Assembly (NCBI GenBank): GCA_963810935.1 | Contig: CAWEPK010000005.1 | Location: 306,335-370,334 of the forward strand | Reading direction: 5' to 3' | DNA: 64,000 nucleotides | DNA from: an uncultured delta proteobacterium | GTDB lineage: Bacteria > Desulfobacterota > Syntrophorhabdia > Syntrophorhabdales > WCHB1-27 | In this document: positions 1-64,000 of the stretch, piece by piece | Layout of the letters: each line of letters begins with the position of its first letter | Position numbering within the stretch: position 1 is the first letter of the stretch | Translations under genes and position numbers: made by a program | The notes under the pieces: model-generated | What the model saw: only the letters and a program-made list of their open reading frames with translations | Databases searched by the model: none | Told to the model about the DNA's origin: nothing

Positions 1-24
1 CCATTTTATCTTGAGGTGTGCCAC
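1..24 (-). CDS. rpmD: 50S ribosomal protein L30, N-terminal fragment (runs off window)
   Basis: GTG start right after rpsE, reads MAHLKIKW; canonical spc operon position. Confidence 0.75.
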
Positions 25-27
25 GTG

Positions 28-528
28 TTATGCCTCCTCCGGCTTCGATGTCTGCCTGGGGACGACCAGACGCGGCTTCAGCGTGGCCAGCCCCTGCATC
101 GTAGCCTTCACCACGTTATGCGGATTACGCGAGCCGTAACACTTCGTGTATATATTGCGGATGCCGGCCACCTCGACGACGGCCCGCACTGCGCCGCCGG
201 CGATAACGCCGGTACCTTCGGAGGCCGGTTTGATGAAGACGTGGCTCGACCCGTATATGCCCGTTATCTCGTAAGGCACCGTGCCCCGGTTGATGGGCAC
301 TTCGATGATGCCTTTCTTGGCACGCTCGACGGCCTTCCTGATGGCGTCGGGGACCTCGTTCGCCTTCCCGAGGCCGAACCCTACGTGGCCGTTCCCGTCT
401 CCCACCACCACGATGGCGCTGAAGCTGAACCTTCTGCCGCCCTTCACGACCTTCGCTACGCGGTTTATGTTAACCACTCTGTCCTGCAGCTCGAGCTCTG
501 CCGGGTCAATCCGCTTCTTTTCGATCAA
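28..528 (-). CDS. rpsE: 30S ribosomal protein S5
   Basis: [22 protein letters not shown] motif; operon order. Confidence 0.98.
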
Positions 529-540
529 GCCGAATCCTCC

Positions 541-906
541 TTAAAAGATTAGTCCGCCCTCGCGAGCGCCGTCCGCAAGTGCCTTGACCCTGCCGTGATA
601 CTTGAAGCCGCTACGATCGAAAAGAATCTCTTTCACGCCGAGGGCCAGCGCCTTCTTCGCCATCGCCTCACCCACCGCCTTGGCGCTCGCGGTGTTGCCG
701 CCGTGCTTGATTCCGCCTTTCACTTCGGCGGTCAGCGTGGAGACGCCCGTGATCACCTTGCCCGTCCCGTCGTCCACGAGCTGCGCGTACATGTGCCGCA
801 GGCTCTTGAAGACGCAGAGTCTCGGCCGGGCGGCAGTCCCGGAGATCTTCTTCCGGACCCTCTTCTTCCTCTTCAGCCTTCCCTCTATTTTATCTTTTCT
901 TTCCAT
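541..906 (-). CDS. rplR: 50S ribosomal protein L18
   Basis: RPRLCVFKS...FDRSGFKYHGRVKALADGARE. Confidence 0.98.
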   Translation of the reverse strand: MERKDKIEGRLKRKKRVRKKISGTAARPRLCVFKSLRHMYAQLVDDGTGKVITGVSTLTAEVKGGIKHGGNTASAKAVGEAMAKKALALGVKEILFDRSGFKYHGRVKALADGAREGGLIF

Positions 907-918
907 CGCTAACGCCCC

Positions 919-1455
919 TTATTTGCCTGTCTTACCCGCCTTCTTGCGCAGCACCTCGCCCGCATATTTGACGCCCTTGCCCTTATAAGGGTCGGGCTTC
1001 CTCAAATCCCTTATCTTCGCGGCCGTCTGGCCGACCAGCTCCTTGTCTATCCCCTTGATGGTGACTAGGGTCTGTTTCTCCACTTCCGCAGATATGCCTT
1101 TCGGCAGCGGGAAATCTATCGGGTGCGAATAGCCGAGATAGAGGGCAAGGCTGGTGCCTTTCAGCTCCGACCGGTAGCCGATGCCGACGATCTCCAGCTT
1201 CTTTTCGTAGCCCTTCGACACACCCTCGACCATGTTGGCCACGAGGGTTCGCATGAGGCCGTGGTAGCTCCTCGACCGCTTGTCGTCGGCCAGCCTCTTC
1301 ACGTTGACCACAGCAGCCCCGATGTCCATCTCGATACCTTCGAGGAGCGGCCTTTCGAGCGCCCCTTTCTGGCCTTTTACCGATACCAGCCCATCCTTGA
1401 TATCAACGTTGACTCCGGAGGGCAGGGGTATGGGTTTTTTTCCTATCCTTGACAT
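919..1455 (-). CDS. rplF: 50S ribosomal protein L6
   Basis: MSRIGKKPI...RKPDPYKGKGV. Confidence 0.98.
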   Translation of the reverse strand: MSRIGKKPIPLPSGVNVDIKDGLVSVKGQKGALERPLLEGIEMDIGAAVVNVKRLADDKRSRSYHGLMRTLVANMVEGVSKGYEKKLEIVGIGYRSELKGTSLALYLGYSHPIDFPLPKGISAEVEKQTLVTIKGIDKELVGQTAAKIRDLRKPDPYKGKGVKYAGEVLRKKAGKTGK

Positions 1456-1463
1456 CTAACACC

Positions 1464-1865
1464 TCACCAGATCCGAAAGAGCAGTTCCCCTCCCAGGCGC
1501 TTGTCGATGGCCTGCTTATCGGTCATAAGCCCCCTGGATGTTGAGACGACCGCCGTTCCGAGCTTGCCTTTCTCTCGTCCTATGTCCAGGGCCTTCACGT
1601 AGACCCGCCTGCCGGGCTTGCTGATTCTGCGCAGCCCTGAGATCACGCTTTTCGAGCGTTCGTCGTAGCCGATGTAAACCTTTATGAACTTCTTCCGCGC
1701 CTCATCTACGAAAACCTTGTAGTTCCTGAGGTAGCCTTCTTCCTTGAGGAGCCTGGCGATGGAGAACTTCGCCGTCGAATAAGGCATATCGGTCCATTCA
1801 TGGCGCACCATGACTGCGTTCCTTATTCTTGTCAGCATGTCGGCTATCGGATCTGTAGTTATCAT
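1464..1865 (-). CDS. rpsH: 30S ribosomal protein S8
   Basis: DPIADMLTRIRNA...ISKPGRRVY. Confidence 0.98.
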   Translation of the reverse strand: MITTDPIADMLTRIRNAVMVRHEWTDMPYSTAKFSIARLLKEEGYLRNYKVFVDEARKKFIKVYIGYDERSKSVISGLRRISKPGRRVYVKALDIGREKGKLGTAVVSTSRGLMTDKQAIDKRLGGELLFRIW

Positions 1866-2060
1866 TTATCCTCCTACCAGGCTCGATTTGATAACCCCGG
1901 GCAGCTCGCCTCTCAGGGCAAGCGACCGGAAGCAGATCCTGCACATCTCGAACTTGCCGATGTAGCCGCGCGGTCTCCCGCAGATAGTACACCTGTTTCT
2001 GGATCTCACCCCAAATTTCGGGGCCCGGTTCGCCTTCTCGATCATGCCCTTTCGCGCCAT
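1866..2060 (-). CDS. rpsN: 30S ribosomal protein S14, zinc-binding (type Z)
   Basis: [10 protein letters not shown]...CRICFR short C+ form. Confidence 0.97.
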
Positions 2061-2068
2061 CACTCCTC

Positions 2069-2611
2069 CTAGCTTCTGAAAGGCATGCCCATGAGCTTCA
2101 AAAGCTCAAATGCCTCTTCGTCGTTGATTGCCGTAGTTGCGATCGTGATATTCATGCCTCTCACCCGGTCGACCTTGTCGTACTCGATCTCGGGGAAGAT
2201 GATCTGTTCCTTTAAGCCTAGAGTGTAGTTCCCCCTGCCGTCGAACGACTTCGCGGAGACGCCCTTGAAGTCCCTGACCCTCGGCAGAACGATGGTCACG
2301 AGCTTCTGGTAGAACTCGTACATCCGCTCGCGCCGCAGAGTGACCATACAGCCGATGGGCATACCCTTGCGGAGCTTGAAGGAAGCTATCGACTTGCTCG
2401 CCTTCGTGATAACGGGCTTCTGCCCCGCGATCAGGGCCATGTCGCCGGAGGCGGCATCGAGGGCCTTGATATTCTGGATGGCCTCCCCAAGACCCATGTT
2501 GAGCACGACCTTGGTCAGTCTGGGCGCCTGCATCACGTTCTTGTACTTAAACTTACGTATTAATGCAGGCCGTATCTCTTTTTCATACTGCTCCATATAC
2601 GCCGTTTTCAC
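2069..2611 (-). CDS. rplE: 50S ribosomal protein L5
   Basis: [11 protein letters not shown]...[13 protein letters not shown] start at 2611 with GGAGG RBS. Confidence 0.97.
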
Positions 2612-2619
2612 TACCCCTC

Positions 2620-2943
2620 CTACTTGTCGAAGACCTCGTTGCACTTCTTGCAGTATCGAGACTTCTTGCCGTCTTCGAGGACGCGCGTCCCCGCCCTGAC
2701 GGGCTTGGAGCATTTGTCGCAATACATCATGACGTTCGAAACGTGGATGGCGCTCTCCCGCTCCATGATGCCGCCCTTGGTCTTCTGGCTGGGCCGCACG
2801 TGGCGCTTGATCATGTTCACCTTTTCCACTATGATCCGGTCTGTCTTTCGGTTTATGCGGAGAACTTTGCCGGTCTTACCCTTGTCTTTCCCCGCCATCA
2901 CCATGACCGTGTCATTCTTTTTGACGTGATATGCCTTTTCCAT
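2620..2943 (-). CDS. rplX: 50S ribosomal protein L24
   Basis: KOW motif [13 protein letters not shown]. Confidence 0.97.
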
Positions 2944-2949
2944 GCTACC

Positions 2950-3319
2950 TCACACTACCTCGGGGGCAAGAGAGACGATCTTCATGAAGCGCCTCGCCCG
3001 CAGACTCTCTCGCTACGGGCCCGAAAATCCTGGTCCCTACCGGCTCGTTGTACTGGTTTATGATAACGGCCGAATTGTCGTCGAAACGGACATACGAGCC
3101 GTCGATCCTTCTTATCTCTTTTTTGGTGCGGACGATGACTGCCTTGACGACTTCGCCTTTCTTCACCTTGCTGTTCGGCAACACCTCTTTCACCGAGCAG
3201 ACAATGATGTCGCCAACGGTGCCGTACCGCTTCCTGGAGCCACCCAGGATGCGTATGCAGCCTAGCTTCTTGGCTCCCGAGTTGTCTGCGACTTCGAGCT
3301 TCGTCCTCACCTGTATCAT
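2950..3319 (-). CDS. rplN: 50S ribosomal protein L14 (one extra base at ~3004, likely sequencing error)
   Basis: VADNSGAK...[11 protein letters not shown]; removing one base restores [18 protein letters not shown]. Confidence 0.95.
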
Positions 3320-3321
3320 GG

Positions 3322-3612
3322 TTAAGCCACCTCGTTCGCCTCGGGCGCCGGCGATTCCTTAGCGATGATCTCTTTGACCACCCACCGCTTGTCCTTACTG
3401 AGCGGTCTTGTCTCCACGATCAGCACCTTATCGCCGATCTTAGCCTTGTTCTCTTCGTCATGGGCCTTGCACGTCGTCTTCGAGCGGAGGTACTTGTGGT
3501 ACGCCGGATGCTTAAGGACGCGCTCCACCTCGACGACGACCGTCTTGTCCATCTTGTCCTTGACGACTATGCCTATCAGCTTTTTCTTTCTCGCGTCCTT
3601 TTTCTCTTCCAT
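3322..3612 (-). CDS. rpsQ: 30S ribosomal protein S17
   Basis: DKMDKTVVV...[11 protein letters not shown]. Confidence 0.97.
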
Positions 3613-3615
3613 CGC

Positions 3616-3816
3616 TTATACCTGCCTGCCTTGGGCCTTTTCGTGGAGCACGGCCATTATCCGCGCAAGGTCCTTTCTTGCGATCTTCATGCGCGCCGTG
3701 TTTTCGAGCTGCCCGGTCGAATGGCGGAACCTGAGGTTAAATACCTCTTCCTTCAGTTCTTTATGCCTCTTCGCGAGCTCTTCCGGGGTCAGGTCTCTAA
3801 ACTCTTTGGCTTTCAT
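3616..3816 (-). CDS. rpmC: 50S ribosomal protein L29
   Basis: LFNLRF-type motif [14 protein letters not shown]. Confidence 0.96.
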
Positions 3817-4229
3817 TCTACCCGGCTCCTCATGGCAAATTTCGTCTGTATCGGAAGTTTCTGGGCGGCTATGCGCAGGGCTTCGCGGGCTTTTTCCTCG
3901 GTCACGCCCATGATCTCGTATAAGACCTTGCCGGGCTTAACGACCGCTACCCAGCCCTCGACCGGGCCCTTGCCTTTGCCCATTCTCGTCTCTGCCGGCT
4001 TCTTCGTGATCGGCTTATCCGGGAAGACGCGGATCCAGAGCTTCCCCGTCCTCTTGACGTACCTGGAAAGCGTCACGCGGGCCGCTTCTATCTGGCGGGC
4101 TGTGACCCATCCACATTCGGTAGCCTGCAGGCCGTAATCGCCGAAGCTCACTTCCGCGCCCCTAGACGAGACGCCTCTCATCCTGCCTTTCTGCTGTTTT
4201 CTGTATTTGACCCTCTTAGGTGCAAGCAT
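3813..4229 (-). CDS. rplP: 50S ribosomal protein L16
   Basis: [11 protein letters not shown]...RMGKGKG. Confidence 0.98.
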
Positions 4230-4874
4230 TTACCTTGTCTCCTGATAAACTTCACCTTTGAAGAGCCAGACCTTTACGCCGATCACGCCGTACTTCGTCG
4301 AAGCGGTCGCAACCCCGTAATCGATGTCCGCCCTTATCGTCTGGAGGGGGACCCTGCCCTCTCTGTACCACTCGGTCCTCGCCATCTCTGCGCCGGCGAG
4401 CCTGCCGGAGCACATTATCTTGATGCCCTTCGCCCCGAACTTCATGGCCTGGGAGACGTTCCTCTTCATGGCCCTCCTGAAGGAGACGCGCCGCTCCAAC
4501 TGCAGGGCGACGTTTTCGGAAACGAGCTGGGCGTCGACTTCCGGCCGCTTCACTTCCGTGATATTGAGCAATATCTCTTTATCCGTAAGTTTCTGAAGCT
4601 CTCTTTTCAGACTCTCGACCTCTGCGCCTTTCCTGCCTATGACGATGCCGGGGCGCGAAGTCCAGATATTCATCTTCGCCCTCTTATCTTTATTGGCGGC
4701 CCTCTCTATCTCCATCTTGGAGATGCCCGCCTGATAGAGCCTCGCCTTGAGGAACTTCTTCATGCGGAGATCCTCGTGGAGGAAGAGCGCGTAATTCTTG
4801 GACGCGAACCACTTGGAATCCCAAGTCCTGATCGTCCCAAGCCTGAAACCTATTGGATGTGTCTTCTGACCCAA
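4230..4874 (-). CDS. rpsC: 30S ribosomal protein S3
   Basis: [13 protein letters not shown]...[14 protein letters not shown]. Confidence 0.98.
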
Positions 4875-4889
4875 TTTAACCCCCGCTTG

Positions 4890-5222
4890 TTATGTTTCGT
4901 CCAAGACTAACGTAACGTGACTCATTCTTTTGCGTATCGGGGTGGCACGCCCCATTGCCCTCGGGAGGAACCTCTTCATGGTAGGCCCCTCGTTCACTAC
5001 GATATTCTTTACGTAGAGCGTGTCCACGTCCACGTATTTTTGCTGTCGCGCGTTTCCGATGGCGGAATCGAGCAGTTTCTTGAGGATATAGGCCCCTTTT
5101 CTCGGCGTAAACTGGAGTATGCCGAGGGCGGTGTTGACGTTCTTCTTCTTAATGAGATCGCCGACGATCCGCACCTTTACGGCTGAGATCCTCATCATAT
5201 TCGCTTTCGCCACGATTTCCAT
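4890..5222 (-). CDS. rplV: 50S ribosomal protein L22
   Basis: PRAMGRA...KRMSHVT; ATG at 5222. Confidence 0.97.
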   Translation of the reverse strand: MEIVAKANMMRISAVKVRIVGDLIKKKNVNTALGILQFTPRKGAYILKKLLDSAIGNARQQKYVDVDTLYVKNIVVNEGPTMKRFLPRAMGRATPIRKRMSHVTLVLDET

Positions 5223-5236
5223 TTCCCACTCCTGAA

Positions 5237-5381
5237 CAATTATTGGGGCTAGCGTCGCCCCCTCCACCGGCAAAGCCGTCGGAGCCTCCCCCTCATAAAA
5301 AGGAAGAGGCATTAAAGAAAACCACTTCCATCGGGGCTAGCGTCGCCCCCTCCACAGACCAAAGTCCGCGGAGCTTTCTCC
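5237..5381 (+). repeat. Two tandem copies (5237-5318, 5333-5381) of a REP-like double-hairpin element
   Basis: GGGGCTAGCGTCGCCCCCTCCAC-stem-AAA-stem-GGAG twice; further copies at 47655-47706 (-) and 48621-48696 (+). Confidence 0.85.
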
Positions 5382-5383
5382 TG

Positions 5384-5674
5384 TTACTCCTTCCTCTTCA
5401 CTACCTTTGCTTTCCTGTCTCCCGAGTGGCTGTGGAAGATCCGGGTGGGCGCGAACTCGCCCAGCTTGTGACCTACCATCTCCTCACTCACGAAAACGGG
5501 GATAAACTTCTTGCCGTTATGGACTGCGAAGGTCAGGCCGACAAAATCGGGGGTAATGGTAGAGCGCCTCGACCACGTCTTAATGACTTTCGATTCCCTC
5601 GAGCCCTTTGCATAATCCACCTTCAGCATGAGATCGTCGTCGACGAACGCCCCTTTCTTCAGCGACCTAGGCAC
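5384..5674 (-). CDS. rpsS: 30S ribosomal protein S19
   Basis: KTWSRRSTI...[13 protein letters not shown]. Confidence 0.98.
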
Positions 5675-5683
5675 GGAAACCTC

Positions 5684-6511
5684 CTAACCCCTCTTCTTCA
5701 CGATAAACTTATCGGTCCTCTTGTTCTTCCTCGTCTTGAGGCCCTTGGAAAGCTGTCCCCACGGCGAGCAGGGATGCCTGCCGCCCTTGGTCCTTCCCTC
5801 GCCGCCGCCAAGCGGATGGTCGACCGGGTTCATGGCGGTGCCGCGCACCGTCGGGCGCACGCCGCGCCAGCGCGACCTGCCCGCCTTTCCCCAGTCCACG
5901 TTCTCGTGGTCGATGTTGCCGACCTGCCCGATCGTGGCAGTGCAGGTGAGGTGTATCAGCTTGACCTCTCCCGAAGGGAGCCTCAAGTGGCCATAGTCGC
6001 CCTCTTTGGCGACGACCTGCGCATAGCTGCCGGCGCTTCTGGCCATCTGGCCGCCCTTGCCGGGCTTCATCTCTACGTTATGGACAAACGTGCCGAGCGG
6101 GATGAGCTTCAGGGGCAGCGTATTGCCCTCTTTGATTTCCGTGTCGCTCTTCTTGCTCGCCACCAACGTATGGCCCGCACGAACGCCCGCCGGCGCGAGT
6201 ATATACCTTTTCTCGCCGTCAGCGTAAGCGATGAGGGCGATATTGGCCGAGCGGTTCGGGTCATACTCGATGCCCACGACTTTACCGGGGACTTCAAGCT
6301 TGTCTCTCCGGAAATCGATGATCCGGTATTTCTGCTTGTGGCCGCCGCCGATATGCCTCGTGGTGATCCTTCCCTTGTTGTTCCTGCCGCCCGTCTTCCG
6401 TACCGGGGCGAGCAGCGACTTCTCGGGCTTCTTCTTCGTGATCTCCTCGAAGGTTGAAACACTCATGAACCTTCTGCCGGCCGAGGTCGGCTTATATTCC
6501 CTTACTCCCAT
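5684..6511 (-). CDS. rplB: 50S ribosomal protein L2
   Basis: [21 protein letters not shown]. Confidence 0.99.
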
Positions 6512-6798
6512 CACGCACCTTCAAAGAAAGAGATTTTGTCTTTCGGGCCTACCTTGACTACGGCCTTTCTCCAGTCCGGCCGCTTACCCGTATGTTTTCC
6601 CAGCCGCCTCTTCTTGCCTTCTATGTTCATGACTCGCACGGAGACGACCGTAACCTTGAAAAGCTGCTCGACCGCCTTGGCGATCTCGATCTTGTTTGCA
6701 GTCCTTGCCACCTCGAAGACATACTGGTTGCTCGCGTCTTTCATGAGGGAGCTTTTTTCCGTCACTATGGGCCTTAGTATCGCGTCATACTGGTTCAT
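6511..6798 (-). CDS. rplW: 50S ribosomal protein L23
   Basis: RPIVTEKS...[14 protein letters not shown]. Confidence 0.97.
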
Positions 6799-7418
6799 GA
6801 TGACAATGCCTCTTCTATTCTTGCGAGGGCGTCGACGGTCACGACGAACTGCTCGTGCCTGATGACGTCGTATACGTTGAGCCCTTCAACCCTGAGCACC
6901 TTCGTGTACGGGATGTTCCGGGCAGATTTCTCGAGCACCTCGTCCTTCCCGTGGACGACGACGAGGGGCTTTGAGAGACTCAAGGTCTTCATAACGCCCG
7001 CGAAATTCTTCGTGCTGATCGTCCCGAGGTCGAGCTTGTCGATAACTTTCACCGCAGCGTCTGCGTACCGGCTGGACAACGCCGAGCGAAGCGCCGCCTT
7101 TCTCGCCTTTTTGGGGATTGAGACATGGTATTCCTTCGGCTTCGGGCCGAAGACTGTGCCGCCGCCCACCCATACAGGCGACGTCGAGCTGCCTGCCCTT
7201 GCCCGGCCGGTCCCCTTCTGGCGCCACGGTTTCTTTCCGCCGCCGCGAACCTGTCCGCGCGTCTTCGTCGAGGCCGTGCCCCGCCGTCTGTTAGCGAGCT
7301 GCATCACCACAACGTCGTGCATGAGGTAAGGCTTAATGTCGGCAGTCCAGACGGAGTCGCTCAATTCGACTTCCCCTACTTTCTGGCCCTGAATATTCAA
7401 GACGTCCGCTTTCGCCAT
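6795..7418 (-). CDS. rplD: 50S ribosomal protein L4
   Basis: GGGKKPWRQKGTGRARAGS. Confidence 0.98.
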   Translation of the reverse strand: MAKADVLNIQGQKVGEVELSDSVWTADIKPYLMHDVVVMQLANRRRGTASTKTRGQVRGGGKKPWRQKGTGRARAGSSTSPVWVGGGTVFGPKPKEYHVSIPKKARKAALRSALSSRYADAAVKVIDKLDLGTISTKNFAGVMKTLSLSKPLVVVHGKDEVLEKSARNIPYTKVLRVEGLNVYDVIRHEQFVVTVDALARIEEALSS

Positions 7419-7427
7419 AAGACACCC

Positions 7428-7733
7428 CTAAGACTTGATCTCCACATCGACGCCTGCCGACAACTCAAGTTTCATCAGGGCGTCCACCGTCTGCTGCGTA
7501 GGCTCGACAATATCAATAAGCCTCTTGTGCGTCCGTATCTCGAACTGCTCACGCGACTTTTTATCTATATGAGGCGAGCGCAACACACAAAATTTTTGGA
7601 TATTCGTAGGCAGGGGAACCGGACCTACAACCTGCGCCCCGGTTTTCTTGGCCGCGTCCACGATCTCTTTAACCGACTGATCGAGTAATCGATGATCGAA
7701 TGCCTTCAGGCATATCCGGATTCTCTGCCTCAT
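7428..7733 (-). CDS. rpsJ: 30S ribosomal protein S10
   Basis: [21 protein letters not shown]. Confidence 0.98.
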
Positions 7734-7759
7734 ATTTTTCCTCTTCTATGGCTCTAGTA

Positions 7760-8959
7760 TTACTCTAATATCTCCGTCACTACTCCGGCGCCTACGGTCT
7801 TGCCGCCTTCCCTGATGGCGAAGCGCAGCTCTTTCTCAAGGGCGATCTGGGTCACGAGATCTACGGTAATGGTGACGTTGTCGCCGGGCATGATCATCTC
7901 AACGCCTTCGGGGAGATGGACTATGCCCGTCACGTCGGTGGTGCGCAGGTAGAACTGGGGACGGTAGCCCGTGAAGAAGGGGGTATGGCGGCCTCCCTCT
8001 TCCTTGCTCAGCACGTAGACCTCGGCCTTGAACTTCGTATGGGGGGTTATCGAGCCCGGCTTAGCCAGGACCTGACCCCTTTCGACCTCGTCCTTCTTGG
8101 TGCCGCGGAGAAGGACGCCTATGTTGTCGCCCGCCTGTCCCTGATCTAAGATCTTGCGGAACATCTCTACGGATGTGGCAACTGTCTTCTGGGTGGGGGT
8201 GAAGCCTATGATCTCCACCTCTTCACCGGGCTTTACGACTCCACGCTCCACGCGGCCCGTTACGACGGTGCCACGGCCCGAGATGGAGAAGACGTCCTCT
8301 ATAGGCATGAGGAAGGGCTTGTCCGTGTCGCGGACCGGCTCGGGGATATAGGAGTCGCAGGCATCGAGGAGCTCGAAGATGCTCTTGCAGTGGGGGCAGT
8401 CGGGCTTGCCGTCTCCGCACTCTAAGGCTTTAAGAGCAGAGCCCTTTATGATCGGTATCTTGTCTCCGGGGAACTCGTAAGCGGTGAGAAGCTCGCGCAG
8501 CTCCAGCTCGACAAGCTCTATAAGCTCGGGGTCGTCTACCATGTCGACTTTGTTCAGGTAGACAACGACGTAGGGGACGCCGACCTGGCGGGCAAGGAGG
8601 ATATGCTCCCTTGTCTGCGGCATGGGGCCGTCGTTTGCGCCCACGACAAGGATGGCGCCGTCCATCTGGGCCGCCCCTGTGATCATGTTCTTTATATAGT
8701 CAGCATGGCCCGGACAGTCCACGTGTGCGTAGTGGCGCTTATCCGTCTCGTATTCTACGTGGGCGGTTGCGATCGTTATGCCCCTTTCCTTCTCCTCGGG
8801 GGCCTTATCTATCTGATCGAACGGTATCCATTCCGCAAATCCCTTGTTGGCAAGACAGCGGGTGATGGCGGATGTCAGGGTTGTCTTCCCGTGGTCGATG
8901 TGGCCTATGGTGCCTACATTGACATGGGGTTTTTTGCGCTCGAACTTTTTCTTAGCCAT
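7760..8959 (-). CDS. tuf: Elongation factor Tu
   Basis: [24 protein letters not shown]. Confidence 0.99.
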
Positions 8960-11033
8960 AGAGAGCCTCCGTAACTGTTTTTTCTCTATTCTTCATAAGG
9001 TCTTCGACGATGGACGGAGGGGTGGGCGCGTAGTGGGCGAACTCCATGGTGTAGTATCCCCTGCCCTGGGTGATCGAGCGAAGCCGGGTCGTGTACCCGA
9101 ACATCTCGCCGAGAGGCAGGTGCGCCTGTACGTACTTCACCTCGTTCCTTTCGTCGATATCAACGATCCTCCCCCTGCGCGCACTGATGTCGCCGACCAT
9201 GGCGCCCAGGTACTCGGGGGGAGCGGAGAGATCGACCCTCATAATCGGCTCCAGAATAATGGGGTTGGCCTTTCTCACCGCCTCTTTTACCGCAATCGAC
9301 GCTGCGAGCTTGAATGCAAGCTCCGACGAATCGACTTCATGGTAGGAGCCGTCGGTCAGCTCCACCTTTATGTTTATCAAAGGATGCCCGAGGACTACGC
9401 CCTGCTCCAGGGCCTCCCTCACACCTTTTTCTATGGCCCCCATGTACTCCCTGGGTATGACGCCGCCGACCGTCTTGTTCTCGAACTCAAGGTCCTTGCC
9501 TTCTACGGGCGATACCTCGAGGACTACGTGGCCGTACTGCCCCTTGCCGCCGGACTGCTTGATGTATTTGCCGACTGCGGATGCGCGCCGTGTGACCGTC
9601 TCCCTGTAGGCTACCTGCGGGGCGGAGAACGACATGTTCAGGTTGTGCTCGCGCTTCGCCCTGTCCATGATGATATCAAGGTGCAGCTCGCCCATGCCGG
9701 AGAGCACAACCTCGCCAGTTTCCTCGTCCATCTTGACCTTGAGGGACGGGTCTTCGAGCGTATACTGGTTGAAGACGAACCACATCTTCTTCAGGTCGTC
9801 TTTCTTTTTGGTTGTCACTGCAATGGAAACTACCGGGGTAGGGACTTCGATGGTCTCGAAAAGGACAGGGTGGTCGGTGTCGGCAAGCGTGTTGCCCGTC
9901 GAGACATTCTTGAGGCCCGATACCGCGCATATGTCGCCGGCTTCCACCGTCTTGATCTCCTCGCGTTTGTTCGCGTGGAGCCTGAGTATCCTGCCAATCC
10001 TTTCCGTCTTCTGCCTGGTGCTGTTCAAGACGGTCTGGCCCTGCTTGAGCCGGCCGGAATAGACCCTCATATAACTCAAACGGCCCACGAAGGGGTCGTT
10101 CATGATCTTAAAAACAAGACCGCTGAACGGCTCATCGACCGAGCCCGTAACGGCCGTTTCTTCGCCGTCTTCGTTCCAGCAGGCATACGGGGAGACATCG
10201 ACGGGGGAGGGCAGGTAATCGACTATCGCGTCGAGGAGCGGCTGCACGCCCTTATTCTTGAAAGCGGTGCCGCAAAGGACGGGCAGGATGCTGCCTTCGA
10301 GCGTGCCCTTCCTGACGACCCGCTTCACGTCGTCCGCGCTTATCTCTTTGCCGTGGACGAAGCAGTCCATCAGCTCGTCGTCGATCTCGGATAAGGACTC
10401 CAGCATCGCCTCGCGCGCCGCATGATACCGCCTCTTCATTGCAGAAGGTACCTCGGTAACGGAATATTCAACGCCCATGCGGTCGCGGTCATAAAGCAGC
10501 GCAACCCCGGCGATAAGGTCTATAGCACCTGCGAAATCGTCCCCTTCCTTGATAGGGACCTGCAGGGCGACCGGCTTGGCCTTCAGAATATCCTTCATCA
10601 TGGCCATGCACTTGTCGAGGTCGGCGCCGGGCCTGTCCATCTTGTTGACGAACGCGATGCGGGGGACGCCGTAGCGGTCAGCCTGTCTCCAGACCGTCTC
10701 CGACTGGGGCTCTACGCCCTCTACGCCTGAGAAAAGCGCCACCGCGCCGTCGAGGACGCGGAGCGACCTGCCTACTTCAACGGTGAAATCTATATGACCC
10801 GGCGTGTCGATTATATTGATGCGGTGATCACGCCAGAAGCACGTAGTCGCGGCCGATGTGATCGTAATGCCGCGGTCTTTCTCTTCCTGCATCCAGTCCA
10901 TGGTGGACGTACCTTCGTCCACCTCGCCTATCCTGTTATTGACGCCCGTGTAATAAAGTATCCTCTCGGTCGTCGTTGTCTTTCCGGCATCGATATGCGC
11001 CATGATGCCGACGTTTCTAATAACTTCCTGCAT
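8952..11033 (-). CDS. fusA: Elongation factor G (str operon copy)
   Basis: [27 protein letters not shown], 693 aa. Confidence 0.96.
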
Positions 11034-11504
11034 TTACCACCTGTAATGTGCGAACGCCTTGTTGGCCTCTGCCATCTTGTGCGTATCTTCCCGTTTCTTT
11101 ACTGCGCCGCCCCTGTTGTTGTAGGCGTCAATAAGCTCTCCGGCGAGCTTCTCGACCATGGTCTTCTCAGACCGGCCGCGGGCATATCGGAGCAGCCATC
11201 TTATGGCAAGGGACATCTTCCTGTCGAGCCTTACCTCGACCGGCACCTGGTATGTGGCGCCGCCGACCCTCCTTGCCTTGACTTCCAGTTCTGGCTTTAC
11301 GTTGTCTATCGCCTTGCGGAAAACCTTAAGCGGGTCTTCCTTCACCCGCTTTTCGGAAAGGTCCAGGGCGCGGTAAACGAGCCTTCTGGCGAGGCTCTTC
11401 TTCCCGTCCCACATCACCGAATTTATAAACCTCTGTATGAGGACGTCGTTATATTTCGGGTCAGGCAATCTCTCCCGTTTGGACACCCTTCCTTTACGTG
11501 GCAC
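11034..11504 (-). CDS. rpsG: 30S ribosomal protein S7
   Basis: [11 protein letters not shown]...[11 protein letters not shown]. Confidence 0.98.
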
Positions 11505-11531
11505 TACCTGCCTCCTTTACGGCTTTCCGCT

Positions 11532-11906
11532 CTATTGCTTCGGCTTCTTGGAGCCGTACTTCGATCTGCTCTTCTTCCTGTTCTGCACGCCGCTCGCGTC
11601 GAGGGACCCCCTGATGATGTGATAACGCACACCGGGAAGGTCTTTGACCCTGCCGCCCCTGATGAGCACCACCGAGTGCTCCTGGAGGTTATGGCCGATG
11701 CCCGGTATGTAGGTGGTCACTTCCATGCCGTTCGTAAGGCGCACCCTTGCGACCTTCCTCAACGCGGAGTTCGGCTTCTTGGGTGTCGTAGTATAAACCC
11801 TGACGCAAACGCCCCTCTTTTGAGGGCAACTGGTAAGTGCAGGCGAGGCGCTCTTCTTTTTGGCGACCTCTCTCCCGAGCCTTACCAACTGATTAATAGT
11901 AGGCAT
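11532..11906 (-). CDS. rpsL: 30S ribosomal protein S12
   Basis: MPTINQL...[10 protein letters not shown]...[10 protein letters not shown]. Confidence 0.99.
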
Positions 11907-11991
11907 CAATACCTCCAAAAAAATAATCCCTTGTCGAAGGGATGAAAAAAGTACGGACCACAGCGTCAGCTTTTGGGAAAAAAGCTCTGTG

Positions 11992-12021
11992 AGAATATCA
12001 CTTTCATCCTCTCGCTGTCAA
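11992..12021 (-). promoter_or_regulatory. Putative sigma70 promoter of the str-S10-spc superoperon
   Basis: TTGACA-N18-TATTCT with TG extension, upstream of rpsL. Confidence 0.55.
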
Positions 12022-12284
12022 GAGGATTCTTGACTCCCACCTGTAATCTTTATCAGGCAAATGCTTGTGTTTTTTTAAAACGCTGCATACAACCATCTGC
12101 GAACCCGGATAAAGATAAAAGTATCCCCCTTTTTGAGAATATCGCATATTATACTACGCATAAGGCAAAAATGGAAGACTTTCAAGCCCTTACCGTCAAT
12201 TTTTTTGACAGGGCAGGCCGCATGCCCGACTTTTTTACGGCCCGTAGCCTCGCCGGACGTAGGAGATAGGCTGTAAATCGGGGC

Positions 12285-13205
12285 TTATTTCATGAGCGCG
12301 AGGGCGCCTGCGATCTCCGTGTCTCCGCTGAAGGTCGACTTCTTCCCGTCCCGGATTATGATGCACGTAGGGGTCGAGGCCACCTTGTCCTCCCGCATGA
12401 GCGCCGACAGCGCTGCAAAGGTCGGCCTGGTGTCTGTCTCCCTGAATTTGATGTCGTGCGCCTTTAAAAAGTCTTCGAGCTTATCCCGCTCCGTGATTTT
12501 CTGGCTTGCCGCCTCGAAAAGAAGCGCCCTCGACCGCAGCACCTGGTCGAACTTCCTGTCTGCGATCAAAATATAAAGAAAATACTTGGCATAGAGCGGC
12601 GTGTGCGTGTGGATGGGCGTATCGACGAACGTGAGGGTCACGGCGTTTTTGCGCACCAGGTCTTTGAGCACCGGCTCTATCTGCGGCTCCAGGCGGCTGC
12701 ACGGTCCGCAGAAATAATCCGTATAAAGCCTTACCTGGACCTTACCCGTACCGAAAGAGGGCATCAGGACCTCGTCGGCATAGGCAGGCGTCATGGCCCC
12801 CTTGAAAAAAACGAGGCAGAGGAAAAAGCCGATGGCGGCGCAGATGCCCATAAGCGGCAGCCTGGACCGCCTCCAGTTGAAAATGAAGAGGAAGATCAGG
12901 ATGGCCGCGAAGCCTAGGCAATAGGGGCAATAGGTGCCGTTTTTGACCTGGAAGGCCACCAGGTTGGCCTCCACCCCGACACCCAGGGAAAGCACGGCTA
13001 TGTGGGAGGCGTCCCGCCTGAGCAGGACGAGCGCAGCCAGAAGGAGCGCGTAGGCGATGCCGAGGTACTTCAGGTCGATGCCCAGAAAATCCCCTTTCAG
13101 GAACGTGCAGGCCGACCCGCAAAAATTATAGAAAACGATCAGGCCAAGGCCGGCAAGCGGCAAAATAATGTTGACTATCTTTCTCGCGCTCATGGCTTTC
13201 GACAC
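12285..13205 (-). CDS. Membrane protein with VKOR-like domain fused to a thioredoxin/DsbA-like domain
   Basis: Several TM segments with CPYC, then soluble FCGPC domain and cis-Pro-like TPT motif. Confidence 0.7.
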   Translation of the reverse strand: MSKAMSARKIVNIILPLAGLGLIVFYNFCGSACTFLKGDFLGIDLKYLGIAYALLLAALVLLRRDASHIAVLSLGVGVEANLVAFQVKNGTYCPYCLGFAAILIFLFIFNWRRSRLPLMGICAAIGFFLCLVFFKGAMTPAYADEVLMPSFGTGKVQVRLYTDYFCGPCSRLEPQIEPVLKDLVRKNAVTLTFVDTPIHTHTPLYAKYFLYILIADRKFDQVLRSRALLFEAASQKITERDKLEDFLKAHDIKFRETDTRPTFAALSALMREDKVASTPTCIIIRDGKKSTFSGDTEIAGALALMK

Positions 13206-13303
13206 TATTTAAAGTTTAAATGGAGTGCGGGGGGCAAGTCAAGGTGCTAACGCGCGGACCGGTATATTCAGGTTCATTTTCCGCCCCTGCCGCACCTTTT
13301 GAA

Positions 13304-14461
13304 TCAACGCTGTTTAACCCTGACGATGAGCCCTTTCAGGTACTCCGTCTCGGGGATGGTGAGCAGCACCGGGTGGTCCGCCGCCTGCGTCAGCTCGCGG
13401 ACCAGGTAGACATCGGCGCGGCCGTAAGCAGCAATGCGCACCATGTCCCTGAACCTCGACGGCTTCATGTGGTAAGAACACGAAAAAGTGAACAGGTGGC
13501 CTCCCTCGGTGAGGCGCCGCAAAGCCTTCTTGTGCAAGTCTATGTAGCCTCTTTCGCCTTCCTTTATCTTCTTTTTCGATTTTATGAACGAAGGGGGATC
13601 GAGGACCAGAAGGTCGTGCTCCTCCGTCGATTCCTTGAGATAGTCGAAGGCGTCGCTTTTCACGAAGGCGGCCCCTTTCAGGTTGTTAAGTCTCACATTC
13701 TCCCTGCACGCCTCGATCGCCTGGGAGGAGGCGTCGACGAAAACCGCCCTGTGGGCGCCGAAGTGAAGCGCGTAAAGCCCGAACCCGCCCGTGTAGCAGA
13801 AAAGGTCGAGGACGTCGCGGCCTGCCGCAAAGTCCTTCATAAGCATCCTGTTTTCACGCTGGTCGAAGTAAAAGCCCGTCTTGTGGCCGGACATCGGATC
13901 GACCAGGAACTTAAGCGGCCCAACTTTGATGACTGCGTCCCTTTTTACGTCTCCATAGACCACGTCCGTATAAGGAGTAAGCCCCTCTTCCGCCCTTCCG
14001 GCGCCCTCGTTGCGCAGCACGATTGCCGCAGGCGCGAGCACTTTTTTTACCGCCGCGACGATCGGCTCCTTAAGCCTCTCCATGCCCTGGGTGACGATCT
14101 GCACGACCGCCTGGTCGTCGTACTTGTCGATGATAAGACCGGGAAGAAAGTCCGACTCGGAGTTGACGACCCTGAAGCTGCCTTCATAGAGGCCCGCCCT
14201 GAGCTTCAACGCCTCCTCGATGCGGCGGGCAAAAAACGCCTCGTCCGGCTCGATGTGCTCGCAGGCAAGGAGGCGCACGGCGATCAGGCTCTTACCGTTA
14301 TAATAGCCCGTGCCCAGTAGGCGGCCGCGCTCCCCTGCCACCTCGACGGTCGAGCCGTCCGGCAGGCCGGCAGGCTTCGAGCGGACCTGGTTGCTGAAGA
14401 TCCAGGGGTGGCCGGCTGTGACCGATTCCTCGGCCGTCTTGTCTACTATCACGCGTTCCAT
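13304..14461 (-). CDS. Class I SAM-dependent rRNA m5C methyltransferase (RlmI family)
   Basis: GHPWIF PUA domain, HKTGFYFDQR, DLFCYTGGF, LDPPSF, PETEYLK. Confidence 0.88.
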   Translation of the reverse strand: MERVIVDKTAEESVTAGHPWIFSNQVRSKPAGLPDGSTVEVAGERGRLLGTGYYNGKSLIAVRLLACEHIEPDEAFFARRIEEALKLRAGLYEGSFRVVNSESDFLPGLIIDKYDDQAVVQIVTQGMERLKEPIVAAVKKVLAPAAIVLRNEGAGRAEEGLTPYTDVVYGDVKRDAVIKVGPLKFLVDPMSGHKTGFYFDQRENRMLMKDFAAGRDVLDLFCYTGGFGLYALHFGAHRAVFVDASSQAIEACRENVRLNNLKGAAFVKSDAFDYLKESTEEHDLLVLDPPSFIKSKKKIKEGERGYIDLHKKALRRLTEGGHLFTFSCSYHMKPSRFRDMVRIAAYGRADVYLVRELTQAADHPVLLTIPETEYLKGLIVRVKQR

Positions 14462-14580
14462 AAGCACAACGTCCGCCTAAATGAGCGGCGGTTCCCTGCT
14501 GTTTTCCCCCTCAGGGCCTGTTTACGAAAGTCGGGGAAGGATTAAGTTTCAGAGTATGGTTTCCCCTGTACGGCATGTTT

Positions 14581-15654
14581 TCAAGTATGTTTTACTTCTC
14601 TTCCAATGCGTTTTATATCAATATCCTTGAATCTATAATACAGATATGTCAGTTTTGACCACATGTCGGCATCGAATTCATCACTCCGAATGTATGCGTT
14701 TTGCGGAAGCATGTCGGGGTAAGCGTCTTCCAACAGCAGTCGATTCAGAGCTTTTCTACGTCTTTGCTCTGAACCATCCAGGCGGGAGAAGTTTTTCCTC
14801 CTCGACTGCCACGTCTTGTCACTAAGAAATCGGGCCTGCTCGCAAAGCTTTAGACTGTTCTTGGTTTTAACAATCCTTTGCTCCAGGTTAGGTATCTTCA
14901 AGAAATCATTTAGCGCGTCAATGGGCCGGTAGTTGGTAGGACGTTGTCCAACCCGAATATCTTTGGAAATTACGTCATAAGCAAGGCGGATAGCTTCTTC
15001 CGCGTTCTCGCACCTACCCGATGCAAATTCTTCTTCACAAAAATCAGGGTCGCCTATGTATCTCTTTATCCCTTCATTCTCGAAAGTCTCGACAACATAA
15101 TAGGAAAACTCTTCATAGGCCATGTCCGTATCAATTAAATGCTTTTCTTCAAATAATCCTATGTCCTCGAAGGGGCCAAGCAGAAAATCGTCTATTTCCA
15201 CTTCCAGATAATATTTCTTCTCCGACAAGTGTTCCCTAAGTTCCGCCGGGAACGTCGCTAAGATTCGTTTGTCATCAACTGCAAAATAGGCCATTTCAAT
15301 CTTAGAAGATCCTGAGACATCCTCCCCTGGAACTGTACCTGAAATCTCTTTGTAAATAAGTCGATCTTCTATTACGTGATCTACCAAGATTCTCGTTTGT
15401 TCAGTAAAGAAGTCATTCTTGAGCCGGTGAATGAAATCGGTACTATTCGTTTTGGCGATATTGCTCAACTGATAATAAGCGATCAACGCCAGAAGCGTTG
15501 TGAAGGCGACCCCCAGGGACGCTCCCAAAAGTCCACTATGCCAAGAGGCTGCACAAGTCACATTCCAATAATAGAAAACTCCCCAAAAGAAAAACCCAAG
15601 CGGCGCCGCGAAGAGAATCAGCAGACCGGCCAAAACAAAGCGCTGGTTTTTCAT
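14581..15654 (-). CDS. Hypothetical membrane-anchored protein, AT-rich
   Basis: 357 aa ORF, two N-terminal hydrophobic helices, visibly AT-richer than its flanks. Confidence 0.65.
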
Positions 15655-15906
15655 GTCTCTATATTAGCCCACAAACAGGTAAAAGGCAATCTACCTACAT
15701 GTTTCTTAAATAGTACATTCAAGGTCTCAAGGAATCACGCAAGGTTCCACGGATCACCCCTAATAGGAAACACAGCAGCCACTTTCCGACCACGTCAGCT
15801 ACGCCACCCCTCACCCCACCCGCTCCCCCTATCGGGGGCGAGTGAAATATATAGAGGCACGATAGAATTGGGAAGTGGTGGGCAAGGCAAGTTGCAGCGA
15901 CCCAAC

Positions 15907-16042
15907 GGGCGTGCAGCCGGAGAGATTTCCGATGGATTTCGCGTTGCTTTTCGACCAAGCGAGCCGCAGCGTACGTTTTGTGTACGTGAGGACTCGCGCC
16001 CGAGAAAACGACGCGAAAGGCGCGGAAAGATCCCGGCCGCCC
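15907..16042. repeat. Long imperfect palindrome (MITE/REP-like)
   Basis: Nested arms TTTCGCGTTG(15937)/CGACGCGAAA(16018), GCGAG/CTCGC, CGTAC/GTACG. Confidence 0.6.
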
Positions 16043-16107
16043 ACCCACAAATGCCGGCTGCTTCCGTGCAACCCCCATTTGTGCTATATTATGATAACCA
16101 ATTCAGC

Positions 16108-17112
16108 ATGGAGGTCCACCAAGACTTATTGGAAGAGAAAACCGAAGAAGAGGTAGTGCAGCTATCTTTTGACGACACGCACCTCGCCCGCAACCTGTTC
16201 GGCCCCCGCGACGAGAACATAAAATATCTCAAAAAATATTTTGATGTCAGGACCAGCGTACGGGGAACGCACCTCACCCTCGTCGGCAAAAAGCGGGACG
16301 TAGAAAATACGAGCAAGGTGATACACGAGCTTGCAGGGCTCGTCAAGAAGGGTTTTCCCGTAAACCCGTCCGACATCGACCATGCCGTCCGCTTCGTGGC
16401 CCACACCCAGCAGAGCGTGGACGAGCTTTACCAGGACCAGATCTACATCCCACCTTCGCGGAAGGTGGTCATACCCAAAACGAAAAACCAGAAGTCCTAC
16501 ATCCAGGCCATACGCAAGCACGACATCGTCATAGGCATAGGCCCGGCCGGGACCGGCAAGACTTATCTCGCCATGGCCATGGCCCTGTCCGCCTACTTCA
16601 ACAAGGAGGTATCGCGGATCGTCCTGACGCGGCCGGCGATAGAGGCGGGCGAGAAGCTCGGTTTCCTTCCCGGGACAATGTACGAGAAGGTCAATCCTTA
16701 CCTGCGGCCCCTCCACGACGCCCTTTACGATATGGTGGACATGGACAGGGCCGGCCGGCTCATCGAAAAGGGCATTCTGGAGATAGCGCCCCTTGCCTTC
16801 ATGAGGGGCAGGACGCTCAACGACGCCTTCGTCATCCTCGACGAGGCGCAGAACACGGGTTCCGAGCAGATGAAGATGTTCCTCACCCGCCTGGGCAACT
16901 CATCGAAGGCGGTCATCACCGGAGACATAACGCAGATCGACCTGCCCCAGAAAAGCTCGTCGGGGCTCGTGGAGATACAGGCCATACTTAAAGGCATCAA
17001 GGGGCTGCAATTCATATATTTTACGGAGAAGGACGTGGTGAGGCACCCTCTCGTCCAGAAGATCATCAGGGCCTACGAAAAGAGGGCGGCGGCGGACAGG
17101 AGCAAGGTATGA
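16108..17112 (+). CDS. PhoH family ATPase
   Basis: [38 protein letters not shown]; start approximate. Confidence 0.93.
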
Positions 17113-18818
17113 AGAGCGAAAAGGATAAACCTCCCTCGCGCCTCGCACTCAAGAAATACCTCGTTATTTGCGTCTTTTCCCTAATCCTGGCCGCAATAGC
17201 CAATATGAAGGTCCCCATAATCCTGGAGCGATACCAGGTGGGCGACATAGCGGCAAGGACGGTAAGGTCGAGCACGGACTATGTCGTGCCGGAATCGGGC
17301 ACGGCCGTGCGGAAAGGCGAGGTGATCGTCCGGGAAGGCCAGAAAATAAGCCGGGAAGACAACGAGAAGATGGCCTCCCTCCGCCAGATAGAGCACAAAA
17401 AGAAGCCGTTTACCCGCCAGGCATTCTTCCTTTTCCTCATATTCTTTTCCCTCATCACCATAATTTTCGAGTTTGCGGACAGGAACGTCAAAAAATTCCA
17501 CTTGTCCCTTAAGGATTTCATTTTCGCGGCTTCACTGACCGTCTTTACGGTCTTCCTGCTGAAGCTCTGGATCATCGTCTTCGAAAGGTTCGCGCCGGAG
17601 TATGCCTCGCTCCTGTTTTACATATTCCCCCTCTTTCTTTTCGGCATCGTCATGAGGATCATACTATTTTCGGAGGCGGTCCTCGTCTTTTCGACCATCC
17701 TGGCGGCAGCGGTCGCCTTTACGGTAGGGAACGGCAACGCCCTGCCCGTCTTTATCTATGCCTTCCTCGGCAACCTTGTCGCCTCCTATTTTTCGGGCCA
17801 GGTCGAAAGGCGCTCGACGATGCTCGGCGCAGGCTTCTTCGCGGCCGTCGCCATGTCTTTCGTCGTCTTCTTCTTCCATCTGCTGTTGGCGTATCCCTTG
17901 ACCGACCTGCCGCTGAAGATAACGCTGCTGCTTCTGGGCGGCGCAGGCTCGAGCCTTATGACTGCCGGCCTCCTGCCGCTTATAGAGAGCCTCTTCGATT
18001 ACACGACAAACTTCAAGCTCCTGGAGCTTGCGAACCTGGAGCACCCGCTCCTCGAGCAGATGATGGTGTCCGCCCCCGGCACGTACCACCACAGCATACT
18101 GGTCGGCAACCTCTGCAAGGTCGCGGCGGAGAGCATCGGCGCCCACCCGATACTTACCAGGGTCGCCGCGTATTACCACGACGTAGGCAAGCTGAAGAAG
18201 GCCCATTATTTCATCGAGAATACGAAAGACCAGGACGCCCACAAGAACCTTTCGCCCCGCATGAGCAGCCTCATCATCCTATCGCACGTCAAGGAAGGGG
18301 TAGAGCTTGCGCAGGAGTACCGCCTCGGCAAGAAGATATACGAGATCATCCACCAGCACCACGGAACGAGCTTGGTGACCTATTTTTACCAAAGGGCGAA
18401 AGAGATGGAGGACCCGGAGCTGTCGGCTATCGACGAGAAGGACTTCAGGTACCCCGGACCGAAGCCGCAGACGAGGGAGGCAGGGATAGTGATGCTTGCC
18501 GACGCTGTCGAGGCTGCGTCCCGCACGCTTGACGACCCCAGCCCCAAGAGGATCGAGACCCACGTGCAGAATATCATCGAGCAGATATTCTTAGACGGCC
18601 AGCTCGACGAGTGCGAGCTGACGCTCAAAGACCTCCATGCGATACAGAAGAGCTTCATCACCATTCTGATAGGCATCTTCCACCAGCGTATAGAATACCC
18701 GGAAAGGACCGACGATGACGGCGCTGATAAGAGATTCCCAAGGCTTGTTGAAGCTGGACAAAAAGCGGCTAAAAAGAATAACAGAGGATTTGCTCGTCTA
18801 TTCAGGGCTGCGGGATAG
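17109..18818 (+). CDS. 7TM-HD (HDIG) phosphohydrolase, PgpH-like
   Basis: TM bundle then [31 protein letters not shown]. Confidence 0.9.
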
Positions 18819-19167
18819 GGACCTGAGCATCCTTTTTACGGACAACAAGGAAATAGCTGCCCTCAACCGCAAGTGCTTCGGCAAGGATTCTCCGACGAAC
18901 GTGATCTCCTTTTCCTACCTCGACGGCTTTTCGTCCGAGGTGGCGGGAGACGTTATAATCTCTGTGGAGCAGGCGCAGAAAGAAGCGCTTGCGGCCGGCG
19001 TGCCCTTTTACGAAAGGCTCCTGTCCCTTATCGTCCACGGCCTCGTTCACGTGCTCGGCTTCGACCATGAAAAAGGCGGGCCGGAGGCGCGCAGGATGCG
19101 GTACAGGGAGCACAAGCTGATGGCATATGCTACGGAACTTCCTGCATATAAAGATATCGGCCTCTAG
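18715..19167 (+). CDS. ybeY: rRNA maturation RNase YbeY
   Basis: PTNVISF, HGLVHVLGFDH motif. Confidence 0.92.
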   Translation: MTALIRDSQGLLKLDKKRLKRITEDLLVYSGLRDRDLSILFTDNKEIAALNRKCFGKDSPTNVISFSYLDGFSSEVAGDVIISVEQAQKEALAAGVPFYERLLSLIVHGLVHVLGFDHEKGGPEARRMRYREHKLMAYATELPAYKDIGL

Positions 19168-20638
19168 CCGCCTCGCCGTGCTGTCGGGCGCGCTGCTGGT
19201 CGTCTGCCAGCCGCCAGTCTCGCAGTTCTACCTGGCGTATATCGCCCTGGCGCCCCTTTTCTTCGCCCTGGAACGGAAGCGGGGAGGCCGCAACTTTGCA
19301 AACGGCTTCATTTGCGGCGTTGTCTCTTACGTGGGCCTCGTCTACTGGGTAGTAGTCGCGATGAACAGGTTCGGCGGCATAAGCATGCCGCTATCCGTTG
19401 CGACCATGCTCCTTCTCGTGCTTTACATTTCCCTGTTTACGGGCGGATTTGCATGGCTGATCGGGTTCTTACGCGACCGCCTCGACCTCCCCATCGCCCT
19501 GACCGCCCCTCCCGCATGGGTGCTCCTCGAATACCTCCGTGGGTGGTTGCTCTCCGGCTTCCCCTGGTCCTTCCTCTCCCATTCGCAATATAATTTCCTG
19601 CCCATCGTGCAGGTTTCCTCGGTCGCAGGCGCCTATTTCCTTTCCTTCCTTATCGTGGCGGTGAACTGCCTGGTATACGGGGTGGTCGGCCGCAGGCGCT
19701 TGACCGTAGCTTACGGCGCGTTTGTCGCCTGCCTCTTCTTCGCCTGCCTTGCCTTCGGCCTTTACCGCCTCGGCCAGCCGATGAAGCCCGACATGCAAAC
19801 GGCGATTATCCAGGGCAACGTCCGGCAGGACGTCAAATTCGACGAGGCATACCGGGCAGCTATTATCGATAAATACGCCAACCTTACCCTCCTTCATTCA
19901 AGGCCGTCCGACCTCGTAGTCTGGCCGGAGACTGCGATGCCCTTCGTCTTCGACCCCGACCACGCGGGCGGCCCGATCCGCAGCCTTCCGGTGATGCGCG
20001 GGAACACCCTTCTCTTCGGCACGATATCGAAAGACGCCGCGGGCCGGTTCTACAATGCCGCCTACGCTATCGGGAAAACGGGCAAGGTTTTCAATCCGTA
20101 TTTGAAGAACCACCTCGTCCCGTTCGGCGAGTATACGCCCCTGGCCGATTACTTCCCTTTTCTGCGTGAAATGAGCGTCGCAGCCGGCGATTTCTCTTTT
20201 GGCCCGTCGCACGACCCGATACGCACGGACGCCGGGAGGGTCGGCGTGCTCATCTGCTATGAGGGCGTCTTCCCGCACATTACGGTGGACACGGTGAGGA
20301 GGGGCGCGCAGGTGCTCGTCAACATGACGAACGACGCGTGGTTTGGGAAGTCCTCGGCACCTTACCAGCACTTCGCGGCCTACATCTTCCGCGCGGTCGA
20401 GACGGACCGGTACGTGCTGCGGGCTGCGAATACGGGGTTGAGCGCGATCATCGACCCGCGCGGGCGGACGGTGGCGGAGACGGGGCTGTTCGAGACTGCC
20501 GTGCTGCGGGGGGCATACGGGCTGCGGGACAGCGAGACGTTCTATGTCCGCCACGGGGATTGGTTCCTGCTGCTGGCGATGATTATGCTGGCTGTGGCTG
20601 TAGCTGTACGAGTCGTTGCCGTTTTGCGTGGAAGATAG
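19127..20638 (+). CDS. lnt: Apolipoprotein N-acyltransferase
   Basis: GFPW, VWPETA, KNHLVPFGEY, ICYE, TNDAWFG. Confidence 0.95.
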   Translation: MLRNFLHIKISASSRLAVLSGALLVVCQPPVSQFYLAYIALAPLFFALERKRGGRNFANGFICGVVSYVGLVYWVVVAMNRFGGISMPLSVATMLLLVLYISLFTGGFAWLIGFLRDRLDLPIALTAPPAWVLLEYLRGWLLSGFPWSFLSHSQYNFLPIVQVSSVAGAYFLSFLIVAVNCLVYGVVGRRRLTVAYGAFVACLFFACLAFGLYRLGQPMKPDMQTAIIQGNVRQDVKFDEAYRAAIIDKYANLTLLHSRPSDLVVWPETAMPFVFDPDHAGGPIRSLPVMRGNTLLFGTISKDAAGRFYNAAYAIGKTGKVFNPYLKNHLVPFGEYTPLADYFPFLREMSVAAGDFSFGPSHDPIRTDAGRVGVLICYEGVFPHITVDTVRRGAQVLVNMTNDAWFGKSSAPYQHFAAYIFRAVETDRYVLRAANTGLSAIIDPRGRTVAETGLFETAVLRGAYGLRDSETFYVRHGDWFLLLAMIMLAVAVAVRVVAVLRGR

Positions 20639-20695
20639 GGTCGAAAAGCTGAACCAATGCTTTTTGCGGCCGGACCCTGCTCCGGTTCGTCGCCG

Positions 20696-22427
20696 CTAAT
20701 GAGTGCTGCCGAAGGGCCGCGCGCGCTTATGCTGCTCCGGCTTTGCATATTGAATGAGGGAGCGGTGGGCCTTTCGTTCCTGAAAAGACTTGGCTACGTG
20801 CAGCTTCTCCCCGGTGACGGGATGCTTTTCCGTATAGTACATGCAGGCCGAGAGGGTCATGGGCAGGGGGGTGAAGTCCTGCACCTGCTCCGGCCGCATG
20901 TGCCGCCGCTTGAGATATGACGCAAGCTCCTCTTCGTCCCTGAGCGTTGCTCCCGGATGGGAGCTTATGAAGTAGTTGACGAGGTAAATGTTTTTCCCCG
21001 TTTTCTCGCGCAATTCCCGGAAGCGCTCGACGAAACGTTCGTACACCTGGAAATCAGGCTTGTTCATGGCACCGAGCACGCGGCTTACCGAATGTTCCGG
21101 CGCCACCTTCATCTGGCCTCCCACGTGGTGCCTGCATATGTGCTCAAAATAGTCGCCCGCCTCTTCCCCGACGAGAAGGTCGTACCGGAGGCCGCTCTCT
21201 ATGAACATATGCTTCACCTTCGGCAGGTTGAGTATCGCGCGGTAGAGGCGTATTGCGTCGTTGTAGCCGAGCTTGAGGGCCGTGCACTTTTCGGGCAGTA
21301 GACAGACTCCGGTCTTTACAGCCGCCGTCCTTTGCCCACCGGGCGCACCGGGCCCGATAAAGATTGGCGGTAGGCCCGCCCACGTCCGTAATCGTTCCCT
21401 TGAACCCTTTCATCCCGGAAACCGCCCGCGCTTCCTTAAGGACCGATTCGATACTCCTCGATTGGACGATCCTTCCCTGGTGCATCGACAAGGAGCAGAA
21501 ACTGCACGAGCCGCAGCAGCCCCGGTGCGACACAAGAGAAAACCGTGTCGTCTCGAAGCCCGGCACGCCGCCTTGCTTTTCATAAGAGGGATGGGGCGTC
21601 CGCAAGTAGGGAAGATTATAGATAGCGTCAAGCTCCTTTTCAGCCAACGGCCGGGCAGGGGGGAACTGCACCACGAAGCGGTTATTATGCCGTTGCAGCA
21701 AGGCTTTTCCCCTGAAAGGATCCTGGTTTTGCGCGATGAGCATAAAAGCTTTATTGAAGGCATCCTTATCGTCCGCGACCTCTTCATAAGATGGAATCTC
21801 TACCGACTCCGACGTGGGCGCGGAGGCCCCCTGCACAATGACGGTGCCCGGTATGCCCGCCAGATCGGTCCCCTTATCGAGCCTGCGGGCGATCTCCAGG
21901 ACCTGCGTCTCTCCCATTCCGTAAACCAGAATATCGGCCTTCGCGTCCAGGAGTAACGACCTTCGCACCTTGTTATCCCACCAATCGTAGTGCGCCAGTC
22001 TTCGAAGGCTGGCCTCGATGCCCCCTAAAATGATGGGGATATGACCAAACGCCTCCCGCACGCGATTGGCGTAGACGACCGTCGCCCTGTCTGGACGCAA
22101 TCCGGCCCTTCCCCCCGGAGAATAGGCGTCCCGCAGGCGGGCTTTCTTGTGTGACGTGTAATTGGAGACCATGGAGTCGAGGTTGCCGGCGGTGATCCCG
22201 AAAAAAAGCCTGGGGGCGCCGAGACGCATGAAATCGCGGGTACTTCTCCAGTCCGGCTGGGCTATAACACCGACCCGCAGACCGGCCGCTTCCAGCACCC
22301 TCCCGATGACCGCAGTCCCATAGGAGGGGTGGTCAACATAAGCATCACCGGAAACCAGGATAACATCGAGCGCATCCCAGCCCCTCTCCCGCATCTCCTC
22401 TCTAGTCGTCGGCAGAAAATCGGACAT
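20696..22427 (-). CDS. YgiQ family radical SAM protein (frameshift at ~21306)
   Basis: [36 protein letters not shown] split across two frames. Confidence 0.9.
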
Positions 22428-22494
22428 GGAGATAGTGTACCAGATTTAAGGGGCGGCAGGGCGAGCCCCGGCCCAAAGCACCGGTATAGCACTT

Positions 22495-23859
22495 TTACCG
22501 CGCGGCGCACCAATAGAACGCGGCGCCGATTGCGATGGTGAATAGCCCCCAGAAGACGGTCACGGGCTTGTCTATCAGCATCATCGACACGATGAGCAGG
22601 TTGCCGACGATGAATATTAGCGGCGTCGCCGGGTAACCGAAGGTGCGGTAAGCGCCGGCCGTCATCTTTATTTCGGCCCTCAGGCGGAGAAGGCCGAGGA
22701 CGGTGAGGACCGAAAAGAGCGAGAGGGTGAACCCGATATACAAAAGCAGCGTCTCGAACGAGGACGTGAGGATCATGCATATCGAGATCGCCGCCTGCAG
22801 GGCGATTGAAAGCACGGGCGTCCTGCGCCTGTCGTCTACTTTCCCGAAGCGGCTGAAGAACGCCCCGTCCCGCGACATCGCGTAATAGACCCTCGGGCCG
22901 GTGAGGATCATGGCGCTGAGCGCCGAGAGGATGCCCACTGCGATAGCCCCCGTCAGCAAACGGCCCGTGCCCGCCCCGAACAGGGCCGACGCCGCCTTCT
23001 CTCCGACCTCCACCACCCCGCTCATCTCGCCTATGGGCAGCGCATAAACGTACAAGGCATTGAGGGCCAGATAACTGAAGGTCACTACAATGGTGCCTGC
23101 GAAGAGGGCAAGCGGTATGTTCCGCCCCGGGTTCCTTATCTCGCCGCCCAGGTAAGCGGCGGCATTCCAGCCGCTGTATGCGAAGGAGATGAAGATGAGG
23201 GACGTGGCGAACCTGCCGCTGAAAAGCGAGGCTGCCCTGAAATCGCCTGTAAAATGCGAGAGGGAGCCGCGCCCCAAGAGGAAGCCGCCCACAATGAAAG
23301 CGACGATCACGGTGACCTTGAAAACCGTAAGCGTACCCTGGACGCGGCTGCCCAGGCAGACGCTGTGCATATGAACCAGCGAGAGCGCGACAACGGCCAT
23401 GACGCCCATAAGGGTCTCGGTAGAGATGACCGCAAGATCGAACCCGAAGAGGCTGACCTTAAGCAGCGTAGCGGAGGGGAGCGAGAACGCCTTCAGGAAA
23501 TAGACGGAGAAAGCAATGGCGGAGGCGGCGATAGGGGCGGAAAACCCTACGATCAGGGACACCCACCCGGACAGAAATGCGGGCAACGGCCCGAAGGCCT
23601 CTTTCAGATAGGCGTATTCTCCTCCCGCCCTGGGGAATTGAGCGCCAAGCTCCCCATAGCAGAGGGCGCCGCACAGTGCGAAGATGCCGCCAGCGGCCCA
23701 GCAGAGCAGAAGCGGCACCGGGTGGGCAAGGTCCCGGGCGACGAACCCGGACGTAGTGAAGACGCCCGTGCCGATCATGTTGGCTATCACGACGACGGTT
23801 GCGGAAAAGAACCCGATTTGCCTGGCCATGCCGGGTTTGCTTGTCATGTCAGCGCTCAT
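22495..23859 (-). CDS. APC family amino acid permease
   Basis: NMIGTGVF, GGEYAYL, FAYSGWN; many TM helices. Confidence 0.9.
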   Translation of the reverse strand: MSADMTSKPGMARQIGFFSATVVVIANMIGTGVFTTSGFVARDLAHPVPLLLCWAAGGIFALCGALCYGELGAQFPRAGGEYAYLKEAFGPLPAFLSGWVSLIVGFSAPIAASAIAFSVYFLKAFSLPSATLLKVSLFGFDLAVISTETLMGVMAVVALSLVHMHSVCLGSRVQGTLTVFKVTVIVAFIVGGFLLGRGSLSHFTGDFRAASLFSGRFATSLIFISFAYSGWNAAAYLGGEIRNPGRNIPLALFAGTIVVTFSYLALNALYVYALPIGEMSGVVEVGEKAASALFGAGTGRLLTGAIAVGILSALSAMILTGPRVYYAMSRDGAFFSRFGKVDDRRRTPVLSIALQAAISICMILTSSFETLLLYIGFTLSLFSVLTVLGLLRLRAEIKMTAGAYRTFGYPATPLIFIVGNLLIVSMMLIDKPVTVFWGLFTIAIGAAFYWCAAR

Positions 23860-23890
23860 CCGGGTGGTTTCCGCCCCCTCCACCTGGGGC

Positions 23891-24562
23891 TTACCTCTTC
23901 GCCTGACCGAAGACCAGAAAATACTGCTTCGGCAAAAAGTTGTTCTCCTGCACGAAGGCGTAACCCGCACGGCTCATCTCTGCCTTTATCTGGTCGGGCG
24001 TGCTGCGCGCGCTCTTCGGCGGGCCGTCTACCGAATCCATGCGAAAGTCGATGATTGCGATGCGTCCGCCCGGTTTGAGCGAATCGTGGAGCTTGCGCAG
24101 GTATTGAAGCCGGTTCTCAAGATGATGGTAGGTATCTGCTATGAAGATAAGGTCAACCTTTTCGGGCAGGCGCGGGTCGTCGGGAGCCGCCTGTACCGGG
24201 ATGACGTTGGTCAGCCCCATGTTCTTTGCGCGGTCGGCAAGGTACTTCACCATGTCGGCCTCGGTATCCACGCCATAGACCCGGCCCTCCGGGACCATGT
24301 GGGCGAAGCGGACCGAGAAGTAGCCGGTTCCCGCACCGATGTCGGCAATAACGGCATCCGGCCTGAGCGCCAGCGCCTGGATCACCTGGTGGGGTTTCTG
24401 CCAGGCGTCGCGGCTCGGGTCATCGAACTCCTTCGCCCATTGCGCAGCGCCCTGAAAGCTATGGTGAGCCGTATCGTGATGGGTCTGCGCAGGCGCGGGC
24501 GGCGCCAATAATGCGGCGCAGGTTAACATTACGAAAAACGATAGAACAAATATCCGGGTCAT
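23891..24562 (-). CDS. Class I SAM-dependent methyltransferase with signal peptide
   Basis: IADIGAGTGYF, LKPGGRIAIID; N-terminal signal and His-rich segment. Confidence 0.85.
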   Translation of the reverse strand: MTRIFVLSFFVMLTCAALLAPPAPAQTHHDTAHHSFQGAAQWAKEFDDPSRDAWQKPHQVIQALALRPDAVIADIGAGTGYFSVRFAHMVPEGRVYGVDTEADMVKYLADRAKNMGLTNVIPVQAAPDDPRLPEKVDLIFIADTYHHLENRLQYLRKLHDSLKPGGRIAIIDFRMDSVDGPPKSARSTPDQIKAEMSRAGYAFVQENNFLPKQYFLVFGQAKR

Positions 24563-24619
24563 GTTTCATCTCCTTGTAGTCTTCGGCTTTTAGCTGTAAG
24601 GGCGACGACTACCGGCAGA

Positions 24620-24919
24620 CTAACATCGTAGAGGGGTTGGATGCGGGAAGACGGAGGGTGCGATGTCTGTCACGCCTTTTATAAAGATTAACGAGATCGG
24701 CGGCCGGCCAGGGGCAGGATCGCCTGCATGGCCGGTTGACTGCTCCGATTGAAAGGTGACCGAGTTAAATTGACAGTGATTGCATTTGACGAGGTGCTTA
24801 CCCGCAGCCATCGATGCGCCATTCGCCGCTTTATGGGCGAGTTTCAGGGGCACAAGCACGAGGAGCATCGGAATAAGAATCAGAGCGGTGACCAGAAAAA
24901 CCTTGTTCTTCCCTGTCAT
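24620..24919 (-). CDS. Small hypothetical membrane protein (CxxC, ends PLRC)
   Basis: TM helix, CNHC; co-oriented upstream of the methyltransferase. Confidence 0.5.
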   Translation of the reverse strand: MTGKNKVFLVTALILIPMLLVLVPLKLAHKAANGASMAAGKHLVKCNHCQFNSVTFQSEQSTGHAGDPAPGRPPISLIFIKGVTDIAPSVFPHPTPLRC

Positions 24920-25090
24920 GGGTCTCCTGACGCGATATCTTATCAATATACACTACAAATGTGAAAAGACGTAGAAGGAATTATGAAGAATTGTGAAGAA
25001 GCGTTCTCTGTCGTTGCCCGCGCGATAAGTCACCATTAAGTTTAATGCAGGCCGGTCGATCGAAGGCCAATCACCGCAAGGAGTACCGCG

Positions 25091-25987
25091 ATGAAGAAGA
25101 TCCTATTCGCTCTGGCCGTTCTTTTCTTTGCAACCGGCGTCTGGGCTGCCCCTCCGTCGGCGACAACCGTCTACCAGCCGATGACTGCGGAAGGGCTTGC
25201 GGCAGGCTATCCATTTGAAGCATGGGTCTACTTCGACAAATCCCCCGACCCTGCCGTCCCCGGCTATGCCTTCCCCGCCGGGGCAACGCTTAAGTTCAGG
25301 TTCCCTGCAGCGTTCGCGCCGCAGGCCGGCCACGCCCCATCGGCCGTTCTGCTCAATGGCTGGCCTCAGGGGCCGATCCAGTCTCCTTTCACGATAGGAC
25401 TCGATCCGAAGGACCAGCGGACGATCGTGCTCAAGCTTGTCAAAGACCTTCCGTCCGGTCCCCGCGAAGCCCCGGGCCTGAAGGCCATCCATCTGCGGTG
25501 GGGACCGCTCAATCCGGCGCAGGCGGGTAATTACCCCATGACCATCGAATACTCCGATGCGGGGGACCTGTCCGGCTCGACAAAACTGATGGTGCCCGTC
25601 ACGCCGAAACCCGTTCCCAATATTGCCGGATATAATACACTCCACAGCGGGCGGAACGAGAACTATCAGCATATAAAGGCGGGGCAGCAGGCCGGGCTTC
25701 CCATAAATTTTCTCGTGACGCTTCCCGATAAGGCCCGGTCGTTTATCTCGCTGCGGCCGATGCAGGATGGGAACCTTGAAATCATGAGCGACGGAAGCCC
25801 GATAGGCACGATCCGTAAGCGCGGGGTCCCCGTTATGCTGGCGCCCGAGCCTTTCGGCCCCGGGTATGCCAGGCTGGGCATAGTCCAGTTCTATATTACG
25901 GCAGGCCCGACACCGGGAGAGGCTGAGATCGAGGGCAGGCTGACAGGAGGAACGAGCTACACGATCAAGGTCGCCGTGGAGCGGTGA
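25091..25987 (+). CDS. Hypothetical exported protein
   Basis: 298 aa, AGGAG RBS, signal peptide MKKILFALAVLFFATGVWA. Confidence 0.75.
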   Translation: MKKILFALAVLFFATGVWAAPPSATTVYQPMTAEGLAAGYPFEAWVYFDKSPDPAVPGYAFPAGATLKFRFPAAFAPQAGHAPSAVLLNGWPQGPIQSPFTIGLDPKDQRTIVLKLVKDLPSGPREAPGLKAIHLRWGPLNPAQAGNYPMTIEYSDAGDLSGSTKLMVPVTPKPVPNIAGYNTLHSGRNENYQHIKAGQQAGLPINFLVTLPDKARSFISLRPMQDGNLEIMSDGSPIGTIRKRGVPVMLAPEPFGPGYARLGIVQFYITAGPTPGEAEIEGRLTGGTSYTIKVAVER

Positions 25988-26048
25988 CGTAAAAGCTTTA
26001 CTTGTGTCACGTATATAAGCATTGTCGCTGTGATTGACTGCGGGACCG

Positions 26049-27155
26049 CTATACGTCTTTCCAGTCGAAGAATTCCCTGAACTTCTGCTTGAAGCCCTGA
26101 TTGTGGGCGCCGCCTCCGTTATGCAGCTCTTTCGCCAACTCCTCCAGGAGCTCCCGCTGCCTGTCGTTGACGTTCTTCGGCACGGTTATATGCAGGTGGA
26201 CAAACTGGTCGCCCTTACCGTATCCGTTCGTCTTCGGCACGCCCTGGCCCTTCAGCCTGAACACCTTCTCCGGCGGCGTGCCCGGCGGTATCTTCAGGCT
26301 CATTTCCCCGCCCAGTACGGGGACCTTGATCTCACCGCCCAGGCAGAGCGTCGGGAAGCCGACCTCCGTACTGACGTAGATGTTGTCGCCCTGCCGCTCG
26401 AAAATGGGGTGCTCGTTCACCTTGAGTACGACGTAGAGGTCGCCGGGGACCGAATCGTTCTGCCCCTGCGCGCCCTCTCCACGCATCTTCAGGCGGGTGC
26501 CGTTGTCGACGCCGGGGGGCACGCTGATCTTCAGGATCTTTTTAACCCTTGTAGTCCCCCTGCCCTTGCATACCTTACACGGGTCCTTGATTACACGGCC
26601 CTCGCCCCCGCAATGCTCGCACGTCCTGTTTATCGTGAAGAAGCCCTGCGTGAAGCGGACCTGGCCGCGCCCGCCGCACGCCTTGCATACGATCGGCTGG
26701 AAACCGGGCTCGATTCTCGTCCCCTTGCATGCCTCACAGCGCACCTCGTGGGGGATGTCTATCTCTTTCTCCACGCCGAAGACGGCCTCTTCGAACTCGA
26801 TCTCCATGTTGTAGCGCAGGTCTTCGCCTTTGCGGGTCCTCCTGCGCTGGGTCTGTCCGAAGAAGTCGTTGAAAAGGTCGCCGAATATGTCGTCGAAATT
26901 CCGCGTGAAGCCGAAGTCGTACGAGCCGCCGGTCCTCGTGTCCGCGACGCCGAAACGGTCGAAGCTCGACCGCTTTTCCGAGTCGCCGAGCACTTCGTAC
27001 GCCTGGTTTATCTCTTTAAATTTCTCTTCTGCTTCGAGGTTCCCCTGGTTGCGGTCGGGGTGGTGTGCAAGGGCGAGCTTGCGGTATGCTTTCTTTATCT
27101 CATCATCTGTTGCGTTCCTGGAAACGCCCAGTATTTCGTAATAGTCCCTGCTCAT
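26049..27155 (-). CDS. dnaJ: Chaperone DnaJ
   Basis: J domain HPD; four CxxCxGxG-type repeats. Confidence 0.97.
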
Positions 27156-27169
27156 AGTTGAGCACTATT

Positions 27170-27770
27170 TTACTCCGTTTCAGGCTTTTTCGCAACGGCC
27201 ACCATGGACGGCCGCAGCAGCCTCCCGTCCATCACGTAGCCCTTCTGGAACTCGGCGGTGACCGTCCCCGGCTCGGCCCCTTCCTTCTCTTCCTGGTAGA
27301 TCGCCTCGTGCAGGTTGGGGTCGAAGGGCTGCCCCACCGCCTCAACGCGCTTCACGTCGAATTTCTCCAGGACCTTCAGTAGCCCGCTCAAAGTGAGGGC
27401 TACTCCTTCCGCGATGGCCTTTGCCTCTTCCGTCTTGCCTGCGTGCTCGATCGCCCTTTCCAGGTTATCGATCACGGGTAGAATCTCCTTGATGAGCGTC
27501 TCGTTCCCGAACCTGAGGACGTCCTGTTTTTCACGCGCCTTGAGCTTCTTGAAATTCTCGAAATCGGCCTGCTGGTAAAGGAGCCTTTCCTTCAGCCTCG
27601 CCTATCTCCTTATCTTTCTCGGCGGCGGACGTCTTCAGCTCGTCCGCGCCGTCTTCCTTCTTTTTTTTCTTCTTATCCGCTTCGTGCTCGGGCGCATGGC
27701 GCTCTTCTTTCCCGTCTTTGCCGCCTTCGGTATGTATATGGATGTGTTTCTCTTTTTCCTTCTCGTCCAT
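27170..27770 (-). CDS. grpE: Nucleotide exchange factor GrpE (frameshift at ~27596)
   Basis: ADFENFKK...FDPNLHEA...GRLLRPSMV after removing one base. Confidence 0.93.
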
Positions 27771-27778
27771 GCCCATCC

Positions 27779-28810
27779 TCACATGATCCTTAGTAGGTTG
27801 GTTACCGCCTGGGCCGTATAGTGGACGATCGGTATTATCCTGGAATAATTCATGCGCAACGGGCCGATCACTCCAAGCACTCCCTGGTTTTCACGATCTG
27901 CCCCGTACGGCGAGGTGATGATGCTCATGTCCCTCATCTCCCTCACTTCCGTCTCGGCTCCTATAATGACGTTGATGCCGTCCTGGTCTACGCTCTTGTC
28001 GAGAAGCCGCAGCAGCTTCCCCTTCTTTTCGAATGCCTGGAACAGGTCCTTGAGCCTGGTTATGTCGGAAAGCTCCGGAACGCCGATGAACTTGAAGGTC
28101 CCTTCCAGGTAGACTTCCCTGGAGCCTTCCCCCTGCATGATCCCTTCGAGGACGTCCATGACCTTTCCCATCAGCTCGTGGAAGGCCTCCCTGTCCCTGG
28201 CCATATCCGCGAATATCTGCTTCCTCAGGTCGTAGAACGGGACCCCTTCGCACTTCTCGTTCATGTAGCCCTTCATGCCGGCCAGCAGCTCAGGCGGCAG
28301 CTCCTCGTCCGTGTTGACGAGGCGCGTATGGACCATACCCGCCGAGGTCACGAATAAGACGAGTATCGTGTTCTTCGAAAGCTTCACGAACTCGACTTCT
28401 TTGAAAAGCATGTAATTTATTTTCGGCTCGACGACTATGCCCGTGTACTGGCAGAGGTTCGCGAGCATCCGTGACGCGTCGCCCATGATCTCTTCGACGT
28501 GCGAGTAACGGTGGGCCGCCAGCCCTGCGAGGGCGTGCATCTCGCGCTTTCCGGGCAGACCGGGCACCAGCAGCGTGTTAACGTAGTACCTGAATGCCTT
28601 TCCGGTCGGTATCCTCCCGGCGACGACGTGGGGCTTGTAGAGAAACCCCTGCTCCTCCAGGTCGGCCATGACGTTCCTGATGGTGGCCGAGCTCCATTTG
28701 CCGTTGACGCGCGACGACAGCGTACCCGAGCCGACCGGCTCCGCCGATACGATGTAATTGTTCATTATAAGGTCAAGGACCTGTTTTTCTCTAGCTGTCA
28801 ATGCTTCCAT
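27779..28810 (-). CDS. hrcA: Heat-inducible transcription repressor HrcA
   Basis: EPVGS, SSATIRNVMADLE, GRIPT, GVIGPLRMNY. Confidence 0.95.
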   Translation of the reverse strand: MEALTAREKQVLDLIMNNYIVSAEPVGSGTLSSRVNGKWSSATIRNVMADLEEQGFLYKPHVVAGRIPTGKAFRYYVNTLLVPGLPGKREMHALAGLAAHRYSHVEEIMGDASRMLANLCQYTGIVVEPKINYMLFKEVEFVKLSKNTILVLFVTSAGMVHTRLVNTDEELPPELLAGMKGYMNEKCEGVPFYDLRKQIFADMARDREAFHELMGKVMDVLEGIMQGEGSREVYLEGTFKFIGVPELSDITRLKDLFQAFEKKGKLLRLLDKSVDQDGINVIIGAETEVREMRDMSIITSPYGADRENQGVLGVIGPLRMNYSRIIPIVHYTAQAVTNLLRIM

Positions 28811-28888
28811 AACACATAATAAGGTAATGATATGAGCAATAATTGTCAAGCAATACGAAGGCCCGCACGCCGCTTGGGGACAATGGCG

Positions 28889-30109
28889 TCAGGGCGTGTG
28901 AGGGCCTTCGTCTTCTTCTGCGCCTGAGACTTCCGCGGCAGGCAGCCCACGCTCGTTCCTTATCTCCTCCATCCGGTTGAGGGGCCGCTCCAGTTGCCTG
29001 CGCCGCACCCCGCTAAGGGCCTCGAAGTCCTTCTGCAGGTCGCCTATCCGCTTTCCCATCCCTTCGAGCCTTTTCAGGAACTCGTCCCACTGTTTCTTGA
29101 AGATGCCGAGGAGTGATAGTATCTCGTTGGAGGTCTCCTCCATGGAGAAGGCGTCGATGGCCTGCCTGATGACCGCGAGGACCGCGAATAGCGTGATCGG
29201 GGAACAGCAGACGACGTGCTGCCTGAGCGCCTCCTCGAAGGCCTGACTGTCCTGCTCCTGGATGAAGGCGTAAATCTGCTCGTTCGCGATCAAAAGGAGC
29301 GCGCAGTCGAGGGTCTGCTGCTCCGGGTTGATGTAATCCCTGGTCGCCACTTCCCTGACCTTGGCCTTCACGTCACGCAAAAAGTCGGCCCTGAAGCGCG
29401 CCTTCTCGCCTTCTGCCTGGGCGTCGAGGGACCGCATGTAATTGTCGAAGGGGAACTTTACGTCCATGTTGAGCCGGAGGCCGCGCGGGAGAAGAAACGT
29501 GAAGTCCGGCCTGGAGCCCGCGCCCTGGATGGTCTTCTGCTTCAGGTAATTGACGTTCTCGACGAAGCCGGATGCGCGAAGGACGTCTTCGGCCATCCGT
29601 TCCCCCCATTGCCCCCTGGCCTTGCTGCCTGCGAGGGCCTCTTTGAGGCTTGCCGTCGTGCCGGCCAGCAGCGCGGTCTGCTCCCCTGCCAGCTTGAGGT
29701 GACTGGTCAGCTCGCCGAATTTCTCGACCCTGTCCTTTTCAAGCTCCCGCATGAGCCTGCCGACGCCGTCTACCTGCTCGGCCATCTTGCGCAGCTCCCT
29801 GTCGATCAGCTCCTTGCGCGCCTCGAGCTCGTTCGCGGACGCCTGCCGCTCGGACTGGAGGTGCGTCTTCGCGAGCTTGAGGAACTCTTCCGTGGACTGC
29901 GAGAGGGCGTCGAGGGAGAGGCTCCCGAAGCTCGCCTTCACGTGCTCCAGCATGGCCGCCATCTCGTCCCTGCGCTCCGCATCGCGCCGGACGAGGAGCG
30001 CCTCAGCAAGCTCTTTTGCCGTTTTCGCCTGATGTATCCTGAAGAGAAAAGAAACGGCCAGACCGAGGAGGAACCCGCAAGCGACTGCCGCTATGATCGC
30101 CCAGTACAT
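28889..30109 (-). CDS. rmuC: DNA recombination protein RmuC
   Basis: TM anchor, coiled coil, RGQWGE, RPDF, DVKFP. Confidence 0.92.
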   Translation of the reverse strand: MYWAIIAAVACGFLLGLAVSFLFRIHQAKTAKELAEALLVRRDAERRDEMAAMLEHVKASFGSLSLDALSQSTEEFLKLAKTHLQSERQASANELEARKELIDRELRKMAEQVDGVGRLMRELEKDRVEKFGELTSHLKLAGEQTALLAGTTASLKEALAGSKARGQWGERMAEDVLRASGFVENVNYLKQKTIQGAGSRPDFTFLLPRGLRLNMDVKFPFDNYMRSLDAQAEGEKARFRADFLRDVKAKVREVATRDYINPEQQTLDCALLLIANEQIYAFIQEQDSQAFEEALRQHVVCCSPITLFAVLAVIRQAIDAFSMEETSNEILSLLGIFKKQWDEFLKRLEGMGKRIGDLQKDFEALSGVRRRQLERPLNRMEEIRNERGLPAAEVSGAEEDEGPHTP

Positions 30110-30117
30110 AAGGCAGG

Positions 30118-31131
30118 CTAGCCTTTGCCGAGTTTTCTTGCAGCGTCCGGGAGACGCTTCAAAAGGTCGAGGGCCTTATACGCCTCCGCCTCGCTCAGAG
30201 AGCCGACCCCGCAGGACGTAGTGACGATCTCCCCTTCGTCGGACGTGCCGCCCGCCTCCGACACGTGCTGCTCGAAGGCGCGCCACGACCGGGCAAGGCT
30301 GTCGGGGCTTGCTGCGGCGAGTCCTTCGGACGAGGAGGGCACAATGCCAGGCGCTATCCGTCCGCCTCGCGCGAAAAAGCCCGAAAGCTCGCGCGGGAAG
30401 TAGAAGATCGTCTCCATAAAGCCGAAGGCGTCGTAATTGATAATATCGATGCCGGATAGAAGCAGGGCGGGCCAGTCCGTATTGCCGCAGCAGTGGACGC
30501 CTATCCGCGCGTCGAGCCCGGCGCTCGCCTCGTCGACCATCGACGTGGCCGCCTCGCGGGAGATCGACACGTATGCCGAGCCGAGCGACACCAACGCCGG
30601 CTCGTCAAAAAAGAAGATGACGTCCCTGCCCGGGCAGGCGTCCCTCATCGCCTTTATCATCCACGCCGCTTTCATGCGGATCCCCTGCTTGATGATATCG
30701 AAATAGGCGTCGTTGTATACGATGGGCTTTCCGTTCTCGTCCTTCAGGCCGATGCCGAGCGTGAACGGGCCGGTCAATTGCCCCTTGATCGCCCTGACGC
30801 CTGACGCATTCCGCCTCAGCCTTGCGAGGAACCCGTAAAACCCCGGCGCGGCCGCCTCCGATATGGCGAAGGCATCGATGTTGCCGCCGGCAACGTCCTC
30901 GTAAAACCGTTCTATCCCTTCGGTCTTGCCCGTGTCCATGCAGGTAGTGCCGCTCTGCATATCGGTGACGAGGGCGGGCACGCCTTCAAGGCCCTGGACG
31001 TACATGTCTTCCATAAAGGAGCGTTTCGGGAGCTGCGGCCAGAAAGGGCATTCCGGGCAGGACTCAAAGACTACGTCGAGCGCTTTTTCCACGTCGGTAA
31101 ACGGCAGGCTTCCGATGCTTGTCACCAGCAT
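30118..31131 (-). CDS. Cobalamin-independent methionine synthase-like (UROD/MetE fold) protein
   Basis: IGSLP, WPQLP, KGQLTGP, DEP, GVHCCG, TSCG. Confidence 0.7.
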   Translation of the reverse strand: MLVTSIGSLPFTDVEKALDVVFESCPECPFWPQLPKRSFMEDMYVQGLEGVPALVTDMQSGTTCMDTGKTEGIERFYEDVAGGNIDAFAISEAAAPGFYGFLARLRRNASGVRAIKGQLTGPFTLGIGLKDENGKPIVYNDAYFDIIKQGIRMKAAWMIKAMRDACPGRDVIFFFDEPALVSLGSAYVSISREAATSMVDEASAGLDARIGVHCCGNTDWPALLLSGIDIINYDAFGFMETIFYFPRELSGFFARGGRIAPGIVPSSSEGLAAASPDSLARSWRAFEQHVSEAGGTSDEGEIVTTSCGVGSLSEAEAYKALDLLKRLPDAARKLGKG

Positions 31132-31211
31132 GGCAATTTGTAGCACAACGGGGTGGGGGTGTCAAACCGCAGGATCTCCGGGCGTCAGGCAAAGACTGAC
31201 GTGCTATGCTA

Positions 31212-31258
31212 TTGACGTTCGGCCGTTTTTTTGCTAACTTATCGTGAACAGGCGTTCA
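31212..31258 (+). promoter_or_regulatory. sigma70 promoter plus TetR-type operator palindrome
   Basis: TTGACG-N17-TAACTT (31212-31240), then TGAAC-AGGC-GTTCA (31245-31258). Confidence 0.6.
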
Positions 31259-31261
31259 TTA

Positions 31262-31864
31262 ATGGGCAGGCAACCGTCTCCACTGGCAAAAGCAAACATC
31301 CTCTCCGCAGCGAGACAGGTATTCGCGGACAAGGGGTACAAGGAAGCGACCGTCAGGGAGATCGCCCGGTTCGCCGGCGTGGCGGTAGGTGGACTCTATC
31401 CATATTTCGGGAATAAGGAACAGCTTTACGTCGAGGCGCTGGAGGAAGGGATCAAGCTGTATAAGGAAAGGATCCGGGAGCTGGAACACGAAGAACCCGC
31501 TGTTGCGATCAGGCGCTACATCGAGAACCATCTCGAATATACGGTTTCCAGAAAGCAGAGTATCTCGCTCCAGTTCAAGGACTACGACCTGGAGTTTGCC
31601 AAGCCGTTCAGGACCGGATTTTTCAGGTTTCAGAAAGATTTTCTTGCCGGGATTATCCGCAGGGGCACAGAACGGGGGATATTCAGGGCGGCAGACTGCG
31701 AGGATGCAGCCCTCTTCATCCTCTGCGTGCTGAAAGGGGCTGTCTTTAACAGCCTGGCGGGTACGATAGACCTAACCGCATCGCGAGATAGCCTGTGGCG
31801 CTCGGTCCTGATCTTTCTGAAACAGGAAGAGACGGGCGGGGAAACGGACGTACACCTGGGGTGA
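31262..31864 (+). CDS. TetR/AcrR family regulator
   Basis: ILSAARQVFADKGY...TVREIA...LYPYFGNKEQL. Confidence 0.93.
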   Translation: MGRQPSPLAKANILSAARQVFADKGYKEATVREIARFAGVAVGGLYPYFGNKEQLYVEALEEGIKLYKERIRELEHEEPAVAIRRYIENHLEYTVSRKQSISLQFKDYDLEFAKPFRTGFFRFQKDFLAGIIRRGTERGIFRAADCEDAALFILCVLKGAVFNSLAGTIDLTASRDSLWRSVLIFLKQEETGGETDVHLG

Positions 31865-31983
31865 GGAAGGGGGACCGGCCGTTCAGGGACCGCCCAGGTG
31901 AGGGGCCTTCAGGCGGCGCCGGTTTTTGGGGACGTGAGCTTCAAGGAGATGTCAACGAGATGCTTCCAGGGGGTAGGATAGCG

Positions 31984-33291
31984 ATGCGGTCGTGCGCCTT
32001 CGCCGTTGTCGCCATCATCGCCGTCATCGTTTTCTTCGTGCCCTTCCGTGCCTGCTCCGAGCCGCTTACCCTTCCCGACGGCCTAAAGATAGTAACGGAG
32101 GAAAACCGCGTCGTCAGGATAAAACAACAGGAAGAGAAGATGTCCCATGCGGACACCATCATCGCCCGATCGAGGCTGCTGCCGAGCGTCAATACCTCGT
32201 ACGGCCAGACCTTTCTGGAAAACCAACCTGGTTTGCGCGCAGGCTCTCTGGTCGCCCAGACCTCGGAAAAAAGCTTTTATGCCTACCAATTCGTGATCCA
32301 GCAGATCCTCTATGATTTCGGCGGGGTCAGCTCCCTGTATAAATCCGCGCAGTTGATCGAGGATACGAGGCGGCTCGAGACCGTGAGGGTCAGGAATGAG
32401 CTCGCCCTTGCCTTCACGACGCTTTACTTCGACGTCCTCGAATCAGAGAAGGTGATAGCCGTCGCGGAAAGAGAAATAGAGGCCCTTGCCTCGCACGCGC
32501 AAGTGGCCCGTGACCTGCTGCAGAACGGCCTGATTACGAAGAACGATCTACTCCAGGCAGAGGTGCAGCTCGCTGACGCGAAACGGAAGCTCCTGAACGC
32601 GAAAAACACCAGGCGGATAAACGGGGCCAGGGTAAACAACATGCTTACCAGGCCGCTTTCGAGCCGGGTCGAGGTGATCGAGGTGACGAGGCCGTACGCG
32701 AAGATGCCGCCATATGAGGGAGCGGCCGAGATTGCGGAAAAACAACGGTCGGAGATGCAGATAGTCGACGCCACGCTCAAGGCCCTCGCATACGAGGAGA
32801 CGGCGCGTAGAGCCGAGTATCTGCCGAAGTTCCTCGCCCAGGGCGAATACGACTACACGAAGAACAAATACCTGACTTACGAGAACAATGCAGCGGTAAT
32901 CTTCCTGATGAGCTTGAATCTCTTTAGCGGCGGAAGCACGAGGGCCGCGGTGCAGAAAGTGCAGACAGCCGGGTCCCGGCTCCGCATCGAACGGAAAAAA
33001 CTGGCGGACGACATCGGCCTGGAGCTCGAGAAGCACTATCTCGATGCCGTAAACGCAAGCGAAGCTATCAAGGTCGCTCTGGGCGCCCTCTCCCAGGCGG
33101 AGGAGAACGTGAGGATCACCAGGGTCAAGTATAAGGAGGGCACGGGCATCGCGCGGGACGTGACGGACGCGATAGCCCTGCGCGCCCTTTCAGAGACGAA
33201 TTATCACCGGGCCGTCTACGACTACTACCGCTCGGAGGCGGGCTACCTTTACGCCTTGGGAGAGAACCTGAAGGACGAATACGGCAGATGA
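31984..33291 (+). CDS. TolC family outer membrane efflux protein
   Basis: Signal peptide, duplicated OEP helical repeats; context; start approximate. Confidence 0.88.
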   Translation: MRSCAFAVVAIIAVIVFFVPFRACSEPLTLPDGLKIVTEENRVVRIKQQEEKMSHADTIIARSRLLPSVNTSYGQTFLENQPGLRAGSLVAQTSEKSFYAYQFVIQQILYDFGGVSSLYKSAQLIEDTRRLETVRVRNELALAFTTLYFDVLESEKVIAVAEREIEALASHAQVARDLLQNGLITKNDLLQAEVQLADAKRKLLNAKNTRRINGARVNNMLTRPLSSRVEVIEVTRPYAKMPPYEGAAEIAEKQRSEMQIVDATLKALAYEETARRAEYLPKFLAQGEYDYTKNKYLTYENNAAVIFLMSLNLFSGGSTRAAVQKVQTAGSRLRIERKKLADDIGLELEKHYLDAVNASEAIKVALGALSQAEENVRITRVKYKEGTGIARDVTDAIALRALSETNYHRAVYDYYRSEAGYLYALGENLKDEYGR

Positions 33292-33298
33292 GACTTCG

Positions 33299-34357
33299 GT
33301 GAACGAGCAAATGAAAAAATGGGCCTTGAGATGGATAGCGGCGTCGGCGATAGTGGCGGGCCTTATCATCGGGGCAATTTATCTCGTCTACTCCCTTTCT
33401 CACGAAAGCACGGACGACGCCTACGTCACGGGCACCATAGTGCCCGTCGCCCCCGAGATAAGGGGAAGGGTCGTCAACGTCTACATCACCGACAACCAGT
33501 ACGTGAAGGCCGGTGCCCCCCTGCTCGACATTTTCCCGCAGGATTACGAGGACACTGCCAAAGAGCGGGGCCAGGGCGTTTCCACCCTGGTAGCGGAAAA
33601 GGTCGAGCTTCAGGCATCCCTCAAGCAAAGGCAGAAGGCCCTTGCCCAGGCGCAGGCGAACCTTGCGGCGGCCGGGGCGGAGCAAGCCCTCGCCGAAAAG
33701 GATTTCGACCGGTACAAACGCCTCGTAAGAGAGGACGCGGCTACCCGGAGCCAATACGACCACGTCGAATCGCGCCTCGCGGTGGCCAGTGCAAGGAAGG
33801 AAGCGGCCGCTTCCGCTGTCGAGGAGGCAGGGGAGGCGATAGAGGCGGCTAAGGGCAAGCTGGCCACGCAGGACTTCAAGATCAGGCAAGCGCAGGCGGC
33901 GCACAGGGTCGCGGAGCTGAACCTCGTGAGGACGACCCTCGTCGCGCCCATCTCCGGAAGGATCGCCAAGAAGACCGTCGATCCGGGGAAATACGTGCAG
34001 CCCGGGCAGGCCCTCCTCGCCGTCGTGCATCAGGACATCTGGATCGTAGCGAATTACAAGGAGACGCAGGTCGGAAAGATGGCCGTGGGCCAGCCGGTCG
34101 AGATAAAGGTTGACGCATACCCCGGCATTGTCTTCCGGGGGCATGTCGATAGCCTGCAGCCCGGCACCGGCGCTGTTTTCAGCCTGCTCCCACCGGAAAA
34201 CGCGACGGGCAACTTCGTAAAAGTCGTACAGCGGCTCCCCGTGAAGATCCTGGTGGACTCCCCTTTCGATCCCCGCCATCCCTTATGGCCCGGCCTCTCC
34301 GTCACCCCTACCGTTGACGTGAGCCGTAAAACGGGCTCGAAGCTGTCCGGACGATAG
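33299..34357 (+). CDS. HlyD/EmrA family membrane fusion protein
   Basis: STDDAYV, FSLLPPENATGNFVKVVQRLPV. Confidence 0.93.
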   Translation: MNEQMKKWALRWIAASAIVAGLIIGAIYLVYSLSHESTDDAYVTGTIVPVAPEIRGRVVNVYITDNQYVKAGAPLLDIFPQDYEDTAKERGQGVSTLVAEKVELQASLKQRQKALAQAQANLAAAGAEQALAEKDFDRYKRLVREDAATRSQYDHVESRLAVASARKEAAASAVEEAGEAIEAAKGKLATQDFKIRQAQAAHRVAELNLVRTTLVAPISGRIAKKTVDPGKYVQPGQALLAVVHQDIWIVANYKETQVGKMAVGQPVEIKVDAYPGIVFRGHVDSLQPGTGAVFSLLPPENATGNFVKVVQRLPVKILVDSPFDPRHPLWPGLSVTPTVDVSRKTGSKLSGR

Positions 34358-34362
34358 GTCCC

Positions 34363-35919
34363 GTGGACGGCGCGCATAAAACGCACAACAAGTGGCTCGT
34401 GACCGTGACGGTTATGACGGGGGCCATGATGGCCGCCCTCGACACGAGCATCGTGAACGTGGCACTGCCCCACATGCGCGGCGCTCTGGATGCCTCGGTC
34501 GAGGAGATCGCGTGGGTCTCGACGGGCTACATCCTTTCGAGCGTCATCGTGATGCCGATCATCGCGCTTTTAAGCTCCAGGTTCGGGCGCAAGCGGTTTT
34601 TCCTTTTCTCGGTCATCCTCTTCACAAGCTCTTCGATGCTGTGCGGGGCTGCCTGGGACCTGCCTTCGATGATCGTCTTCCGTGTCCTCCAGGGCATAGG
34701 CGGCGGGACCCTCATACCCCTGGCACAGGCCTTGCTGCGGGAGACGTTTCCGGCCAAAGAACAGGCAACGGCGATGAGCATCTTCGGTCTCGGCGTCATC
34801 CTCGGGCCCGCCTTCGGGCCGACCCTCGGCGGATGGCTCACCGACAACTACTCATGGCCCTGGATATTCTATATCAATGTCCCCGTCGGCATCCTCAACG
34901 TCCTGCTCATCATGCGCTTCGTCGAAGACCCCCATTACCTCGTCCGGGAAAAAGGGAGCATAGACGCCACAGGCCTGTTCCTCATGGCCGTCGGGCTGGG
35001 GTCGCTCCAGGTAATGCTCGAGAAGGGCGACCAGAAAGACTGGTTCACCTCCGATATGATACGATATCTGGCAGCAGCCGCTCTCGCCGGCCTTATCCTT
35101 TTTGTAATCAGGGAGCTGAGAGCGAAAAGACCTGCGGTCAACCTCCGGATCCTGAAGGACATCAATTTCGCCTCGAGCAGCTTCATGGGCGGCATTCTGT
35201 CCATGGGTCTTTTCGCAAGCCTATTCGTCCTTCCCCTCTTCCTGGAGCAGCTCCTAGGCTACCCTGCCTACGACGCGGGGCTGGCGCTTATGCCGAGGAG
35301 CCTCGCGATGGCTTTGGCTATGCCTTTCACGGGTTGGATATACCACAAGACAGGACCCCGGTTCCTTATAGCCCTAGGGCTTCTCGTGAACGCCGTCTCG
35401 TTTTACCTCCTGTCGCTCCTTTCCCTGGACGTAGGGTATTGGGACATATTCTTCCCTCAATTCCTGCAGGGCATCGGCTTCGGTCTGATATTCGTGGCAT
35501 TGAGCACGGCCGCGCTCTCTACGATCGATAGGCCCCTCATGACGGCCGCGAGCGGCCTTTATAACGTGACCAGGCAGGTATTCGCCAGCGTCGGCATTGC
35601 CCTGGCCGCCACCTGCGTCACCAGGGGCGAGGTCAGGTATCGCGCAATACTGATGGAGCACGTGACAGGCTACAGCGACATCACGACGGGCGTGCTCGGG
35701 CGGTTCCTGTCGCATGTTTTTACCAGCGGGGCGGGCGGGACCGGAACCGACATGGAGGCCCTGGGGCTTCTGGAGAGGACGGTCGAAAGGCAGGCGGGCA
35801 TGCTGGCCTACAACCACGTTTTCTTTCTTATCGCCGTGCTTTTCCTTGTATCTATTCCCCTGGCCTTCGCGATCAAGGACCCCCAGGTGGCCGGCGGCAC
35901 GGAGATGATTGCGGAGTAA
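34363..35919 (+). CDS. DHA2 family MFS efflux permease (EmrB/QacA)
   Basis: LDTSIVNVALP, GPTLGGWL, WIFYINVPVG. Confidence 0.94.
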   Translation: MDGAHKTHNKWLVTVTVMTGAMMAALDTSIVNVALPHMRGALDASVEEIAWVSTGYILSSVIVMPIIALLSSRFGRKRFFLFSVILFTSSSMLCGAAWDLPSMIVFRVLQGIGGGTLIPLAQALLRETFPAKEQATAMSIFGLGVILGPAFGPTLGGWLTDNYSWPWIFYINVPVGILNVLLIMRFVEDPHYLVREKGSIDATGLFLMAVGLGSLQVMLEKGDQKDWFTSDMIRYLAAAALAGLILFVIRELRAKRPAVNLRILKDINFASSSFMGGILSMGLFASLFVLPLFLEQLLGYPAYDAGLALMPRSLAMALAMPFTGWIYHKTGPRFLIALGLLVNAVSFYLLSLLSLDVGYWDIFFPQFLQGIGFGLIFVALSTAALSTIDRPLMTAASGLYNVTRQVFASVGIALAATCVTRGEVRYRAILMEHVTGYSDITTGVLGRFLSHVFTSGAGGTGTDMEALGLLERTVERQAGMLAYNHVFFLIAVLFLVSIPLAFAIKDPQVAGGTEMIAE

Positions 35920-36060
35920 AGATGCGGGAGGCCGAAAGACCGCTGGTGTTTTGGCGGCATCACTGGTAAAATGAAGTGGCATTGCATGAATTCGATATAA
36001 GCTCCGATTAAAACATGATGTGGAAAGGGGTGGGGCGTGGCTGCCGGTGCAACGAATGAT

Positions 36061-37353
36061 ATGGGAAACAAGGCCGCCGCGGGCGAAAAGCGGACCGCCG
36101 GGCCCGGGCCGAATACGGCTTACGGGTTTCTCTCATCCGTCAAGCTCGCCATCGCGCTCCTCAGCCTGATCGCGCTGGCCTGCATTGTCGGCACGCTAAT
36201 TCCGCAGGCCGCGCTCGTTGAGTATGGGCGGAGGCATGGGGAGGGGATGTACGCCTTCCTCCGCGCATCCGGCCTCACCGACGTCTTTCACGCGCCCTGG
36301 TTCTTCGGTCTTTTGAGCCTTTTCGTCCTCAACCTGGTCCTCTGCACGCTCAGGCGGCTCGGGGGCCTTTTCAAAGGCGGCGACAGGTCGCTGCCCACTG
36401 ATAAGAAACTCGCTGCAATGCCACTGCACTTTTTCGTCAAAGGCGCGAAGATCGACGGCGTGGAGGCACTCTTTCGTGGATACCGGCCAAGAAGAGAGGG
36501 GAACGGGGCCATCCTCGAAAAAGGCGGCCTTTCCCGTTACGGCGTATACATCATCCACGCCAGCATCGTCGCCATTCTTCTGGGAGGCCTGATCGGCCTT
36601 CTTTTCGGCTTCCGCGGGTCGCTCGCCCTCGGCAAGGGAGAGGTAAAGGACGCGGCGGTAAAAAGAGACGGCCGTACGGCGATCCCCCTGGATTTTTCAG
36701 TCAAGCTCGACGATTTCAGCTTGACGCTCTATCCGGGCGGGGAGCCGAAGGAATACCTGAGCCGCATCGAGATCATCGACAACGGCAGGACGGTCGCAAG
36801 GGCGGACGTGCGGGTCAACCACCCAGTCTCGTACAAAGGGACTAACATCTACCAGGCAAGCTACGGCCAGGACCCCATCTTCGTCTTCGATATCGCCGGG
36901 CAGGAGGTGAGGCTCAACCAGGGCGGGGTGTATAAGCAGGGCGATTTTGCGATGATGGCAATGAGGTTCGAGCGCTCCGTCCACGATTTCGGCCCCGGTG
37001 TGCAGGTCGCCTACATTGAGGGCGGCGAGACGCGGACGGCCTGGTTCATGCGGGACGTCCCGAGGCTCGCAGCCAAAACGCTCGCAGGGGCCGAGGTGCG
37101 GCTCAAAGGCATAGACAGCGAATATTATTCCGGGCTGGAGGTAGCGCGCGACCCGGGCGTATGGGTCGTCTGGACGGGCTTCGCCCTCATCCTCATCGGC
37201 CTTTACATCAATTTCTTCATGCATTTCAGGCGCATCTACCTGCTCCAGACTGCCGAAGGGGTGCTCGTCGCCGGGACGTCGCCCAGGAACAGAGAGGCGT
37301 TCAAGGAAGAATTCGAGAAGTGGAGGAAAAAGGCACATGGTCTGGAGCGATAA
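36061..37353 (+). CDS. resB: Cytochrome c biogenesis protein ResB/Ccs1
   Basis: GTLIPQ, HASI, VNHP, YQASY, DPGVWVVW. Confidence 0.9.
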   Translation: MGNKAAAGEKRTAGPGPNTAYGFLSSVKLAIALLSLIALACIVGTLIPQAALVEYGRRHGEGMYAFLRASGLTDVFHAPWFFGLLSLFVLNLVLCTLRRLGGLFKGGDRSLPTDKKLAAMPLHFFVKGAKIDGVEALFRGYRPRREGNGAILEKGGLSRYGVYIIHASIVAILLGGLIGLLFGFRGSLALGKGEVKDAAVKRDGRTAIPLDFSVKLDDFSLTLYPGGEPKEYLSRIEIIDNGRTVARADVRVNHPVSYKGTNIYQASYGQDPIFVFDIAGQEVRLNQGGVYKQGDFAMMAMRFERSVHDFGPGVQVAYIEGGETRTAWFMRDVPRLAAKTLAGAEVRLKGIDSEYYSGLEVARDPGVWVVWTGFALILIGLYINFFMHFRRIYLLQTAEGVLVAGTSPRNREAFKEEFEKWRKKAHGLER

Positions 37354-38149
37354 GATACTCGGGATAGTGACGCTTGCCTATCTTGCCCTCTTTTTGCTCC
37401 ACCTCGTCTATTTCGCGACGAAGAAAGAGGCGGTCCTTAGCGCGGCGCGGCCCATCCTTTACGCTGTTTTCGCGCTCCATACGCTCGGGCTGGCCGCACG
37501 CTGGATCGAATCGTACAGGCTGGGGATAGGCCACGCCCCTCTGTCCAACTTCTACGAGTCACTCATATTCTTTGCCTGGTGCATCGCCCTTATCCTGATA
37601 ATGATGAAGAAGCGGCTGCGGCTGCCTGTCATAAGCATGCTCGCTATATTCGCCGCCGTCCTGTTCATGGGCTATGCCTCGCTTTCGCCGTCAGTAGACA
37701 GGCAGATCCAGCCGCTTATCCCCGCCCTCCAGAGCAACTGGCTCCATGTCCACGTCTTTACGTGCTTTATCGCCTATGCCTCTTTCGCCATCTCGTTTTT
37801 GGCCGCCCTTCTATACCTGATCGGCACGAAGAATATCCCCGGCGAGAGGCTGGAAGAGGTCAACTACCAGGCTGTCGTGGTCGGCTTTCCCATGCTCACC
37901 GCAGGCATCCTGACGGGCGCAGTCTGGGCGCATTACGCGTGGGGCGCTTACTGGAGCTGGGACCCGAAAGAAACATGGTCGCTCATAACGTGGATCGTCT
38001 ACGCCCTTTTCCTCCACGCCCGCTTCACGGCCGGGTGGAAGGGGCGCAGGATCGCGCTGCTTTCGGTCGCTGGTTTCGTCAGCGTCATCTTCACCTATCT
38101 AGGCGTAAACTTCATCCTTTCCGGCCTCCACAGCTACGGCTCGTCCTAG
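37337..38149 (+). CDS. ccsB: Cytochrome c biogenesis protein CcsB/ResC (system II)
   Basis: WWD domain WGAYWSWDPKETW; GLHSY. Confidence 0.94.
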   Translation: MVWSDKILGIVTLAYLALFLLHLVYFATKKEAVLSAARPILYAVFALHTLGLAARWIESYRLGIGHAPLSNFYESLIFFAWCIALILIMMKKRLRLPVISMLAIFAAVLFMGYASLSPSVDRQIQPLIPALQSNWLHVHVFTCFIAYASFAISFLAALLYLIGTKNIPGERLEEVNYQAVVVGFPMLTAGILTGAVWAHYAWGAYWSWDPKETWSLITWIVYALFLHARFTAGWKGRRIALLSVAGFVSVIFTYLGVNFILSGLHSYGSS

Positions 38150-38319
38150 AAGAAAAAACCGGGGCACAAACGCATTTTCCTCTTGCATCTTGATGAGATA
38201 TATAGATAGAATTTACCTCCTCGCCCATAAGGGGAGGGTAAAGTCCCTCGATAGGGCGCGCATCGTTCTTACGGACGGTGTGTATTGGACCATAAACAGG
38301 CAGTGGAGGAGGTTCGGTA

Positions 38320-38597
38320 ATGAACAAGATCGATATAGTCAATCAGCTCTCGGAGCAAATCCCTCTCAACCAGAAAGTGGCAAAGATAGTGGTTGATACA
38401 ATTATAGATAGCATCAAGAAGGCGATCGTGGAAGGGGAAAGAGTTGAGATAAGAGGTTTCGGCAGCTTTTCCCTGCGCTCTTACAAATCATACAAGGGCA
38501 GGAACCCGAAGAACGGCGAGATCGTAGACGTGCCCCAGAAAAAACTTCCCTATTTCAAGGTAGGCAAAGAGTGAAGGAGACAATCTGGAAAGGCTAA
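38320..38597 (+). CDS. Integration host factor subunit beta-like (one base missing at ~38571)
   Basis: RVEIRGFGSF...GRNPKNGE...FKVGKE; adding one base gives LKETIWKG*. Confidence 0.85.
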
Positions 38598-39625
38598 AAT
38601 TTCCAGTAAGGCTTGATCGCCTCTTTCGCCGCTGAGACGGCCTGCTTTCCGGCAACCGATGCCTCGCCCCCTTCATCCGCCATGTAGACGGGCGTACCCT
38701 TCATCTCCATGAGAACGGCCCTCACGGAATTGGCAAGGGCGGCTACATCGTAGCCCCCTTCGAGGGTAAGCAGCATCTTCCCGCCGCAGCACTCCGCCGC
38801 TATGTCCATGAGCATCTTCGTCATTCCCGCGAAGCCGCGCTCCGTGACGGCCATGCCGCCCAGCGGGTCGCTGCCGTGGATGTCGAACCCGGCGGAAACG
38901 AGCACGATCTCCGGCTTGAATTGCCGGCTCACCGGCCCGACGATCTCCGTGAAGGCATGCAGGTAATCTGCGTCGTGCATCCCGTAGACGAAGGGTATAT
39001 TGACCGTGTAGCCCTTCCCGTCGCCAGAGCCCACCTCATCGTACCACCCTGTCCCGGGGTAGTAGGGGTACTGGTGCGTGGAGACGTAGAGCACCTTCCG
39101 GTCGTCGTAAAAGCTGTGCTGGGTGCCGTTCCCGTGGTGGAGGTCGTAATCGACGATGAGTATGCGGCTTAGGCCGTATTTCTTTTCCAGGTACCGGGCC
39201 CCGACGGCAATGTTATTGAAAATGCAGAAACCCATCGACCTTCCCGACTCCGCGTGGTGTCCCGGCGGCCTGACGAGCGCGAAGCCGTTGTCGATATGAC
39301 CCGACATGGCGGCGTCGATGAGCGCAAGGTACCCGCCGGCGGCCATGCAGGCAGCCTCGTAGGACCTGGGCGATGCGACCGTGTCGGGGTCGAGCCGGGT
39401 CTGCACTCTCCCCTTCGTGCCGCAGATCATCTCGACGTATGATTTCTCGTGGACCGCGGCCAGCTCCTCCATTGTGGCAGGCCTGGCAGCCACTGGGACA
39501 AGGCCCGTCTGGTCCATCTTATCAAGCATCCCGTAGATCGAGGTCAGGCGCCTCGGATTCTCCGGATGAAAATCGTCCGTTATGTGCTGCAGATAGATAT
39601 TATCCCTGACAATTCCAGCCTTCAT
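38594..39625 (-). CDS. Histone deacetylase family protein
   Basis: HPENP, RPPGHHA, GFCIFNN, DLHHGNGTQ, SAGFD, LEGGY. Confidence 0.95.
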   Translation of the reverse strand: MKAGIVRDNIYLQHITDDFHPENPRRLTSIYGMLDKMDQTGLVPVAARPATMEELAAVHEKSYVEMICGTKGRVQTRLDPDTVASPRSYEAACMAAGGYLALIDAAMSGHIDNGFALVRPPGHHAESGRSMGFCIFNNIAVGARYLEKKYGLSRILIVDYDLHHGNGTQHSFYDDRKVLYVSTHQYPYYPGTGWYDEVGSGDGKGYTVNIPFVYGMHDADYLHAFTEIVGPVSRQFKPEIVLVSAGFDIHGSDPLGGMAVTERGFAGMTKMLMDIAAECCGGKMLLTLEGGYDVAALANSVRAVLMEMKGTPVYMADEGGEASVAGKQAVSAAKEAIKPYWKF

Positions 39626-39768
39626 AGCACCCCCCCCTGAGACAATATTACAACCGGACGCCCGGAAACACAAGACGTTTCAACGGTCTCCTTCGCATAC
39701 GGACGGCCAGGGGATTCGCCGATTGCGCAGCCCTGCTTCTCGCATTACATTTTCATAAAGGATCCGTT

Positions 39769-40974
39769 ATGCTTGTTGTGCCCCTTCTCATTTTTGCCGT
39801 CCTCGCTGCGCTCGGCCTCCTGGAGGCCATGCTGCACAGGCACAACCTGTCGAAGATACCTATCCGCATACACGTGAACGGGACGCGCGGCAAATCGAGC
39901 GTCACGCGACTCATAGCCGGGGGTCTCCGGGCGGGAGGCATCACGACGTGCGCAAAGACGACGGGGACGCTTGCCCGCATGATCCTTCCGGACGCCTCCG
40001 AATACCCGGTGTTCAGGCCTTCGGGCGCCAACGTGATCGAGCAGGTGCGCATCATAGCGACTGCCATGAACTATGGCGCAAGGGCCATCGTCGTCGAATG
40101 CATGGCCCTCCAGCCTCACCTCCAATGGCTCAGCGAGTCACGGTTCCTCAAGTCGACCCACGGGGTAATTACGAACGCCAGGCCCGACCACCTTGACGTG
40201 ATGGGGCCGACGGAGAACGATGTCGCCCTGGCCCTCGCAGGCACCGTCCCGATAGGCGGCAAGCTGTTCACGGCAGAGGTCAACCGGCTCGCAGTCTTCC
40301 GAACGGCGACAGCGGACAGGGAGAGCACGCTTATCTCCGTCGGACCGGAGGAAGCGGCTGCCGTCACCGACGAAGAGATGGAGCAGTTCCAGTACGTCGA
40401 GCACAAGGAGAACGTGGCCCTCGCCCTGCGCGTCTGCACGGACCTCGGCATCGAGCGCAATCTTGCGCTGGCAGGCATGTGGAAGGCGCCCGCGGACCCC
40501 GGCGTCATGACCGTCTCCCATATCCGCTTTTTCGGGCGGGACATCTATTTCGTCAACGCCTTTGCAGCGAACGACCCCCAATCTACGGAACAGATCTGGA
40601 ACATGGCCCTCGACCGGTTCCCTGACGTCGAAAGGCGGATAGCGATCTTCAACTGCCGGGCGGACCGCCCGACCCGCTCCCAGCAATTGGGCCGGGCCTG
40701 CGTCCACTGGCGGCCTGCCGACAACTACCTGCTCATGGGCTCCGCAACATATCTTTTTCTCAAGTCGGCCATGGCGGAAGGCATGTCCCTCAAGAAAATG
40801 GCGGCAGTCGAGCGGGAAAGCGAGGCCGACATCTTCGAGATCATCCTCGAGCAGATGGGCAGGTCGGCCGTAGTAGTCGGCATGGGGAACACGAAGGGCC
40901 GGGGGCTTAGTCTGGCCCGTTTCTTCCTGAACAGGAGCGCGCCAAGAGAAGCGCCGCGCAAGGAGGTGGCATGA
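39769..40974 (+). CDS. pgsB: Poly-gamma-glutamate synthase PgsB/CapB
   Basis: HVNGTRGKSSVTRLI, AKTTGT, ECMALQP, DHLDVMGPT, AFAANDP. Confidence 0.93.
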   Translation: MLVVPLLIFAVLAALGLLEAMLHRHNLSKIPIRIHVNGTRGKSSVTRLIAGGLRAGGITTCAKTTGTLARMILPDASEYPVFRPSGANVIEQVRIIATAMNYGARAIVVECMALQPHLQWLSESRFLKSTHGVITNARPDHLDVMGPTENDVALALAGTVPIGGKLFTAEVNRLAVFRTATADRESTLISVGPEEAAAVTDEEMEQFQYVEHKENVALALRVCTDLGIERNLALAGMWKAPADPGVMTVSHIRFFGRDIYFVNAFAANDPQSTEQIWNMALDRFPDVERRIAIFNCRADRPTRSQQLGRACVHWRPADNYLLMGSATYLFLKSAMAEGMSLKKMAAVERESEADIFEIILEQMGRSAVVVGMGNTKGRGLSLARFFLNRSAPREAPRKEVA

Positions 40975-41432
40975 TGGACCTGCTATCGGTCTCCATCGGC
41001 ATAGGCCTGGGTGTCAGCCTGATGTTGTCCGAGTTTCTGGGTATCGCCGGGGGAGGCCTGGTCGTACCCGGCTACCTCGCCCTTCACCTGACCGAGCCCC
41101 TAACGGTCTGCATAACGATACTTACCGGCCTCGCCGCATTCGTGCTCGTGCGTGCCCTCTCGTCCGTACTCATCGTTTACGGCAGGCGCAGGACCGTGCT
41201 CATGATACTGGCCGGCTACCTGACGGGCTTGCTCGCCCGCTATTTCATCCACGCCAGCGGCGCGCCTGAGATACTGGGCGAGCATGCAGTCGTGGGCTTC
41301 ATCATACCCGGCCTTATCGCAGTCTGGCTCGACCGCAGGGGCGTAGTGGAGTCTCTCTGCTCGCTCATCACCGCCTCGGTCGTCGTCCGGCTCATCCTTA
41401 TCATCGCATTCGGCGCGAGGCTCGCAGTATGA
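40971..41432 (+). CDS. pgsC: Poly-gamma-glutamate biosynthesis protein PgsC/CapC
   Basis: GGLVVPGYLAL, YGRRR, GFIIPGLIA. Confidence 0.92.
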   Translation: MMDLLSVSIGIGLGVSLMLSEFLGIAGGGLVVPGYLALHLTEPLTVCITILTGLAAFVLVRALSSVLIVYGRRRTVLMILAGYLTGLLARYFIHASGAPEILGEHAVVGFIIPGLIAVWLDRRGVVESLCSLITASVVVRLILIIAFGARLAV

Positions 41433-42565
41433 AAAAAATCTATTGGAGGCCGCAGAGCACGCCCCTTTTCGCCTTTATTCTCATAGGCCTGTTCTCGCTC
41501 GCGGGCGTACTTGCAGTCGAGCGGTACAAAGTGGAGGAAAGAAGGCCGGCTTACGGGGAGAAAATAGAAGCTGCCCGGCTCGCCCTCGCGGCAATGGAGA
41601 CCATAAAGAACGAGCGGACGCGCAAGGGGGGCGCTGCTGACGCGGAGGCCGACCCGGCGGGCTCGGGCCTGATCGGCTCGTACGTGACACCGGTCACGAC
41701 CGAGCCGGGCGACCTGGAGGCGAAGCAGACCTCGATAAACCCGAACTTCGCGGCAGTCATTGTCGACCTTTTGCGCCAGGCGAAGGTGAAAGAGGGCGAC
41801 AACGTGGCGGTCAGCTTTTCAGGGTCGTTTCCCGCCCTCAACATCGCAGTCTATGCTGCGATAAGGACACTCAAGCTGAAGCCGGCGATCATCTCGTCGG
41901 TAGGCGCCTCCCAGTGGGGGGCGAACGACCCGGACTTCCTCTGGATAGATATGGAGCGCCTCCTTCAGGGCCGGGGCGTTTTCCCCTTCCGCTCGGAGGC
42001 CGCCTCCTTCGGGGGGAGGCACGACGAGGGCCGGGAGATGAGCGAAAGGGGCCGGAACATAGTGGCTGACGCAGCCGCGAGGAACGGCCTGCCGTTGATC
42101 GGGGCAAAGACGCTCCATGAGGATATCGACCAGAGGATGGCGGTTTATTTCAGGAAGGACCCGCCGAAGGTCTACATCAATGTAGGGGGAGGGCGCGCGG
42201 CAGCGGGGGCGAGGGCGTTCAAGGTGCTTTTGAAACCCGGCCTCCTCTCCTCGGACCTGCCCGAACACGTGCGGGGCGATTCGTTGATAGCGCGGTTCCT
42301 TAAGGAGCGCGTGCCCGTCATACAGATCTACGACATCAAGCGGCTCGCCCGCATGTACGGCCTGCCGGTCACGCCGGCGACGATGCCGCCGGTCGGCCAG
42401 GGCTCCATATACATCGAGAAGCGATACAACAAGTGGCTGGCCGGGTGCGTCCTTTTCGTGATAATCGCGGGCCTTTTCATCTTTTCCCGCTCCGAGTGGG
42501 GGTTCCGCATGCTGCAGATATCGTCCCGGCGTGAGGAGATGGGGCCGCCGGAGCCTATGGTCTAA
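41429..42565 (+). CDS. Poly-gamma-glutamate system protein (PgsW-like)
   Basis: SGLIG...TT..G.LEAK.TS.NPNFAA, SGSFPALN, SVGASQWGAN; follows pgsBC. Confidence 0.75.
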   Translation: MKKIYWRPQSTPLFAFILIGLFSLAGVLAVERYKVEERRPAYGEKIEAARLALAAMETIKNERTRKGGAADAEADPAGSGLIGSYVTPVTTEPGDLEAKQTSINPNFAAVIVDLLRQAKVKEGDNVAVSFSGSFPALNIAVYAAIRTLKLKPAIISSVGASQWGANDPDFLWIDMERLLQGRGVFPFRSEAASFGGRHDEGREMSERGRNIVADAAARNGLPLIGAKTLHEDIDQRMAVYFRKDPPKVYINVGGGRAAAGARAFKVLLKPGLLSSDLPEHVRGDSLIARFLKERVPVIQIYDIKRLARMYGLPVTPATMPPVGQGSIYIEKRYNKWLAGCVLFVIIAGLFIFSRSEWGFRMLQISSRREEMGPPEPMV

Positions 42566-42569
42566 ATTA

Positions 42570-43350
42570 TTATGAGGAGGTTGTCCGCAGCCGTCCGTTG
42601 ACGGCCTCTATAGCGTCGCGGAGCCTTTCGACCAGCTCCCGGACGTTTTCGGGGTCTGCCCTGAAGCCGCTCGTCTTGCCCTCGACTATCCTGTAATTGG
42701 CGTTGATCTCGACCTGCGCTGCCTCTATGCCGAGGTCATTCCTGCAGAAGAAGGTGACCGTGCCCGCACCTTTAGCGGCGAAGTTCCGGTTGAAGATCTG
42801 CTGCTCGAAGCCCGAGAATGCCTCTTCAATGGCGCTTTTGAACATGGGGCAGGAAGAGAGGGCCGCCGCATCGTTCATTATCCCTATATCGACCTTCGAC
42901 CGGCCGGGCGCCGCCCCGTGGAGGTCGAGGACGAACCTGATATGGTTCTCCTTTATCGATTTTCTTCAGGAACTCCTTGTATTGCGTGCCCGTGTCATTG
43001 TTCGGGTCTTCCGTCGTCTTGTTCTTCACATAAAGCACGTGGGCCCCGGTAAGCCTGCCGAGCACGATGGCGAGGGAAGCGGTATAGGCGTCTTCCTTCC
43101 TCCATGCGCCTTCGGCTGCGCGGTAATGCTTGGCGCCGTGGGGCGCTGAGATCAGCACCGGGATCGAGCCTTTTATGTAGCCGTAATACGGCGTCGCCTC
43201 GTCGTCATAGTTTATCTGTGCAAACTCGATGCGCCTCATCTCGTCTACTACGCCCGGACTTACGCGTTCGCCTGCCCGTCCTATTCTTGCGGCAAGGAAA
43301 AAGACGAAGGCCGCCGATAAGACCGCTGTTGCCATTTTAAATTCTCGCAT
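42570..43350 (-). CDS. Exported N-formylglutamate amidohydrolase-like Zn hydrolase (frameshift at ~42957)
   Basis: Signal peptide, LISAPHG, VLDLHG, QVEIN across two frames. Confidence 0.6.
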
Positions 43351-43420
43351 ATTTTTAACTCACTTGCTTCACGCAGTATATAATAGTAGAGGAAAAGGGA
43401 CGGCGGGACAAGGGGGGAAA

Positions 43421-44743
43421 GTGATTACGAACCGTATCATCGATATGCACCTTCACGTAGGCCACAGGTTCGAATGGACCGAGAGGGCGCAGGCCGTCTG
43501 GATGGACATAGGGCCTTACGTGCCGAGGCTTTTCGACGCAGAGCAAAGGCAGGTGCCGCAAGCCTACGGCGACGTAATAAAAGAAGAGGCCTGGGCGGGT
43601 ATACTGCTGCCCGAATATTCGCCGCAAACCGCCGGGCTCATGCCTATCGAGCGGGCCGCAGAGATAAACCTTTACCACCCCGAGCTTGTTCCCCTGGCCT
43701 TCCTGAACCCCAACCTCCACAGCGACTTGATGGCTGCCTTCGACGAGCAGATAGCCTTGGGGGCAAGGGGCCTCAAGGTCCACCCCATCCACGGGTTCTT
43801 TTACGCGAACGACGAGCGCCTCTACCCGGTTTACGAGCGCTGCCGGAAAGAGGGCCTCGTAGTCATGTTCCATGCAGGCACCAGCCTTTTCACAGGCTGC
43901 AAGATGCGCTATGCAGATCCGTATACCTTCGACGACGTCATAAACGATTTCCCCGACCTCAAAATCGTGCTATGCCACGGCGGCAGGGCATTCTGGTTCC
44001 ACATAGCGGAATTCCTGGCAAAGAAGTTCGAGAACGTCTATATCGACGTCTCCGGCCTTCCGCCGGGTAAGCTCCTCGAATATTTCCCATCTATGCGCAA
44101 GTTCAGCTCCAAGTTCCTTTTCGGCTCCGATTTCCCCGGCGTCCCCGGCATAAGGAAGAATTACGATATCCTCGCCTCGCTCATCGCAGACGAGGAAGCG
44201 ATGCACAACATCGGCTTCAGGAACGCCTACGACCTTTTCGGTTTCTGGAAGGAGGGGATGTTCGAGGTCCGGGACGAAGACGAGATATTCGGGGTGGTCA
44301 ACGCAGCGGCTGAAAAGTACAGGGGCGTCATACCGGACGACAGGTGGCACGAGCCGTACATGCCGATGGAAGAGGTGCGGGAAGAAATGAAGCGTATGCG
44401 CTTCTACGGCGTCCGGAAGGATATGGAGGCACTCGGCGTGATGGCCAGGGAGCGTGTGAAGGACGTCACGCTCATACGCCATGCGTACGTGGCGCCGGCC
44501 GCTCAGAGGAAGGGCATCGGCGCAAAACTGCTCGACCTCATCGAGAGGCAGGTCGATACGGAAGTGTTGCTGGTCGGCACGTGGCAGGCCGCATGGTGGG
44601 CGATAGATTTTTACCGCAGCCACGGATACGAGCTGCGGCCGGATAAAGAGGAGCTATTGAAGCGGTACTGGGACATACCCGACCGCCAGATAGAAACCTC
44701 CGTCGTCCTCGGAAAGAGATTGAAGGCTAGTACGCGGCGGTAG
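43421..44743 (+). CDS. Amidohydrolase_2 family protein fused to a C-terminal GNAT acetyltransferase
   Basis: IIDMHLH, GLKVHP, FHAG, CHGG, FGSDFP; then YVAPAAQRKGIGAKLL, FYRSHGY. Confidence 0.85.
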   Translation: MITNRIIDMHLHVGHRFEWTERAQAVWMDIGPYVPRLFDAEQRQVPQAYGDVIKEEAWAGILLPEYSPQTAGLMPIERAAEINLYHPELVPLAFLNPNLHSDLMAAFDEQIALGARGLKVHPIHGFFYANDERLYPVYERCRKEGLVVMFHAGTSLFTGCKMRYADPYTFDDVINDFPDLKIVLCHGGRAFWFHIAEFLAKKFENVYIDVSGLPPGKLLEYFPSMRKFSSKFLFGSDFPGVPGIRKNYDILASLIADEEAMHNIGFRNAYDLFGFWKEGMFEVRDEDEIFGVVNAAAEKYRGVIPDDRWHEPYMPMEEVREEMKRMRFYGVRKDMEALGVMARERVKDVTLIRHAYVAPAAQRKGIGAKLLDLIERQVDTEVLLVGTWQAAWWAIDFYRSHGYELRPDKEELLKRYWDIPDRQIETSVVLGKRLKASTRR

Positions 44744-45800
44744 GGAGAAGCTCAAGACCGGCGCGGACAACCTCTTCGGGCGGGACATCGAGGCATTCGA
44801 GGCCTGACGGGCAGGTAAAAGCGTAACACGGACTGCACGGCACGGCCCTTCTCAGCAGCCTGTGGGGCGCGTTGCGCGGACGCCACTGCGATTCAAGCTC
44901 CGTGCCTGAGTAAAGGACGACCGAGGGCGTTCCGCAGGCGTCCGCAATGTGCATCGTCGAGGTATTGTTCGTCAGCAACAGGGTCGCGCCTTCGACCAGG
45001 CGTGCAAGCTCGCCAACCGTCGTCATCCCGGAAACGTTGACTGCCCGGTAGCCGACGGCTTGTGCGATCCTCGCCGCCCGCTCCTTTTCCCCTTCCGTCC
45101 CCGTCACGACAGGACGCAGGCCCGTCGCCTCGGCAAGCCCGGATGCCGCCCTGACGAGACGTCCCATCGGGTACGTCCGCGCAGTTGCGCTCGCGAACGG
45201 GTTCACGAGAAGGTAAGGCTCGCCGGCTGTAAACCCGGAGCTGCACAATAGCCGCTCCACCGCAGCTTTAGCGCATCCGGCCGTCTGAATCGAAAGGTCA
45301 CGGCTCTGGATGCGAAAACCTACCGCCTCGATAAGCTCAATGTTCCTGTCGACCTGGTGCAGGTAGTCGGGCGGGGACGGGGCTGCGGCCGTCAGTACGC
45401 CGGGGGCAGTCTCCTTTGAAGAGCCGAGGCGAAGGGGGATGCCTGCCAGCAGGCAGGCCAGCCCTGCCGGATGGGGGGACTGGCTGAAGCTCGTGAAAAT
45501 GATGGCGCCGTCGAACCTGCCTGCTTCTAGCGACTTTATCAGGTTCCATTCCCGCGCCGGGTCGAAGGGGAGACGCCCGAGGTCCTGCCACACAACGCGC
45601 CGGACAAGGATGTCGTCGATCCAGGGCAGGAGGGCGGCGGCGCCTGCGCCTGCCGGGCTCACCATCAGCGTGAGGCGTGCATCGGGGAGCGCCTCTTTGA
45701 CTGCGCGCAGGGCCGGGCCTGCCATTACGACGTCGCCGATGTTATCCAGCCTCATGGCGAGCAGATTCTTCGCCTTCGCCCAGCCCCCTTCGATCGGCAT
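44727..45800 (-). CDS. Glycosyltransferase family 9 (heptosyltransferase-like)
   Basis: RLDNIGDVVM, TNNTSTMHIADA, CSPCY. Confidence 0.9.
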   Translation of the reverse strand: MPIEGGWAKAKNLLAMRLDNIGDVVMAGPALRAVKEALPDARLTLMVSPAGAGAAALLPWIDDILVRRVVWQDLGRLPFDPAREWNLIKSLEAGRFDGAIIFTSFSQSPHPAGLACLLAGIPLRLGSSKETAPGVLTAAAPSPPDYLHQVDRNIELIEAVGFRIQSRDLSIQTAGCAKAAVERLLCSSGFTAGEPYLLVNPFASATARTYPMGRLVRAASGLAEATGLRPVVTGTEGEKERAARIAQAVGYRAVNVSGMTTVGELARLVEGATLLLTNNTSTMHIADACGTPSVVLYSGTELESQWRPRNAPHRLLRRAVPCSPCYAFTCPSGLECLDVPPEEVVRAGLELLPTAAY

Positions 45801-45891
45801 GTCATAAAACTATAGCAGTCCCGCGCTCCCTGCACAAAGCGCAGCTATCTATTGAAAAAATCTTGCAATCAGGCGGAGGAGATGCGTATTA

Positions 45892-46101
45892 TTGGTCGTG
45901 AAAAACAGATATTTCCAGGATACGCTTTTCGAGGAGTTCAAGGGCGACACCTGCTACGTCTGCTGCCGAAGGATACGGGCGAACAAAGGCGTCTGCGTAG
46001 GGCAGGGGCTATGGCGCCACGCAGGCTGCAAGCCCGGCAGCAGCAAGTGGTCCCGGAGCGCCGTGGAAGAGCGCGCTGCAAGGGCGGGCGGCCGGTCTTA
46101 A
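45892..46101 (+). CDS. Small Cys-rich hypothetical protein
   Basis: CYVC...HAGC possible Zn finger; start uncertain. Confidence 0.4.
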   Translation: MVVKNRYFQDTLFEEFKGDTCYVCCRRIRANKGVCVGQGLWRHAGCKPGSSKWSRSAVEERAARAGGRS

Positions 46102-46159
46102 GGCGACCGCCCACTATCTCCACCGGGTCGCTAAAGTTTACGCGACCCGCACTTTAATC

Positions 46160-46666
46160 CTATCCTTTTTTCCTCTTGCCCTTATTCTTCTCGTGTTTCT
46201 TGTCCTCTTTTTCCTGCTCGTAGATGTCCGAGACTACGGTAGCCACCCGCTCGCGCCACCGGGGATCGTCCTTGTTCAGCTCAACTTCTTCATAGAAGTC
46301 CGATATGCTGTGGTCGATCAACTTGTAGGGGTTCGACTCTGAATCGATATCGAAATAGGTGTGGCGCAGCTCGTGCCGCAAAAGCCTGACCCGGTCGTCG
46401 TTGCCTATGGCGTTCCATCCCTGCTTATCGAGCGTGACGATATAATCATACCCTTCTACCGCGATGGCCTCGTCCTTTGTAAGGTGCCTCAACAGGTCAT
46501 TCGTTCTCATGATGCGGCCGAGGACGAGATGGCCGCCGGACATGCGTTTCTTCACATCGAAGAGGGTAATGACCTTCGCGTTCCTTAGCTCCGGGAAGTA
46601 TTTAGACTCGACCTCTTTGAGCAGCTCGTTTACGTCTTCCGTTACTTCTTCATACCTGATTCCCAT
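46160..46666 (-). CDS. Putative metallopeptidase (phage-type, HExxH)
   Basis: LLRHELRH motif followed by DHSISDFYEE. Confidence 0.7.
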   Translation of the reverse strand: MGIRYEEVTEDVNELLKEVESKYFPELRNAKVITLFDVKKRMSGGHLVLGRIMRTNDLLRHLTKDEAIAVEGYDYIVTLDKQGWNAIGNDDRVRLLRHELRHTYFDIDSESNPYKLIDHSISDFYEEVELNKDDPRWRERVATVVSDIYEQEKEDKKHEKNKGKRKKG

Positions 46667-46883
46667 ACGGGAGGACCTCCTTCCTTGCTTTTCGATTCTT
46701 TAGGTTTCAGGGGTTTTATCATGGGAGCCGGAAGGTAATCAAGATAAATCCCCCAACTGCGTCTTTGGAGGCGCTGCAGGACCGCTTCAACGGTATCCTT
46801 GCCCCTGCTGCAAGCACCCATTATATTGCTATTAAAGACTACAGGGACATTTCGCAACTCAACGATTGCCAAAGGAGGCGGCG

Positions 46884-47603
46884 ATGAAATATAGCGCAAA
46901 AGTACTTGGCAGGGAGGCAACGGCAGGCCAATTGATGGTCCTGCGGCTGGAAAGGCCTGCCGGGTTCGATTATCAGGCGGGCCAGTTCTGCAACGTCAAC
47001 GCGCCCGATATCGGCATAGGAGGCGAGGGAGGCCTGCGAAGACCCCTCAGTCTCGCTTCATCGCCGCTCGAAAAAGAGCTGCTTTTTACGGTCCGGCTGA
47101 GCGAGAGCGCCTTCAAACGGACGCTGCGCGATATGGCGGAAGGGAGCGCGGTCGAAATCGAGAGCGCGATGGGCCTGTTCACCCTGCCGCAGGACAAGAG
47201 TACGCCCCTTTGCTTCCTGGCAGGCGGCATGGGCATCGCCCCTTTCCGGTCGATGCTTCGCTATGCGGCCGATGCCCGCACGGGGCACAAGGGTACGCTC
47301 TTCTATTCGAGCCGCGTGCCTGAAGAGGCGCTTTTCCTCGACGAATTCAACGCAATCGCCTCGAAGGACCCTTCGGTGCAGGTTGTGGCCACTATGACGC
47401 GGCCGGAGCAGTCTGCGCAGAAATGGGAGGGGCGGACGGGGCGTCTCGTTTCAGCCACGATAAAAGAGGCGTGCCCGTACTGGAAAGAGGCAACCTATTA
47501 TCTTGCCGGTCCCCCGGTCATGGTAGACGGCATGAGGACTATGCTCAATGACATGCAGATAGACAAGGCCAAGGTGAAGCAGGAGATATGGTCGGGGTAT
47601 TGA
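46884..47603 (+). CDS. FAD/NAD(P)-binding oxidoreductase (ferredoxin reductase-like)
   Basis: RRPLSLAS, LAGGMGIAPF, YLAGPP. Confidence 0.9.
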   Translation: MKYSAKVLGREATAGQLMVLRLERPAGFDYQAGQFCNVNAPDIGIGGEGGLRRPLSLASSPLEKELLFTVRLSESAFKRTLRDMAEGSAVEIESAMGLFTLPQDKSTPLCFLAGGMGIAPFRSMLRYAADARTGHKGTLFYSSRVPEEALFLDEFNAIASKDPSVQVVATMTRPEQSAQKWEGRTGRLVSATIKEACPYWKEATYYLAGPPVMVDGMRTMLNDMQIDKAKVKQEIWSGY

Positions 47604-47654
47604 ATACCTGCTGCTTGCAGCAAATATAAAGCAAGCGCATGCGCAGCGCCGAGC

Positions 47655-47706
47655 GGGGAGACTCCACGGACTTTGTTCGTGGAGGGGGTGCTGAACCCCA
47701 ATAACT
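47655..47706 (-). repeat. REP-like double-hairpin element copy
   Basis: rc reads TATTGGGGTTCAGCACCCCCTCCACGAACAAAGTCCGTGGAG; same family as 5237-5381. Confidence 0.75.
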
Positions 47707-47743
47707 GTCAAGCAGGAGATTTGGGCCGGGTATTAATGTTTAC

Positions 47744-48604
47744 TTACTGGCCGTCATTTTCTCCGCCCGCATTCGCGGGCGGGCCTTGAGCCTCGCCGGG
47801 AGGCGGCATCTGCCCCTCCGGCGCCGCGGCCTGGGCCGGCCGGCCCGTCCCTTCGGCCGGCGGGAAATCTGCGGCTATAGGCTCTCCACCTCCGGCGAGC
47901 TTAGCTGCCTCTTTGAGCAAGCTGATCGAATGCCTGTTCTTCACCTGCGGCTTCCTGAAAATATCGGTGGGCGTGACGATACCACGGTAATACGCGTTGT
48001 TCCAGCCGCTCCTCGTCTTGACGACCGCCCCGTCGACCGATATGCCCCCGTAAAGCCCTTTCGACCGCGAGAAGCTGACGATGTCCGCGCTCAGGTTAGC
48101 AGTCGAGGCCGCCGCACCTACGCCGACCGGTCCTGCAGCCACACCGATGTCCGCACCCAGCTTGACGCTGCTCTCCATGAGTGAGCTTATACCGCGCTCC
48201 GTCATGATGAGGAGCACCACTTCCGAGGACTGGCCGCCTATCTGGAAACCGAAGCTGCCCTCGCCGATCGTATAGAAAGCAGGGCCCTTCCAGCGGCCCG
48301 TCAGGCTGTCACGCGCGATGAGAACGCCGCTGCCGCCTGCCGCACCCACTATAAAGGCCCCTTTAAGGATCTGGGGGGCGATGAAGATGCCTCGGGCATT
48401 CTTTATCATGCTCCGGAAACCTTCCATTTCAGGCGCGGTGGAGAAATTCTCCAGCGTCTGCTGCGCCTTCTCGACGAGATGGCGGGCCTCCATAGCGTTG
48501 TCCGCCGCCGCCGGCCCAGGGACCAGGGTAAGCACCCCGGCGAGGGCGACAACCATTAATATGGAGAGAACCATTGCCATTCCATTCCGACGCCGGCTTT
48601 TCAT
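47744..48604 (-). CDS. Lipid-binding SYLF (Ysc84) domain protein
   Basis: GAFIVGAAGGSGVL, SFGFQIGG, SRSKGLYGGISVDG. Confidence 0.9.
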   Translation of the reverse strand: MKSRRRNGMAMVLSILMVVALAGVLTLVPGPAAADNAMEARHLVEKAQQTLENFSTAPEMEGFRSMIKNARGIFIAPQILKGAFIVGAAGGSGVLIARDSLTGRWKGPAFYTIGEGSFGFQIGGQSSEVVLLIMTERGISSLMESSVKLGADIGVAAGPVGVGAAASTANLSADIVSFSRSKGLYGGISVDGAVVKTRSGWNNAYYRGIVTPTDIFRKPQVKNRHSISLLKEAAKLAGGGEPIAADFPPAEGTGRPAQAAAPEGQMPPPGEAQGPPANAGGENDGQ

Positions 48605-48620
48605 TCATCCTCCTTAAGTG

Positions 48621-48696
48621 CAATTACTGGGGCTAGCGTCGCCCACGAGCAAAGCTCGCGGAGCCTCCCCTCATAAAAAGGAAGAGGCATTAAAGA
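48621..48696 (+). repeat. REP-like double-hairpin element copy
   Basis: Near-identical to 5237-5318 including tail CATAAAAAGGAAGAGGCATTAAAGA. Confidence 0.85.
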
Positions 48697-48732
48697 CCTT
48701 ACTGGCACCGCCCCCTCCCTATGCGCGATATA

Positions 48733-50236
48733 TTACGCCCTTCCATATGTAATTGTAAGCGAGCGGAGCCTATCTGCAAGATCACCGGTGAGCGCATCGG
48801 GCGCGAACCTCCAGCCCCAGTTGCCCATGGCCACAGAAGGCCGGTTCATCTGCGCCTCCCCGCCCAGACCGAGAATGTCCTGGAAGGGGAAGACGGCCAT
48901 ATCCGCAATAGAGGCCATGGCGAGCCTCACCAGGTCCCAGTGCACGTCTTCGGGTCTCGGCTCCTTGCCCAGGTATCGGGCAAGGCGCTCCTTCTCGTCC
49001 GGCCTGGCGTCGTTATCGAACCAGCCGCGGGCCGTGTTATTGTCATGGGTCCCCGTGTAGACCACGTAATTTCTTTCGTATGTATGGGGCAGATAGATGT
49101 GCATCGGGTTGTCCTCGCCGAACGCGAAGAGAAGTACCTTCATGCCGGGGAAGCCCCACTCCTTTATGACCTCCCTCACGTCGGGCGTGATGATGCCCAG
49201 GTCCTCGGCAATGATCGGGAGGTCGAAGAACCGTTTCGCGAGGTGGCCGAAGAAATCACCCGCCGGGACGTCGGCCCACCGCCCGTTGACTGCGTTCTTT
49301 TCGCTCGCGGGCACCTCCCAGAACTTGACCAGGCCCCGGAAGTGATCGACCCTGACGACGTCCAGGAGCGTAAGCGTATGCTCGAGCCTCTCTATCCACC
49401 AGGCGTAACCTGTCTGCCGCAGGACGTCCCAGTTGTAGACCGGGTTGCCCCAGAGCTGGCCGGTCGAGGCTGAAATAGTCGGGCGGTACGCCGCCGACGG
49501 ATACCGGGTTTTTGTCCGGGCCCAGCTTGAAAATGCCCGGATTGGACCAGACGTCCGCGCTGTCGTAGCTCACGTATATCGGGATGTCGCCGATGAGCTG
49601 TATGCCCCGTTCGTTGCAGAACGTCTTGAGGGCCGTCCACTGTCGGAAGAAAAGGTACTGCCGGAACTTCTCGCTCTCTATGGCGGACGCCGATTCCGCG
49701 CGCGCGGCGGCCATCGCCTCCGGGACGCGGTCGCGCAGCTCTGGCGGCCAGTCGCAGAACGAGCGTCCTTCCATGCGGCCTTTGATAGCGATGAAGAGCG
49801 CGTAGGTATCCAGCCAGGGCGCCTGGTCTTCGCAAAACTGCGTAAACCCATCCAAGTCGCGGCCGGACTTCAAAAAGCCGTCGTAAGCTGCGTCGAGAAG
49901 GCGCTCTTTGTACGCCGCGGCCCCCTCGTAGTCGCACCTGCCTTCCGGAAAGGCCGGTCTCGGCCCTAACTCTTTCCCGGATATGAAGCCGTCCGTTACG
50001 AGCATTTCCGGGCTTATGAGGAACGTATTGCCCGCAAACGTGGAAGTGCTGCTGTAAGGAGAATTACCGTAGACAGGCAGCGTCGGGTTGAGCGGCAGGA
50101 TCTGCCAGTAACTCTGCCGCGTGTCCGCAAGGAAATCGGCGAACCTGTATGCCGAGGGGCCGAGGTCTCCGACGCCGAACGGCGAGGGAAGCGACGTGAT
50201 ATGAAGCAGGATACCCGATCCTCTCTTCTTCGCCAT
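48733..50236 (-). CDS. malQ: 4-alpha-glucanotransferase (frameshift at ~49469)
   Basis: GILLHITSLP, WQILPL, GVPPDYFS|TGQLWGNP, IAEDLG, YTGTHDN. Confidence 0.94.
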
Positions 50237-50274
50237 GTTCCTATCCTTTAATCCTTGTGCTTCAGACTTCATTT

Positions 50275-50496
50275 TCAAAGCATGTTCTTGACCCTGAGCT
50301 GCAATTCCAGCAGGTCCGCCTTCGTGAGCTTCAGGGAACCGTCTTTTGCGACCCTCCGCGGCCTCACCCTCTTGACCGCCTCGCGGACGGCATCCGATAT
50401 GGTAAAGCTGCTCTTCATAAAATAACTGAAGGCCCAGCTAGTGATCTCGTATTTGTCTTTCTCGGACAACCGGAAAAACCAGAAGAACGTGATCAA
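50275..50496 (-). CDS. Small hypothetical protein
   Basis: 73 aa ORF with host-like codon usage, directly upstream of malQ. Confidence 0.6.
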   Translation of the reverse strand: MITFFWFFRLSEKDKYEITSWAFSYFMKSSFTISDAVREAVKRVRPRRVAKDGSLKLTKADLLELQLRVKNML

Positions 50497-50527
50497 GCCG
50501 CAGGCTCCTTGGCGGAAGAAAACATGG

Positions 50528-50567
50528 CATATTGTAGCACACGGAAGGGAAGCGAAAAAAGAGGCTT
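50528..50567 (+). repeat. Left 40-bp direct repeat bounding the island
   Basis: CATATTGTAGCACACGGAAGGGAAGCGAAAAAAGAGGCTT; 37/40 identical to 59366-59405. Confidence 0.85.
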
Positions 50568-50919
50568 GGAATTACCGGGGCGCTGAGCCCCGAAATTGCC
50601 GCTTGATCACAGCGGCAACAAAGCGGGCGCATCGCGCTAGGGGCGGTTGGCAACCTCGGGGTCGCCAGGGGACGTCCGCAAGAAGGGGTATAATCTGTGA
50701 GTTATTCGATTATTTACGATCATCCCCGTTGGCTTTCCGCACAAGTTACAGAAGTTGCCAGCATCGCCCTAACTCTGGGCGACGCGCTTTCCTGGGCATG
50801 CTTATTGCCCAGTTGCCGTCCGATTTCGCCCTATCGTGTCCGAGAAAAGCAGCGTATCGCCGATCGTTACTTTTGTTTCTAAATCGTGTATCGTAAGGAG
50901 AAGAGAACCTTGCCAAGCC

Positions 50920-50939
50920 AGTCAACTACGTCCCCTATT
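50920..50939 (+). repeat. GTCCCC-type end
   Basis: AGTCAACTACGTCCCCTATT. Confidence 0.8.
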
Positions 50940-50954
50940 CCGCGCCTCAAATTC

Positions 50955-51122
50955 ATGGCACCCATACTTATTTTTGTTATATTGCGCATTTGGACGCTAT
51001 CTCCTAAACCCGGAAGCCAGGGTGGGCCCGAGTGGTTTATCATAGCAGTTTTGGTTCTCATAGTGGTATTTCTTGCATCCTCCCTTAAACGACCCGCAAA
51101 GAAAGATAGCAAGAATCATTGA
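50955..51122 (+). CDS. Small two-TM hypothetical protein
   Basis: 55 aa, two hydrophobic helices and basic tail; lies between inward-facing GTCCCC ends. Confidence 0.5.
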   Translation: MAPILIFVILRIWTLSPKPGSQGGPEWFIIAVLVLIVVFLASSLKRPAKKDSKNH

Positions 51123-51134
51123 TTGACCATCTCC

Positions 51135-51163
51135 ATAGGGGACGTTCGTAACTTCTGTAACTT
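51135..51163 (-). repeat. Left inverted repeat of the HUH-transposase remnant
   Basis: ATAGGGGACGTTCGTAACTTCTGTAACTT; 27/29 match to rc of 51460-51488. Confidence 0.85.
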
Positions 51164-51165
51164 AT

Positions 51166-51417
51166 TCACTGTCCACTCTCCTTCTTCACCATTTTCAGCG
51201 CCGCGACGTGAGAAACCCCTAGTTGACGAGCTATCTCAGCACGGGATATTCCTTCCTGGGAAAGGCTATGAGCAATATAGGAGCGGACGCGGGTGATCTG
51301 CCTGGTGCGGTTGTGACCCCGGTCTTTATCGTTCCTGAATATCGCGCTTCGCTCGATACCACGGGCCATCACGTGATGAACAGTACAGCAGGCGTCCAGC
51401 CGGGCTTTACGGGGCAT
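51166..51417 (-). pseudogene. Internally deleted REP-associated-type tyrosine (Y1/HUH) transposase
   Basis: N-terminus MPRKARLD...HHVMARGIERSAIFRNDKDR fused in frame to C-terminal HTH (SRAEIARQLGVS); no HUH motif or catalytic Tyr region. Confidence 0.8.
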
Positions 51418-51459
51418 CACCTCTCTCCAAGAACGGCTGTTCCAGTCAGCATATCGCAC

Positions 51460-51488
51460 AAGCTACAGAAGTTACGTACGTCCCCTAT
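51460..51488 (+). repeat. Right inverted repeat of the HUH-transposase remnant
   Basis: AAGCTACAGAAGTTACGTACGTCCCCTAT. Confidence 0.85.
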
Positions 51489-51511
51489 CCAACTCGTCCA
51501 GCTCGTTCCCG

Positions 51512-51539
51512 GTCACGTTAGTCAACTACGTTCCCCTAT
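51512..51539 (+). repeat. GTCCCC-type end opening the catabolic cargo
   Basis: GTCACGTTAGTCAACTACGTTCCCCTAT; first 20 bp are a perfect inverted copy of 59285-59304. Confidence 0.85.
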
Positions 51540-51643
51540 CCGTCCTCTCACGTCCTTTTGAGCTTGGGTCATTCCCGGCCTCCCTGAACATAGATGGTCA
51601 TCCCATACTACCATACCTGTCAGGCGAAGTCGTGATATTCGCA

Positions 51644-52673
51644 CTATTCTATGCCGGCAGCAGTTTCCGTGGCGTTCTCATCTTCCGGGAATACATCTTT
51701 TTCAATCGATTTTCCTGCGGGATGCACAAATTTTACCGGCTGGTATTTCCGGGCGAAGACATTCAGCTGAAACACATCGGGACGCGCATAATGACCGACA
51801 GCGTCTATCATGTGTTTGACCCCTACTATGTTGTCAAGGTTGATATCTGCATAGGCAATCTGCTCACGATCCTCCAGAGGGCCTGCAACATAATTGCTCA
51901 TGGGATCCACAATTCCCGAAATTCCGCCGCCCGCCTCCAGGATGCCCTGATTGGCCGGGTCGAGACTCAAGGTAGAATTTCAACTCTTCATCCCCCACGC
52001 ATGAGGAAGAATATGCCACATAAACTTGGCCCTCGAACGTCATGTTCCTCATTGCGACGTCGATCACTTTTTTTCTGTCCCTCGGCTGGCTCCTGAAATT
52101 TGCTCCCGGCCACATGGCTATATGGAGTTGTTCTCCCAGGCTGTATAGAGAGTACCTTGAGAGCGGCATGGAATGTTCGTAACAAATAAGCATGCCTATC
52201 CTTCCAATTGAAGTGTCGGAGACTTGCAGGCTGGTACCATCGCCCATGCCCCAGATCGTCCTTTCTTCTCCGGTGGGCATGAGTTTTCTTCTATTGATCA
52301 CCATGGTTCCCGACTCGTCGATGAGGACTTGGCTATTATAAAGGGTTGAGGAATCCTTTTCTACGAATCCCAGAGCTATCATAATCTCATTCTTCTTTGC
52401 CGCGGCCCTTATGTAATCCATCTCCGCGGACTTAACTTCCAGAGAGTTTTGGAATTGCCTTTTGAAAAGCTCAAGCTTTTTGTTGTTGTTGATCCCCATC
52501 CATATCCACCATGGATATCCCGGAACAAACGTTTCCGGAAACACAATCAGCTTGGCGCCGTTTGACGCCGCTTCTCTTGTCATAGAGATTACTTTCTCTA
52601 TCGTTCCCTCTCTGCTGAAGAGCACCGGGGCCGCGACTGTCGTCGCTATCTTATCAATTCTAGACGTATCCAT
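51644..52673 (-). CDS. Nitrilase (carbon-nitrogen hydrolase; frameshift at ~51965)
   Basis: E-K-C triad: FPETFVPGYP, RRKLMPT, LICYEH; C-terminal DAVGHYARPDVF. Confidence 0.9.
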
Positions 52674-52756
52674 TATCTCCCTCCTATAAATTGTCTTTTG
52701 AACTACCGTGGTTCAATTTCATCGGAGTACTCCCTCCCTTAGCTCGACTCCCTGCT

Positions 52757-54022
52757 CTATTCTTCGTCGAAGCGTATACCCTTCGTCTCTGGCCCGAGAA
52801 TAAGCAGGATCAGAAACACAAGGATGGCGATTCCGCTGAACACGTAAAAGCCCGCCCCAATTCCAAATTTAGAGGCGATAATGCCTACCAGAGTGGGGGC
52901 GATGACCGCACCCGAGCGCCCTAAGCCTGTGGCGAGCCCAACCCCCGTAGCCCTGGCCGAAGTAGGAAAAAGCTCTGTCGTGTAAGCCATGGCAGGACCA
53001 AAGACGCCGAGCACAAAAAAACCCGTGAGCGGACCGACCCACAGGAGGACGACAGGAGACGTGATATATCCGTAAAGAACACTGGTCACGGCGATACCAC
53101 AAAAGTAGAACGTCATAACGGGCTTTCTCCCGAATTTGTCATTCAAGAAACCACCCACCACCTGACCGACCCACGACCCTAAAACCCACAGTGCCATGAA
53201 GCCTGTCATTTTTGCCACCGTTAGGCCCCGTTGCGTCGCAAGATAAGTGGGTGACCAGATGGCGACTCCCCAATAGCACATGAGCGCCCCGATTTGAATG
53301 ACCAGCGCAGTAAGTGTATTTCTGATCAGTTTTGGTTTGAAAAGCTCTACCAGCGTAAAAGAGTTTTTGGGAACCTGTTTTTGCGCTGCCCGACTTCTCT
53401 TCCACATTTCCGATTCCTTCAGACTTTTAATCATGAAGAAACCAGTAATGACGCCAGGTACAGCGCCCATGATAAAACATATCTTCCATCCCCATTCGCC
53501 GGCTATATCCCTATAATAGAGTCCGATTGTACCTGTGACAGCAATGGCGAGGAGAAAGCCGAGAGGGTACCCGCTGTTCATGAAACCAACCATCCTACCC
53601 CGCTTCTCAGCAGGCACATGCTCCGAAAGCATCGCGAGGCCAACGGGCCATTGTCCTCCTGTTCCCAAGCCTGCCATAGCCCTCATAATGCCGAAGGAAT
53701 ATATGTTGCTGGTAAATGCCGCGAGCCCTGTGAAAATGGAGTAAACAAAAGTCGTAATCCACAAGAGCGGTTTTCGTCCTGCGTAGTCGGCAATGACAGA
53801 GGCTATGATGCTGCCTGAGGCATGACCGATCAAGAATAGGCTTCCAATTAGTCCAAGCTGTACTGTCGTCAAGTGCCAATCCATAAGTATCCAGGGCGCC
53901 ACCATTGCGAAGATCATCTGATCTAGACCGTCAAATAGCCAGCCCAACATGGTGATGGTAAAGACCACCCACATATACCTGTTCTTCTTTTCAGAAGCCA
54001 ACGATAGGTCTGATAGACTCAT
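52757..54022 (-). CDS. MFS transporter (aromatic/organic acid:H+ symporter-like)
   Basis: GWLFDGLD, ADYAGRK, ELFPTSARATG, PETKG. Confidence 0.9.
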   Translation of the reverse strand: MSLSDLSLASEKKNRYMWVVFTITMLGWLFDGLDQMIFAMVAPWILMDWHLTTVQLGLIGSLFLIGHASGSIIASVIADYAGRKPLLWITTFVYSIFTGLAAFTSNIYSFGIMRAMAGLGTGGQWPVGLAMLSEHVPAEKRGRMVGFMNSGYPLGFLLAIAVTGTIGLYYRDIAGEWGWKICFIMGAVPGVITGFFMIKSLKESEMWKRSRAAQKQVPKNSFTLVELFKPKLIRNTLTALVIQIGALMCYWGVAIWSPTYLATQRGLTVAKMTGFMALWVLGSWVGQVVGGFLNDKFGRKPVMTFYFCGIAVTSVLYGYITSPVVLLWVGPLTGFFVLGVFGPAMAYTTELFPTSARATGVGLATGLGRSGAVIAPTLVGIIASKFGIGAGFYVFSGIAILVFLILLILGPETKGIRFDEE

Positions 54023-54231
54023 ACACCCTCCTTTAGGCAAGACTGCTTTCTGCCTCCGACTCGGACTCAGCAACCGCTCTTGGCTTACCTAGCCTTCGTT
54101 CTCGTACGAGCATATTATTAGATAATATGTATTGTCAAGATTATTATCGTAACAATAATTATGCTTTATGATCTATGTACCATTGATATATCTATAGTTA
54201 TAGATGATTACTGCGAGCTCAAAGATGTTTA

Positions 54232-54260
54232 TTGCCTATTACAATACTATTAGATATAAT
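54232..54260 (+). promoter_or_regulatory. sigma70 promoter of the CoA-transferase operon with overlapping putative operator
   Basis: TTGCCT-N17-TATAAT; 54235-54254 resembles the palindrome at 56224-56243. Confidence 0.65.
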
Positions 54261-54355
54261 TGAAAAGCAATTTAAGTATCAGGCAGCAGGGCGTTTAATG
54301 AAATAGCTATCCCTCACCGGGAACACAGAACCAACAATACACTGGAGCAAAAGAA

Positions 54356-55333
54356 ATGAACGCTTACCCTGAAATAGAAGATAAACTCATGACGCTCGAG
54401 GAAGCGGTCCGAAGATTTGTTAAGGACGGCTCCCAAATCGCCCTGGGAGGCTTTACCGTCACGAGAAGCCCCATGGCCGTAGCCTACGAAATCGTCCGGC
54501 AGCGAATAAAAGACCTCCACATCGTGTGCCACTCCCCAGGACAGGCTTTTGATGTCCTGATCGGGGCCGGGTGCGTGAAAAGGGTGGAGCTCGCGTACGG
54601 AGGAAACGGAAGGTTCGCACCCACGTGCATAAGGTTCAAAAAGGCATGTCAGCGTTCCCAAATCGAATTTGAAGACTACTCAAACTACCAGATGAGCTTG
54701 AGATTTCTTGCCGGGGCCCTCGGGATGCCCTTTGTGCCTACCAAGTCGGGGCTCGGTACCGATCTTGTCAATTTTGAAGGGTTCTCAAGGGAGACGAGGA
54801 CCCTGCGCAAAATTGCTCCCAAAAAGTACTCGTTTATGCAAAATCCTTTTAATGACAAAGAAGATCGATATGTACTCCTTCCCGCCCTTAACCCGGATGT
54901 GACTATTATCCATGCCCAGTATGTAGGGGATGACGGGACCGTAAGGATGAAGGGACTCACCTTTGCGGACATCGAAGAGGCAAAATCGGCGGATACGGTC
55001 ATTGTCACTTGTGAGGAGATCGTGCCCCGATCCTTTATCAGGCATGACCCGGACCAGAACTCCCTTCCCGCATTCTTCGTCGATGCGATTATAAAGGCGC
55101 CGTACGGCGCCCACCCCACTGCATGCTACTCATTCTATGATTATGATGCAGCTCACCTCAACCTCTACAAAAAAGTTGCTGAAGACGACGCTTTGTTCAA
55201 GGAGTATCTTGATGAATGGGTGTACGGCATACCGTCTCACGACGCATATCTCGACAAGGTAGGTGGGGCAGCCCTTATCAGGATCAAGGCAAACAGCGTT
55301 CTCGGCTATACCCCCGGACTCGACAGGAAATAA
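54356..55333 (+). CDS. CoA-transferase subunit A (glutaconate CoA-transferase GctA-like)
   Basis: IALGGF, AGALGMPFVP...GLGTDL, PDVTIIHAQ, PYGAHPT. Confidence 0.9.
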   Translation: MNAYPEIEDKLMTLEEAVRRFVKDGSQIALGGFTVTRSPMAVAYEIVRQRIKDLHIVCHSPGQAFDVLIGAGCVKRVELAYGGNGRFAPTCIRFKKACQRSQIEFEDYSNYQMSLRFLAGALGMPFVPTKSGLGTDLVNFEGFSRETRTLRKIAPKKYSFMQNPFNDKEDRYVLLPALNPDVTIIHAQYVGDDGTVRMKGLTFADIEEAKSADTVIVTCEEIVPRSFIRHDPDQNSLPAFFVDAIIKAPYGAHPTACYSFYDYDAAHLNLYKKVAEDDALFKEYLDEWVYGIPSHDAYLDKVGGAALIRIKANSVLGYTPGLDRK

Positions 55334-55348
55334 GGAGGCATAAGGCTC

Positions 55349-56104
55349 ATGAATTATACAGACAACGAAATGATGGCAATAAGCGCCGGCCGGTTCACAA
55401 AAAACGGAGACATACTCTTTGCGGGAACAGGCGTGTCCATGCTTGCAGCCACGGTTGCGAAAAGAATCTATGCACCGAAGGCAGTGGTCTTCTTTGAGAC
55501 AGGCGGCATCGATCCTTCCCTTGAGGAGATTCCCATGGCGGTTGCGGACCCCAGGGTCATGAGCGGAACGGCACTCAACTCCGGCCTGATCGAGGCCTTC
55601 TCCATCGTCGGGCACAGAAGACTCCACACAATCGCCTTCCTGGGTGCAGCCCAGATCGACAGGTACGGCAATCTGAACACTACGAGCATCGGTGACTATT
55701 ATCATCCGAAGACACGCTTCTCGGGGAGCGGAGGCGCATGCGACGTCGCTTCCTTTGCTTCGGGGGTCATCACCTTCATGCAGCACCAGAAGCGAAGGTT
55801 CGTGGAGAAACTCGACTATCGCACAAGCCTCGGGTGGTATGAGGGCGGAGATTCACGAAGTACCCTCGGTCTCGCCCGGGGAGGCGCCCTCGCGGTGGTC
55901 ACGAATCTCGGTGTGCTGAAATTCGACGACAAGACGAAGGAAGCCTATCTCGCCGAATATTATCCGGGAGTAACCGTGGAAAAAATCATTGAAAATACGG
56001 GTTTCCCTCTTGATGCGTCAAAGGCGGTAGAAGCGGTTCCGCCCTCCGCTCAGCAACTTGGAATCCTGAGAGAAGAAGTGGACCCGCAGAGACTGATACT
56101 TTAG
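55349..56104 (+). CDS. CoA-transferase subunit B (GctB-like)
   Basis: FAGTG, FETGG (catalytic Glu), LGAAQIDRYGNLN, GSGGACD. Confidence 0.9.
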   Translation: MNYTDNEMMAISAGRFTKNGDILFAGTGVSMLAATVAKRIYAPKAVVFFETGGIDPSLEEIPMAVADPRVMSGTALNSGLIEAFSIVGHRRLHTIAFLGAAQIDRYGNLNTTSIGDYYHPKTRFSGSGGACDVASFASGVITFMQHQKRRFVEKLDYRTSLGWYEGGDSRSTLGLARGGALAVVTNLGVLKFDDKTKEAYLAEYYPGVTVEKIIENTGFPLDASKAVEAVPPSAQQLGILREEVDPQRLIL

Positions 56105-56115
56105 GCGGCCGGAAC

Positions 56116-56145
56116 GGGCAGGCTCGCGATTGCCCTTTCCTTTCC
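56116..56145 (+). terminator. Possible intrinsic terminator after the CoA-transferase operon
   Basis: GGGCA...TGCCC hairpin followed by TTTCCTTT. Confidence 0.4.
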
Positions 56146-56220
56146 CCGTTTGTCGGTGTAGTGCGAAAGAGGATGGCGCCTTGTCAAGATTTCCGGCGAT
56201 AGAGGCAACGAAGATTGCTC

Positions 56221-56250
56221 TTGTCTAATAGCGTTCTATTAGGATATAAT
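56221..56250 (+). promoter_or_regulatory. sigma70 promoter of the XRE regulator with palindromic operator
   Basis: TTGTCT-N18-TATAAT containing CTAATAG-N4-CTATTAG. Confidence 0.65.
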
Positions 56251-56287
56251 TAAAAGGTATCTTAAATATAATCAGAGGCGTCGCTTC

Positions 56288-56728
56288 ATGACCATAGCTG
56301 CAAAGTTGAAAAAACTGAGAAAACTTCGAGGTCTTAGCATGACGGATCTTTCGAAGGACTCAGGCGTGCACCAGACAACGATCTCCGCAATCGAAGGAGG
56401 CAAGCACAATTCTCCAGGTATTGACACGATTGAGCGGCTGGCAAAGGCGCTTCGCATTTCTCCGCTCTATTTTTTTGAGAGCAGGATCCAAACGCCTTTT
56501 GACGTTATAGAAAATATGCCTTCAGAAATAGCGGATTTTCTGCTTCAAGCTGAGTCCCTGCCCTACCTGCTTCTGAGTAAGAAAGCCCACGACGACGGCA
56601 TATCCAGCCGGACCATTGAGAAACTTCTTCATATACTTCAGGAGAACTATAGCGAGAAATTACTCACGAAGGATATCGGTGAGTCACGGGAAAGACCACG
56701 AAGGACGTTTAAGCCAAGGAAGACCTAG
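56288..56728 (+). CDS. XRE family HTH transcriptional regulator
   Basis: LKKLRKLRGLSMTDLS...TISAIEGG...PGIDTIERLAKAL. Confidence 0.9.
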   Translation: MTIAAKLKKLRKLRGLSMTDLSKDSGVHQTTISAIEGGKHNSPGIDTIERLAKALRISPLYFFESRIQTPFDVIENMPSEIADFLLQAESLPYLLLSKKAHDDGISSRTIEKLLHILQENYSEKLLTKDIGESRERPRRTFKPRKT

Positions 56729-56745
56729 ATTGGGCGGAGGTTTTA

Positions 56746-57330
56746 GTGAAAGCAAGAATCGATGACTTCTATGGCGAAATAGAATGGATATGGACGGGAG
56801 ATGCACTTTTCATCGACGCCGACCACGGCTACATAGAGGACCTCATGCGTATTTCCTCTGACGAGATTGAGGAGTTGGTGACACTGATCCACGGGGAGAC
56901 GATCGACGCTAAGAGTCAAATTCCTCAGCTCAAGGAGCTTCATCGGAGACTCAATTATAAGTACGAACAGATTTACATCTCTGATGATAATGGTGATTAT
57001 TTCAACGCTAATGGCCAAACCAACAATATCAAGGATCGGGCCTATTTTCACGAGGTGATGAAGGGGAGTACAGTCGTGAGTGAGCCGCTGATTAACAAAT
57101 CCACAAAAAATCCTATAATCGCAGTGGCTACCCCGATCAAAAACGAAAGAAGCGTCATAGGATTGTTTGGCGTTACCGTCCTGCTTGGTTCCTCTCTCAA
57201 AGGACTGAGGTTCTTGCGCGTCACGACTTGCTCTAGAAAGAAGAAAAGCAGCAAAGGAACCAACAAGTACTGCCACAGGACTGGATTAAAGAACACTTAT
57301 ACTAAGAAAGCGGTTCAGGTCTTAAAGTGA
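56746..57330 (+). pseudogene. dCache sensor-domain remnant (no TM or output domain)
   Basis: DRAYFHEVMKG...VSEPLINKSTKNPIIAVATPI...GLFGVTV motif, then degenerate tail. Confidence 0.55.
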
Positions 57331-57729
57331 GGTTTGTTACACTCACAATCCGCAAGGGGCTGCATGCCCATCATTCCAGCTTGACGGCAGCCGTATCTTT
57401 CTGCTCGCGGATTTTGACCCGAGCCAGCCGGGAAAGAGAGCGCTTTTCTCTCCCGTTCCTCCGGGGACGCCATAGGGACACCCGTAAATACATAAATAAC
57501 TCACAGCTCATACCCATTCTCACGGGCTATTTTCTCTCCCCTTTCAACGGAGTATCCCACCGCAGGCGCAGTCACATGGGGGACATCCTATAGTTCCTCC
57601 TGTCAAGCATAAAGGGCAGTCATAACGATCTTGACGGCTTAGCTCTCCGGCCCCTTCACGCGGGTGCACCTCGCCTCTCGCCTTGTTCCGCGCTCCTTTC
57701 ATCGGTCGGCGAGTCTCTCACCTAAAAGC

Positions 57730-57880
57730 GAATCCGCGCCTCAGCGTTATCAGTATCCGGCATGCACAAAGGCCGCCTATCATCCTTTATCCAGGCTGCA
57801 TGATTCAGGTGGGAGGCCCAGGATTGTCCCACACGGGGTCTTACCGCCCCTACGTTGTTGCTCGGGCTCTCCCGCCGGAT
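57730..57880 (-). ncRNA. Predicted IS110 bridge RNA (target- and donor-binding loops); ends approximate
   Basis: Guides CAACAACGU/GGGAC match the target; UAAAGGAUG/AUAAC match the circle junction. Confidence 0.75.
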
Positions 57881-57898
57881 GGTAAATCTTTTATAACC

Positions 57899-59161
57899 CT
57901 ACTCTATGCACCCCGGATTGAATACCTCCTTCTTCTTCATGAGCGTCCAGGCGATGACTAGTAGCTTCGCCGCAAGCTTTATCCTCATCTTCATGCCTAT
58001 CCCCTTCTCTTTCTCCCTGCCTTTGAGCTTGTTCGTGAAGTAGGTCATGAACTGTCTATTTCTGGTGGAGGCGATGAGCGCAGCCTGGTAGAGGCCGTAG
58101 CGGAGGTCGGCTTTTCCCCTTTTTGAAATGACGGGTGCGACTTCTGTCCTCTTCCCGCTCCTATCCGCACTGAGATCGAGGCCGGCGAGCTTCAGCACCT
58201 GTCTGTGGTTCTCGAACCTGTAGGGATCGCCTAACGCCCCTATTACCTTCGCAGATATGTCGGGGCCGAAGCCGGGAATGCTCATAAGGAAGGGGTACTC
58301 GGCAAACCTCCTGCATACTTCCGCAATTTTCCTGTCCGTCTCCAGTATCATGATATGAAGGCCTTTAAGTCCGTCGAGGAGGGTTGATGCTTCGAAGGCC
58401 ACGGATGGATGGGCGGCGCAGCCTATAGAGACGGCCGCTTTCGAGTGGATCTCCTTAAGACGGCTTACCTGATTTGAGTTTCCAGGGGAGACCATGCGAA
58501 CTAACTCCAGGAACGTGAGGCCCGCAATCTTCTTCGGGTTGAGACAACGGACAAGATCGGAGCCTTCGGCATTATCGACGTAGGCATCCATTTCAGGGAA
58601 GTACTGGGCTATGAGATGATTCCTGATCCTGACCTTGTAGCCCTGCTGGAATTTTTTGAGTCTTCGTTTCAGAGAGAGCAGGCTCCGGAGCTCTCTGAGG
58701 TCGAACGAAGGAAGCTCATAAAAGAGGAACTTGCCCTGGATAATGAGATCGGCCACATTGGCGGCGTCCTTCGTGTCATTCTTGTCCCACCTGCCGTCTA
58801 AGAGCTCGCGATTCTTCTTGACCGCGGTGCCGGCGACGAGCACGACATGTTGACCGTGTTCGATCAGGTACTCTCCGAGTGGTTTGTGGTAATCCGAGGT
58901 AGGTTCCATTCCGAACACGACGTTTGCAAGACTGTGCTGCTTCTTGAGAATGTCCGCCTGGAAGATAAGCCTCTCGAAGCCCTCCTTGCTGTTGTCGAAG
59001 ACCAGCCTGTGCAGAAGGGTCTTACCAGCAGTGGTGCCGAAGAAGGCATGATGGCGCTCTTTGGCTATGTCCGTGCCCGCCACCAGATACTCCGTCGACC
59101 CACGAATCTCGCGCTTCAATTGACGAAACTCCCTAAGCCTGCTATCATCGGTTCTGTCCAT
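57899..59161 (-). CDS. IS110 family transposase/recombinase
   Basis: DEDD: GTDIAK, GMEPT, KNDTKDA; SIPGFG; DRSGK; ISKRGKADLR. Confidence 0.95.
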   Translation of the reverse strand: MDRTDDSRLREFRQLKREIRGSTEYLVAGTDIAKERHHAFFGTTAGKTLLHRLVFDNSKEGFERLIFQADILKKQHSLANVVFGMEPTSDYHKPLGEYLIEHGQHVVLVAGTAVKKNRELLDGRWDKNDTKDAANVADLIIQGKFLFYELPSFDLRELRSLLSLKRRLKKFQQGYKVRIRNHLIAQYFPEMDAYVDNAEGSDLVRCLNPKKIAGLTFLELVRMVSPGNSNQVSRLKEIHSKAAVSIGCAAHPSVAFEASTLLDGLKGLHIMILETDRKIAEVCRRFAEYPFLMSIPGFGPDISAKVIGALGDPYRFENHRQVLKLAGLDLSADRSGKRTEVAPVISKRGKADLRYGLYQAALIASTRNRQFMTYFTNKLKGREKEKGIGMKMRIKLAAKLLVIAWTLMKKKEVFNPGCIE

Positions 59162-59365
59162 AGAAACCTCCTTGTTAAGGGTAGTGTGATGTTGGCGCAT
59201 CACTTCCCGCATCTTAACAGGAGGTTTCTCTTTTATGGAAGAAACTGGTGTTCCTTCGACAACTCCCGGTCATGGGAATATATAACGTAGTTGACTAACG
59301 TGACTCGTCCTCCCTTCTCTGCATGATCTTTGACACGCCCGAGGTGCTGATGCCCAGATTCGCGC

Positions 59366-59405
59366 CATAGTGTAGCACACGGAAGGGAAGTTAAAAAAGA
59401 GGCTT
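59366..59405 (+). repeat. Right 40-bp direct repeat bounding the island
   Basis: CATAGTGTAGCACACGGAAGGGAAGTTAAAAAAGAGGCTT. Confidence 0.85.
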
Positions 59406-59407
59406 TT

Positions 59408-59450
59408 AACAAAGAAAGTCCCCGGCACCTTATCGGATGCAGGGGACTCT
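59408..59450 (-). terminator. Intrinsic terminator of rplC
   Basis: rc: AGTCCCCTGCATC...GGTGCCGGGGACT then TTCTTTGTT. Confidence 0.65.
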
Positions 59451-59484
59451 TGAAATCAGATTTGTTTAAGCCGCGAATCCGGCG

Positions 59485-60130
59485 TTACGCCCTCTTGACC
59501 GCCTTTTTCAGAATGAGGTAGCCGTTCCTCGGGCCCGGCACTGCGCCGCGGATCATTACCAGATTCGTGTCGCCGCGTACGTCGACAACTTTAAGGCTCT
59601 GCACCGTGACTTTCCGGTTGCCCATGCGGCCCGCCATCTTCCGGCCTTTCAGGGTCCTACCGGGGGTCGTGTTATTACCTATCGATCCGCCGTGGCGGAA
59701 AAACTCGTGCGTCCCGTGGCCTCCGGGGGCGCCCGAGAACTTGTGCCTCTTGATTACGCCTGCGGTTCCCTTTCCAATAGAGACGCCCGTCACATCGACA
59801 AAATCGCCCGGCTTGAACAGGTCGATGGGCACCTCGCTGCCCGCCTCGAACCCGTCCAGTTCGTCGCCCTTTACCCTGAATTCCTTCAGCCTTACCATCG
59901 GAGGAAGGCCTGCTTTCTTGAAATGGCCCGTGCGGGGCTTGTTGGCCCTGGAAACCTTCGCGATCTCGCCGAAACCGAGCCTGCACGGCGCTGTAGCCGT
60001 CGCTCTCGACGCTCTTCTTCTGCACGATCAGGCAGGGGCCTGTCTTTACAACCGTAACGGGGATCATGACGCCGTTTTCGCCGAAAATCTGCGTCATTCC
60101 CAACTTCTTACCGAGCAACCCGATGGCCAT
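59485..60130 (-). CDS. rplC: 50S ribosomal protein L3 (one extra base at ~59980)
   Basis: [49 protein letters not shown]. Confidence 0.96.
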
Positions 60131-60151
60131 CTTACACCTCCGAAGAGTACT

Positions 60152-60179
60152 ATTATAGTCAAAAATACGCCAAAGTCAA
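60152..60179 (-). promoter_or_regulatory. sigma70 promoter of stand-alone rplC
   Basis: TTGACT-N16-TATAAT, then GGAGG RBS. Confidence 0.65.
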
Positions 60180-60289
60180 GCCGCTGATATGCGTAGGCCG
60201 GGGGAGCACACCTCCCACTCCTTGATTTCATACAGCGGAGGCACTATGTTTCGGAAGCGAAAAGCCCAAGGACGGTCGGGGAGGTAACC

Positions 60290-60814
60290 ATGGAAAGCCG
60301 TGATCTGATCGACAGACTAAGTTCCCTTATGAAGCTGGACCACGACGCGCTGTCTGCGTACGACAAGGCCGCTGCTGCGGTGAGGGACCAAGATCTGCAG
60401 GACACCCTGCTGCGCTTCCGGCATGAACACGAGAGGCACGTCGGAGACTTCGGCGAGGCGATCAGGAGGGAAGGCGGCGAGCCGCCCGACATGTCGATGG
60501 CGCCGCGTGGCGTCTTCTTCGAAGGGATGACCGCAGCGGAAGGGGCGATGAGCGACCGCGACATTCTGGATGCCTGTGCGACGGGAGAGAAATACGTCGG
60601 ATACAAGTACAGGCAGGCGGCCAATGAGGACTTCCCCGGCCGGATAATGGTCCTGATCGAAAGGCATTACGCAGACGAGCGGCGCCACCTCGCTTTTATC
60701 GAAAGCAGGCTTGGCGTTGCGGCGAGCGGTCTCGGCCTGGGAAGAACGATAGGCTTACTGGCCCTGGGCGTTGCGGCGGGCGCAGTCATCGGCAGGCAGA
60801 TCGCCTCCCGATAG
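60290..60814 (+). CDS. Ferritin-like domain protein with C-terminal membrane helix
   Basis: LDHDALSAY, EHERH, DERRH di-iron-type motifs. Confidence 0.8.
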   Translation: MESRDLIDRLSSLMKLDHDALSAYDKAAAAVRDQDLQDTLLRFRHEHERHVGDFGEAIRREGGEPPDMSMAPRGVFFEGMTAAEGAMSDRDILDACATGEKYVGYKYRQAANEDFPGRIMVLIERHYADERRHLAFIESRLGVAASGLGLGRTIGLLALGVAAGAVIGRQIASR

Positions 60815-60844
60815 CCGGCCTCACACCCAGCGCCGGCTTCCTCG

Positions 60845-62668
60845 CTACTCCTCCATCCCAAGGACTTCGTCGAGCATTTTCTCCAGCTTCGCCTCTTCCG
60901 TCTCATCTGCGTATTTCGGTCTCGCCACGTCGGGAAACAGGCGGAATATGCCGTTCATTATTACCTCTGCGTGCGGGGGGCAGCCGCGCAGGTGCGCTCC
61001 CGACTCCGCGTTATGCTGCTGGCAGATGCCCATAAAGACGTTCGTCTGCGCAGGGTCGATGGGCGCGGCTGTCTCCGGGCCGAGAAAAATGTTCACCTTC
61101 GGGTTGAAAGGCCGGTCGATCAGGGACCGCGTGCCGCCGGAAGGGTCAGGCCTCCTGAGCTTGGTAAGCACGAAATGGAGATATCCCCTGCAGCCGGGGC
61201 ATGCGCTCCCGTCGTGGATGCGGAAATCGGCGCCGCTCGAAATGTCGATCGCGGGCGGCTTAAAGCTGCTCGCAACATCTTCTATGGGTGTGCCGGCCAC
61301 CTCGATCCGCTCGCGCTCTATCGGCCCTAAACCCTGAAGGTAGGAAAGCAGCACGGGAGGCGAGGATACAGGGTCGAGCCCCATGACGCGCATGGCCGTC
61401 GCATCTACCGCGACGGGGTTCGTCCCGCCTATGAGGACGTTCATGGGCTTGGGTATGCCCGAGACCGGGCCGAAATCCTCCTGCCCGGTGATGCCGTCGA
61501 TTATCGTGAGGGCGGGCTTGACGAGGTGATGGATGTTGATGAGGTTTTGCCAGAGCCCGAAGAAATGGCTCATGTACTTCTCTAACGGGGGCATCGTCCC
61601 CTGCAGGTTCTTGACCGCCATGGAGACGCCTGCCGCAAAATGGATCTTCATGACGGGCAGGCTGATAATGACGTCGGCCCGATCGATGGTGACCGGGACC
61701 TTCCTCGACGCCATCCTCTTGGCAAAAGGCACCTGTTTCTCGACAAGCGCATCGGTGTTGAGGTCTACGAGGCGGACGCGTGCGGGGTCGGCCTCGACCA
61801 GCGTTTCGTACCCGTAATGGGCGAACATCTTCGTCGTCTCGCTGCGGTTGATAGACGACCCTTCGGCAACGATGACCTCGCCGGCAACGGGCAAAAGCAG
61901 GTCGATAAGCGCCCTGACGAGCCTTATATCGGTCACGATGCCGCCCGTGTAGACGCCATCCTTCATCCCGTGGTCCGCGACAACGTTCGGCTTTATCACG
62001 ACGCGCGCGCCCGGCGCGACAAACCTGCGGATGCCGCCGAGACGGCCGATGAGCCGCCCGAGCGACGCGGCGACCTCCGCCTCGCTCTGACTGTCTGCGA
62101 TCCTTTCGATGGCTACCCGTTCTTTGCGCCTGTACGGCCGCGCGGGCCTGCCGCTTTTTGCAGCCTCGAGGTATACGGCGGTCGATAAGTCCATCTTAAC
62201 GAAGGAACGGCCCTGATCCGCATACGTGCGGACGGGCCTGAAGCCGTAGTCGACCAGCCATTTGTATTTCCGGATATCCGTCTTCAGGACCCCGGCAGCG
62301 AGCAGGCTTTCCTTTGCGACGAGGGCGTCGATCGCTTTCGGCATATACGCTTCGGTTTTACCCGGGCGGGCCGCGACGACTTCCTCTATCATGCTGGTGC
62401 GGGGGTCGTAAACTACATGGGCGACGGTCTCACTGCCTTTTTTTGCCCGATACACCCGGACGGCAGGGTCGGCCGACCAGCGTTTCATGCGCTCGTCAGC
62501 GTAGGCCTCGCCCGCCCCTTCGACCGTGGCATAGTAAGCGCGAAGCGAGGCGGCCAGGCCGGGGGACGGGCGGGCGGGCACGAGGGCGAGGGTGGAGGAC
62601 CGGCGGCTTTTACGCGCTGCTTCAGGCGGGATTTTCTTTCCATTTATCTCCCCATATGCAAAAGTCAT
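60845..62668 (-). CDS. DUF362 domain Fe-S protein with N-terminal acetyltransferase-like region
   Basis: VVIKPNVV, PVMKIH, AVKNLQG, NPVAVDA, ACPGC, GCPP; start uncertain. Confidence 0.8.
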   Translation of the reverse strand: MTFAYGEINGKKIPPEAARKSRRSSTLALVPARPSPGLAASLRAYYATVEGAGEAYADERMKRWSADPAVRVYRAKKGSETVAHVVYDPRTSMIEEVVAARPGKTEAYMPKAIDALVAKESLLAAGVLKTDIRKYKWLVDYGFRPVRTYADQGRSFVKMDLSTAVYLEAAKSGRPARPYRRKERVAIERIADSQSEAEVAASLGRLIGRLGGIRRFVAPGARVVIKPNVVADHGMKDGVYTGGIVTDIRLVRALIDLLLPVAGEVIVAEGSSINRSETTKMFAHYGYETLVEADPARVRLVDLNTDALVEKQVPFAKRMASRKVPVTIDRADVIISLPVMKIHFAAGVSMAVKNLQGTMPPLEKYMSHFFGLWQNLINIHHLVKPALTIIDGITGQEDFGPVSGIPKPMNVLIGGTNPVAVDATAMRVMGLDPVSSPPVLLSYLQGLGPIERERIEVAGTPIEDVASSFKPPAIDISSGADFRIHDGSACPGCRGYLHFVLTKLRRPDPSGGTRSLIDRPFNPKVNIFLGPETAAPIDPAQTNVFMGICQQHNAESGAHLRGCPPHAEVIMNGIFRLFPDVARPKYADETEEAKLEKMLDEVLGMEE

Positions 62669-63483
62669 CCCAACCTTCCTTCTCTGAAGGCCTTGATGAA
62701 CTCCATGCAGTAGTCGTCGTGTCCGCTGATCAGAAGGGCAGCCTTGAGCGTACCGAAAAGCTCATTGTCGGTAGGGTCGAGGATGGCTGAATTTAGGCCC
62801 CTGGCAACGGCGACGACCAGGAAGGCCCGGTTGACGAGCTTTCTTTTGGGAAGCCCGAAAGAGACGTTCGTCAGGCCGCAGGTCGTGTGTACGCCGGGCA
62901 GCCGCGCCATAATCTCCTCGATTGCCGCGAGGGTGGCCATTGCGGATAGCTTATTGGTCGCAACCGGGTAGACGAGTGGGTCGATGTAAAGGTCGCCTAT
63001 GGGGACGCCCGCCTCTTTTGTCTTAGCTGCAAGCTCGGCAGCCATTTGTACCTTCGCCTCTGTCGTCTCGGCTATCGCATCAAGCGACTGGCAGAGGGCA
63101 ATGACCTTTGCCTTATATTGGGCGACGAGAGGGAGGATGCCTTCCATGCGCGCGGGCTCCAGGGTGATCGAGTTGATTATGGGCGTCTTTTCCACCAATG
63201 GAAGCACCGCCCTGATTGCGGCGGGGTCGGGGCTGTCGATGCACAGGGGGGTGTCCGTCGCACGCTGGATGACCTCGACGAGCCATTTCAGGTCTTCGGC
63301 CTCCCTGCAATCGGAGGTCCCGGCGTTTACGTCCAGGTAGTCGGCCCCTGCCGCGGCCTGCGCCCTGGCTTCATTCCGGATGAACTCCGCGTTGCGCAAG
63401 GCGATGGCTTCGCCTATCGATTTACGCGACGCGTTGATCCGCTCGCCTATTGCAAGCACCGCTCTTGCCTCCGTCTCTACCAT
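62665..63483 (-). CDS. Methyltetrahydrofolate:corrinoid methyltransferase (AcsE-like, pterin-binding)
   Basis: IGERINAS, GADYLDVNAG, PLCIDSPD, IDPLV, GLTNVSFGLP. Confidence 0.88.
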   Translation of the reverse strand: MVETEARAVLAIGERINASRKSIGEAIALRNAEFIRNEARAQAAAGADYLDVNAGTSDCREAEDLKWLVEVIQRATDTPLCIDSPDPAAIRAVLPLVEKTPIINSITLEPARMEGILPLVAQYKAKVIALCQSLDAIAETTEAKVQMAAELAAKTKEAGVPIGDLYIDPLVYPVATNKLSAMATLAAIEEIMARLPGVHTTCGLTNVSFGLPKRKLVNRAFLVVAVARGLNSAILDPTDNELFGTLKAALLISGHDDYCMEFIKAFREGRLG

Positions 63484-63728
63484 CTATTCAGGTATTCCCG
63501 TCTTGCGGGCGCACTTTACACCTTTTGTACGGATTACATCTGTTTGTGCTTTTATTTTAGGCAGGAAAAAGCCGGAATACAAGTCTTTTTTGCCGATACG
63601 GCGAGGGACGATTGTATGCAATATCAGCCGCCCGGACGCCCCGCGAAATAATATGTCTGCGGCGGGCGCCCCCTACGATCATGTTGCTATCGGCGGCAGT
63701 TCTCGCTTAAAATAGCGGAGAGGCAAAT

Positions 63729-64000
63729 ATGGATTTATCAGGACATACGGCGCTCATTACGGGCGCGGGCCAGGGCATCGGCCGCGCGTGCGCGCAGGTC
63801 TTCGCCGGAAGAGGCGCACGGCTCATCCTTCTGGACAAGAACAGGCGGACGTTGCCGGGCGTAGTCGAAGGCATAGCGGCGGCAGGCGGACACGTGGAAG
63901 GCCACATAATCGACCTTATGCACACCGGGAAGCTGGAAGCCCTGATAGAGGCGATCAAGGGCAAGGCGTCGATCGACATTTTGGTGAACAACGCGGGCTT
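63729..64000 (+). CDS. SDR family oxidoreductase, N-terminal part (runs off window)
   Basis: MDLSGHTALITGAGQGIG...IDILVNNAG. Confidence 0.88.
   Translation, partial: MDLSGHTALITGAGQGIGRACAQVFAGRGARLILLDKNRRTLPGVVEGIAAAGGHVEGHIIDLMHTGKLEALIEAIKGKASIDILVNNAG

Follow-up and report, generated by a model that had tools for sequence, protein, structure and literature searches.

TIRtron ends in a genomic island of an uncultured deltaproteobacterium, and scars that suggest one-ended capture of adjacent DNA

Introduction

TIRtrons and their TIRYT transposases are a RAYT-related Y1 HUH family named in 2013 by Di Nocera et al. (PMC3733652). There, TIRYT has a C-terminal DnaA-like HTH and is framed by element-specific TIRs with the motif GGGGWSAS; TIRs are also dispersed as singles, dimers and clusters, and the binding and cleavage of TIRs by TIRYT are put forward as a future test. 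The same family is TnpA-Y1 subclass 2.1 of Quentin et al. (2018; 10.1101/279083), where no other group of RAYT-like HUH proteins is as large, with 14.9% of strains having it, and it is equated with RAYT group 1 in 10.1101/2020.03.09.984088. The available portions of the literature on TIRtrons and subclass 2.1 give no mechanism, breakpoint position or cargo; the element family is already named, and, as far as these sources go, the mapped breakpoints and the capture described here are an addition to it.

Two other HUH systems invite comparison. For TnpA-REP of E. coli, distant cleavage, strand transfer and a predicted sequestering of genes have been described (Ton-Hoang et al., 2012; PMC3333891); the enzyme cleaves away from its binding site and amplifies repeats in tandem, binds hairpin REPs with a GTAG tag, cuts C^T, and has neither HTH nor TIRs (PMC3333891). 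IS91/ISCR elements use an HUH enzyme with one fixed end, and a missed stop co-mobilises adjacent DNA and yields tandem duplications; their ori and ter ends are distinct, there are no TIRs, and the target is a tetranucleotide (PMC13181058).

Results

All coordinates are positions in the window, the whole 64,000-nt stretch analysed, which belongs to a genome (G000) of 4.06 Mb and 93% completeness. The first-pass annotation had ascribed a group of short repeated ends to an HUH/Y1 transposase and had called for an intact enzyme with the same inverted repeats. Both are borne out by an intact 317-aa TIRYT (Y1_Tnp plus HTH) and its relatives: the gene lies with its TIRs on another contig of the genome (G000:C8:711985-713012), and its B-type TIRs are identical to those of the window. 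The protein matches PF01797 (E 2.7e-8) with the HUH residues His62/His64 and the Tyr of YIHLNP conserved; its C-terminal HTH scores over the cut-off for HTH_24 and below it for Bac_DnaA_C (E 0.0026). A fold search gave TnpA-REP (4er8) as the best match and also returned the DnaA DNA-binding domain; a sequence search of the PDB gave 0 matches. Profile and fold together show that TIRYT combines an IS200/RAYT-type HUH domain with a DnaA-like helix-turn-helix. Among 40 full-length relatives, both ends could be located for 21, and in each of these the two agree at 20-24 of 24 positions (24/24 for the C8 copy); the end motif agrees with the published GGGGWSAS. TIRtrons and non-autonomous elements derived from them carry these ends as their TIRs: as in described TIRtrons, a gene for a Y1 HUH protein with a C-terminal HTH is framed by TIRs with a GGGGWSAS-type motif, and there are no REPs. 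Unlike in REP-RAYT systems (group 2/3), the gene is not flanked by high-copy GTAG hairpin REPs, and the 4.06 Mb hold 22 TIR-type ends.

Table 1. Features of the window island and its edges.
Feature	Position	Strand	Remarks
40-bp direct repeat, left copy	50528..50567		promoter-like host sequence; 37/40 identical to right copy
Host REP-like palindromic repeat	50577..50637		dispersed (blastn matches on several contigs); unrelated to TIRs
Decayed 3' tail of C-family TIRYT gene, with TIR-C	50620..50727	+	tip 50727 faces into island; L050 TIR
TIR-C proper (third family)	50697-50727	+	
Degenerate A-type TIR, then scrambled transposase-gene bits	50738..50830		
First codons of transposase	50782-50805	-	within the scramble
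HTH codons of transposase	50807-50827	-	within the scramble
B-type TIR, partly decayed	50905..50935	+	tip 50935
Cargo (a), 55-aa hydrophobic candidate ORF	50955..51122	+	gaps to the two flanking tips: 19 nt and 15 nt
Family-A mini-TIRtron	51135..51488	-	TIRs 51138-51163 (-) and 51460-51485 (+)
B-type TIR	51512..51536	+	tip faces into cargo (b)
Nitrilase (CN hydrolase)	51644..52673	-	its two pieces are 82% and 73% matches to an orthologue of 342 aa in G033
MFS transporter	52757..54022	-	
CoA-transferase, alpha and beta subunits	54356..56104	+	
XRE regulator and 194-aa Cache-like ORF	56288..57330	+	also in G033 module, in other order
TIR-C and 3' tail of C-family TIRYT gene	57475..57577	-	tip 57475 faces into cargo (b)
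B-type TIR split by IS110, outer part (tip)	57579..57584	-	joined to internal point of C-family tail
IS110-family element	57585..59284	-	transposase 57899-59161, ~315 nt non-coding downstream; inserted at AC of TIR
B-type TIR, inner part, and 3' tail of B-family TIRYT gene	59285..59360	-	
40-bp direct repeat, right copy	59366..59405		

The debris in the window comes from three TIR families (A, B and C) and lies around a probably intact nitrilase/CoA-transferase module (Table 1). The 8-mer core alone, ACGTCCCC, was rejected as evidence for ends: its 5 matches in the window against 2.44 expected are within chance, 14 of 100 window shuffles reaching 5. The genome-wide motif scan that had been proposed succeeds with full 20-mers, which find 22 sites at <=2 mismatches against 0 with reversed seeds; low-GC DNA adjoins 18 of the 22 ends. 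Most ends of the first-pass annotation stood: those proposed at 50920-50939 (+) and 51512-51539 (+) are B-type, as is the one split by IS110 (57576-57584 and 59287-59304; here 57579-57584 plus 59285-59304), and the degenerate copy at 50738-50770 is an A-type TIR. Two subtypes had been distinguished and both are present, with family C overlooked, including its member at 57475-57510 (-); the degenerate copy at ~50713-50727 is a TIR of this third family, and the supposed end at 50667-50681 (-) finds no support, falling inside a decayed transposase 3' tail that can be aligned with the tails of relatives. The inverted pair proposed around a Y1 remnant (51135-51163 and 51460-51488) is real, its A-type TIRs being 93% complementary over 29 nt; the transposase between them is internally deleted and has lost the HUH motif and the catalytic Tyr region, and judged by its sequence this mini-TIRtron is non-autonomous. 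Its exact pattern occurs in 1 of 96 genomes, its own. The TIRYT tail at 59305-59360 shares 93% identity with the intact C8 copy along 73 nt that take in the TIR.

Comparison with TIR-free homologues shows that the ends mark breakpoints where unrelated DNA has become joined, in some cases whole genes without a promoter. Such a homologue was available for 49 of 234 ends only; homology starts at +7 to +13 outside the tip in 18 of 46 cases, where ~1 would be expected if starts were uniform, and as rows from the same locus are not independent, these 18 represent 12 independent loci or element families by our count. Among new loci, 2 of 3 starts fall in the same interval. When near-identical ends in different contexts are paired, the common flank extends 0-13 nt in 43 of 44 pairs, and in none 14-45 nt. 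Tandem units of 73, 341, 424, 539, 624 and 4125 bp begin 9-12 nt outside a tip, junction microhomology is 0-8 nt, the joints vary at L120, L135 and L157, and no dinucleotide that is evidently fixed stands at the distal sites in the junction rows. The interval from +3 to +14 is enriched in CCC (102 of 224 flanks, against 28-46 in later bins). Fold-back (hairpin) linkers were considered as a guide on the strength of two suggestive junctions, but were set aside at 30 of 224 flanks against 27 in controls.

Tandem duplications, pieces of genes and complete genes are all found among the DNA joined in this way. Examples are 3 kb of neighbouring genes at L121 (the 4125-bp unit), a 680-bp copy of the gltX 5' region with an inverted IS copy (L094), a 240-bp RHS piece (L088), and a promoterless Pro-rich ORF that fills the gap between inward B ends in G012; in G000, G001 and G002 the borders of the Pro-rich ORF gene have no TIR. 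Neighbours with the same body are co-oriented in 19 of 19 comparisons at 9 of 9 loci, a count from which we left out the contig of L153, whose inverted copies are likely an artefact (93% self-palindromic). Because many of the loci come from metagenome assemblies, their order over long distances could be erroneous even where the junctions are real. We read these scars, at a probability of roughly 65%, as pointing to a strand that is nicked close outside one TIR and then joined to some distal site without specificity, that is, to one-ended capture into arrays.

The 8.8-kb island of the window is bounded by the 40-bp direct repeat and not by TIR ends; the repeat stands 60-160 bp outside the outermost tips, is present only once where the site is empty (G002 and G001), and is unexplained by a one-ended model. 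Its nitrilase is probably intact and the frameshift in it probably an assembly error, because the contigs of 4/4 runs lack one base at 51965. The 55-aa ORF has no homologue by word search or in 96 genomes; both HMMER matches were to long proteins, the first showing no matched stretch and the second 9 repeated ones. For the large module it may be true that hotspots of foreign DNA merely collect TIRtrons and mini-elements, which insert there and decay; any two neighbours would then give an inward pair, and cargo would have come by other routes (integron cassettes, phage, IS). The nitrilase module is present in G033 without ends, three TIR families are mixed in the window, and tips do not coincide with the outer limits of variable regions. 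Variable, low-GC DNA does adjoin the ends, as hotspots alone would give, and in G002 the orthologue of the C7 array site contains other foreign DNA that has none of these ends. As a general account we consider such passive co-location unlikely, since it leaves unexplained the concentration of breakpoints at +7 to +13, the duplications of housekeeping or neighbouring DNA joined to tips, and the co-orientation at every locus. Under one-ended capture, we infer that such events, involving three TIR families and an enzyme acting in trans (the intact TIRYT closest at hand is that on C8), piled up long ago to form the window island, and that a TIR-targeting IS110 inserted later; the nitrilase module was likely brought in by the ends.

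The first-pass annotation had favoured an integron-like platform driven by the HUH enzyme; in this reading TIRYT would excise and insert cassettes as separate units, usable again and again, between ends that face inward. Integrons proper have the IntI tyrosine recombinase, a primary attI site, the cassette promoter Pc and cassette-borne attC sites, and their cassettes are discrete units excised from and inserted at dedicated sites, leaving an empty site. The outcome looks alike in that arrays of accessory, often promoterless genes are separated by a repeated short unit: co-oriented arrays of 80-200 bp mini-elements with cargo between them occur at G000:C7, G012:C14 (here part of a wider variable region of 6.9 kb that does not end at tips) and L136, promoterless ORFs are tightly packed in G012:C9 and in the window, and the cargo often consists of toxin-antitoxin, restriction or HEPN/HNH genes. 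Some cargo ORFs adjoin putative attC-like remnants, judged by eye. Nothing in the 93% complete genome exceeds the TIGR02249 cut-off for IntI, which would suit a platform independent of a tyrosine recombinase; unlike in an integron, no candidate attI was identified, cassette-borne attC appears to be lacking, and the joints are imprecise. Against the platform, none of the 29 inward pairs is an empty head-to-head scar (<=60 nt), and the comparisons turned up no cassette with ends on both sides at two different loci. Pieces of genes are taken up no less readily than whole ones, the ends around many captures are direct and not inward, and no fixed platform, primary site or promoter was identified; whole operons with their own regulators are also among the cargo. 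With island edges formed by the 40-bp repeat, and with the module in G033 and the hotspot in G002 free of ends, the exchangeable cassettes are not sustained, and we regard this reading as improbable. Viral contigs gave 0 matches to the head-to-head junction; their 13 16-mer matches have no transposase nearby and look like chance, as may some of the 89 metagenome matches. Contigs of 4 soil DNA runs (one study; depth ~1-11, too shallow to weigh as evidence) showed two joints, neither at an end nor excising cargo.

Homologues of the window's IS110 sit inside TIRs at 12 of 12 left and 3 of 3 right junctions, and an IS1182-type end is repeatedly located inside TIRs as well. Like IS110/IS1111 elements of the IS621/ISPpu9 type, as far as the accessible descriptions go, the window IS110 inserts at a fixed dinucleotide of a repeated element; its target differs in being a TIRtron end, across several TIR families, and no such targeting was found in the literature searched on repeat-targeting IS110/IS1111. 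A search of its non-coding end for a TIR guide gave only one 6-mer match. That IS110 (an RNA-guided recombinase) or host repair at hairpin-prone TIRs does the rearranging, with TIRYT only seeding the repeats, is very improbable: these insertions and the 0-8 nt of microhomology would suit it, but IS110 joints lie inside the TIR at the AC core and not 7-13 nt outside, and most loci with mapped junctions (metagenome loci) showed no IS110.

Discussion

From the scars we infer the following mechanism for one-ended capture. The HTH would bind the element-specific TIR, and the HUH domain would cut a single strand at a point between a few and ~13 nt beyond the GTCCCC tip; the 3' end set free would then be joined to, or prime copying from, a distal site of little sequence specificity. 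A distal site inside the element would give stutters, 5' stubs and mini-elements, and one beyond the other end would give the element plus adjacent cargo; the site may also lie elsewhere. A unit that extends from one tip across the element and beyond the opposite tip could form a circle or a tandem copy with the junction TIR>cargo<TIR, and repeated rounds, or recombination of units into an existing copy, could build co-oriented arrays. Capture would be one-ended and imprecise. Circles and empty junctions were not seen among the inward pairs or on viral contigs.

Such capture would resemble IS91/ISCR read-through, or the sequestering predicted for TnpA-REP, more than cassette exchange at dedicated sites. 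The IS91 enzyme is of the Y2 class, and whereas IS91/ISCR ends are distinct, TIRtron ends are inverted copies, alike, both with an offset joint; the 4125-bp unit of L121 and the variable joints would fit one-ended co-mobilisation of the IS91/ISCR kind. TnpA-REP is the closest in solved fold, and differs from the TIRtron junctions in that no fixed dinucleotide is seen at their distal sites. Going beyond the available descriptions of TIRtrons are the joints 7-13 nt outside the tip, the capture and duplication of adjacent DNA, the co-oriented arrays and the TIR-targeting IS110.

A bolder reading would make TIRtrons a widespread HUH gene-collecting system, in which mini-TIRtrons serve as landing units, TIRYT acts in trans, and single-stranded TIR>cargo<TIR circles enter reshufflable co-oriented arrays, an integron analogue without a tyrosine recombinase and common enough to sustain a specialised IS110 lineage; we think this doubtful.

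The mapped scars predict that cleavage and rejoining take place no more than ~13 nt beyond the TIR tip and that the partner site is not specific, and with the C8 copy an intact enzyme and its TIRs are now available for the TIRYT family. The TIR-targeting IS110 would be a natural case of a guide aimed at the termini of another element. If one-ended capture is true, TIRtrons have been overlooked as a means of copying genes for defence, toxin-antitoxin systems and metabolism and of bringing them together in islands that lack an integrase.

Ends in the window and in the genome

The five main ends of the first-pass annotation are present in the window where it had placed them. A further, degenerate copy that it listed, at 50667-50681, is not supported as an end; it lies inside a decayed transposase tail running into a third family of terminal inverted repeats (TIR-C), whose outer tip is at 50727; a second TIR-C end, at 57475, had been overlooked. 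Within the window, matches to the 8-base core do not exceed chance (5 vs 2.44 expected), whereas the 20-mers do in the genome: with up to 2 mismatches allowed, they are found at 22 sites in the 4.06-Mb genome, and reversed seeds at none. By our count these 22 ends are grouped in approximately 12 loci, 9 of them low in GC, and outer flanks fall below 54% GC at 18 of the 22 ends, vs 14.4% of random windows.

Transposase and element family

An intact transposase with the same inverted repeats is encoded on contig C8 of the source genome: a 317-aa Y1 protein with a C-terminal helix-turn-helix and conserved HUH histidines and Tyr motif, framed by TIRs identical to the first-pass subtype B. The best match to its structure model is TnpA-REP (4er8); in the window remnant the catalytic region is gone. 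Both TIRs were located in 21 of 40 distinct full-length relatives, each pair being identical at 20-24 of 24 positions; the others have one end, a contig edge or none, those with no end being four distant rows and one closer row. The window and C8 elements are TIRtrons, the family with the RAYT-related transposase TIRYT described in PMC3733652 and 10.1101/279083. Relatives of the transposase are present in 31 of the 41 genomes searched, and in named records from Syntrophorhabdus, Syntrophales, Actinomycetota and Elusimicrobia. Within the family, the duplication rate is reported to be highest for group 1 RAYTs (PMC5581495), and a proposed link between this transposase subclass and diversifying lanthipeptide loci was later qualified by its authors (10.1101/2020.03.09.984088).

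Breakpoints outside the tips

Ends were sampled from relatives and 89 metagenome stretches. Across 128 ends sequence conservation stops at the tip, with a weak bias only at +1 and +2 (nucleotides outside the tip). For 234 ends (up to 2 mismatches) we sought the point at which the outer flank begins to match a copy of itself that lacks a TIR; such a copy was available for 49, and removal of three as the same junction left 46. Homology starts at +7 to +13 in 18 of these, at +4 to +6 in four, at +14 in two and further out in 22. The 18, vs approximately one under a uniform expectation, represent 12 independent loci or families by our count, and the P value for the excess is too strong because mapped rows share loci. 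Three of 37 ends from later-fetched loci were mappable, two of them at +9 and +13. Near-identical ends in different contexts have 0-13 nt of flank in common in 43 of 44 pairs.

Joined DNA and arrays

Tandemly repeated units, ranging from 73 to 4125 bp, start 9-12 nt outside a tip and extend inward by variable lengths, the longest (L121) comprising an entire TIRtron and 3 kb of adjacent genes. A TIRtron in relative G015 adjoins a 680-bp copy of the gltX 5′ region at one side and, at its other side, a copy of a nearby IS in inverted orientation; relative G002 has a 240-bp RHS fragment between direct B ends. A promoterless Pro-rich ORF occupies 544 bp between inward B ends in relative G012; its copies in the source genome, G001 and G002 have no TIR at their borders, and homology to the TIR-free copies starts 12 nt from one tip and 9 nt from the other, a fit (76-79% identity) that may partly reflect coding conservation. 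Mini-elements with cargo form arrays on contig C7 of the source genome, in G012 and in L136, and G020 has an array of end-plus-stub units. In all 19 comparisons, from 9 loci, neighbours of the same body are co-oriented; the count excludes the window's own locus and contig L153, which is self-palindromic and has inverted copies. TIRtron family identity, breakpoint position, the captured pieces and co-orientation are thus directly observed.

The first-pass proposal of an integron-like platform is not supported. All 29 inward pairs enclose DNA (76 nt in the shortest), a search for cargo flanked by ends at two loci found none, and capture takes in gene fragments as readily as whole genes. In G002, other foreign DNA without these ends fills the site that holds the C7 array, and in G001 this site is empty. 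The G012 array (contig C14) is part of a larger variable region that does not have tips at its edges. Equivalence to an integron is not shown. No integron integrase exceeded the cut-off in the source genome, although candidate attC-like starts are noted in the table.

The window island

The island (approximately 50568-59365) is bounded on both sides by a 40-bp host sequence, of which the empty site in G001 and G002 has one copy; nine further relatives have no TIR-like end there, just two incidental 8-mer matches. Truncated transposase 3′ tails occur at both edges, with TIRs facing inward (left C, right B). Apparent frameshifts at 49468 (malQ), 51965 (nitrilase) and 59980 (rplC) are one-base differences missing from the contigs of four of four runs, and are therefore probably assembly errors; because the nitrilase break is one of them, the nitrilase/CoA-transferase module is probably intact. 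G033 has the same six genes (73-75% identity), in a different order and with no ends.

Homologues of the island's IS110 have GGG ahead of the AC core at all 12 other left junctions, and at three of three right junctions they are followed by ACGT and a TIR-like inner part; the junctions come from different TIR families. Contigs of the same soil study hold more copies, with other outer flanks beginning at the same G run.

Additional features of the window, the source genome (G000) and related loci
Feature	Location	Observation
IS110-family lineage	window 57585-59284; L213-L223, L028, L029	inserts at AC of TIRtron ends; long non-coding region downstream of gene
Second IS end	L008 10955; L093 6874; L139; L165 4285; G000:C17:1867	recurrent in inner TIR part; in L139 adjoins a transposase tail, presumably IS1182-like
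Palindromic sites	window 54229-54279; 56224-56269	similar; 5′ of CoA-transferase and XRE genes, respectively; likely operators of the module's regulator
73-aa ORF	window 50275-50496 (-)	conserved, no Pfam match, adjoins malQ family-wide
rplC-region copies	G000:C2:29609-30591; C18:8591-9571	96-97% identical to window; either paralogues or contamination (genome estimate 7%)
Periodic repeats	L069 (G033:C242) 12153-13422	141-bp, within 861-aa ORF downstream of nitrilase module
Intact C8 TIRtron	G000:C8:713012-715500 side	adjoins orphan RHS tips and immunity-like genes
Collapsed C8-type TIRtron	G002:C24:19840-22500	three direct ends with captured RHS piece
C7 hotspot	G000:C7:236350-240600 (L002 3351-7640)	gap directly upstream of dnaE2, imu mutagenesis cluster; site of the C7 TIRtron array
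Candidate attC-like starts	L002 6636-6700, 7568-7620; L070 9300-9370	follow some cargo ORFs; putative resemblance to the start of integron attC sites

A proposed model for capture

We propose that TIRYT would nick just outside one TIR and that the free end would join a distal site non-specifically; read-through of the element and beyond the second TIR would give a unit whose junction places cargo between inward-facing TIRs, and repeated units would build arrays. The proposed mechanism does not account for the 40-bp repeat at the island edges. E. coli TnpA-REP is described as cleaving far from its binding site with strand transfer, and sequestering of flanking genes is predicted (PMC3333891); one-ended transposition of IS91 is the functional parallel (PMC13181058). 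In searches of openly accessible literature on HUH-driven cassette or capture systems, no description of such junctions was found. TIRtrons are a known element family, for which new comparative evidence suggests imprecise one-ended capture.

Follow-up and report, generated by a model that had tools for sequence, protein, structure and literature searches.

Recombination guided by a bridge or seek RNA was described in 2024 and is under development for genome editing. IS4321/IS5075 and the attC-targeting IS1111 members insert site-specifically at a second mobile system, into its ends or its recombination sites, and have their RNA region downstream; they are true IS1111 elements, with a shorter transposase, subterminal inverted repeats and a reversed guide order. 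In E. coli, IS621 has a bridge RNA of 177 nt and takes REP sequences as its natural targets (PMC11208160). The ISEc21 seekRNA derives from a non-coding region upstream of the transposase, is active at 58-74 nt with the target part only, and directs insertion into IS3-family transposase genes, and its relative ISMch6 shows natural retargeting (PMC11187229). In ISEc21 and IS621 the guide that pairs with the bottom strand lies 5′ of the guide that pairs with the top strand, an order that is reversed in four tested IS1111 members, and transposases measure 330-350 aa in IS1111 and 395-455 aa in the IS110 subgroup (PMC11187229). IS1111 elements usually have their long non-coding region on the downstream side of the transposase gene (PMC11187229; PMC11208160), and this arrangement has also been reported for some IS110-family groups, which make up a minority of elements (PMC11187229).

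The window analysed here, the whole stretch of 64,000 nucleotides, carries on its minus strand an IS110-family element (Table 1) that in all likelihood is intact, recently active and equipped with a two-loop bridge RNA guiding its insertion into REP-like repeats. Every motif listed by the initial annotation was recovered in the sequence at the coordinates given there. The 2-nt core GT flanks the inserted element on both sides and occurs once in uninterrupted sites. The termini GTTATATAT... and ...TATAGGAT are common to the element and its relatives: with ends anchored by BLAST, 12 of 13 relatives have left ends starting GTTATAT, and right ends of the form TTGACAGGAGG..TATAGGAT-GTCCC were found in 7/7 relatives (six distinct). 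Because the right-flank and donor-guide surveys found the left end and the anchor GTCC by pattern, part of the invariance of both in those surveys is built in. Around the donor core the ends carry only TAT...ATA, comparable to the 3-bp end pattern reported for the IS110 group (PMC11208160). The left end also contains a 5′-UTR hairpin of -43.7 kcal/mol (z = -4.7; equally good folds in 0/200 shuffles), of which the AAACCTCCTGTTAAG block is kept in relatives. One low-depth contig shows a 78-nt skip (59132 to 59211), with a 24-nt side.

Table 1. Features of the IS110-family element and its insertion site, in window coordinates.
Feature	Position	Strand	Remarks
IS110-family insertion sequence	57585..59286	-	1702 bp with one GT core copy counted
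Left target half, REP-like repeat GTCACGTTAGTCAACTAC	59287..59304	-	left flank, read 59304-59287; 3′ end of Y1-transposase gene remnant (..LGISTSGVSKIMQRREDESR, then stop)
GT core, left copy	59286-59285	-	inside element
Element body, TATATA...CTATAGGAT	ends at 57585	-	follows left GT; TATATA at 59284-59279
GT core, second copy	57584-57583	-	outside element
Right flank CCCCCAT	57582-57576	-	follows second GT
Core GT + right target half (GT-CCCCCAT)	57576..57584	-
Proposed recombinase target sequence			CAACWACGTCCC
5′-UTR hairpin, left end	59163..59229	-	AAACCUCCUGUUAAG pairs with ribosome-binding site
Transposase/recombinase gene	57899..59161	-	420 aa; ATG 59161; ribosome-binding site AAGGAGG 59173-59167
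Predicted bridge RNA core, ~173 nt	57706..57878	-	outer stem 57878-57871 with 57713-57706
Left target guide + core guide CAACAAC-GU (CAACAACGT)	57852..57860	-	sense = target top strand
Hairpin GGGGCGGTAAGACCCC within target-binding loop	57835..57850	-	A2 columns 38-41 with 53-56
Right target guide GGGAC	57826..57830	-	complement of core + right flank GTCCC
Donor-binding loop + closing stem	57738..57796	-	GCCU 57796-57793 with AGGC 57741-57738
Left donor guide, AUAAAGGAUG region	57781..57791	-	pairs with right end ...ATAGGAT-G
TAAAGGATG motif	57781-57789	-	inside left donor guide region
Right donor guide AUAAC	57746..57750	-	complement of core + left end GTTAT
TTGACA, -35-like	57601..57606	-	near right end; read from sequence

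Translation most likely starts at the ATG that follows the ribosome-binding site by 5 nt, giving 420 aa rather than the 437 aa of the maximal open reading frame, and the frame is open over this length; protein queries covered 57899-59164, one codon more than this call. Relatives listed have transposases of mostly 420-424 aa, with longer calls of up to 468 aa. Pfam matches to DEDD_Tnp_IS110 (PF01548; 3.9e-25, covering profile positions 1-155 of 155) and Transposase_20 (PF02371; 1.9e-19) predict a RuvC-like DEDD domain at the N-terminus and a Tnp domain at the C-terminus. With 176 bits the protein exceeds the cut-off of 140 set for the NCBIfam model NF033542, 'IS110 family RNA-guided transposase', and it aligns to PDB chains of the IS621 and ISCro4 transposases (E 1.9e-12 and 1.6e-10, respectively). 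In the local alignment to IS621, GMEPTS, NDTKDA and RSG lie opposite IEATG, TDTVDA and ESG, so that E86, D129, D132 and S335-G336 face the E, D, D and SG of the IS621 chain, residues that, with the first D, make up the catalytic set (D, E, D, D plus the S of SG). The first aspartate here, D31 (GTDIAK), was assigned by motif alone because the alignment stops short of it.

How the element should be classed depends on features that point in two directions. The initial annotation had linked it to the IS1111 type, and its long non-coding region does lie downstream of the transposase (314 nt, versus about 125 nt upstream), as is usual for IS1111 and not for the IS110 group, in which the RNA is upstream of the recombinase gene. 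On this ground the element could be an IS1111 member whose seekRNA follows the IS1111 pattern, placed downstream and with the match complementary to the top strand first. That reading is very improbable in view of the other features. The transposase exceeds the IS1111 length and fits that of IS110; the bottom-strand-pairing guide is 5′ of the top-strand-pairing guide, the order of ISEc21 and IS621 and the opposite of the four tested IS1111 members; and the 7-17 bp subterminal inverted repeats of IS1111 are missing, the best inverted repeat near the ends being an 8-bp CCTCCTGT at distances of 62 nt (left end) and 11 nt (right end) rather than close to both. A downstream non-coding region is, moreover, known from IS110-family groups as well (PMC11187229). 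Judged by its sequence features, the element is of the IS110 type and not the IS1111 type, and its sole unusual feature is the position of the RNA. IS4321/IS5075 resemble this IS110-type element in targeting the ends of another mobile system and in having the RNA region downstream, whereas their IS1111 features are absent here.

With IS621 and ISCro4 the element shares a detectably homologous DEDD and serine recombinase, a single RNA with target and donor loops, left guides in top-strand sense and right guides as its complement, a target layout of 7+2+3-4 nt, a 2-nt core at both ends and REP targets (PMC11208160). It differs from them in its downstream rather than upstream RNA, its GT rather than CT core, a recombinase of 420 aa as opposed to 328-341 residues in the solved chains, and an outer stem that closes the whole RNA together with an alternative pairing; unlike them, it is known from sequence alone. 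The guide order of ISEc21 is likewise of IS110 type and its target also lies within another mobile element, whereas here the RNA is downstream and a donor loop is evident (PMC11187229). ISPpu9 and ISPpu10 of Pseudomonas putida and other REP-targeting IS110 members also use one fixed REP position and boundary dinucleotides; in contrast to the present element, ISPpu9 has its bridge RNA in a long 5′ leader and an AG core, and a junction promoter is reported to be absent from it (PMC12288879). We considered the downstream sRNA of ISPpu9, Ssr9, as an analogue of the RNA described here and rejected it, as it is dispensable (PMC12288879) and its layout is unrelated.

The predicted RNA spans 21-193 nt past the transposase stop codon and is kept in 58-59 relatives (alignments A1 and A2), with the guide positions forming a variable block. 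Because the distance from the stop codon to the RNA start differs among relatives, the RNA alignment was anchored on GGGACAA instead of being taken from a MAFFT alignment of the whole downstream region. In the proposed structure 92.6% of cells are paired, a share that drops to 33-49% if partners are displaced by 1-3 columns; two-sided changes occur at 17 of 27 pairs, and 0/500 shuffles attain any of five measures. Compensatory changes keep five helices paired (one pair, for example, occurs as AU 33, GC 11 and UA 11 times), and the hairpin loops differ in length and sequence across relatives as the stems persist. The hairpin within the target-binding loop is 99.6% paired, with two-sided changes at 3/4 pairs, and the closing stem of the donor-binding loop (A2 columns 101-104 with 184-187) has two-sided changes in 23, 22 and 15 sequences at three of its four pairs. 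A rival lower stem (A2 columns 9-15 with 82-88) pairs equally well, and the exact fold depends on the choice between them. Folded as a single sequence, neither the whole non-coding end (z = 0.03) nor the RNA core (z = -0.10) does better than its shuffles, and the minimum-energy fold of the element's own sequence does not reproduce the two loops. An Rfam search of the window gave no family at the gathering score, its sole match being a chance-level RT-19 (E 3.8) within the coding region. The covariation nevertheless argues that the bridge RNA is real, with a predicted length of about 173 nt, two loops and a position downstream of the transposase.

Within the target-binding loop, the element's own guides match its insertion site at 8/9 positions (left plus core, the occupied site CAACTAC-GT having one mismatch) and 5/5 positions (right). 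GGGAC is unchanged in 59/59 aligned RNAs and the right flank is GTCCC in 26 of 27 distinct loci, found by a search that required only ...AGGAT+GT; by eye, the base 5′ of GGGAC does not visibly track the sixth flank base, as an extension of the right guide or 'handshake' dinucleotides would have it. The left target guide, by contrast with the unchanged GGGAC, occupies the variable RNA positions and tracks the left flank across relatives. Among 49 unique guide/flank pairs from 52 elements, guide positions -7 to -3 match the flank in 174 of 245 cases against a shuffled mean of 120, a value reached in 0/20000 shuffles, and with shuffling confined to RNA-scaffold clades three thresholds gave 4, 33 and 62 such shuffles in 20000. 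Across relatives, guide and flank disagree at about 29% of the variable positions. Pattern extraction of guides misread 2/67 rows; the element's own guide was set by hand and one relative (L034) was left out of the guide/flank tests. These results support the view that left target guide and left flank change together, also within clades, and bear out the earlier proposal that guides and insertion sites co-vary across homologous copies.

The donor-binding loop stands in the same relation to the element's own ends. Its guides match these at 8/9 positions ungapped, or 8/8 with a bulge, on the left and at 5/5 on the right. Across relatives GGAUG pairs off with GGAT, GAAUG with GAAT and ACA with ACA; GGAUG or GAAUG follows GGAT or GAAT in 59 of 61 elements, and the remaining two (L009 and L024) fit with a 1-nt shift. 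ATAAC, or GTAAC with a G-U wobble, is present in 65/67 of the relatives' RNAs listed, and the left end is invariant. The initial annotation had matched the left donor guide to the right end in the ungapped 8/9 register; the match itself stands, and family covariation favours AUA(AA)GGAUG with ATAGGATG, including a 2-nt bulge, as the most likely pairing. This donor-guide covariation may reflect few evolutionary events. Shuffling the 314-nt non-coding end 100000 times produced the target-guide pair in the right order and spacing 103 times, the donor-guide pair 85 times and both together 0 times.

Conservation of the right end might alternatively reflect DNA functions only, such as recombinase sites and promoter parts, with no guide RNA and with the matches as by-products. 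The right end does carry DNA signals, including a TTGACA kept in 7/7 relatives' right ends examined; no RNA sequencing run was found to contain the stretch, and folding of the single sequence is unremarkable. Compensatory changes in five helices are expected for RNA or single strands and not for duplex binding sites, however; the hairpin loops change in length and sequence around persistent stems, and a DNA site would have no reason to hold a variable block that tracks the left flank from 1.4 kb away. With the NCBIfam model also naming the family RNA-guided, an explanation by DNA function alone is extremely unlikely. Stem and guide covariation instead support the initial reading of an IS110-family element with a GT core and a two-loop bridge RNA that matches both its target and its own ends.

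The element targets a REP-like inverted repeat, copies of which flank Y1 (RAYT-like) transposase genes and also occur dispersed over the genome. The element interrupts one such repeat at the end of a Y1-transposase gene remnant, the stop codon (TAG) of which falls inside the repeat. Excision at the GT core had been predicted to restore an intact repeat end, and the rejoined empty site is indeed a real repeat: the uninterrupted site TAGTCAACTACGTCCCCCAT elsewhere in the genome is identical to it over 20 nt, a copy with one mismatch lies at window positions 51512-51535, and there are nine uninterrupted CAACTACGTCCC sites where 0.6 are expected from base composition. Repeat copies in the genome number 20 at ≤3 mismatches, of 58 matches at ≤5. 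An intact paralogue of the remnant (G000:C8, equal to L102:1500-2453(-); Pfam Y1_Tnp 2.7e-8) is flanked by inverted GTCACGTTAGTCAACTACGTCCCCTAT. It aligns to NCBIfam NF047646, the REP-associated tyrosine transposase, over positions 2-146 of 146 with 61.3 bits, short of the cut-off of 80, and the repeat has direct sub-repeats (GTCAnn-TTA-GTCAAC) and, by eye, no obvious palindrome; for these two reasons we keep to the labels 'RAYT-like' and 'REP-like'. Of 41 loci scanned in relatives, 4 have Y1_Tnp genes next to the insertion. The 'cassette ends' first named as the target are the ends of another mobile system, their identity being that of REP-like repeats.

A relative and metagenomic contigs show related or identical elements in further sites. 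In another genome, a relative with about 85% amino-acid identity (L006) has the same guide and flank AGTCACGTTAGTCAACTAC. In soil-metagenome contigs of one study, identical element ends are joined to at least two other right and two other left flanks, all within the same motif; such contigs, from the same soil samples, match the element with 0 differences over as much as 1795 nt and continue into other flanks. Copies with different ends or in unrelated sites, which would have spoken against the initial annotation, were not encountered in this relative or these contigs. The element might still be a silent relic that looks intact and no longer moves in this organism: no second copy is present in its own assembly, the guide has one mismatch to its own site, the two perfect guide sites in the genome (CAACAACGTCCC) are both empty in the assembly, and neither a circle junction nor an empty site was seen in contigs of four DNA runs of one study. 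A contig that resembled the empty site proved to be a paralogous intact repeat with five differences. Assemblies of metagenome-derived genomes (MAGs) usually collapse repeated elements, however, and the open 420-aa frame, the intact ends and all four intact guides, together with the identical copies at other flanks, make a relic unlikely. The element is probably intact and recently active.

Taken with the boundaries, the core, the co-varying RNA structure, the covariation of guides with target and donor, the repeated target and the several insertion contexts described above, the literature suggests how such an element would move. It would leave as a circle, the junction of which would form a TTGACA-N18-TATATA promoter by the precedent of IS621 and ISEc21 (PMC11208160; PMC11187229); the spacing of TTGACA to the TATATA of the left end is predicted to be 18 nt upon circularisation, and scanning the linear element for promoters and terminators gave none for the RNA. 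Processing of the RNA from the transposase transcript and the chemistry would likewise follow the described systems. In the target loop, CAACAAC-GU, which has the top-strand sequence of left flank and core, would pair with the bottom strand, and GGGAC with the top strand of core and right flank (GT-CCC); in the donor loop, AUA..GGAUG and AUAAC would act likewise on the joined element ends (..ATAGGAT-GT-TATAT..). The RNA would thereby bridge circle junction and target site inside a recombinase tetramer, and strand exchange at the GT core would leave GT on both sides of the inserted element.

Some relatives depart from this plan. The element itself has one target-binding module, whereas in these relatives a second target-loop module lies upstream, with its own conserved guide (UUCAUCCCC-GU ... 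GGGAC) and without a donor loop. They include copies in the complete genome of Desulfosarcina variabilis, where there are two classes of insertion site, one per module: TTCATCCCC-GT (9/9) and TTCATGCCC-GT (8/9) for the second module, and GCATAGAC-GT, found twice, for the main guide. Uninterrupted TTCATCCCCGTCCC sites number 13 in that genome at ≤1 mismatch, as against one for the reversed control. We tentatively suggest, with somewhat more doubt than conviction, that the target-binding module in this clade is a separate, duplicable cassette and that these relatives combine two target specificities with one donor loop. If the second module is functional, they would be natural recombinases with two target specificities on one shared donor loop, which would fit the activity of target-loop-only RNA reported in a recent study (10.1101/2025.10.25.684509). 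This second module, which lies outside the window, is the best lead and the only part that could alter the known mechanism.

The element itself leaves that mechanism unchanged. It adds a well-supported natural case to a mechanism known since 2024 and is not a new kind of system, and the IS110 family was already known to target REP-like repeats or transposon ends. Natural orthologues that differ in core and scaffold are useful starting material for the genome-editing methods now being built on bridge and seek RNA recombination; on offer here are a GT core, a 420-aa recombinase distant from IS621 and ISCro4, and a downstream RNA with an enclosing outer stem. The 49 distinct guide/flank pairs and the two-state donor guide amount to natural data on reprogrammed positions and tolerated mismatches. 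In biological terms, one selfish element family here tracks the repeats of another, RAYT-like, family across Desulfobacterota-type genomes.

The IS110-family element at 57585-59286 (−, 1702 bp; see table) encodes a transposase scoring 176 bits against the NCBI curated 'IS110 family RNA-guided transposase' model (cut-off 140). IS621 and ISCro4, the two bridge recombinases with solved structures, resemble the protein only remotely (E 1.9e-12 and 1.6e-10), and its glutamate, D..D pair and SG serine align with their counterparts. Translation likely starts at ATG 59161, which is preceded by AAGGAGG, to give 420 aa; protein queries began at 59164 and carried one residue more. In the left-end leader (59163-59229, −), AAACCUCCUGUUAAG, a block kept in relatives, pairs with the ribosome-binding site of the transposase gene to form a strong hairpin (z = −4.7), probably for translational control of the transposase.

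Ends, reading frame and RNA helices of the IS110 element
Feature	Position	Strand	Basis
Left flank GTCACGTTAGTCAACTAC	59304-59287	−	Read from sequence
Element body, after GT: TATATATTCC... to ...CTATAGGAT	Ends at 57585	−	Read from sequence
Second GT, then CCCCCAT	Down to 57576	−	Read from sequence
Long ORF	57899-59212	−	Pfam DEDD_Tnp_IS110 + Transposase_20
Outer stem uniting RNA 5′ and 3′ ends	57878-57871 with 57713-57706	−	Supported by named-structure test
CUCAC/GUGAG helix around donor arm		−	One pair is AU 33, GC 11, UA 11

Because a single sequence cannot decide whether an RNA with guides is present, and the folding energy of the element's own non-coding end and RNA is unremarkable, we gathered relatives. 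Scanning one genome per species gave 120 loci encoding a relative, the best 80 of which were kept (47-85% identity); of 61 related genomes, the window's own included, 24 had a match to the non-coding end. Left ends start with GTTATAT in 12/13 relatives (BLAST-anchored), and right ends read TTGACAGGAGG..TATAGGAT then GTCCC in 7/7 (6 distinct). GTCCC is the right flank at 26 of 27 distinct loci in a search that demanded only the end and GT; the left flank is variable. On the left-flank side, fragments of another IS110-family transposase adjoin two relatives (L049 and L037) and an IS3-family element adjoins a third (L038), which look like nested or clustered insertions.

Each motif named in the initial annotation is present at its given coordinates. 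Among 100,000 shuffles of the 314-nt non-coding end, a target-type match pair arose 103 times, a donor-type pair 85 times and both jointly never. All relatives share a conserved block of ~175 nt 3′ of the stop codon, containing one short hypervariable segment precisely where the target guide CAACAAC lies. We compared this segment with the left flank in 52 elements (49 distinct pairs), counting positions leftwards from the GT core. From −7 to −3, 174/245 cells agree, against 120 for shuffled pairings, and 0/20,000 shuffles reach 174; the signal is located at −5, −4 and −3. Since kin have guide and site in common, flanks were also shuffled only inside groups of similar RNA scaffold, and the excess persists (4, 33 and 62 of 20,000 at three thresholds). 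The covariation indicates that the variable RNA segment follows the left flank. At −3 the guide CAACAAC differs from the occupied site CAACTAC, both in the window and at L006, a locus in another genome, and two perfect target sites in the genome are unoccupied. Natural tolerance at this guide position is plausible, because 13/49 pairs disagree there.

On the donor side, RNA ..GGAUG accompanies element end ..GGAT, and ..GAAUG accompanies ..GAAT, in 59/61 elements; the remaining two agree once shifted by one base, and one subgroup has ACA in both RNA and element end. This agreement between donor guide and right end points to a second signal, independent of the target guide. The ungapped 8/9 donor register first proposed gives way to AUA(NN)GGAUG with ATAGGAT-G, whose two-base bulge better fits the family pattern.

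The two-loop bridge-RNA architecture of the initial annotation is supported at both loops by stems common to relatives, RNAalifold recovering the target-loop stem with its hairpin as well as the stem of the donor loop. In a 58-sequence alignment, 92.6% of cells in the named structure are paired (33-49% with slid partners), 17/27 pairs are changed on both sides, and none of five measures was reached by any shuffle. A competing, longer target-loop stem (alignment columns 9-15 with 82-88) is equally well paired and scarcely co-varies; many compensatory changes occur only in the alternative with the outer stem and CUCAC/GUGAG helix. As the rival pairing is equally well paired, two conformations are possible, and the RNA at 57706-57878 may switch between them. 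Rfam contains no model for this RNA. By analogy with IS621 and ISEc21, it would be expressed, with a junction promoter (TTGACA, 18 nt, TATATA), and processed out of a transcript that must cross the transposase gene first. Most relatives conserve, ~40 nt beyond the 3′ end of the RNA, a AGGAGAnGUGCGC-like motif (window ~57660-57690, −; alignment columns ~275-290) that resembles a ribosome-binding site plus GUG, with no conserved ORF after it.

IS1111-type elements generally have the RNA downstream (PMC11208160; PMC11187229). The initial annotation drew this comparison, and the downstream RNA stands; membership of the IS1111 type does not. The transposase has 420 aa against 330-350, the element has no subterminal repeats near both ends, and its guide order is reversed relative to tested IS1111 members (PMC11187229). 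As in IS621 and ISEc21, the guide of top-strand sense precedes the complementary one (PMC11187229). Since the other IS1111 marks are absent, we class the element by sequence as IS110-type with its RNA at the opposite end, a layout that Siddiquee et al. mention for some IS110-family groups (PMC11187229).

The assembly holds one copy of the element, which is also contained in four soil-metagenome runs of one study; the genome may derive from these runs. On single contigs, identical element ends continue into other flanks, at least two on the right, where the sequences part after GTCCCC, and two on the left, where they part 12-18 nt inside the repeat. At L006 the same repeat is occupied by an element with the same guide. 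The initial annotation had named copies with different ends or in unrelated sites as evidence against it; L006 and the other-flank contigs speak in its favour. Neither circle junction nor empty site was found in the soil-metagenome contigs, and a search for RNA runs containing the stretch came up empty; this is uninformative either way. That this is a real bridge-RNA insertion sequence is well supported.

Rejoining the flanks restores an intact site, a real repeat with a one-mismatch copy at 51512-51535. Uninterrupted sites in the genome number nine (CAACTACGTCCC) and two (CAACAACGTCCC), where base composition predicts 0.6 each, and 20 copies with at most three mismatches are dispersed over it. 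These 'GTCCCC cassette ends' follow the pattern GTCA(CG/AC)TTAGTCAACTAC-GT-CCCCTAT and occur as inverted repeats. On another contig an intact pair encloses a gene whose TAG stop falls within the repeat and whose 317-aa product combines a Y1 (IS200-like) transposase domain with a helix-turn-helix at the C terminus; the NCBI REP-associated tyrosine transposase (RAYT) model spans the protein end to end at 61 bits, below the cut-off of 80. The repeats flanking this gene bear out the view that the element sits in another mobile system's ends. In the window, the left flank is the final 31 codons of a Y1-transposase-type gene, and a deleted mini-version (51135-51488; inverted repeats of 29 nt, 93% complementary) carries a 97-aa ORF fusing the first ~35 transposase residues to the C-terminal helix-turn-helix. 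In relatives, we scanned 66 of the 117 ORFs located up to 1.5 kb left of the element (41 loci): 4 of the 41 have a Y1 transposase gene on that side, immediately adjoining the insertion in 3. The flanks share a layout of two short direct sub-repeats, then the variable heptamer. Given these neighbours and the shared layout, the family seems to track RAYT-like repeats between genomes. REP sequences or other transposons' ends have long been known as IS110-family insertion sites (PMC12288879; works in the reference lists of PMC11208160 and PMC13626964).

Two inverted repeat copies (21 nt, 100% complementary) bound the block 51512-59304, presumably the 'cassette' of the initial annotation, with ordinary genes for a nitrilase-type hydrolase, an MFS transporter, CoA-transferase A/B, an XRE regulator and a Cache fragment; we saw no sign of movement of this block. 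Just outside it, adjoining the transposase-gene remnant, is a 40-nt direct repeat (93% identical; 50528-50567 and 59366-59405), whose other copy is present on contigs of three runs. An exact 30-nt repeat lies at 5289-5318 and 48667-48696, 43 kb apart. An L3-like gene split across two frames (59485-60130, −) adjoins the element, and rplC is missing between rpsJ (7428-7733) and the next gene, rplD (6795-7418), which starts after a 9-nt gap. The genome has three L3 matches, on three contigs, and MAG contamination is 7%; this arrangement may stem from an error of assembly or binning, or the gene may have been displaced.

Outside the window, a second, upstream target-loop-like module is found in relatives at L037-L039, L104-L120 (the complete Desulfosarcina variabilis genome), L029/L030, L033, L021, L023 and L042/43/46/48/69. 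It consists of a stem, the guide UUCAUCCCC-GU or UUCAACCCC-GU, a hairpin, GGGAC and a stem, without a donor loop, and its guide is conserved across elements that differ in the main guide. In D. variabilis, seven copies have a left end; the left flanks include TTCATCCCC/GT (9/9 to the second-module guide), TTCATGCCC/GT (8/9) and ACATCACC/GT, and, for the main guide, GCATAGAC/GT (twice). Intact TTCATCCCCGTCCC sites number 13 at no more than one mismatch, against one for the reversed control. The insertion sites in this genome form two classes, one per module. A single search by exact wording found no published description of two target loops. The bridge-RNA mechanism of the window element is already known; the second module in its relatives is the most interesting lead.
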